Shown here in pieces: positions 1 to 64,000 of a DNA stretch of 64,000 bases (positions within the stretch are counted from its first letter, which is position 1; each line of letters starts with the position of its first letter). The stretch is from IMG/VR virus record IMGVR_UViG_2565956614_000003; one strand, 5' to 3'. This stretch comes from a virus (lineage: Duplodnaviria; Heunggongvirae; Uroviricota; Caudoviricetes). Under the pieces are notes generated by a model. It saw only the letters and a list, made by a program, of their open reading frames with translations, was not told the origin of the DNA and did not search any database. The position numbers were made by a program, and so were the translations under genes.

Positions 1-164
1 TCATAGCCGCGACGCTCTACAGCCAGGAGCGTTTTGATAATGGTCAGATATACTCAGCCTGGCATTTACTGCCAGTGCCTGAAGAAGTTGACGACCAGGA
101 CTATGAGTTTGAGTCTTACGATTTGGAAGTTGAAGCCTTGGCACAGGCTGGAGAGAAAACTTGA
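1..164 (+). CDS. C-terminal fragment of an upstream ORF that continues beyond the window start
   Basis: Open frame from the window edge to TGA at 162-164; no start codon in window; sits where ulx lies next to lxc in P1. Confidence 0.3.
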   Translation, partial: IAATLYSQERFDNGQIYSAWHLLPVPEEVDDQDYEFESYDLEVEALAQAGEKT

Positions 165-409
165 AAAAGCGATACTACACAGTAAAGCATGGGACGCTAC
201 GAGCATTACAAGAGTTTGCTGACAAGCATAACGTTGAGGTGCGCAGGGAAGGGGGAAGTAAAGCTCTGCGCATGTACCGTCCGGACGGGAAATGGCGTAC
301 GGTCGTCGATTTCAAAACTAACAGCGTTCCCCAGGGCGTCCGTGACCGGGCATTCGAAGAATGGGAGCAGATCATCATAGATAATGCATTGCTTCTCAAT
401 GCGGATTAA
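161..409 (+). CDS. small protein at the position of P1 lxc (C1 co-repressor); identity not verified
   Basis: 82-codon ORF with TTG start immediately upstream of mod; no IS1 between it and mod. Confidence 0.4.
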   Translation: MKKRYYTVKHGTLRALQEFADKHNVEVRREGGSKALRMYRPDGKWRTVVDFKTNSVPQGVRDRAFEEWEQIIIDNALLLNAD

Positions 410-560
410 ACTTCCCCAAATTATGGCTGTTTGCTCACCGAGCATCGCTCAAAGAAGCACGATTCTTCAAACATATAGATAGTGATAGTGCCACAACTTC
501 TGGCTCTAACGGGCTGGGGAGGCGGCGCTTTGTTGCTAAATGATCTGGTTTAAAATGGAT

Positions 561-2501
561 ATGAAAAAAGAAACGATTTTTTCCGAAGTAGAAACGGCTA
601 ACAGCAAGCAACTGGCTGTGTTGAAAGCTAATTTCCCACAGTGTTTTGATAAAAACGGAGCCTTCATTCAAGAAAAATTGCTTGAGATTATTAGAGCATC
701 GGAGGTTGAACTCTCTAAAGAATCATACAGTTTAAACTGGCTGGGTAAATCTTATGCCCGTTTGTTGGCCAATCTACCACCGAAAACGTTGTTGGCAGAA
801 GATAAAACACATAACCAACAAGAAGAGAACAAGAACAGTCAAAACCTGTTAATCAAAGGGGATAACCTCGAAGTATTGAAGCATATGGTTAATGCTTATG
901 CTGAAAAGGTGAATATGATTTACATTGACCCACCATACAATACGGGTAAAGATGGATTCGTCTATAACGATGATCGCAAGTTTACACCAGAACAGCTTTC
1001 TGAACTGGCAGGTATCGAGCTTGATGAGGCTAACCGCATACTTGAATTTACCACCAAGGGTTCAAGCAGTCATAGTGCATGGCTGACATTCATTTATCCT
1101 CGTCTTTATATTGCACGTGAACTTTTAAAAGAGGATGGAGTAATATTCATCTCCATAGACGATAACGAAGATAAACAGTTGGGATTATTATGCGACGAAG
1201 TATTTGGGCAAGGTAATTTTGTTGCAAAACTCCCTACAATCATGAATCTCAAAGGCAATCATGATAACTTTGGCTTTTCAGATACGCATGAATATATATA
1301 TGTATACGCTAAAAACAAAGATGTTTGTAGTTTGGGGCAATTCGATATTGATGAAAGTGAAGTTGAAAAAGAGTGGGATGAAGATGAATATGGGCTATTT
1401 AAAAGAGCTGATACATTAAAGCGTACTGGCCAAGATGCTTCTAGAAAATCAAGACCAAAAGGTTGGTTTCCGGTATTCATCAATTCAGAAAATAAGGTTT
1501 ATGTAACAGATGATGATAAACCTCTTAACGAAGATGACTATGTACTTTACCCAGTAAGCCCTACGGGTGAAGAGCTTTCATGGTCGTGGGGAAAGAAAAA
1601 AATAAATGATGAGTTTTATAATCTAATAGTAATAGATATAAAAGATGGTAAAAATATCTATAAAAAACAGCGGCCTGCTCTTGGAGAGCTACCAACTAAA
1701 AAGCCAAAATCAATTTGGTATAAACCTGAATATAGTACAAGCACGGCGACAACTGAGCTTAAAAATCTTTTAGGTGCAAAATTATTTGAAGGACCAAAAC
1801 CTGTTCCTCTTATAACCGATCTTGTAAAAATAGGAACAAAAAAGGATTCATTAGTTCTTGACTTTTTTGCTGGCTCTGGTACGACAGCAGAAGCTGTTGC
1901 ATATTTAAATGAAAAAGATTCAGGCTGTAGGAATTTTATATGCATACAAAAAGATGAAGTTATAAATAAAACAAAGAATGCCTATTCTCTTGGCTATAGA
2001 TCTATTTTTGAAATAACAAAAAAAAGGATACAGGAGGTATTTAAAAAAAGCACAACCACAAGTGATAATGCGGCTAAAATAGGTTTCAAAGTGATTCATA
2101 CTATTGATGACTTTAGAGCAAAAGTTGAGTCTGAACTTACGCTCACTAATCATACATTCTTTGATGATGCGGTATTAACGCCTGAACAGTATGATGCCCT
2201 ATTGACTACATGGTGTGTATATGATGGTAGCTTGTTAACAACACCTATTGAAGATGTTGATCTTAGTGGCTATACAGCACACTTTTGCAATGGCCGTCTG
2301 TATTTGATTGCACCTAATTTTACTAGCGAAGCATTGAAAGCGTTGCTCCAAAAGCTGGATTCAGATGAAGATTTTGCCCCAAACAAAGTCGTGTTTTATG
2401 GTTGTAACTTTGAAAGTGCAAAACAAAGGGAGCTTAATGAGGCGCTAAAAAGTTATGCTAACAAAAAATCTATTGAGTTAGATTTAGTGGTAAGGAACTA
2501 A
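561..2501 (+). CDS. mod: Type III restriction-modification Mod subunit (N6-adenine DNA methyltransferase, EcoP1I-like)
   Basis: DPPYNTG and FFAGSGTT methyltransferase motifs; 646 aa from ATG 561 (MKKETIFSEVE...); followed 3 nt later by res. Confidence 0.92.
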   Translation: MKKETIFSEVETANSKQLAVLKANFPQCFDKNGAFIQEKLLEIIRASEVELSKESYSLNWLGKSYARLLANLPPKTLLAEDKTHNQQEENKNSQNLLIKGDNLEVLKHMVNAYAEKVNMIYIDPPYNTGKDGFVYNDDRKFTPEQLSELAGIELDEANRILEFTTKGSSSHSAWLTFIYPRLYIARELLKEDGVIFISIDDNEDKQLGLLCDEVFGQGNFVAKLPTIMNLKGNHDNFGFSDTHEYIYVYAKNKDVCSLGQFDIDESEVEKEWDEDEYGLFKRADTLKRTGQDASRKSRPKGWFPVFINSENKVYVTDDDKPLNEDDYVLYPVSPTGEELSWSWGKKKINDEFYNLIVIDIKDGKNIYKKQRPALGELPTKKPKSIWYKPEYSTSTATTELKNLLGAKLFEGPKPVPLITDLVKIGTKKDSLVLDFFAGSGTTAEAVAYLNEKDSGCRNFICIQKDEVINKTKNAYSLGYRSIFEITKKRIQEVFKKSTTTSDNAAKIGFKVIHTIDDFRAKVESELTLTNHTFFDDAVLTPEQYDALLTTWCVYDGSLLTTPIEDVDLSGYTAHFCNGRLYLIAPNFTSEALKALLQKLDSDEDFAPNKVVFYGCNFESAKQRELNEALKSYANKKSIELDLVVRN

Positions 2502-2503
2502 TC

Positions 2504-5416
2504 ATGTCAAAAGGGTTCACATTCGAAAAGAACTTACCGCATCAGAAAGCAGGTGTCGATGCGGTGATGAACGTTTTTGTTTCCGCGACATCTCATCAGG
2601 AGGATAATGTTTCTATTCGCCTGTTAGTTAATCCAGAATTACGGCTTACTGAACAGCAATACTATAAAAATATAAAAAAAGTTCAGGAACTCAATGGTAT
2701 TGAACATGTAAAAAATAATTACGATGCTGGAAGCAACGTAATCGATGTTTCTATGGAGACAGGTACAGGTAAAACGTATACCTACACTAAAACAATTTTT
2801 GATCTGAACAAATCATTTGGCATTAATAAGTTTATCATTATTGTTCCTACTCTATCGATCAAAGCTGGAACAGTGAACTTTTTGAAAAGCGATGCGTTAA
2901 AAGAACACTTTAGAGATGATTATGAGCGTGAAATAAAGACTTACGTTGTTGAAAGTCAGAAAAATGCCGGTAAAAGCACAAAATCGTATATGCCTCAAGC
3001 TATACATGATTTTGTTGAAGCTAGTAATTTCAATAAGAAATATATACACGTTCTTGTTATTAACACGGGAATGATTCACTCTAAGAATTTAAATTCCACT
3101 TATGATGTTGGCTTGCTTGACAATCATTTTGATTCTCCCTTTTCAGCTCTTGGTGCGGTAAAACCATTCATTATCATTGATGAACCACATAAATTTCCTA
3201 CTGGTAAAAAGACATGGGAAAATATAGAGAAGTTTAATGCTCAATATATTATCCGCTACGGTGCGACCTTTAGTGAAGGCTATAAGAATTTAGTTTATCG
3301 ACTTACAGCTGTGGATGCATTTAATGAAGACCTTGTTAAAGGTATTGATGCGTACATTGAGGATATTGTTGGTGATGGTGACGCCAACCTAAAGTTCATT
3401 AAATCTGATGGGGAAGAAGTTACATTTGAGCTAAATGAAAATAACAAGAAAACTTTATTTAAGTTAACAAAAGGTGAATCTCTATCTAAGACACATAGTG
3501 CTATTCACGATTTAACTCTTGATGCCTTAGGCAAGAATACAGTAGTGTTGAGTAATGGTATTGAGCTAAAAATTGGTTGCTCAATAAACCCCTATTCTTA
3601 CGATCAGACACTTGCTGACAGCATGATGAGGAAAGCTATCAAAGAACACTTTAAGTTAGAAAAAGAGTTTCTGACACAAAGGCCACGCATAAAGCCTCTT
3701 ACTCTTTTCTTTATTGATGATATTGAAGGTTATCGTGACGGTAATAATATTGCCGGAAGTTTGAAAGCTAAGTTCGAAGAATATGTTTTGGCAGAAGCTA
3801 ATGAACTGTTAAAAATAGAAAAAGATGAGTTTTATAGTAACTATCTTGAAAAAACAGTTAAAGATATATCTTCCGTTCATGGCGGTTATTTTTCAAAAGA
3901 TAACAGTGATAAGGATGATAAAATCGAGAAGGAAATCAACGAAATCCTTCATGACAAAGAGCTTTTGCTGTCTTTAGATAATCCACGTCGTTTCATTTTC
4001 TCAAAATGGACGTTGCGTGAGGGATGGGATAATCCTAATGTCTTTCAGATCTGTAAGCTCCGTTCGAGCGGTAGTACCACATCCAAGCTTCAAGAGGTAG
4101 GGCGCGGTTTGCGTCTTCCTGTGAATGAATACATGTGTCGAGTGAAAGACCGCAATTTTACCCTTAAATATTATGTCGATTTTACAGAAAAGGATTTTGT
4201 TGACTCACTTGTTAAAGAGGTCAATGAGAGTTCTTTCAAAGAAAGGGTTCCAAGTAAGTTTACTCAAGAGCTTAAGGAACAAATCAGGGCTCAGTATCCT
4301 GAGCTTTCATCCAGAGCACTAATGAATGAACTTTTCAATGATGAAATCATTGATGAAAATGATAATTTCAAAGATTCAGATGCCTACAGCCGCTTAAAAT
4401 CCAAATATCCAGCAGCATTCCCTATAGGAGTGAAACCAGGTAAAATCAAAAAAGCTACTGATGGAAAAAGACGCACTAAAATGCGTGTTGGTAAGTTCAG
4501 TGAGCTGAAAGAACTATGGGAATTAATCAATCAAAAAGCGGTGATTGAGTACAAAATAAACAGTGAAAATGAGTTTTTATCCATTTTCAAGTCATTCATG
4601 CTCGAAGAAACAGAACGATTTACCAAATCAGGCGTTCATACTCGCATTGATAAAATTTACATCCACAATGATATGGCAATGTCGAAAAGCATTGTTAGTG
4701 ATGACGATGACTTTGCTAAGCTAAACACAATGAGTTATCGAGAGTTTCTCGATAACTTATCACAGACTATTTTTGTTAAACACGATACTTTACATAAAGT
4801 TTTTTGTGATATAAAAGACACTATTAATATCACTGAATACCTGAATATTCAAACAATCAGAAAAATTAAATCTGGTTTTAGTAAGTATTTGTTGAACAAT
4901 TCGTTTAACAAATTCAGCCTCGGATATAATTTGATTTCGGGGTCAATTCATCCCACAAAGTTCACAAATGCTGATGGTAAGCCTCTAGACGAGGTATTAT
5001 CAAGTGATCTTGGTGTATTACAGGATAATTCAAAAGCACCATTAGATACTTATCTTTTTGAAGAGGTTTTTTATGATTCAGAGCTTGAAAGGCGTAATAT
5101 AACAGATAGAGAGATCCAGTCTGTTGTTGTTTTTTCAAAGATACCGAAGAATTCTATTAAGATCCCGGTAGCTGGTGGATACACTTACTCACCCGATTTT
5201 GCTTATGTTGTAAAAACAGCAGAAGGTGATTATCTTAACTTTATCATTGAAACAAAAAACGTAGATAGTAAGGATAGTTTACGGCTTGAAGAAAAAAAGA
5301 AAATTGAACATGCCCAGGCGCTTTTCAATCAAATAAGTCAGTCTGTTAAAGTTGAATTCAAAACGCAGTTTGCTAATGATGATATTTATCAGTTAATCAA
5401 GAGCGCATTACCATAA
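2504..5416 (+). CDS. res: Type III restriction endonuclease Res subunit
   Basis: 970 aa; helicase motifs ETGTGKTYTY and IIDEPHKF; tightly coupled to mod. Confidence 0.92.
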   Translation: MSKGFTFEKNLPHQKAGVDAVMNVFVSATSHQEDNVSIRLLVNPELRLTEQQYYKNIKKVQELNGIEHVKNNYDAGSNVIDVSMETGTGKTYTYTKTIFDLNKSFGINKFIIIVPTLSIKAGTVNFLKSDALKEHFRDDYEREIKTYVVESQKNAGKSTKSYMPQAIHDFVEASNFNKKYIHVLVINTGMIHSKNLNSTYDVGLLDNHFDSPFSALGAVKPFIIIDEPHKFPTGKKTWENIEKFNAQYIIRYGATFSEGYKNLVYRLTAVDAFNEDLVKGIDAYIEDIVGDGDANLKFIKSDGEEVTFELNENNKKTLFKLTKGESLSKTHSAIHDLTLDALGKNTVVLSNGIELKIGCSINPYSYDQTLADSMMRKAIKEHFKLEKEFLTQRPRIKPLTLFFIDDIEGYRDGNNIAGSLKAKFEEYVLAEANELLKIEKDEFYSNYLEKTVKDISSVHGGYFSKDNSDKDDKIEKEINEILHDKELLLSLDNPRRFIFSKWTLREGWDNPNVFQICKLRSSGSTTSKLQEVGRGLRLPVNEYMCRVKDRNFTLKYYVDFTEKDFVDSLVKEVNESSFKERVPSKFTQELKEQIRAQYPELSSRALMNELFNDEIIDENDNFKDSDAYSRLKSKYPAAFPIGVKPGKIKKATDGKRRTKMRVGKFSELKELWELINQKAVIEYKINSENEFLSIFKSFMLEETERFTKSGVHTRIDKIYIHNDMAMSKSIVSDDDDFAKLNTMSYREFLDNLSQTIFVKHDTLHKVFCDIKDTINITEYLNIQTIRKIKSGFSKYLLNNSFNKFSLGYNLISGSIHPTKFTNADGKPLDEVLSSDLGVLQDNSKAPLDTYLFEEVFYDSELERRNITDREIQSVVVFSKIPKNSIKIPVAGGYTYSPDFAYVVKTAEGDYLNFIIETKNVDSKDSLRLEEKKKIEHAQALFNQISQSVKVEFKTQFANDDIYQLIKSALP

Positions 5417-5425
5417 TTCCAGTTT

Positions 5426-5450
5426 AAAAGGAGGTGAAAACCTCCTTTTT
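5426..5450. terminator. bidirectional intrinsic terminator between convergent res and mat-like gene
   Basis: Perfect 9-bp stem AAAAGGAGG / CCTCCTTTT with 6-nt loop, A-run before and T-run after. Confidence 0.6.
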
Positions 5451-5491
5451 ATGACATCCAACACGACCTGAAAGAAGTGGCGCTCAGGTCG

Positions 5492-6133
5492 TTAAAAATA
5501 GTTTCCCTTTCCAGTTAAGATTCCATGTGGAACGCTTTTTTCCGCAAGTCTCTGTGTGCCGCGAATTATGTTAATCAGTGGGCTTAGTAACGATGGTTCC
5601 TGGCGTGGCTCAACTTCTCCAGCCATTGCCCTGATGTAGTCGGAGTTTGCAACGTTGTTGTATTCCGTTGCGAAGCAGCATAACAACGTCAGAACGTGCT
5701 CTGTCGTTATTTCGCTCCAGTTGATGTTGAAAAATTCATCGCCTTTTTTGTCATGTTCGGAATCGAAGATGCTTTGGTGGAGGATGTATTTGCCGGATTC
5801 CTTGCGCGGTAACTTGATCGCTTTCTGGCGTTCCAATTCCTTATAAATCTGCATTGCTTCAATCAGTACCGGTCTACCGTTCATGAAGGGATCACGCAAC
5901 CTTACACGCTGGCCAACTCGACCGGTAATAAAGCTGTTTTCCTCTTCCACCAGCACGATAAAACCCTTTTCCTCTTTTTCTCGCAATTCGCGCAGCAGCT
6001 GGAGTTCAATATCGCGGCGGCGTTCAGGGTAGCTGGTCCGCTCAGCCATTATCAGCTCATTGTTGATCCATGCAGCAGTCATTGACGCCGGTTTGCCGAC
6101 GCTCATTGAAACAACGCATATTTTCTTATCCAT
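5492..6133 (-). CDS. Mat-like protein (named by position between res and ref)
   Basis: 213 codons from ATG 6133 preceded by an AGGGGG Shine-Dalgarno; the longer ORF starting at 6244 lacks an RBS. Confidence 0.55.
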   Translation of the reverse strand: MDKKICVVSMSVGKPASMTAAWINNELIMAERTSYPERRRDIELQLLRELREKEEKGFIVLVEEENSFITGRVGQRVRLRDPFMNGRPVLIEAMQIYKELERQKAIKLPRKESGKYILHQSIFDSEHDKKGDEFFNINWSEITTEHVLTLLCCFATEYNNVANSDYIRAMAGEVEPRQEPSLLSPLINIIRGTQRLAEKSVPHGILTGKGNYF

Positions 6134-6322
6134 AGCGCCCCCTACAAAAAAGAAAAGCCACCAGCGGCGGCTTAGCAATACAACAGAAGGTAGCGCCCGG
6201 TACTCAGACTGTGCCGTCCATGGAATATTTGAAAAGGGATCCATCCGTACCGGGCGTGTGATGATTCTGACTCAAGTCACTTGTCAGTTGTCAATCATTT
6301 AAGATTAAAAATAATATATTTA

Positions 6323-6883
6323 TTAGTGCATGATGTTTGCCATTTCATAGGCGTCAGCCAGCAACTCCATCTCTGACTTGTTCAGCAAGGTGAATTCTTT
6401 CTTGCCTCCAACCACACCATCGGCATGAACAGGGACCAGCCAGGGGTATTTTTCTCTTACTTCAGCCGGTGCTGCATGCTGGTGGTGCCATCTACAAAGT
6501 GGCAATTGCTTTTTGTGACAACCAGGCGCGGTACGACCGGAGATATGGTGCAGAGACACCTCTTCAGATATTACTCCATGCATATAGCAGGCAATGCAGG
6601 GGAGAGCGCCAAGAGCATTGGCTATGCGCCGTTCCTCCGCCGTCGGTGTTCGTCCCTTCAAGTCACGAGATTTTATTTTTACCGCGCTTTTCCGCGTTTT
6701 GCTGGCTGGTGGGCGCTCTTTCTGTTTAGCGATACGGCGATCGATAGTATTCCGCATTTTCTGATATTGAGATTCTCGCCAGGCCGGATCAGCCAACTTC
6801 TCCCGTTGCCGAGCGATCGCTCGTTCTCTGGCTGCCTTCTGCCACTTGCGGCACTGTTCAATTTTTTGTTCGATTGTTTTCAT
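6323..6883 (-). CDS. ref: recombination enhancement function Ref (HNH endonuclease)
   Basis: 186 aa; Cys/His-rich HNH region CIACYMHG...HH...CRWHHQH; sequence recognised as P1 Ref. Confidence 0.88.
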   Translation of the reverse strand: MKTIEQKIEQCRKWQKAARERAIARQREKLADPAWRESQYQKMRNTIDRRIAKQKERPPASKTRKSAVKIKSRDLKGRTPTAEERRIANALGALPCIACYMHGVISEEVSLHHISGRTAPGCHKKQLPLCRWHHQHAAPAEVREKYPWLVPVHADGVVGGKKEFTLLNKSEMELLADAYEMANIMH

Positions 6884-6888
6884 ATGGC

Positions 6889-6915
6889 AAAAAAAAAGGC
6901 GGCCTAATGGCCGCC
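6889..6915 (-). terminator. hairpin plus U-run on the minus strand just upstream of the ref start
   Basis: GGCGGCC-TAAT-GGCCGCC stem-loop followed on the minus strand by nine T. Confidence 0.4.
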
Positions 6916-6974
6916 AATGATGTCAAGGAGTGAAGTAATGGCAACGTCTTCGTAGTTGACAAAAACTGCGGCTC

Positions 6975-7000
6975 AATTATAGCAATCAATTAGAGCAATG
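6975..7000. promoter_or_regulatory. tandem C1-operator-like cores
   Basis: AATTATAGCAAT and AATTAGAGCAAT, matching the core of the C1 operator consensus. Confidence 0.5.
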
Positions 7001-7131
7001 ATAGATATTTTGTTAATCGCGAATCACATTTTTTCACTTCAGTACCTGTGTGCTATACTCCTTCTTGATTGATTGGATGCGGAATACAAACCCGCTCTTT
7101 TGTGCAGCCTGGCTCCTTGCCAGGCTTTTTT

Positions 7132-7443
7132 TTATTTCAGCATGGAAGCTGTTAACGCTTTGGACCTTGCTGAACTGATTGAGAGGGCTTTGTCAACGTG
7201 CCCCAAAAATTCGCCAAACTCAGACATCACTTTGGCAAAACCGCGCCGTGCTTCTTCCTCGGTGGCATTCATCACGAAATGTTCAGCACTACGAATACTT
7301 TTGACAGGGAACGCAACAGATATTGAGTCAATATCAGCCATTCTATCGCTTAACTTTACAGTGACAATGACGGCTGGCGACTGAATATTAGTGCTTACAG
7401 ACAGCACTACATATTTTCCGCCGATGTCGAAATCCTTTCTCAT
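7132..7443 (-). CDS. hypothetical protein at the position of P1 cra (between cre and ref)
   Basis: 103-codon ORF with an operator-like site and TATAAT directly upstream; an overlapping plus-strand ORF 7073..7384 cannot be excluded. Confidence 0.35.
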   Translation of the reverse strand: MRKDFDIGGKYVVLSVSTNIQSPAVIVTVKLSDRMADIDSISVAFPVKSIRSAEHFVMNATEEEARRGFAKVMSEFGEFLGHVDKALSISSARSKALTASMLK

Positions 7444-7460
7444 ATGTCACCATAAATATC

Positions 7461-7476
7461 AAATAATTATAGCAAT
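7461..7476. promoter_or_regulatory. C1 operator variant overlapping a -10 element
   Basis: AAATAATTATAGCAAT, same variant core as at 6975. Confidence 0.45.
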
Positions 7477-7493
7477 TTCTTATATATTGACGG

Positions 7494-8525
7494 CTAATCA
7501 CCATCTTCCAGCAGGCGCACCATTGCCCCCGTTTCACTATCCAGATTACGGATATAGTTCATGACAATATTTACGTTGGTCCAGCCACCAGCTTGCATGA
7601 TCTCCGGTATTGAAACTCCGGCGCGGGCCATATCTCGCGCGGCTCCGACACGGGCACTGTGTCCAGACCAGGCCAGGTACCTCTGGCCAGAGTCATCCTT
7701 AGCCCCGTAAATCAATCGGTGAGTTGCTTCAAAAATCCCTTCCAGGGCGCGAGTTGATAGCTGGCTGGTGGCAGATGGCGCGGCAACACCATTTTTTCTG
7801 ACACGGCAAAACAAGTAGTTATTCGGATCATCAGCCACACCAGAGACAGAAATCCATCGCTCAACCAGTTTAGTTACCCCCAGACTAAGTGCCTTCTCTA
7901 CACCAGCGGTGCTAACCAGCGTTTTCGTTCTGCCAATATGGATTAACATTCTCCCACCGTCAGTACGTGAGATATCTTTAACTCTGATCCTAGAAATTTC
8001 GGCTATACGTAACAGGGTGTTATAAGCAATCCCCAGAAATGCCAGATTACGTATATCCTGGCAGCGATCGCTATTTTCCATGAGTGAACGAACCTGGTCG
8101 AAATCAGTGCGTTCGAACGCCAGCGCCTGTTTTGCACGCTCACCGGCATCAACGTTTTCTTTTCGGATCCGTCGCATGACCAGTGAAACAGCATTGCTGT
8201 CACTTGGTCGTGGCAGCCCGGACCGACGATGAAGCATATTTAGCTGGCCCAAATGTTGCTGGATAGTTTTCACTGCCAGACCGCGCGCCTGAAGATATAG
8301 AAGATAATCGCGAACATCTTCAGGTTCTGCGGGAAACCACTTCCGGTTATTCAACTTGCACCATGCCGCCCACGACCGGCAAACGGACAGAAGCATTTTC
8401 CAGGTATGCTCAGAAAACGCCTGGCGATCCCTGAACATGTCCATCAGGTTCTTGCGAACCTCATCACTTGTTGCATCGACCGGTAATGCAGGCAAATTTT
8501 GGTGTACGGTCAGTAAATTAGACAT
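7494..8525 (-). CDS. cre: Cre tyrosine site-specific recombinase
   Basis: 343 aa; sequence recognised as P1 Cre (MSNLLTVHQNLPALPVD...GHSARVGAARDMARAG...MNYIRNLDSETGAMVRLLEDGD). Confidence 0.97.
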   Translation of the reverse strand: MSNLLTVHQNLPALPVDATSDEVRKNLMDMFRDRQAFSEHTWKMLLSVCRSWAAWCKLNNRKWFPAEPEDVRDYLLYLQARGLAVKTIQQHLGQLNMLHRRSGLPRPSDSNAVSLVMRRIRKENVDAGERAKQALAFERTDFDQVRSLMENSDRCQDIRNLAFLGIAYNTLLRIAEISRIRVKDISRTDGGRMLIHIGRTKTLVSTAGVEKALSLGVTKLVERWISVSGVADDPNNYLFCRVRKNGVAAPSATSQLSTRALEGIFEATHRLIYGAKDDSGQRYLAWSGHSARVGAARDMARAGVSIPEIMQAGGWTNVNIVMNYIRNLDSETGAMVRLLEDGD

Positions 8526-8532
8526 TTAACAC

Positions 8533-8754
8533 TCAGATAATGGTTTTAAGTAAAGTGTACAGGATCGGCTCTGCCTTTACCTGTTTATGGTTCTCGCCAT
8601 AGAAACGCCAGCGACCGCGCGTGCGTACTATTTTCTCTTCACCGCGCGATAATGACAGTTGGCAACTATCACGATCAAACCCTTTTGCCCGCCAGTAACC
8701 ACGGTTTTTCTCAAGCTCAAGATGAGTGGACACTTTAGCAGCTGAATATCCCAT
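8533..8754 (-). CDS. hypothetical 73-aa protein directly upstream of cre
   Basis: ORF with GAGGTG Shine-Dalgarno; stop 8 nt before the cre start; CCAATCAATCA motif just upstream. Confidence 0.45.
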   Translation of the reverse strand: MGYSAAKVSTHLELEKNRGYWRAKGFDRDSCQLSLSRGEEKIVRTRGRWRFYGENHKQVKAEPILYTLLKTII

Positions 8755-8848
8755 TTTTCACCTCTGATTGATTGGTGGTGCTAAGTGCGCTACGCGAAAT
8801 CTGGAGCACTAACACTGCCAACTTTTCACAGATTTTACGTAGCGCAAA

Positions 8849-8873
8849 CTTGATCAAATGATCAAGTGATCAC
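8849..8873. promoter_or_regulatory. GATC-rich palindrome (three Dam sites) in the cre upstream region
   Basis: CTTGATCAAATGATCAAGTGATCAC; P1 cre promoters are known to be Dam-regulated. Confidence 0.45.
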
Positions 8874-8983
8874 TATTTGACCTGATAAGGTATTGAACTG
8901 TATGGATTTACAGGTAAATTGATCATGTTCAATAACCCTTAAGGTCTGAAGAGGAGTTTACGTCCAGCTGCGCATAAAAATCA

Positions 8984-9000
8984 AGAATTATTAGAGCAAT
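8984..9000. promoter_or_regulatory. C1 operator (immC cluster)
   Basis: AGAATTATTAGAGCAAT, 15/17 to the reverse consensus. Confidence 0.6.
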
Positions 9001-9066
9001 AAATTTTGAGAGAAAAATCCCACTCCACCAGCCAAAAACTGGATTGTTTTTCATAGTTGTTTGACA

Positions 9067-9083
9067 ATTGCTCTAATAAATTA
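9067..9083. promoter_or_regulatory. C1 operator (immC cluster), inverted relative to the 8984 site
   Basis: ATTGCTCTAATAAATTA, 16/17 to consensus. Confidence 0.7.
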
Positions 9084-9321
9084 TAGTTTTGCCGCCGTTA
9101 CGTAATACGACTTTGGATTCACTATTTAATGTGTCTTCAGCGTTGTAGAGCGGCTCAGAAGGAAATGAGCAAACAGGGAAACCTTATACAACGGCATTAC
9201 AGCTATGCATTGCTCATCTTACACACAGCGCAATGTTGTTAGATTACCCCAGCATGGATCATGGGTGAAACAGTAGGTCAGAGCTTCAGGCTCTGTGTTG
9301 TCAATACAGTGAGGCATAATT

Positions 9322-9531
9322 ATGGCTTTCATTCAACCAACCATCGACGACGTTAGACATTGCTCTAACGCTTTATCTGTAGACCCTGCCGAAACCGACG
9401 CTGCCCGCGCCATTGCTGAACACTACTCAAAGATATCCAATCAGGAGTACCGCATCACCCAAGACGACCTGGATGACCTCACTGACACAATCGAATATCT
9501 CATGGCAACTAACCAGTTAGACTCACAATAA
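9322..9531 (+). CDS. coi: Coi, C1 inactivator
   Basis: 69 aa directly upstream of c1, same strand; size and position as P1 coi. Confidence 0.8.
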   Translation: MAFIQPTIDDVRHCSNALSVDPAETDAARAIAEHYSKISNQEYRITQDDLDDLTDTIEYLMATNQLDSQ

Positions 9532-9546
9532 ATGCACTAATAAATC
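9530..9546. promoter_or_regulatory. C1-operator-like site between coi and c1
   Basis: ATGCACTAATAAATCT followed by TATAAT. Confidence 0.45.
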
Positions 9547-9641
9547 TATTATTTTTGTTTGATCCCTCTATAATATAGGTCAGTAATGACCGGTTTTCTC
9601 AGCCGGGCGTTATTGACCATGTCAATTCTGGAGGAGGATCA

Positions 9642-20433: not shown

Positions 20434-20556
20434 TCACTTAATAAAACAACTCCATGCGTAGTTGATGATTTTTTCCCACGTAATATAAATCTGCACTCCG
20501 GCAGTAAAACCAAAGCCAACAATTGCTGAAAAAATCAAAACATTTACTTTTGACAT
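20434..20556 (-). CDS. small hydrophobic peptide (40 aa)
   Basis: MSKVNVLIFSAIVGFGFTAGVQIYITWEKIINYAWSCFIK, single predicted transmembrane helix. Confidence 0.35.
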   Translation of the reverse strand: MSKVNVLIFSAIVGFGFTAGVQIYITWEKIINYAWSCFIK

Positions 20557-20604
20557 TATAAATTTTCTCTCGGTGTCGTAGGTGATAGCACCATAATTGA
20601 TAAT

Positions 20605-20838
20605 TTAGTGAGTTAGCAGTTCCATTTTTTGGATGATTTCCGCATGAGCATCATCGTTATCAACACTTAACTCGTTTAATGCCTCTCGCACTACATCAAC
20701 TTCTTCAGGCTGAAAGAAGTCGTCGCGGTAATCACCAAATAGAACCGAAACCAGCCTGCCACCAGCAACATCAAGATTGGCGCTAACAGGTGGCTCTTTG
20801 CCATCCTCAAATTCGACAACAAAAGTTAATTTTCCCAT
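20605..20838 (-). CDS. hypothetical acidic protein
   Basis: 77-codon ORF. Confidence 0.5.
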   Translation of the reverse strand: MGKLTFVVEFEDGKEPPVSANLDVAGGRLVSVLFGDYRDDFFQPEEVDVVREALNELSVDNDDAHAEIIQKMELLTH

Positions 20839-20914
20839 CGTTACCCCCAGAAGATAAAAATAGCGGCAATCGCCATAGCTACGCCTACAATCGCAAATGC
20901 TTCAGGCCAGCTCA

Positions 20915-21280
20915 TTACCGCACCTCAAGTCTCCATACCGCCTGACCAATCCGGCTGGCATGGGTATCTTTGGATACTGTTCCGTCTTTAGCCAGCTCCA
21001 TAAGAATTTTGCGCAAATCTGCCGAGCGCCATTCTTCATCAGGAAATTCCTTCTCCATTGCCAACCGCAGATTCCAGGTTGCCATCCTGAATGGATATTC
21101 CCCGCCGAGAGCTTTATCTTGCAGGGCAGCCCGGGAACGCATCACCTGCAAAACCTTCTCTTTTACATCCATCATTTCGCCTCCTGCGGCGGTTCTGGTA
21201 GCGGCATCCAGAACAAGGCGTTCCCTAACCACGATAAAGTGCCGTCGCTCAACTCCACGTACGGTAACAAGCCAATACAT
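20915..21280 (-). CDS. hypothetical protein
   Basis: 121 aa from ATG 21280, 10 nt after the upstream stop. Confidence 0.5.
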   Translation of the reverse strand: MYWLVTVRGVERRHFIVVRERLVLDAATRTAAGGEMMDVKEKVLQVMRSRAALQDKALGGEYPFRMATWNLRLAMEKEFPDEEWRSADLRKILMELAKDGTVSKDTHASRIGQAVWRLEVR

Positions 21281-21290
21281 GCCACACGCA

Positions 21291-21779
21291 CTACTCACCT
21301 CCGTTGATGCGAATGCCTGTTGCAATGCTGTTTATGATGCTGTCAGTGCATGGGGTAGAAAGCTGGGCATCTCCAGCAATTTTCATGACATCAACATCTG
21401 CATATCGAATACCGAGGTGTATCAGACCGGCTATACCTGACTTAAGCCGAGCATTTTCCATAAACAGATCCTTTGCCCGCTGTTTTTCTGCCTCAAGCTC
21501 AACGCGCAACTTCCCTACCGTTAGCGCAATATCCTCGTTCTCCTGATCGCGGGATTTGATGTATTGCTGGTTTCTTTCCCGTTCATCCAGTAGTGCCAGC
21601 ACGGTTTCTGGTCCGGCCAGAAATTTGAAGGCGTTGAGCGCATCAATATCCACACCGTAATCTTTAAGTTCCTGTTCACTTAACAAATCATCATCAGCTG
21701 GCAACATTAACAGGCGTTCCATTGCTGGAATTGCACGTTCCGCCGCCTCACGCAGTGCCTGATAGTCAATCTTGCTCAC
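21291..21779 (-). CDS. hypothetical protein with coiled coil
   Basis: 162-codon ORF. Confidence 0.6.
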   Translation of the reverse strand: MSKIDYQALREAAERAIPAMERLLMLPADDDLLSEQELKDYGVDIDALNAFKFLAGPETVLALLDERERNQQYIKSRDQENEDIALTVGKLRVELEAEKQRAKDLFMENARLKSGIAGLIHLGIRYADVDVMKIAGDAQLSTPCTDSIINSIATGIRINGGE

Positions 21780-22081
21780 TGGTTGCCTCCTTTTCGAAGC
21801 TGGGCGGCGATATCTTCGAGAACGCCATCAGAGAATGAGCGGTCAAAATCGCCTTCCGGCGCATTAGCCATAAACTCAGTAGAGGTAAGAATCATCCGGG
21901 CAATATCCGCGGCGTTCTTCGCGGTATCATCAATAAAACCAGCTTCCCAGGCAGCCAGCATTCTGTTCGCCACAAAATAAGCGCCTTCCTTGCGTGCTTC
22001 AGTCTTCACTTCAGCTAGAAAAGCATCGGTATGGCAATGGAATGAGGCGTTATTACCCACAATTTCACGCAAGCACATCAT
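21776..22081 (-). CDS. hypothetical protein, tandem paralogue A
   Basis: C-terminus IAAQLRKGGNQ shared with the next gene; shared 3' DNA block TCACTGGTTGCCTCCTT. Confidence 0.5.
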   Translation of the reverse strand: MMCLREIVGNNASFHCHTDAFLAEVKTEARKEGAYFVANRMLAAWEAGFIDDTAKNAADIARMILTSTEFMANAPEGDFDRSFSDGVLEDIAAQLRKGGNQ

Positions 22082-22095
22082 GTAAAAACGGTTAC

Positions 22096-22335
22096 TCACT
22101 GGTTGCCTCCTTGGCGGAGTTGCGCTGCGATGCATGAAAAAAAAGACTCCCGAGTGTGACAGTTAAGAGCTGGTGCGAACGCCGCGTTAAGAACGGCGGC
22201 ATCACAGCCGTCATCAATATAGAGCGCAATTTTTTTCTCCAGGCGCGCTTTGGCTTCCTGCAACTGCATACCCCGGCACGCACGCGGGATATAATCAGCA
22301 ATTTGAGCGATAGCTTTTTCGTTCTGTTTAAACAT
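22096..22335 (-). CDS. hypothetical protein, tandem paralogue B
   Basis: 79 aa ending IAAQLRQGGNQ. Confidence 0.5.
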   Translation of the reverse strand: MFKQNEKAIAQIADYIPRACRGMQLQEAKARLEKKIALYIDDGCDAAVLNAAFAPALNCHTRESFFSCIAAQLRQGGNQ

Positions 22336-22531
22336 GCTTCACCTCGATAGGCTTGATGGTGTCTAACAGCAGTCGGCGGCGCGTATTTTCTGCAAAATGG
22401 CGGCGTCCAGTTTCTTTGTGGTAAAACTCGTTTTTGCCAACGACCCACATCCGCTCTGTTTGGTGCAGTTTTTTTACCTTCGGGCCATCTTTGGTGATCA
22501 CGGTACCGGTATGGGTTTTTACGATTGTCAT
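22328..22531 (-). CDS. hypothetical small protein
   Basis: 67-codon ORF overlapping its neighbours by 4 to 8 nt. Confidence 0.45.
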   Translation of the reverse strand: MTIVKTHTGTVITKDGPKVKKLHQTERMWVVGKNEFYHKETGRRHFAENTRRRLLLDTIKPIEVKHV

Positions 22532-23406
22532 TCCACTACCTCTTCGAATTTCAACTCCAATTGGTCACCCCAGATTTCACATGATTCGGAACACGAACCA
22601 GTATCAAACCGCTTGGCCAGCACCATCGCCTGATACAAATTTCTGTAGTCACTGTCGGCATACATTCTGGCAATCCCGTCAAGCGTCAGGTGGCCACGGT
22701 ACATAACGTCTTTACCTGTTCTGCGATGACCATCCCTGACGTGTTTGCCTGTAACCAGTTCATTAAAAACCCGCATCAGACCTGGTTCGTCTTTACATGC
22801 AAGCCCCAGCTTTTGCGTTGACTTTTTGATGCAAAAAACACAGTTCCCGAGGTGCTCCGGGATTTGCAAATCAAAAGGTTGTTTTCGCCACCACCGGATA
22901 ACATCCGACTTATCAAAATCTGACAGTTCGGCAAGATACCGGACGCCCGGTTTCGGTTTCAGCCTACGGGGTTCGTCCGCACGAATACCCAGCCATGTGA
23001 TGTAATTCCCTCGCCCAAAATGGTCATCGCAATATTTCGTGAAAGGGGTGAGTTTTAGCCTGTCAGTACAGAACGCGCCGCCGATGTATGGCGTACCGTA
23101 CTTTTTAACCATGTCCATAAACGGTTTAAGCACCGGCATTCGCGTCTGAATATCCTTTGGTTCCCATTCCGTATAACCATTTGGCTGCCCAATTTCTGGA
23201 TTTATATCGACCTGCAACACCGTTAGCGGTACGTTCCAGAACTTCACAACCTCACGAATAAAGCGATACGTCAGAGGATGTTCACAGCCGGTATCCATAA
23301 AAATGAAATGGACGCTAGCGCCAGCTTTTCGCTGTGCTTCCATCAGATGAACGAGATAAGCCGATGTTCGTCCACCTGAAAAGCTGACGACTTGATGCAT
23401 ACTCAC
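22528..23406 (-). CDS. pap: PAPS-reductase-like (PP-loop) protein, Pap-like
   Basis: SFSGGRTS PP-loop motif near the N-terminus; 292 aa. Confidence 0.8.
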   Translation of the reverse strand: MSMHQVVSFSGGRTSAYLVHLMEAQRKAGASVHFIFMDTGCEHPLTYRFIREVVKFWNVPLTVLQVDINPEIGQPNGYTEWEPKDIQTRMPVLKPFMDMVKKYGTPYIGGAFCTDRLKLTPFTKYCDDHFGRGNYITWLGIRADEPRRLKPKPGVRYLAELSDFDKSDVIRWWRKQPFDLQIPEHLGNCVFCIKKSTQKLGLACKDEPGLMRVFNELVTGKHVRDGHRRTGKDVMYRGHLTLDGIARMYADSDYRNLYQAMVLAKRFDTGSCSESCEIWGDQLELKFEEVVE

Positions 23407-23409
23407 GGT

Positions 23410-24138
23410 TTATTCCTGAATGCGCTTAAACTCGATTACCCACACCCAGGGATTAGCGTTCCAGCTTTCTTCACCATAGATGGATTCCCACAGGCGCTGG
23501 AACGCAACCTTGGCCATTGCGAAATCCCCCTTGGGAGTAAGGAATGTTCCCGGGTGATCAGGAAGCAAACTTCCAGCAGGCGGAACGCCCTCAGCCCTTG
23601 CATCGCATTCGCTGATATCGTTCAACCGTTCAACGCGCACGTTGGTAATTTCCAACAGAATGCGTGATGCCCATCGCGGCATGTGAATTGATGGACGCCA
23701 CCCACCATCAAACTTTTCATTCACAGTGTGAGGTTTCCAGTCGGCATCATCGGGTATCGACCATAAGCCGTAATCACCAGGTTTTTGCTCGCAACTGGCC
23801 CGATAAATCCTTGCTGCGTTCTTCTCATCGCCACGACAAAGGTTGTCGTTCCAGTCCACACTGCAACCATCCTCATTGCCTAATATCGCCCATGTTTCAC
23901 GAACCCAAATTCGATCGCCGACGATACCAAAGGGGCAATTGAAAACACTGCTTACACCATCAGCCCCGTACCACTGAAAACCTGCACCAATTTCCCTAAC
24001 CATCACTGGTGCTTCTGGACCAACTTCCGCAGGCTGATTTTTCATTATCCGCCGCGTCTGCGTTTTCCTTCCTTCGAGGATGGCTCGGACCATCTCATCG
24101 TTGAAAATCATGCCGCGCTCTTTCACTTCGCCTTTCAT
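23410..24138 (-). CDS. hypothetical protein, 242 aa
   Basis: ORF 3 nt upstream of pap; co-transcribed block. Confidence 0.65.
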   Translation of the reverse strand: MKGEVKERGMIFNDEMVRAILEGRKTQTRRIMKNQPAEVGPEAPVMVREIGAGFQWYGADGVSSVFNCPFGIVGDRIWVRETWAILGNEDGCSVDWNDNLCRGDEKNAARIYRASCEQKPGDYGLWSIPDDADWKPHTVNEKFDGGWRPSIHMPRWASRILLEITNVRVERLNDISECDARAEGVPPAGSLLPDHPGTFLTPKGDFAMAKVAFQRLWESIYGEESWNANPWVWVIEFKRIQE

Positions 24139-24147
24139 GCATCCCCC

Positions 24148-24234
24148 TTACCCATGCGCGACGATGCCGCCAAAAGTGATAGAGAACAGCCAGAAATAGA
24201 TCGCGGCCATAATGATTTTGAATGCCGTGTTCAT
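24148..24234 (-). CDS. small hydrophobic ORF (28 aa), uncertain
   Basis: MNTAFKIIMAAIYFWLFSITFGGIVAHG with AGGAGC Shine-Dalgarno, preceded by a CCAATCAATCA motif. Confidence 0.3.
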   Translation of the reverse strand: MNTAFKIIMAAIYFWLFSITFGGIVAHG

Positions 24235-24317
24235 ATTTTCAGCTCCTGTGATTGATTGGATACATGCCGCGCCTTACGGCATGTTTTTATTTTCACTTTC
24301 TCTGTTTTAAAAATCAA

Positions 24318-24334
24318 GATTTATTAGAGCAATT
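24318..24334. promoter_or_regulatory. C1 operator
   Basis: AGATTTATTAGAGCAAT, 16/17. Confidence 0.7.
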
Positions 24335-24839
24335 ATTGTTGATGTAGAAGCGCGTTTTCATACTCCCTGACCATTAACGTAAGTACGCCGTGACTCCTGA
24401 AAACACGCGCCACTTCAATCTTATCTTCCAGCGCGAACGCAATTTTACTTAGACCAATTTTCTTCAGGAGATCAATCTTTGCTGGACCGTCATTTCTGTC
24501 ATCGGTGGCAGGACGCATAGATAGCAAAGGCTCCGCCCCATTTGTTACGTGCTTACGCAACCAGGCTCGTGTTTTATCCCTGGCTATCTCACAGCGCCCG
24601 GTTACAAACCAGAGGGTGTAAATGCCGGACAACTGGCGCACCATATCAATAACTGGAGTGATGGGAGCATCAGTGTCACAGGCAAGGTTAAACTCGTTCC
24701 AGTGCTCTGTTAATGCACCTTTGCCAGGTGGTGGAAGTAAATGCAGCCTGTCTTCCGTTGCCTCTGATATCGTCCCATCAATATCTACTATGACGATGTA
24801 CGGACGTTCCTGGTGTGCGTGTTTATTGAAAATACTCAA
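24333..24839 (-). CDS. HAD-superfamily phosphatase-like protein
   Basis: VIVDIDGTIS (DxDGT) motif near the N-terminus; 168 aa. Confidence 0.65.
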   Translation of the reverse strand: MSIFNKHAHQERPYIVIVDIDGTISEATEDRLHLLPPPGKGALTEHWNEFNLACDTDAPITPVIDMVRQLSGIYTLWFVTGRCEIARDKTRAWLRKHVTNGAEPLLSMRPATDDRNDGPAKIDLLKKIGLSKIAFALEDKIEVARVFRSHGVLTLMVREYENALLHQQ

Positions 24840-24865
24840 ATGCCCTCCTCATTGGACGAAAAAAA

Positions 24866-24890
24866 ATGCTGGTGGGAGCACTCCACCAGC
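24866..24890 (-). terminator. intrinsic terminator hairpin carrying Chi in both arms
   Basis: TGCTGGTGG-GAGCACT-CCACCAGCA, followed on the minus strand by an 8-U run. Confidence 0.6.
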
Positions 24891-24912
24891 ATTAAAAGTG
24901 ACACTGTAACTA

Positions 24913-26175
24913 TCAGCGAACGTAAATAGTGCCGCCGTTCTCTTTTTCCCATGCATCGCTACGTGCATAGCAAACATCGAGAAGTCTTCTTGCCGCAGTT
25001 TCCTCTAAACCCAATTCGACAACCAACTGCTCATGACGGCGGGTAACCACATCAAACAGGGTATGCAGCCCTTTAGTTGCCAGATCATCAATGAATTCCG
25101 GTTCGAACGGCAGCTCTGCATCTGCCAACATAACCTCTTGCGCCCACTCAACTCGACGGACCAATTCCGGGCGACGGCTTTCCATCTCTTTACAGATCAA
25201 TTCATGGAAGAACTCTACCCAACCTTCCGGCTGGAACTCGCGGAAAATTGCCAACGGCTGGAAGTTTGGCATCAACCATTCGTTGATTCGGATATCAATG
25301 GCATAGCCCATGTCGCAGCAGAACTGATAAGCAAAGTCCAGCTTAGAAACGATATAAGGACGCTCGTTATTGAACTCTTTAGGCGATGAGATCCCATAAG
25401 CCAGGAGGCGCGGGAAGAAGGAGATTTGCCCTAACGTCGGATGAAGTTTGCTTGCAGGGAAACGGCGCTCAGTAATGCCATACATTTCCTTCTTGAGCGT
25501 CGCAAATTTGGCATTCTCATTAACCAGCGCGGTAACCTCTGCTTTTTTATTAGCAAATGCCACGCGCGCCTCGCTTGCATCTTTAATAGTTTTTTTGAGC
25601 TGTTGGTTAAGGTCGGCGACCTGCTTACGCAGTTCCTGTCGCTCGCTTTTAGCTTTGTTATAGCGTTTCTCAAGGTTAAAAGGATCAAGTTTCATGATCT
25701 CTTTATATTGAGATTTTAGCGTTGAAATCTGTGAGTTCCGCAGTTCAACCATCGCAGTCATTTCATTGAGTTTTGTTTCCAGCTCAATGCTTATACGTTC
25801 GGCATTATCAGCACGCTGGTTGGCGTCATGCGTCGCATCGTCGATCGCGTCCTGTTGCTGGCGTTTCAAATGTTCAATTTCCAGCTGAAGCTCTTCAATT
25901 TCTTTACCCTTCAGACCGAGATCCAACTGCATATTTTCAGCTGCATCTACCAGGGAGTTATGGCTATCAGCTTCTGCGTTATAAACATCAATAAGCTGTG
26001 CGTGAAGCATCTCCGCTGACTGAACCGCATTATCAAAAAAACGTGCTGTGAGGTCATCACAACTAACGCGGCGTTGCGCGGCCCGGATGTTCTGGATAAT
26101 GGCCGGGATACCGGCATTCAGGACATCAGGGATACATACATTTTCGATTGATTGGTTTTGTGCTGAAGTGCTCAT
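24913..26175 (-). CDS. hypothetical coiled-coil protein, 420 aa
   Basis: Long ORF with extended heptad-like region. Confidence 0.7.
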   Translation of the reverse strand: MSTSAQNQSIENVCIPDVLNAGIPAIIQNIRAAQRRVSCDDLTARFFDNAVQSAEMLHAQLIDVYNAEADSHNSLVDAAENMQLDLGLKGKEIEELQLEIEHLKRQQQDAIDDATHDANQRADNAERISIELETKLNEMTAMVELRNSQISTLKSQYKEIMKLDPFNLEKRYNKAKSERQELRKQVADLNQQLKKTIKDASEARVAFANKKAEVTALVNENAKFATLKKEMYGITERRFPASKLHPTLGQISFFPRLLAYGISSPKEFNNERPYIVSKLDFAYQFCCDMGYAIDIRINEWLMPNFQPLAIFREFQPEGWVEFFHELICKEMESRRPELVRRVEWAQEVMLADAELPFEPEFIDDLATKGLHTLFDVVTRRHEQLVVELGLEETAARRLLDVCYARSDAWEKENGGTIYVR

Positions 26176-26176
26176 T

Positions 26177-26395
26177 TCAAAGTTCCGTATTAGCTTGTGC
26201 TTCGGTCATTTTTCCTAAGTATGAAGGAGGAAGGACTACGCAATTTGTATCCAGTCCCTCACCTATGGCAGCCTGTAAAATTCTGGCTAAGGTGAGTCTC
26301 TTGTTGCGATACCTGGTGATGACATGCCTGATACCGCCGGTCGGCGTAACAAAGGCGATCAGCCAGTAGTGATATTTCCGTCGGAATGGCCACAT
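26177..26395 (-). CDS. hypothetical small protein
   Basis: 72-codon ORF immediately downstream of the operator pair. Confidence 0.45.
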   Translation of the reverse strand: MWPFRRKYHYWLIAFVTPTGGIRHVITRYRNKRLTLARILQAAIGEGLDTNCVVLPPSYLGKMTEAQANTEL

Positions 26396-26409
26396 AGTGC
26401 ACCTTGTAG

Positions 26410-26475
26410 ATTGCTCTAATAAAAAACGTGATGAGTGTACATCACGTTTTAAAAATATGGAATTATTAGAGCAAT
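26410..26475. promoter_or_regulatory. pair of inverted C1 operators flanking a perfect palindrome
   Basis: ATTGCTCTAATAAAAAA and AATTATTAGAGCAAT flanking AACGTGATG-AGTGTAC-ATCACGTT. Confidence 0.6.
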
Positions 26476-26476
26476 A

Positions 26477-27178
26477 TTATTCTGATTCTCGCTCAAAAAA
26501 TGAGCTGATAAGGGGAAGCCAATCCTCTGACACTTCGCGAGGTCGCGGTTTGCCGTGGAAAAAGATTATTCGGCAGTCTTTTGGTAATGCCCCATTCCCC
26601 CTGGAGTAACGCGCGCTCGCATATTTTGAACCAGGTTCCACAACATCGGCCTTGTAACTTACAAACCATCCTGGATACAGATCCTGAAATGCTGGTGTAT
26701 CATCGCCCATAACCTTTCGTAAGAACCCCTGGTCCCCCCAGCACTCAGTAGTGACACAACGAGAAATCCAACCTTCCGGATCTTGCCAGAATGAACTCCA
26801 GATATGCGCTTTAACACTATTTGGTATCCACAGGGCACCGCTGCCACGATATTGTGGATGGTAAAAATCCCTAAGCATGGTGAAGCTGGTTGGTGGATGC
26901 TCTAGGATTGGGCGTATATCACCGGCAATAACCGTGTCCAAATCCAGATAGAACAGATCATCGGTTATATCCGGTCGGAACAACTCGATTTTCGCCCACC
27001 AGCCACGGCACTTTTGCCACTGGTTGATCAATGGGACAACTTTGACGCCAGGTACATGTAAACGCTTCAGGTCTGTCAGGCAAATAATTTCATAGCCTTT
27101 TGGCAGTTGATTAACCAGCCACTGCACATCGGAAGCGTTATAGTCACCACCAGAGCGAAAAACTAAAGCAATCTTCAT
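26477..27178 (-). CDS. putative glycosyltransferase-like protein (DxD motif)
   Basis: 233 aa; YLDLDTV motif; start abuts the ppp stop. Confidence 0.5.
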
Positions 27179-27867
27179 GCTGCACCATCACCTTTCACTT
27201 TCATCAATGTCAGGTTTCCGCAAAATACGGCACCAGTGTCGATATACTGCTGATTCCAGAATGTCTTCGGGCTTTTCACCGGAGTGTGACCAAAGATAAA
27301 ACGATCTGCGCCCGAAATTTCGCCACCAATATCATCCATCGAATCACTGATACGCTCGCGCGCCCAGACAACGTTGAAAAGCGGCACCTCCTTACCGAAT
27401 TGGTATTCATTATCCGGATAGTCGGCATGGGCTATAACGATAGTTTCTTGCCCGGTGTTCAACTCAATGATATAGGGCAGACGCTTTACCAGCTCCACCA
27501 GCGCCCAGGCTAATATTTCCTGATCAGTGTCCAGCATGAAGAACCATTGTCCGCCATTCATTAGCCAGTTATTCACGTTGCCATCTGGACTTAACGCATC
27601 AATCATCAGCCGCTCATGGTTCCCCATCACTGCCCTGAACCAGGGCATCTGCAATAGTTCCAGACATTCGACATTTTCAGTACCGCGATCGATAAGGTCG
27701 CCGACCGATATCAGTAAATCCTGCGCCGGGTCAAAATCCACACGATGGAGTTCGGACATCAGTCTGGTGTAGCAACCATGCAGATCACCAACAACCCAGA
27801 CATTCCTGTATTTGGTACCGTCGATACGGTGATAAATTGTGGGTGCCATCATGTATTCTTCAGCCAT
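27175..27867 (-). CDS. ppp: Ser/Thr protein phosphatase (lambda-phosphatase-like), Ppp
   Basis: GDLHG, GDLIDRG and GNHE metallophosphatase motifs. Confidence 0.88.
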
Positions 27868-28475
27868 TCTTTAAGAGTCATCTGCGGAATACCTCCCATT
27901 TTCCCGCATGAAACAACGTCAATCCGTTCACGCGCAGACTGGAATAACAAAGGCAGGTGACTTAGATTTTTTGGCGTGCCGCCGGAGTGAACGCGTGGTT
28001 CTTGTGTAGCGTCAACGCCCACCAGGGCTACATGTTTGAATCCGATATGGAAAGCCAGGTTCAGAGCACCATATGCACTATTGCCGCTGGCAATTTCATT
28101 CTCATCTTCGCAAAGTCCGAAATGTGCGGACCAGCGCCACGCCCACCACTCGGGAGAATTCGTATTTTTTGGCTCCATGCCACGTTCAGCCACACGACGG
28201 AAGCACAGAACGCCGTCTCTGACTTCACGTTCTTTAACATCGGGTAGTGCCATGCAATAACAAACACCACGGCGACGGCGGCCACGACCAACGCGCCGCA
28301 TATTGTCTGGCGATGGATCAAGTGTGAAAAAATAAGAAGCGCGGTTCAGCCAGTCGATGGCCCCATTGACCGCTATAATAGGCACTCCGCGCGGCGCAAC
28401 AAAGTTTGCGGCGCTTGGGCCACTGCCGACGATAATAACGCGATCACTGCCTCTAAATTTATTCTTGGGAAACAT
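27849..28475 (-). CDS. hypothetical protein, paralogue pair member 1
   Basis: 208 aa; shares VGSGPS...IIAVN...GVD motifs with the next gene. Confidence 0.6.
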
Positions 28476-29035
28476 TGAATTGCACTGCTCCTACTTGCAT
28501 TCAAAATATGTAAATCTGCGTGTTTTTTGCGGGTATCCAGGAACTGCTGTTGCCATTTTGAAATAGACACCTGCGTTGGATTCCGTAGGGCTTGAGGGTG
28601 CGCGCCATGCCAATGAAGACCGTTTTGCAGAGAACAGTCATAGCCGACTAATACCACTACTTCAGCCCCTGATTCAGCAGCCAGACTGATAGCCTGCGCG
28701 CCGCTATTTACCCCTTCCGCCGGTCCACAATATCGCCTGTACTCCAACGAAAATGATTTCGCCGCCGCCAGGTTAGCTGTCACTTTGCGGAATCTCCCTC
28801 CCGGTATGGTGGATCCGTATTGCTTCCACCATGACAAATCACCGGCGTATAAGGCATAAATGTCATCGAACATCTGCCAGGAATTGTTAACCGCGATGAT
28901 TGAACAGCCAGTTTTTTCTATAGCAGCACAGTCCTCACGAGTGAGTGACGGACCGCTACCGACACAAAAAACAGTCCTAGTCGCCCTGGGTGGTATGTTC
29001 ATTCTCAGCTGCAAATTCAGCCTCCAGGCGAGCAT
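28373..29035 (-). CDS. hypothetical protein, paralogue pair member 2
   Basis: 220 aa; ~100-nt overlap with the downstream paralogue. Confidence 0.6.
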   Translation of the reverse strand: MLAWRLNLQLRMNIPPRATRTVFCVGSGPSLTREDCAAIEKTGCSIIAVNNSWQMFDDIYALYAGDLSWWKQYGSTIPGGRFRKVTANLAAAKSFSLEYRRYCGPAEGVNSGAQAISLAAESGAEVVVLVGYDCSLQNGLHWHGAHPQALRNPTQVSISKWQQQFLDTRKKHADLHILNASRSSAIQCFPRINLEAVIALLSSAVAQAPQTLLRRAECLL

Positions 29036-29174
29036 TCATTTCAGCGATTACCGGGTCCACTACAGCATCTGCTTCCTGTTCATTACGCGGCATGATCGAT
29101 GCCAGCGATTCATAATTAGCCTTGGATGACACGATTATTCTCCCGATGTTAATGTGCGCTATATCAAAGAGCAC
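28977..29174 (-). CDS. hypothetical small acidic protein
   Basis: 65-codon ORF. Confidence 0.35.
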   Translation of the reverse strand: MLFDIAHINIGRIIVSSKANYESLASIMPRNEQEADAVVDPVIAEMNARLEAEFAAENEHTTQGD

Positions 29175-29198
29175 ACATGCACTAATTAATTTATTATT

Positions 29199-29777
29199 TC
29201 ACGCAGCATACAACCACTTGTCACCGTTCAATACATGCTCAATAGCCTCACCCTTTTTAAGGCTCATGTATTCCAGGATGGCGGTTATCGCTTGTTCTGC
29301 ACCATACGCAAGAACGACGTAGTAACCTTCCTCTCTAAGCCTGCGCATCCAGGCGATCTGCTCTTTCGTCGGGGCTTTACCATTTGGTTCTTTAAGCTCA
29401 ATTCGCATGCCGTGATAAATACCGCATGCTTTATCGAGACTCATGTCCGGATAACCTTTTTTCTGCCCTTCAGCCTTCATTTTCCCGGCGGTTGCTTTTG
29501 AACGTTTCCCTCCGTTAGGCGTTGCATGCAACAGCTCATAGATGTCAGGGTGCTTGCGTTCGAAGTAATCAAAAATGAAAACCTGCTCGAAGTGCTCGCA
29601 ATTTCCGTCGCGCAGGTCTGGGTTCTTTGCCAGTGCTGCAAGTGCCTTCGCATGTGGAGAAACTTCTTTTACCGGCGCAAGCGATAAGAATGGATCCTTT
29701 TTGGTTTTTGGCCTGGACCGCCCCTTATTTCGGCGCTCACTAAAAGCCTGAAACTCTTCCTCAGTAAAGCGCAACAC
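29199..29777 (-). CDS. VRR-NUC-like nuclease domain protein
   Basis: 192 aa; GYPDMSL...RIELK pattern reminiscent of PD-(D/E)xK. Confidence 0.5.
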   Translation of the reverse strand: MLRFTEEEFQAFSERRNKGRSRPKTKKDPFLSLAPVKEVSPHAKALAALAKNPDLRDGNCEHFEQVFIFDYFERKHPDIYELLHATPNGGKRSKATAGKMKAEGQKKGYPDMSLDKACGIYHGMRIELKEPNGKAPTKEQIAWMRRLREEGYYVVLAYGAEQAITAILEYMSLKKGEAIEHVLNGDKWLYAA

Positions 29778-29779
29778 AA

Positions 29780-52941: not shown

Positions 52942-54531
52942 ATGTCTCAATATTCAATTCAACAGTCATTAGGTAATGCATCCGGCGTCGCTGTTAGCCC
53001 GATCAATGCCGATGCGACGTTATCTACCGGTGTTGCATTAAATAGCAGCTTGTGGGCTGGTATTGGCGTATTTGCGCGTGGCAAGCCGTTTACTGTTCTT
53101 GCGGTTACTGAGTCCAATTACGAAGATGTTCTCGGCGAACCGCTGAAGCCGTCTTCCGGCTCACAGTTCGAACCAATTCGTCATGTGTACGAAGCTATTC
53201 AGCAAACGTCTGGTTATGTTGTTCGTGCTGTTCCGGATGATGCGAAGTTCCCGATTATTATGTTCGATGAATCAGGCGAACCAGCTTACAGTGCGTTGCC
53301 ATACGGTTCTGAAATTGAACTTGATAGCGGCGAAGCCTTTGCTATCTACGTTGATGATGGTGATCCGTGTATTTCACCTACCCGTGAGTTAACCATCGAA
53401 ACGGCAACAGCGGACAGCGCGGGTAATGAACGCTTCCTCTTAAAACTGACCCAGACGACTTCGCTCGGCGTGGTAACGACCCTGGAGACACACACTGTGT
53501 CTTTGGCGGAAGAAGCAAAAGATGACATGGGCCGCTTGTGTTATCTGCCTACGGCTCTGGAAGCCCGTTCTAAATATCTGCGCGCGGTTGTTAATGAAGA
53601 GCTGATTTCGACGGCGAAAGTAACAAATAAAAAATCGCTGGCGTTCACTGGCGGTACCAACGGCGATCAGTCGAACATTTCCACTGCTGCTTACCTGCGT
53701 GCGGTGAAAGTGCTGAACAATGCGCCGTACATGTACACCGCTGTTCTCGGCCTGGGTTGCTATGACAATGCGGCGATCACTGCGTTAGGTAATATCTGTT
53801 CTGATCGCTTGATTGATGGCTTCTTTGATGTCAAACCGACATTGACGTACACGGAAGCGATCTCTGCTGTTGAAGATACCGGTTTACTTGGTACCGATTA
53901 TGTAAGCTGTGCTGTCTATCATTTCCCGTTCTCCTGCAAAGACAAATGGACCCAATCCCGCGTGGTCTTCGGTCTGTCTGGCGCGGCGTATGCGGCGAAA
54001 GCTCGTGGCGTCAAGAAAAACTCCGATGTCGGCGGTTGGCATTACTCACCGGCTGGTGAAGAACGTGCCGTCATTGCTCGTGCATCACTTCAACCGCTGT
54101 ATCCGGAAGACACCCCGGACGAAGAAGCTATGGTCAAGGGCCGACTCAATAAAGTATCTGTAGGTACTTCGGGCCAGATGATCATCGATGATGCTTTAAC
54201 TTGCTGCACGCAGGACAACTATCTGCATTTCCAGCACGTCCCATCCCTGATGAACGCAATCAGCCGTTTCTTTGTCCAGTTAGCCCGACAGATGAAGCAT
54301 AACCCGGACGGCATTACTGAGTCTGGCCTGACTAAAGGGATGACCAAACTTTTGGATCGCTTTGTCGCCTCCGGCGCTCTGGTGGCTCCTCGTGATCCTG
54401 ATGCTGACGGTACAGAACCGTATGTGCTGAAAGTTACGCAGGCGGAATTCGATAAATGGGAAGTAGTCTGGGCCTGCTGCCCGACTGGCGTAGCCCGTCG
54501 TATCCAGGGCGTACCGCTGCTTATTAAGTAA
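52942..54531 (+). CDS. putative tail sheath protein (size matches P1 gp22)
   Basis: 529 aa, about 57 kDa; function by size and position only. Confidence 0.45.
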   Translation: MSQYSIQQSLGNASGVAVSPINADATLSTGVALNSSLWAGIGVFARGKPFTVLAVTESNYEDVLGEPLKPSSGSQFEPIRHVYEAIQQTSGYVVRAVPDDAKFPIIMFDESGEPAYSALPYGSEIELDSGEAFAIYVDDGDPCISPTRELTIETATADSAGNERFLLKLTQTTSLGVVTTLETHTVSLAEEAKDDMGRLCYLPTALEARSKYLRAVVNEELISTAKVTNKKSLAFTGGTNGDQSNISTAAYLRAVKVLNNAPYMYTAVLGLGCYDNAAITALGNICSDRLIDGFFDVKPTLTYTEAISAVEDTGLLGTDYVSCAVYHFPFSCKDKWTQSRVVFGLSGAAYAAKARGVKKNSDVGGWHYSPAGEERAVIARASLQPLYPEDTPDEEAMVKGRLNKVSVGTSGQMIIDDALTCCTQDNYLHFQHVPSLMNAISRFFVQLARQMKHNPDGITESGLTKGMTKLLDRFVASGALVAPRDPDADGTEPYVLKVTQAEFDKWEVVWACCPTGVARRIQGVPLLIK

Positions 54532-54540
54532 GGAAATACA

Positions 54541-55356
54541 ATGAGCAAAAACTTTTTTCAATCCGGGGCATTTTTGGGGAATGGACTGTCCCGTTTCGCT
54601 TTGAACTCTGATCCTGTGCAGCTGATGGAGTCTGCCCGAGCAAGCGCTGAACCGCCAACAGATCCGGTTATTAATAATAATCCGGAACCGGCGGCACAGA
54701 CTAACGATAACGTTCCATCTGCCCCGGCTCCTGAGCAAATCCTGGAAGGGAAAGACGGTAAAGAATGGACCGTCGAACAGGCGCACCAGATGATTCTGGA
54801 AGCTGCAAATCGAAGTGCTATGCAGAATGCGTTGAGTGATGCGGCCGACGCCGTTTTCGCCTGGGCTGATAGCGGTGATCTGACTTTCGACTCCCTTGAT
54901 GGTTTCGTTCAGGCTATCGCTGGTATCTCTGATGACGACGACTCCGAAGTTACAGAAGAACAGGACGATGCCTATAACGAAGCATGGGCAAATGTTGCTG
55001 ACTTCCTCGCAGCATGCGGTGTAGATGATGACCTGATCGAAGCACTGGCTGACGATGAAGACGACGACGCAGCTGCTGATGTTGGTGCCTCTATCGCTGG
55101 TTTAGATAGCGACGACCGCGACGAACTGGAAGCGGCGTTTGTTGTTGCTGGCACTTCTGATGAAATGCTGACTGAAGCATTTAAGAAGGTTGTTCGTAAT
55201 GGTGAGATCAAACTCATCCGTAAACGCCTGCGTAAAAAACGTCTGACTGCGGCTCAAAAATCGGCGCTGAAAAAAGCGCGTCGAAAAGCCCAGACCGGCG
55301 CGGCAAAACTTGCCCGCAAAAAGTCAATGAAACTGCGCCGTAAGCGCCTTGGCTAA
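54541..55356 (+). CDS. hypothetical acidic protein with basic KR-rich C-terminal tail
   Basis: 271-codon ORF. Confidence 0.65.
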   Translation: MSKNFFQSGAFLGNGLSRFALNSDPVQLMESARASAEPPTDPVINNNPEPAAQTNDNVPSAPAPEQILEGKDGKEWTVEQAHQMILEAANRSAMQNALSDAADAVFAWADSGDLTFDSLDGFVQAIAGISDDDDSEVTEEQDDAYNEAWANVADFLAACGVDDDLIEALADDEDDDAAADVGASIAGLDSDDRDELEAAFVVAGTSDEMLTEAFKKVVRNGEIKLIRKRLRKKRLTAAQKSALKKARRKAQTGAAKLARKKSMKLRRKRLG

Positions 55357-55391
55357 AGGAGGAGGCCGGAGAACTCCGGCCTTTAACTTGA

Positions 55392-55973
55392 ATGGCACCT
55401 ATACCTTATGGGGTTTACAGCCAGGCTGACGGTGTATCGCCATTTCTGAAAGTTACTTTAACGAACTCTCAGTATCAGGTTACCGGATATATCAGCCAGG
55501 GGGCGGCAATGAACATGGCCCAGAATTGGGAAGCACCGTTTACTGGTATGTCCATGGGGTCTGTTTCTGGCGCTCTGGGGGGGTTTGTGCAAGTAGGTAC
55601 TGAAACAACGTCGGTTGCCCGTTGGAACAGCTTAATGGTTTGGGAAGGGGGGACACCGCCGACGTTCACGCTGCCCGTAACTTTCATTGCTTTGAACAAT
55701 CCATTCATTGAAGTTTCAGGCGCTATCGCCGCGTTGACAGCCATGATTAGCCCGGAACTAAAAGCGGCCAATGTTGGTGGTCGAATCCCGGAACGTGTGA
55801 CGCTAAACATTGGTCGCCGGATCAACATCACCGATGTCGCTATCCAGGACTTAAGTTTTGATCTCGATGCGCCAAGGGACAGTAATGGATATTTCCTGAA
55901 AAACACCGTCAACCTCCAGTTGACCGGTTCTTCGATATATAACAGCTCCGATATTGTTCGGGCGTTCCAGTAA
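55392..55973 (+). CDS. hypothetical structural protein, 193 aa
   Basis: ORF with GGAGGAGG Shine-Dalgarno region. Confidence 0.65.
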   Translation: MAPIPYGVYSQADGVSPFLKVTLTNSQYQVTGYISQGAAMNMAQNWEAPFTGMSMGSVSGALGGFVQVGTETTSVARWNSLMVWEGGTPPTFTLPVTFIALNNPFIEVSGAIAALTAMISPELKAANVGGRIPERVTLNIGRRINITDVAIQDLSFDLDAPRDSNGYFLKNTVNLQLTGSSIYNSSDIVRAFQ

Positions 55974-55984
55974 AAGGATTTTAT

Positions 55985-56494
55985 ATGGGGCACAATAACA
56001 CTAAGGGAAACCGTAAATTTATTAAGGGCCGCTATACTGCCAACGCGGCCAAAGGCGAACGACTGGTATCTTCTGAATTCCAGCTCACTTTTGCAGGCCA
56101 TGAAGATATCAGCGTACTGGTTCGCACGTCGCAAATTCCTGAAATGACCCGCGAGGATGTGGAGGACTATGGTCCGAATGGTGTGAAGTTCAACCAGCAC
56201 GGACCAATTCGAAACTCTGGGGAAATCCAGGTCCAGTGCGTGGAGACTATCGAAGGCGATATTCTTCAGTTCATCAAGGATCGCATTGCGGCGAAGGACT
56301 ATGTTGATATCACGATGGCTGCTACCCCTGAATCCAAATCTTCCGGGGTTAACGCTGTAACAAAAGCTGCTACAACAATTGAAATGTTGGACTGCAAAAT
56401 CTACAGTGATGCAATCGACTTTAGTACCGAAGATGTGACTGCCGCTGTGCGCCCGTCACTTCGTATCGTCTACAACTGGATTGAGTGGGATTAA
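55985..56494 (+). CDS. hypothetical structural protein, 169 aa
   Basis: ORF followed by a strong terminator. Confidence 0.65.
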   Translation: MGHNNTKGNRKFIKGRYTANAAKGERLVSSEFQLTFAGHEDISVLVRTSQIPEMTREDVEDYGPNGVKFNQHGPIRNSGEIQVQCVETIEGDILQFIKDRIAAKDYVDITMAATPESKSSGVNAVTKAATTIEMLDCKIYSDAIDFSTEDVTAAVRPSLRIVYNWIEWD

Positions 56495-56513
56495 GAGTCA
56501 TCCCTTGTATTTT

Positions 56514-56537
56514 AAAGCTCCTTCGGGAGCTTTTTTT
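56514..56537 (+). terminator. intrinsic terminator
   Basis: AAAGCTCC-TTCG-GGAGCTTT followed by a T-run. Confidence 0.7.
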
Positions 56538-56598
56538 ATAACTATTTTATATAAACATGCATCGATAACATTGTCTGGAGTTTTATGTTAGATTATTA

Positions 56599-56613
56599 AT
56601 GTTCTAATAAACT
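56599..56613. promoter_or_regulatory. weak C1-operator-like site
   Basis: ATGTTCTAATAAACT, one mismatch in the core. Confidence 0.3.
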
Positions 56614-56665
56614 ACAATTATTGAGGTAGATGTTTGTGCCTGTACTGTTAAAGGGGGACTCTAAA

Positions 56666-57262
56666 ATGGCTGTGATTCCAATGTCGTACTCCCCGGGTAC
56701 TGTCGCTCGTCGATTTTCGATCCTGGACGGAGTTACCATCCAGGGTGTGCTTTACCAGGTTATATGGGATTCCAAAACCCCATTTGCAGCTGTAATAGAG
56801 GCTGCGCCTTCTGTTATCGATGGTGATATGCGGCATAAGGTTGTCGCTACTCTTGAACTTCAACGTCGCCCGCAGCTTGAAGGCGTACTGGTAAGGAAGT
56901 TCTGGGAGGATAGCGATGTTGCCCAGATTGAAGGTATCGTGGTTGATGGAACTGTCCGGGATGTCGGTTTAGCTACTTTTGTTTACGAAACCGTAGCCTC
57001 AAAAGCTGGTGTTGTTTTGCTCAGTGATAATGAGCAATACGAAGGTGGAAAAGCTCTTTGGCAACATATCGCCCGTCGCTCTTCCGAGCTAAAAGTGTTT
57101 ATCCTCGACACCGATGCCGCTCAGTATTACCCGTTTGACGGCGAACGTGTTTGCTATGACGGGGTAAGTATTCCTGAATCCGAGATATGGAGTGAACACC
57201 CAGATCGAAGTAAGCATGGGGTTGTTCTGGTCGCTGAATCCATAATTGGAAATGCGGCATAG
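56666..57262 (+). CDS. hypothetical protein, 198 aa
   Basis: ATG 56666 preceded by AAGGGGGA. Confidence 0.6.
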   Translation: MAVIPMSYSPGTVARRFSILDGVTIQGVLYQVIWDSKTPFAAVIEAAPSVIDGDMRHKVVATLELQRRPQLEGVLVRKFWEDSDVAQIEGIVVDGTVRDVGLATFVYETVASKAGVVLLSDNEQYEGGKALWQHIARRSSELKVFILDTDAAQYYPFDGERVCYDGVSIPESEIWSEHPDRSKHGVVLVAESIIGNAA

Positions 57263-57444
57263 CAGTAAAAAATTCCTTGCTCCTTAAAATGGGAGAGGGT
57301 TAATCTACGTATGCTAAGCATAGATATGGCCTCAGATTAATGTTAAGCGTCTTGCAGGACGCGTAATGTTATCTGGGGCTTTCTTCTATCTGCTTTTCGG
57401 GTAATGCCTGAAGCAGATAGCCTCAAGCACCCGCAACGATTGTA

Positions 57445-57690
57445 TCAATGTCTGGCTTTTTTTCTATAGAAATCACCTGGAAGGGTGAATATCCACATCA
57501 GAAGAAATGTAGCAGCAAACATGATCCCTAATGGCCAGACCGCGCCAAAGAAAATCCATACTAAGATCTCCTCTGCTCGTTCTTTGCGGTCGATATCGAC
57601 AAGCATTTTTCGGCTGATCATGTATACACAGAAGCCAATACAAACATATCCTGCAAAAGCGATCGCTAACTGTAAAAAATCAGATTGCAT
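57445..57690 (-). CDS. small membrane protein downstream of repL
   Basis: 82 aa from ATG 57690; operator just upstream; two hydrophobic helices. Confidence 0.45.
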   Translation of the reverse strand: MQSDFLQLAIAFAGYVCIGFCVYMISRKMLVDIDRKERAEEILVWIFFGAVWPLGIMFAATFLLMWIFTLPGDFYRKKARH

Positions 57691-57723
57691 CTCCGACCTC
57701 AAACTGAAAACGCCAGGTGACTC

Positions 57724-57737
57724 CAGATTAGAGCAAT
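57724..57737. promoter_or_regulatory. C1-operator-like core
   Basis: CAGATTAGAGCAAT. Confidence 0.45.
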
Positions 57738-57740
57738 CTA

Positions 57741-58586
57741 TCACCCTCTGAATCCTGCCGGTATACCCCATTGTTCGTTATCTTTATTTTTGGCTAAAAC
57801 CGCATTAAGAGCTTCGTTTACCGTCATGCAATGCGGCAGATTATCGAAGTTTGATACCCCGCCAATATCAGGAGAACGCTTGTTCTTCAGGTAAGCATAT
57901 TTCCGCGCTGCCGCCTCTACTTTCTGCTTGAACTCATGTTTTTGAGCGCGTTTTTTGGATAACCGCAGATTGTCAGCCTTTGCTTTTGCCTCAGCGATCC
58001 ATGAAGTCAATTTTTTGAGTCTGGTCGTTCCGGCACCGCCGGAAACTGATCTTTTTGTTTTTTTAACTTGTGACTTCTTATTCTTTATTGCCACGTCATC
58101 CTGACAGGGGGAGGGGGTATCATTTTGACATGGGGGTGTGGATAAAAAATTAAATAAAGCCAATGTCTTAGCGAGAACAGCTTTAACCTTGGTTGCCGCT
58201 GAAGAGATCTTTAATTTGCTTTCAATCAGCGCATTTTTGGCTTGTTGTGCGAAGGCCAAAAAGGATGGTGTAAACCGGTACAGGTTAGCGCGACGTTCAC
58301 GGTGATCGCCGATAACAATCTCTACAGACAGAATTCCTTTGTTTACAGCTTCACGGAATGCACGAACGACGGTTGATTGGCTATAACCAGTTTCTGCCGC
58401 GATCAGGCGGTGAGGCTTGTGAATGAAGTATTCACTGGTTGTTGCCGCTAGATTTGCACATTGCGACAGGATATGCCCGGCGCTACGGGATAGACCGGAG
58501 TGTGTTACAAAGCAGGCCAATTCATAGCCAGAAAAAGTAAAATCGCTCATCGTTATACAGCTCAGGAAAGTGACTTTAGCCAGCAT
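57741..58586 (-). CDS. repL: RepL lytic replication initiator
   Basis: 281 aa; follows kilA in the same orientation; size and position as P1 repL. Confidence 0.8.
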   Translation of the reverse strand: MLAKVTFLSCITMSDFTFSGYELACFVTHSGLSRSAGHILSQCANLAATTSEYFIHKPHRLIAAETGYSQSTVVRAFREAVNKGILSVEIVIGDHRERRANLYRFTPSFLAFAQQAKNALIESKLKISSAATKVKAVLAKTLALFNFLSTPPCQNDTPSPCQDDVAIKNKKSQVKKTKRSVSGGAGTTRLKKLTSWIAEAKAKADNLRLSKKRAQKHEFKQKVEAAARKYAYLKNKRSPDIGGVSNFDNLPHCMTVNEALNAVLAKNKDNEQWGIPAGFRG

Positions 58587-58615
58587 TACAATGCTGGTGG
58601 TTCTTACTACGTCTG

Positions 58616-59416
58616 TTAGCGCGTTGCCGCGACAGGTACCAGCACACCAGTATCAAGCAATCGCTTCATCAGCCACTGCTGACCTTTGCCGGTTATACGA
58701 GTCGTGAAAGAAATCCTGCTTCCATTGCTTGTATCGATCACGGTTTCTTTAAGGGTGAAATACCCACGGGATATGTATTCTTGTTTGGGGACGTTCCTGC
58801 GTTCACCGGTTGCGATCAGAATTCCGTTATCACGCAACCAGGTGAAGAGATAGTTTTGGCCCAGACCGAGCACTTTGGCATAGTTGCCGATTAGAACCCC
58901 GCTGGCGGTAGCAACGCGTTCGGCGAATTCGACTTTAGGTGCATCCATAAGCATTTTTTGTTCCAGCCGTTGCTTTTGCTCTGCCAGGTCGGCAGCCAAA
59001 CGGAGAGCTTCAGGGAGACTCTGCGGAATAGCAGGTTGTAATCTTCCGGCTCGATAGTCGATAAATGTCTGGTTTACCTTCAGCCGAAACGCGGGAGAAA
59101 TCCAGCCTGCGTACTCCACAGCGAGCAATTCATGGGCAAAAGTGCCGCCGCCACGGCCTTCGAACGAAACTATGCAATTCTGCATAGTTTCTTTTTCAAG
59201 CTCTTCGATGAGCTGTTTGGCTGACAGCGTTCTTAGCCATTGAGCTGGCGCTTTATGGGCACCGAGTCCGCTCGCTCTGTGTAGAGCATTAAGGTTGTAA
59301 CGGCCAGCGCGGTCGGTCGTAATTTCAACACCACAAATAACAGGCAGAGTGGTTGAAGGATCGACATTTTGATGAAGGTTTGATATATTCATATCCGCAT
59401 TGAATGTTTGTTGCAT
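58616..59416 (-). CDS. kilA: KilA (KilA-N domain plus ANT-type C-terminal domain)
   Basis: 266 aa; C-terminal domain shared with both antirepressors; operator upstream. Confidence 0.8.
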   Translation of the reverse strand: MQQTFNADMNISNLHQNVDPSTTLPVICGVEITTDRAGRYNLNALHRASGLGAHKAPAQWLRTLSAKQLIEELEKETMQNCIVSFEGRGGGTFAHELLAVEYAGWISPAFRLKVNQTFIDYRAGRLQPAIPQSLPEALRLAADLAEQKQRLEQKMLMDAPKVEFAERVATASGVLIGNYAKVLGLGQNYLFTWLRDNGILIATGERRNVPKQEYISRGYFTLKETVIDTSNGSRISFTTRITGKGQQWLMKRLLDTGVLVPVAATR

Positions 59417-59485
59417 TTTTTCTCCAAATTTGCATCAACCTTCAATCACCAGCTCGAAATGGTGATTCTTTGCACTTAGAAAACG

Positions 59486-59502
59486 AAATTTATTAGAGCA
59501 AA
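59486..59502. promoter_or_regulatory. C1 operator upstream of kilA-repL
   Basis: AAATTTATTAGAGCAAA, 16/17. Confidence 0.7.
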
Positions 59503-59579
59503 TTTTTCTGACTCGATCCAGATCGGGTTGGTCGATCTGCTCAGAAACCTGCCAGTTTGCTGGCAGGTTTTTTCTTTTG

Positions 59580-60623
59580 TTAACCTATTGCTACTGGTTT
59601 TAACAAACCAGCATCAAGTAGCTTGCGAGTTAACCACTGCTGGCCTTTACCCGTTAATTGGGGCGTCAGCCGTATCTGGTAGCCATTTTCATCATCCAGC
59701 ACCACTTCTTTCACCGTGAAATACCCGGCGTTAATGTACTGCTGGCGCGGTACGTTTTTGCGCGCACCAAAAGCCATGAGAATGCCGTTCTGGCGCAACC
59801 ATGAGAAAAGGGCGTTTTGCTTAAGTCCAACGACCTTTGCAAAGTTCCCGATCAGGATTCCATTAGCCACTGATACCCGGTCGGCAAAATCGACTTTAGG
59901 GGCTGCGGCCACCAGCTGTTGTTCCAGCTGCAATTTCTGTTCTGCCAACTCGGCAGCCAGGCGTAGGGCTTCTGGTAATGTTTGGGGGATCGATGGGGTA
60001 GGGGAGTTTGCCTGCTGCAATTCTTCCAGTTTGTCGATCAGCGAACGGCGGACCGCTTTCGATTCGCGCGCGGCGACTCGCAGGGCTTGTTTGTAGGTCA
60101 TGGTTATGACAACCATAGGCGTACCGCCACCTGGCGGCACGGTTGCACTTTTTGTGTAACCGTCCTCACCTTCTAATTCGTCGAGTATTTTTTCGATGAA
60201 TTTGTTGTTCCGAACCTCTGGTTCCCCACATAACTTACGCGCTTCATTGACCATCTTTAACAGTGTCAGGCTGTCGATTGTGTCTCCGGTGGTGGGGATG
60301 ACATTCACGGCTGGTGCTGGCGTTGCTGAAGCAACAGGTGCTGGTTTTTTAACATTCAAATTATTACTGGTCATTCTATGTGCCTCCTTTCTCATTTCTG
60401 CTGCCACCGTTGCGTAACGTAGACGTCCTTGTTCAATCAAATAATCCCTGATCTCGGCTATCAGTAGCCTGTTGATCACAGCCTTATCTGTTCGGGTATA
60501 AAAACGCCTGGTTATCATGAAATAGTTGGCAATTGCGCCGGGGATCTCCCGTGTCGGTATACAGGCAGTATGCAGGGCGATCGCTTCGGCTATGTCATTA
60601 CGGGTGACGAGAGGTTTTTTCAT
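59580..60623 (-). CDS. ant: Ant antirepressor (canonical immI copy)
   Basis: 347 aa; translationally coupled to icd (ATGA overlap); ANT-type C-terminal domain. Confidence 0.8.
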   Translation of the reverse strand: MKKPLVTRNDIAEAIALHTACIPTREIPGAIANYFMITRRFYTRTDKAVINRLLIAEIRDYLIEQGRLRYATVAAEMRKEAHRMTSNNLNVKKPAPVASATPAPAVNVIPTTGDTIDSLTLLKMVNEARKLCGEPEVRNNKFIEKILDELEGEDGYTKSATVPPGGGTPMVVITMTYKQALRVAARESKAVRRSLIDKLEELQQANSPTPSIPQTLPEALRLAAELAEQKLQLEQQLVAAAPKVDFADRVSVANGILIGNFAKVVGLKQNALFSWLRQNGILMAFGARKNVPRQQYINAGYFTVKEVVLDDENGYQIRLTPQLTGKGQQWLTRKLLDAGLLKPVAIG

Positions 60624-60841
60624 AAACCCCCCTGAACGTCGGCAGAGAAGGGGAGGCTCCAGTAACTAAGTGAATTGCGCGAGTTAGTTGAAAAACGGGC
60701 AGTAAAAATGCAGGGGCCATCAGGCAATTGAGAGCGTGCTTCGTCTTCAGTTGCTGCGATAACGAAGTGATAGTGGTGTTTTTTACAGGAATAGAAACGC
60801 CAGATGAATTCTGGGCGTGCGCAAGGATTGGCATTAACCAT
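60620..60841 (-). CDS. icd: Icd, inhibitor of cell division
   Basis: 73 aa; directly upstream of ant. Confidence 0.75.
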   Translation of the reverse strand: MVNANPCARPEFIWRFYSCKKHHYHFVIAATEDEARSQLPDGPCIFTARFSTNSRNSLSYWSLPFSADVQGGL

Positions 60842-60859
60842 AGTTACGGCCTCACAATC

Positions 60860-61100
60860 AGGTTTAACAACCTGCTACCCGCTGCTAAACAGGTGGCAGG
60901 ACGTGACGGGGTTAGCAGACTGGCGATTGTGAAACCAGCAGGCCGAAGCCTCCCCATCACGCCCCACCATAATTTGGGCGTAACGCGGTTTTACGGACAC
61001 AAAAATACCGCAATATCGGATATCTGCGGCTGTCCGCACAATCATTCAGGCTGCTAAACCCGGTCGCAGAATTTGCTACGACGGCGGAACTATAAGCCTG
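60860..61100 (-). ncRNA. c4 antisense repressor RNA region (exact ends not determined)
   Basis: Non-coding stretch between the immI operator and icd, where c4 lies in P1. Confidence 0.4.
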
Positions 61101-61156
61101 AACGATTAAAAGGTCAATATGATGCGAAAAGATAGCATTCGTGACTTAAAAATACA

Positions 61157-61173
61157 AATTTATTAGAGCATTA
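61157..61173. promoter_or_regulatory. C1 operator upstream of immI
   Basis: AAATTTATTAGAGCATT, 16/17. Confidence 0.7.
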
Positions 61174-61268
61174 TCTGCTTAATAAATACACAGTTGGATC
61201 TAATAACCTCTTTTTTTTAAAGGCGAAAATATGTACCCTAAATGGGTTATAAGGCAGGTGAGGTTATA

Positions 61269-61400
61269 ATGAGAAAACTATTACTATCGTTATTATTTAT
61301 GGCTGGGACTGTTAATGCAGCATCAAGCGTAAAGGAGATTTGTACCGATTATACGAAATACCTTTGGCAAGTTTACGCCTTTGCGATCAATGACTATTAA
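61269..61400 (+). CDS. small secreted peptide (simA position)
   Basis: 43 aa with N-terminal signal-like segment; GTGAGG Shine-Dalgarno; AT-rich. Confidence 0.4.
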   Translation: MRKLLLSLLFMAGTVNAASSVKEICTDYTKYLWQVYAFAINDY

Positions 61401-61421
61401 TCCATGCGTAGGAGTGGATTT

Positions 61422-61739
61422 ATGCTGATTCGTTTGTTTTTAGTGCTTTCCTTTTTAACATTTAATGTTTTTGCTGATGAAGTTGACTTTTCGAAGGTAG
61501 ATTGTAATTCAGTGGAAACAAGAAAAGCTCTTATTGAAGAATATAACGAAATATTATCGTCATATGGAATAACAGTGGTTGATTCTTATAATCAAAAAAC
61601 TATTCAGAAAGGAATAAATAAACTGGTCTGTTATGGGGTTTACCAATATTCAGATGGCTCTTCGGAGTATGTTATTTATAAAGCATACCCAAATAGTCTT
61701 GGTGAATTAATTAGTGAGTTTAAACCGATTAATGAGTGA
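61422..61739 (+). CDS. secreted protein (simB position)
   Basis: 105 aa from ATG 61422 (GGAGTGG Shine-Dalgarno); signal peptide MLIRLFLVLSFLTFNVFA. Confidence 0.5.
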   Translation: MLIRLFLVLSFLTFNVFADEVDFSKVDCNSVETRKALIEEYNEILSSYGITVVDSYNQKTIQKGINKLVCYGVYQYSDGSSEYVIYKAYPNSLGELISEFKPINE

Positions 61740-61746
61740 ATGGAAA

Positions 61747-62526
61747 ATGAAATTATTTAATGTAATAACATTTTGTTGTGCTATTTTTGCTGGAAGCGCG
61801 ATAGCTGATAATAAATTGCCAGATTGGCTTTCTACCTCAAAGAAAGATTATGATTTAGTAAGGGCATTCTATTTGTCTGGATTTGCTTCGAAAGCAATGA
61901 ACAATCAATTTGGTTATCATTTGCCATCTGAGTTGGTTAATGATTTTAAAGATAATGAATTTGCTGCTCAGGAAAAATGGAACACAATTCCAATTGTGTA
62001 TGGTGAAATAAAATCCATAAGAATGGTGAATAATAAACCAATTGTAGAGTTATTTACTCCAGGGGAAAATGCAACGCCACTAAATTATATCAAATTGAAA
62101 ATATTGGATTCAAAGCAAGACTCTCTGTTAAAACTAAAAAAAGGGGATGATATATATGCAGTGTGCTCAGGTGCTAATTTTAGCTTAGTGCCAATTCTGA
62201 GCAACTGCACTCCTGCAACAGACGTCATTGATGCTGCACTCTCTTTTTCTGGTGAATATATGTTCCCTGCTTTTGATTCTTTTTCGCCTACTAAGCAAAA
62301 CGTCAAATATATATTCACAAATCAAGATCCTGTTCAGATGATGAATTTTATAGGGTACCTATCCTTAGTCGATACAACGAAGGATAAGAAAAAAATGGAT
62401 ATGGTTCGTAAGTGTACGCCTTGGAAGCCGGAATGTTCACAACAATTCGTTGATGTAATGGAAGGATTTGATAGCATCATGTATAAATATGAGGGAGAAT
62501 TTAAAAATTACATAGAATTAAAATAG
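61747..62526 (+). CDS. superinfection-exclusion-like periplasmic protein (simC position)
   Basis: 259 aa; signal peptide MKLFNVITFCCAIFAGSAIA; AT-rich. Confidence 0.55.
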   Translation: MKLFNVITFCCAIFAGSAIADNKLPDWLSTSKKDYDLVRAFYLSGFASKAMNNQFGYHLPSELVNDFKDNEFAAQEKWNTIPIVYGEIKSIRMVNNKPIVELFTPGENATPLNYIKLKILDSKQDSLLKLKKGDDIYAVCSGANFSLVPILSNCTPATDVIDAALSFSGEYMFPAFDSFSPTKQNVKYIFTNQDPVQMMNFIGYLSLVDTTKDKKKMDMVRKCTPWKPECSQQFVDVMEGFDSIMYKYEGEFKNYIELK

Positions 62527-62554
62527 TATTTGAAAGGATAGTCAATTTAAGTTT

Positions 62555-62606
62555 AAAAAAACGCCCATTAAAGGGCGTTTTATTGTTTTACTCAAAACAA
62601 CCTGAC
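62555..62606 (+). repeat. terminator-containing direct repeat, copy 1
   Basis: AAAAAAACGCCCATTAAAGGGCGTTTTATTGTTTTACTCAAAACAACCTGA, near-identical to 63949..64000. Confidence 0.7.
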
Positions 62607-62772
62607 TCAAAGCAACCTGATTGTGTGATAACCATATGATACTCCTCATTCCATCTACACTACTTGCTCTAACTTAATGATACCATATTACTCCCAGACG
62701 GCAATATTCCCACTCAATGGACAAATGACTACTCGTAGAATCGGTTAACACACCAGATTCTACGAGGTTTCA

Positions 62773-62993
62773 ATGACACCACGACAATTACTCGAAGACG
62801 TCAAATCCCTCTTGGGTCAATGGTTGGAGATTCTTGGTGGTATGCCTTTTGGCAGGATGCAGCAGATTCAAATGCTAATGTGATTGATGCTTATGTTGAT
62901 AATGAAAAAATTGCCACATTCCCTCTTTCTGGGCTAAGTAAGTTATATCAACAAGCTAAAAACGATGGGTGCTTAAAGCGAGGCGATTAATTT
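62773..62993 (+). pseudogene. possible frameshifted small ORF remnant
   Basis: Two adjacent short ORFs joinable by a single -1 shift around 62880. Confidence 0.2.
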
Positions 62994-63043
62994 TTTATTG
63001 CAAATTTAACGTAACCCATAAAGCGATTATGGGTTACAAAATA

Positions 63044-63937
63044 TTAAGAGGTTGTGTTATAACAGGCTGTTTCTTCAAAGCAATGGGTCAGGTTATTAAT
63101 CACAGGCTCTCCTTTCTCGTGTCTGAGAATAAGAGAACCTCCATTAGTAGACCATTTATCTGAAACAGCGACAAAATTACAGAAGCAGCTACTCCCTGAA
63201 ATTTCTCTTGCAATTCTTATAAAATGAAATGCTCTAACTTCGAGACCTGGAACAATTTGCCCAAGACATTCTCTCATTGAATCTTCATCAAAGTCTCCAT
63301 TTATTATTCCTGAACAGATAAACTCATAATAATTAAGAACGAAGAACATATCATTACCTGCTGATATGTATTCATCATGGACCTTCTTATTTTTTAAATC
63401 TTTATCATTTGGGACAAGTCTTTGTTTGGCAATAATTTCATTTATAGTTTTTCTAAGCCCGAACGCATTCGCTACCGATGAGACTTTTTTGTGAAATAAT
63501 TCACTATTTCTTTGATTCATTAGTGTATTTAAGGTGTGTGATTTTCTTGCGGCTACTTTACTCACAGTAGCCTGGACCCACCACCCAGAACCAAGTAGCA
63601 CAGAACTGATAAGTAAAGCAATTGTGGATTGGTATACATCACCATATAAATAATATAAGATAAATACACTATATAGTGTTACACCAAAGATTAAAGCTAT
63701 AATGGTAATCCCATCGTTTGTTTCTGGATATTTTTTTGCTATCTTTTCCTTTATCGTTATGCTGATAAATACGGAGAAGAACGCAAACATTAAGAATGGT
63801 AAAACTTCATCGAGAGAAAAAGATAATATTTTCTTGATAATATCTTCTCGAGATTCAAATATCATGAAAAAAAGTAATGAGAGAAAAAAAGTTAAGTGAG
63901 TATATTTATGTTTTATGTATTTCTGTAAAGAATGCAT
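63044..63937 (-). CDS. AT-rich hypothetical membrane protein (four N-terminal transmembrane helices plus ~170-aa soluble domain)
   Basis: 297-codon ORF; GC clearly below the window average; lies between the two direct repeats. Confidence 0.65.
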   Translation of the reverse strand: MHSLQKYIKHKYTHLTFFLSLLFFMIFESREDIIKKILSFSLDEVLPFLMFAFFSVFISITIKEKIAKKYPETNDGITIIALIFGVTLYSVFILYYLYGDVYQSTIALLISSVLLGSGWWVQATVSKVAARKSHTLNTLMNQRNSELFHKKVSSVANAFGLRKTINEIIAKQRLVPNDKDLKNKKVHDEYISAGNDMFFVLNYYEFICSGIINGDFDEDSMRECLGQIVPGLEVRAFHFIRIAREISGSSCFCNFVAVSDKWSTNGGSLILRHEKGEPVINNLTHCFEETACYNTTS

Positions 63938-63948
63938 TTTAAATCCTA

Positions 63949-64000
63949 AAAAAATACGCCCATTAAAGGGCGTTTTATTGTTTTACTCAAAACAACCTGA
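63949..64000 (+). repeat. terminator-containing direct repeat, copy 2 (runs to the window edge)
   Basis: AAAAAATACGCCCATTAAAGGGCGTTTTATTGTTTTACTCAAAACAACCTGA. Confidence 0.7.

Follow-up and report, generated by a model that had tools for sequence, protein, structure and literature searches.

The 64,000-nt stretch of DNA analysed here (the window) belongs to a P1-like phage-plasmid and includes its sim (superimmunity) locus, located between the immI C4 RNA and the late promoter LPsit. The sim locus is one of eight known variable regions in P1-like phage-plasmids (variable region 4; PMC9603915). In the window the resident simABC genes are followed by an oppositely transcribed gene of the DUF4760 family, which is flanked by two copies of a direct repeat. 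The features of the locus are:

61242-62526, plus strand: simABC block, assigned by collinearity with P1 and CP099053; resident, left-hand module of the stacked locus
61242-61400, plus strand: simA, in the left-hand module
61404-61739, plus strand: simB, in the left-hand module
61714-62526, plus strand: simC ORF, in the left-hand module
62555-62813, plus strand: left copy of a 259-bp segment, with terminator hairpin core (62561-62578), LPsit copy and pmgC start
62723-62741, plus strand: copy of the LPsit late promoter, with -22 box AAATGACTA and -10 box TAGAAT
62773-62809, plus strand: pmgC' stub, with ATG at 62773; the first 40 nt (13 codons) of pmgC, counted to the T/G position
62809/62810: novel joint J2, where pmgC ...AAATCCC is joined to TCTTGGGTCAATGG..., codon ~102 of a gene for a 158-aa protein
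62810-62990, plus strand: 3' remnant of this 158-aa signal-peptide protein gene, a pseudogene fragment with a 56-aa ORF (62820-62990)
63011-63037: hairpin with an 11-bp stem, separating the DUF4760 gene from the convergent remnant of the 158-aa gene
63044-63937, minus strand: DUF4760-family gene, 297 aa, ATG start (Pfam PF15956, phrog_21275)
63950-64000, plus strand: right copy of the 259-bp segment as far as the window shows it, with terminator hairpin core (63956-63973) and 50/51 identity to the left copy

Positions 60500-62813 are collinear with c4-simA-simB-simC of P1 (95.8% identity) and with CP099053 (98.7%), and in both the same region continues straight into pmgC. The interval between the repeats, the cassette, holds as ORFs the DUF4760 gene and two gene remnants only. 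Rfam detected no RNA family within it, the sole RNA being the expected C4 RNA upstream. An earlier note on this DNA had pointed to frameshifted ORF remnants, and these can now be named as the pmgC stub fused out of frame and the last 56 codons of the 158-aa gene. The note had also called the 297-aa gene AT-rich. This holds against the window as a whole (G+C 0.33 versus 0.46), and the repeat and the ORF remnants likewise lie at about 33% G+C, but the neighbouring simABC genes are equally AT-rich (0.33).

The direct repeat visible in the window measures 51 bp (62555-62605 and 63950-64000; 50 of 51 positions identical), and its 45-nt core (62561-62605, 63956-64000) occurs exactly twice in the window and not once in 100 shuffles. 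Each copy contains a G+C-rich hairpin with A and T runs on either side, terminator-like on both strands. The description of near-identical, terminator-containing repeats of about 50 bp is confirmed, whereas their interpretation as cassette boundaries is not: the repeat is resident P1 sequence duplicated over 259 bp, and the true left boundary is the joint in the pmgC stub. The 259-bp segment takes in the terminator of simC, LPsit and the opening 40 nt of pmgC. Its left copy matches the single-copy simC-pmgC intergenic region in P1 and CP099053, as well as the segment directly upstream of the real pmgC in NZ_CP100532 (5230-5488, 99.2%). This plasmid is 100% identical to positions 62721-64000 of the window and then continues into pmgC-tub-pmgB-sit. 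The right copy comprises 51 bp up to the end of the window, its full 259-bp extent being taken from NZ_CP100532; it presumably continues into LPsit and an intact pmgC.

J2 was resolved to the nucleotide in a three-way alignment that set the window against the two parental contexts found in L004, a locus that carries the right-hand module in un-duplicated form. In the pmgC alignment (P1, L001, L003, L004) identity ends after ...GTCAAATCCC, and microhomology at J2 amounts to at most 3 nt (CTT). From the left, the pmgC' stub reads on across the joint as a 36-aa out-of-frame fusion ORF (62773-62883). To the right, the 56-aa remnant matches positions 103-158 of 158 in phrog_3429 (E 5e-26) and corresponds in alignment to the C-terminal end of the full-length gene for WP_001057312 (L004, 3705-4181). 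The hairpin at 63011-63037 has fold energies of -14.7 and -15.6 kcal/mol on the two strands (z -4.0 and -4.7) and is terminator-like on the minus strand; it is also present in the un-duplicated module and is likely a bidirectional terminator.

Complete E. coli plasmids with the un-duplicated module number 34, and in them a full-length 158-aa gene directly adjoins the same DUF4760 gene. The order of the module is 116-aa transmembrane (TM) protein, 158-aa exported protein and, on the opposite strand, the DUF4760 gene, followed by terminator, LPsit and pmgC. Positions 62810-64000 of the window are collinear (97.6%) with L004, which has the full-length 158-aa gene and no duplication. With modules such as that of NZ_CP058684 (WP_032192786, 'DUF4760 domain-containing protein') the window shares the DUF4760 gene at 97.6% DNA identity, the downstream hairpin and, on the upstream side of the gene, terminator-LPsit-pmgC. 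In contrast to them, it is missing the 116-aa gene along with two thirds of the 158-aa gene, has the pmgC' stub and the duplicated 259-bp segment in their place, and carries an allele that differs at 19 codons (14 synonymous, five non-synonymous). The cassette is, to judge from these alignments, the truncated remainder of another P1-like sim-locus module. The proposal of a horizontally acquired cassette is therefore right in that an accessory module came from another P1-like plasmid, but not in that it formed a discrete unit bounded by repeats.

Considering the un-duplicated module in 34 plasmids together with the single repeat copy in P1 and CP099053, the sim locus of the window very probably consists of two alternative cargo modules brought into tandem by illegitimate recombination, followed by homologous reshuffling. 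The source of the right-hand module would be another P1-like element. An illegitimate event would have joined pmgC nt 40 of one genome to the interior of the other module, thereby duplicating terminator-LPsit-pmgC', truncating the 158-aa gene and leaving the DUF4760 gene intact; later homologous exchange inside the duplicated segment would have moved the unit behind different left-hand modules. The window itself is of the CP099053 simABC type up to the joint and identical to the NZ_CP100532 type from 62721 on. On this account the repeats are a by-product of recombination, neither attachment site nor target-site duplication. RecA-mediated recombination between them could delete the insert.

An AT-rich accessory gene bracketed by direct repeats would also be expected of a mobile cassette that had entered by transposition or through site-specific recombination; the 51-bp repeats would then be att sites, a target duplication or the ends of the element. 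This reading is effectively refuted by the nature of the repeat, 259 bp of resident P1 sequence in which a promoter and part of a structural gene (40 nt) are included, and by the left edge of the foreign DNA, which falls within the repeat, at pmgC nt 40, instead of coinciding with a repeat end. Moreover, the interval encodes no transposase or recombinase, its inverted repeats are limited to the terminator palindromes with no terminal ones among them, and the same DNA exists without duplication in the 34 plasmids. That the duplication is an assembly or sequencing artefact, as a second copy abutting the window edge and visible only in part might suggest, is scarcely credible: the joint and both copies recur in five complete plasmids, sequenced and assembled independently, whose sources were poultry, hens and humans in different countries. 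The identical joint is present in NZ_CP100532, NZ_CP069679, CP098993, NZ_OY757122 and EC23. The earlier note had proposed checking insert-free P1-like genomes for exactly one remaining repeat copy, and P1 and CP099053, from which the DUF4760 gene is absent, indeed have exactly one copy and no insert. Nor is the gene universal: with 46 carriers among about 509 P1-like elements from complete E. coli genomes, it is by its distribution accessory.

A longer stacked form with another joint, J1, is present in seven complete E. coli plasmids and J2 in three; in PLSDB, J2 is found in four plasmids, where every left copy measures just 93 bp and lies behind a different module. The exact arrangement of the window (simABC, 259 bp and J2) has no record in PLSDB, INPHARED or the complete E. 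coli RefSeq genomes. The breakpoint in pmgC is common to J1 and J2, but 21 codons separate the DUF4760 alleles that go with them, so either event may have come first. A simple deletion between direct repeats as the route from J1 to J2 was rejected, as no exact microhomology fits, and the allele divergence argues against the sampled J1 plasmids as parents of J2. Overall, the locus is a mosaic of the ordinary kind that contains an orphan gene of interest. It provides a nucleotide-level view of how P1-like phage-plasmids may diversify the superimmunity locus by stacking cargo modules, beyond swapping them: illegitimate joints would duplicate the conserved late-promoter boundary, and homologous exchange in the duplication would spread the unit to other backgrounds.

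The 297-aa minus-strand gene described in the earlier note is an intact ORF. Its four predicted TM helices (residues about 14-28, 44-64, 76-97 and 104-123) stood up as well, as all four are hydrophobic and helical in the AlphaFold model, though only two pass a strict Kyte-Doolittle cut-off. They lead into an all-helical domain (residues ~120-297), modelled by AF2 with a pLDDT of 95.7 compared with 81.6 for the full-length protein. The N-terminus, the TM2-TM3 loop and the segment after TM4 are rich in Lys/Arg, and by the positive-inside rule an N-in/C-in topology with a cytoplasmic domain is predicted. The soluble domain had been credited with no recognisable motif; it does match Pfam DUF4760 (PF15956; residues 120-262, 52.3 bits against a cut-off of 25, E 9e-14), although that family is itself uncharacterised. 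All 83 aligned relatives match PF15956 too, and the protein covers positions 1-273 of 273 of phrog_21275, a phage protein family of unknown function (E 1.7e-193). Near-invariant residues of the domain are H134, T135, R143, N202, E205 and D217.

The ORF is intact in 46 of 46 E. coli records, and the gene is, as far as the allele comparison tells, under purifying selection. It has also stayed intact where its neighbours were deleted (in the window and in L001) or decayed (in L006), which suggests a stand-alone unit. On its own strand the ATG is preceded, at a distance of 15 nt, by a terminator hairpin. The sole promoter-like site is found upstream of this hairpin, and no sigma-70-like promoter was detected between hairpin and ATG. 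Since the hairpin separates the promoter-like site from the start codon, expression is only putative.

The DUF4760 family has 705 cluster representatives at E <= 0.001, and its hosts include E. coli, Pseudomonas and both alpha- and beta-proteobacteria. A close relative follows directly after the primase in an Erwinia P4-like satellite, a position described as a minor defence hotspot (PMC13586616). Others lie between lysis genes and integrase in Pseudomonas prophages, adjoin integrases elsewhere or, in one case, occupy the end of phage Riah, and one homologue resides in a Pseudomonas island with Mrr, PD-(D/E)XK, HNH and Xre/ParS genes. DUF4760 genes also recur in the tables that Rousset et al. 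2022 give for the P2 old/tin hotspot, where they are listed with StbA/Plasmid_stab_B partition genes and not with defence genes (PMC9122126). At 15 distant family loci, an ad hoc tyrosine-integrase HMM found no integrase within 8 kb and a tRNA scan found one tRNA; mobile-element linkage therefore applies to the close four-TM subfamily only. No family among the 5027 component models of PADLOC-DB 2.0 matched at E <= 1, NCBIfam returned noise only, a PDB sequence search with a 17-member profile returned TM-helix noise only, and Foldseek against viral structures retrieved one probable family member without assigned function and nothing else. Within these searches no informative fold or sequence relative was found, and full-text literature on DUF4760 or PF15956 held one incidental table entry, with nothing functional and no experiment.

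The genomic context, with its hotspots, prophage ends and defence island, favours an anti-phage role, according to which the DUF4760 protein would be an inner-membrane protein made by the lysogen and protecting it against other phages. We consider this role a serious possibility that falls just short of probable, counting against it the PADLOC result, the lack of informative relatives, the hairpin before the ATG and the company of partition genes in P2. Joined with the stacked-module origin, it forms the best overall explanation, which we regard as likely. As for mechanism, our tentative preference, itself on the doubtful side, is a sensor plus effector: the conserved cytoplasmic helical domain would sense some cue of infection, upon which the four TM helices would impair the membrane, leading to abortive infection. 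In lambda RexA/RexB and in the TM effectors of signalling defence systems, a multi-TM part is coupled to a cytoplasmic sensing part. The likeness proposed here is that of a prophage-encoded, lysogen-expressed multi-TM protein with a cytoplasmic sensor; there is, however, no sequence or fold relationship to these systems and, unlike signalling defence systems, the DUF4760 protein consists of one polypeptide, and the locus encodes no signal-generating enzyme as its partner.

The main rival to the sensor-plus-effector mechanism is classical superinfection exclusion, a constitutive block of phage genome entry at the inner membrane that would be the membrane-level counterpart of periplasmic SimC. 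The gene shares with simABC the slot between C4/immI and LPsit-pmgC, the AT-richness and envelope-associated cargo, and the locus has historically been connected with the blocking of superinfecting P1. All alternative cargo of this locus encodes exported or membrane proteins (SimB/SimC, the 116-aa TM protein, 158/159-aa signal-peptide proteins and an SH3 protein), and in other phages the family occupies 'moron' positions at prophage ends. Exclusion nevertheless seems unlikely to us. The prediction puts the large conserved domain in the cytoplasm instead of the periplasm, phage-specific entry blockers do not usually have a host span as wide as E. coli, Pseudomonas and alpha- and beta-proteobacteria, and there is no similarity to SimC or to any PADLOC exclusion model. 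Indeed, the protein is unrelated to SimA, SimB and SimC (best BLASTP match to the SimC of the window, E 0.45) and differs from SimC by the predicted lack of a signal peptide; its gene is transcribed in the opposite direction and was added to simABC here instead of replacing it.

It is also possible, and about as doubtful as the preferred mechanism, that the gene has no anti-phage role. It might serve lysogen fitness or membrane homeostasis, assist in plasmid maintenance, or ride along as a selfish passenger in an AT-rich hot spot that permits recombination. Partition genes as companions in the P2 tables would fit such a role, as would distant members without obvious mobile-element context and the fact that neither defence models nor literature support defence. 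This reading is less easily reconciled with purifying selection and an intact gene in all carriers, with the homologue in a defence-island neighbourhood, and with the repeated presence at hotspots where most tested unknown genes proved defensive, as did 6/8 in P4 satellites (PMC13586616). Like the P2 and P4 hotspots (PMC9122126; PMC13586616), the sim locus is a fixed slot between conserved genes in which many alternative cargo sets are swapped by recombination. The DUF4760 genes of the P2 and P4 hotspots are catalogue entries only. The hotspot literature consulted for this comparison contains no analysis of the P1 sim slot as a defence hotspot. The gene is a compact stand-alone candidate from an unstudied family that recurs at hotspots for accessory genes in four kinds of temperate element and is absent from current defence catalogues. 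If it does confer phage resistance, it would represent a new single-gene membrane system and place the P1 sim slot among the defence hotspots, comparable to those of P2 and P4.

A long shot would take the sensor idea further. The DUF4760 domain might be a prokaryotic or viral counterpart of the EP domain (PF18117) of plant EDS1/PAD4/SAG101, serving as a receptor that is tethered to the membrane and recognises an infection signal, either a small molecule or a protein, with the sim-locus gene as founder of a new single-gene anti-phage family. To our knowledge, the EP domain has so far been called unique to plants. Such a sensor, fused to a four-TM effector, would then recur in P1, P2, P4-like and Pseudomonas prophage hotspots.

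An HEPN-type abortive-infection RNase (Rx4-6H) was considered as well. The protein contains R143-x5-H149, but H149 is replaced by N, Y, V or I in homologues and the assignment was rejected. The invariant H134, for its part, sits in an R131-x2-H context.

Two copies of a direct repeat flank the DUF4760 gene, as the earlier note had described: 62555-62605 and 63950-64000 are identical at 50 of 51 positions, and their 45-nt core occurs exactly twice in the 64 kb and never in 100 shuffles. Within each copy, a G+C-rich hairpin (ACGCCC-ATTAAA-GGGCGT) stands between a run of A and a run of T and has the score of an intrinsic terminator in both orientations. Homology of the window to P1 and CP099053 (98.7%) outlasts the 51-bp repeat and ends at 62813, 40 nt into pmgC. 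In these two genomes, insert-free P1-like relatives of the kind with which a comparison had been suggested, exactly one terminator copy is present and is followed by pmgC. In NZ_CP100532, which is 100% identical to window 62721-64000, the right copy is complete, at 259 bp, and leads into an intact pmgC-tub-pmgB-sit operon. The repeat is a 259-bp duplication whose left copy ends in a novel joint. Within its sit gene (transglycosylase / tail-ruler), NZ_CP100532 also has a tandem repeat of ~299 bp with 79% identity (L001 7716-8014, 8013-8311).

The window is collinear with P1 (NC_005856) over 60500-62813, through ant, icd, C4 RNA, simA, simB, simC, the simC-pmgC intergenic region and the start of pmgC (~40-41 nt). 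Two RNA elements were found in this part:

60889-60974, minus strand: C4 antisense RNA (Rfam, 69.6 bits)
61043-61095, minus strand: a1/b1 target element of C4, P1 immI region (55.5 bits)

An isrK-like match at 61001-61082 on the minus strand scored 43.7, below the gathering score of 50, and SimC (61714-62526) gave a weak match to the tRNA_anti-like OB-fold family (E 0.0011; 19 bits, under the cut-off of 23.5). P1-like phage-plasmids have eight highly variable regions of low GC, and the sim region is among them (PMC9603915). In P1, the simC-pmgC intergenic region is the site of the Lpa-dependent late promoter LPsit, both boxes of which are conserved in the window at 62723-62741, and in a comparison of P1-like plasmids the variable locus was bounded on its right by LPsit itself, which is conserved. 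At least five alternative cargo sets occupy the sim slot of P1-like plasmids (L001 2809-3994; L004 3332-4181; L006 1538-3711; L018 2256-4214):

Set 1: simABC
Set 2: [216 aa][159 aa]
Set 3: [116 aa TM][158 aa] and DUF4760
Set 4: [116 aa TM][158 aa] and a 344-aa SH3-domain protein
Set 5: [172 aa][168 aa][357 aa SH3]

The 344-aa SH3-domain gene of other plasmids fills the slot taken by DUF4760 in the window. The 159-aa and 158-aa proteins are paralogues (37% identity), and for the 216-aa and 172-aa proteins the matches to PTP-like phytase stayed below threshold (E 7e-6 and 2e-5).

From 62810, the window corresponds to the interior of the 158-aa signal-peptide gene (WP_001057312), at 97.6%. This joint, J2, at 62809/62810, reads ...GTCAAATCCC on the pmgC side and TCTTGGGTCAATGG... 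on the other, with microhomology of at most 3 nt. In NZ_CP058684 and many other P1-like plasmids, the 158-aa gene adjoins the same DUF4760 gene, followed by terminator, LPsit and pmgC without duplication. Short plus-strand ORFs accompany the DUF4760 ORF between the repeat copies, and the frameshifted remnants perceived there can now be named:

pmgC stub: 13 codons, running on as a 36-aa fusion ORF
158-aa gene remnant: last 56 codons (phrog_3429 positions 103-158, E 5e-26)

The idea of a horizontally acquired cassette therefore holds in part: the gene is accessory, being absent from P1 and CP099053, but the repeats do not bound a cassette, since they are a 259-bp duplication with its joint at pmgC nt 40. 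What looked like a cassette is a scar of recombination in a locus known to be variable, and this origin of the repeat-gene structure is well supported. Transposition and site-specific insertion were rejected because no recombinase or transposase gene lies between the repeats and the edge of the foreign DNA does not coincide with a repeat boundary. Late in infection, transcription from the left LPsit copy would run into the stub of pmgC and the remnant gene, toward a strong hairpin at 63011-63037 that faces it; we infer that the late operon behind the right copy stays intact. Repeats of 259 bp would permit RecA-dependent loss of the unit, and its persistence in several lineages despite this route suggests selection for it.

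Among 5,426 complete E. coli genomes, a P1-like region is present in ~509 and the DUF4760 gene in 46, always plasmid-borne (46/46) and full length (46/46). The un-duplicated [116 aa TM][158 aa][DUF4760] module is found in 34 of these carriers. Seven have J1, the joint of a longer stacked form; here it is the 3' end of the 116-aa gene that follows the same pmgC stub, and the 158-aa gene is complete. Three have J2; PLSDB holds four J2 plasmids. In every J2 plasmid found, the left copy is just 93 bp, from LPsit to pmgC nt 40, and in NZ_CP100532, the one J2 plasmid inspected, it sits behind a different left module, [216 aa][159 aa]. No record in PLSDB, INPHARED or the complete E. coli RefSeq genomes combines simABC, the 259-bp copy and J2. 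Up to J2 the window is CP099053-like (one mismatch in 364 nt) and from 62721 on it is NZ_CP100532-like, so that it is best explained by homologous recombination between the two types, with a putative crossover within the shared 93 bp. J1 and J2 have an identical pmgC breakpoint, after nt 40 (window 62809/62810; L014 4089/4090; L015). The DUF4760 alleles of J1 and un-duplicated loci are almost identical, and those of J1 and J2 differ at 21 codons. The common breakpoint despite this divergence might be explained by an ancestor missing from the sample, by gene conversion at a later stage or by a hot spot of recombination at that position.

The intact 297-aa minus-strand ORF reported between the repeats was recovered at 63044-63937, and its AT-richness was confirmed (GC 0.33 vs 0.46 for the window); its simABC neighbours are as AT-rich. 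The whole protein matches phrog_21275, and residues 120-262 match Pfam DUF4760. What had been predicted as four transmembrane helices plus a soluble domain corresponds to four hydrophobic helices and the DUF4760 domain, in an all-helical AlphaFold model (pLDDT 81.6 for the whole protein; 95.7, with pTM 0.88, for the domain alone). Basic residues are concentrated at the N-terminus, in the loop between TM2 and TM3 and right behind TM4, from which an N-in/C-in topology with a cytoplasmic domain is predicted. Close full-length relatives (36-57% identity) from Erwinia, Pseudomonas and metagenomes align from residue 1, which supports the annotated start. When 1.84 billion cluster representatives were searched with a profile, 705 relatives came up at E <= 0.001; across the 83 of them that were aligned, G118, W119, H134, T135, R143, N202, E205, F206, D217 and W262 are near-invariant. 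A HEPN-like R-x5-H in the window's protein was rejected, as it is not conserved among homologues. Compared with the common DUF4760 allele, the window has 14 synonymous and 5 non-synonymous codon differences, a pattern that indicates purifying selection.

In the region upstream of the gene (window 63938-64000; L001 5218-5379), an own-strand terminator hairpin stands 15 nt from the start codon, and the sole promoter-like site, TTGCCG-16-TATCAT with TG just upstream of the -10, is beyond it and outside the window, ~100 nt farther upstream. Expression may occur by read-through only, and this arrangement makes expression the caveat on every functional reading. The CP057476 record annotates a 320-aa form extending across the hairpin.

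The relatives occur in several settings. The Erwinia rhapontici homologue comes directly after the primase gene in a P4-like satellite, which also has AlpA, Ash and Ogr/Delta genes; a minor defence hotspot has been described between primase and att site (PMC13586616). Pseudomonas homologues lie between lysis genes and an integrase or prophage end, or beside an integrase adjoining tRNA-Ser. The homologue of E. coli phage phi467 is flanked by two recombinase genes, and that of phage Riah is at the genome end, past the lysis genes. Because an ad hoc integrase model found no integrase near 15 more distant family loci, we claim a mobile-element association only for the 4-TM subfamily. Around a 337-aa homologue in Pseudomonas sp. 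GM48 (L023 2501-13701) lie genes for Mrr-type and HNH endonucleases, a PD-(D/E)XK nuclease, an exonuclease, DUF5677 and an Xre/ParS-type antitoxin, and the neighbourhood resembles a defence island. Entries in Table S5 of Rousset et al. 2022 (PMC9122126) catalogue DUF4760 with StbA, Plasmid_stab_B and two hypotheticals (WP_001068329 and others) at the E. coli P2 old/tin hotspot, and the DUF4760, StbA and Plasmid_stab_B arrangement is frequent there, with at least 197 mentions.

An anti-phage role is probably the best single class of function for the gene, at a little short of an even chance; a non-defence role is rather unlikely. Within the anti-phage class we tentatively favour an abortive mechanism, a sensor coupled to a membrane effector, which is itself a doubtful proposition; the leaning comes from the predicted cytoplasmic location of the conserved domain, its near-invariant polar residues and the spread of the family across hosts. 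Its main rival, constitutive entry exclusion, is distinctly unlikely. The DUF4760 gene, already annotated, can reasonably be considered a candidate for a new phage-resistance protein encoded by prophages.

Searching PADLOC, NCBIfam and the PDB sequences with the protein returned nothing useful. The DUF4760 domain shows a grey-zone similarity, without sequence support, to the EP domain of the EDS1 family, which has been called unique to that family (bioRxiv 10.1101/572826); we treat this likeness as a lead.
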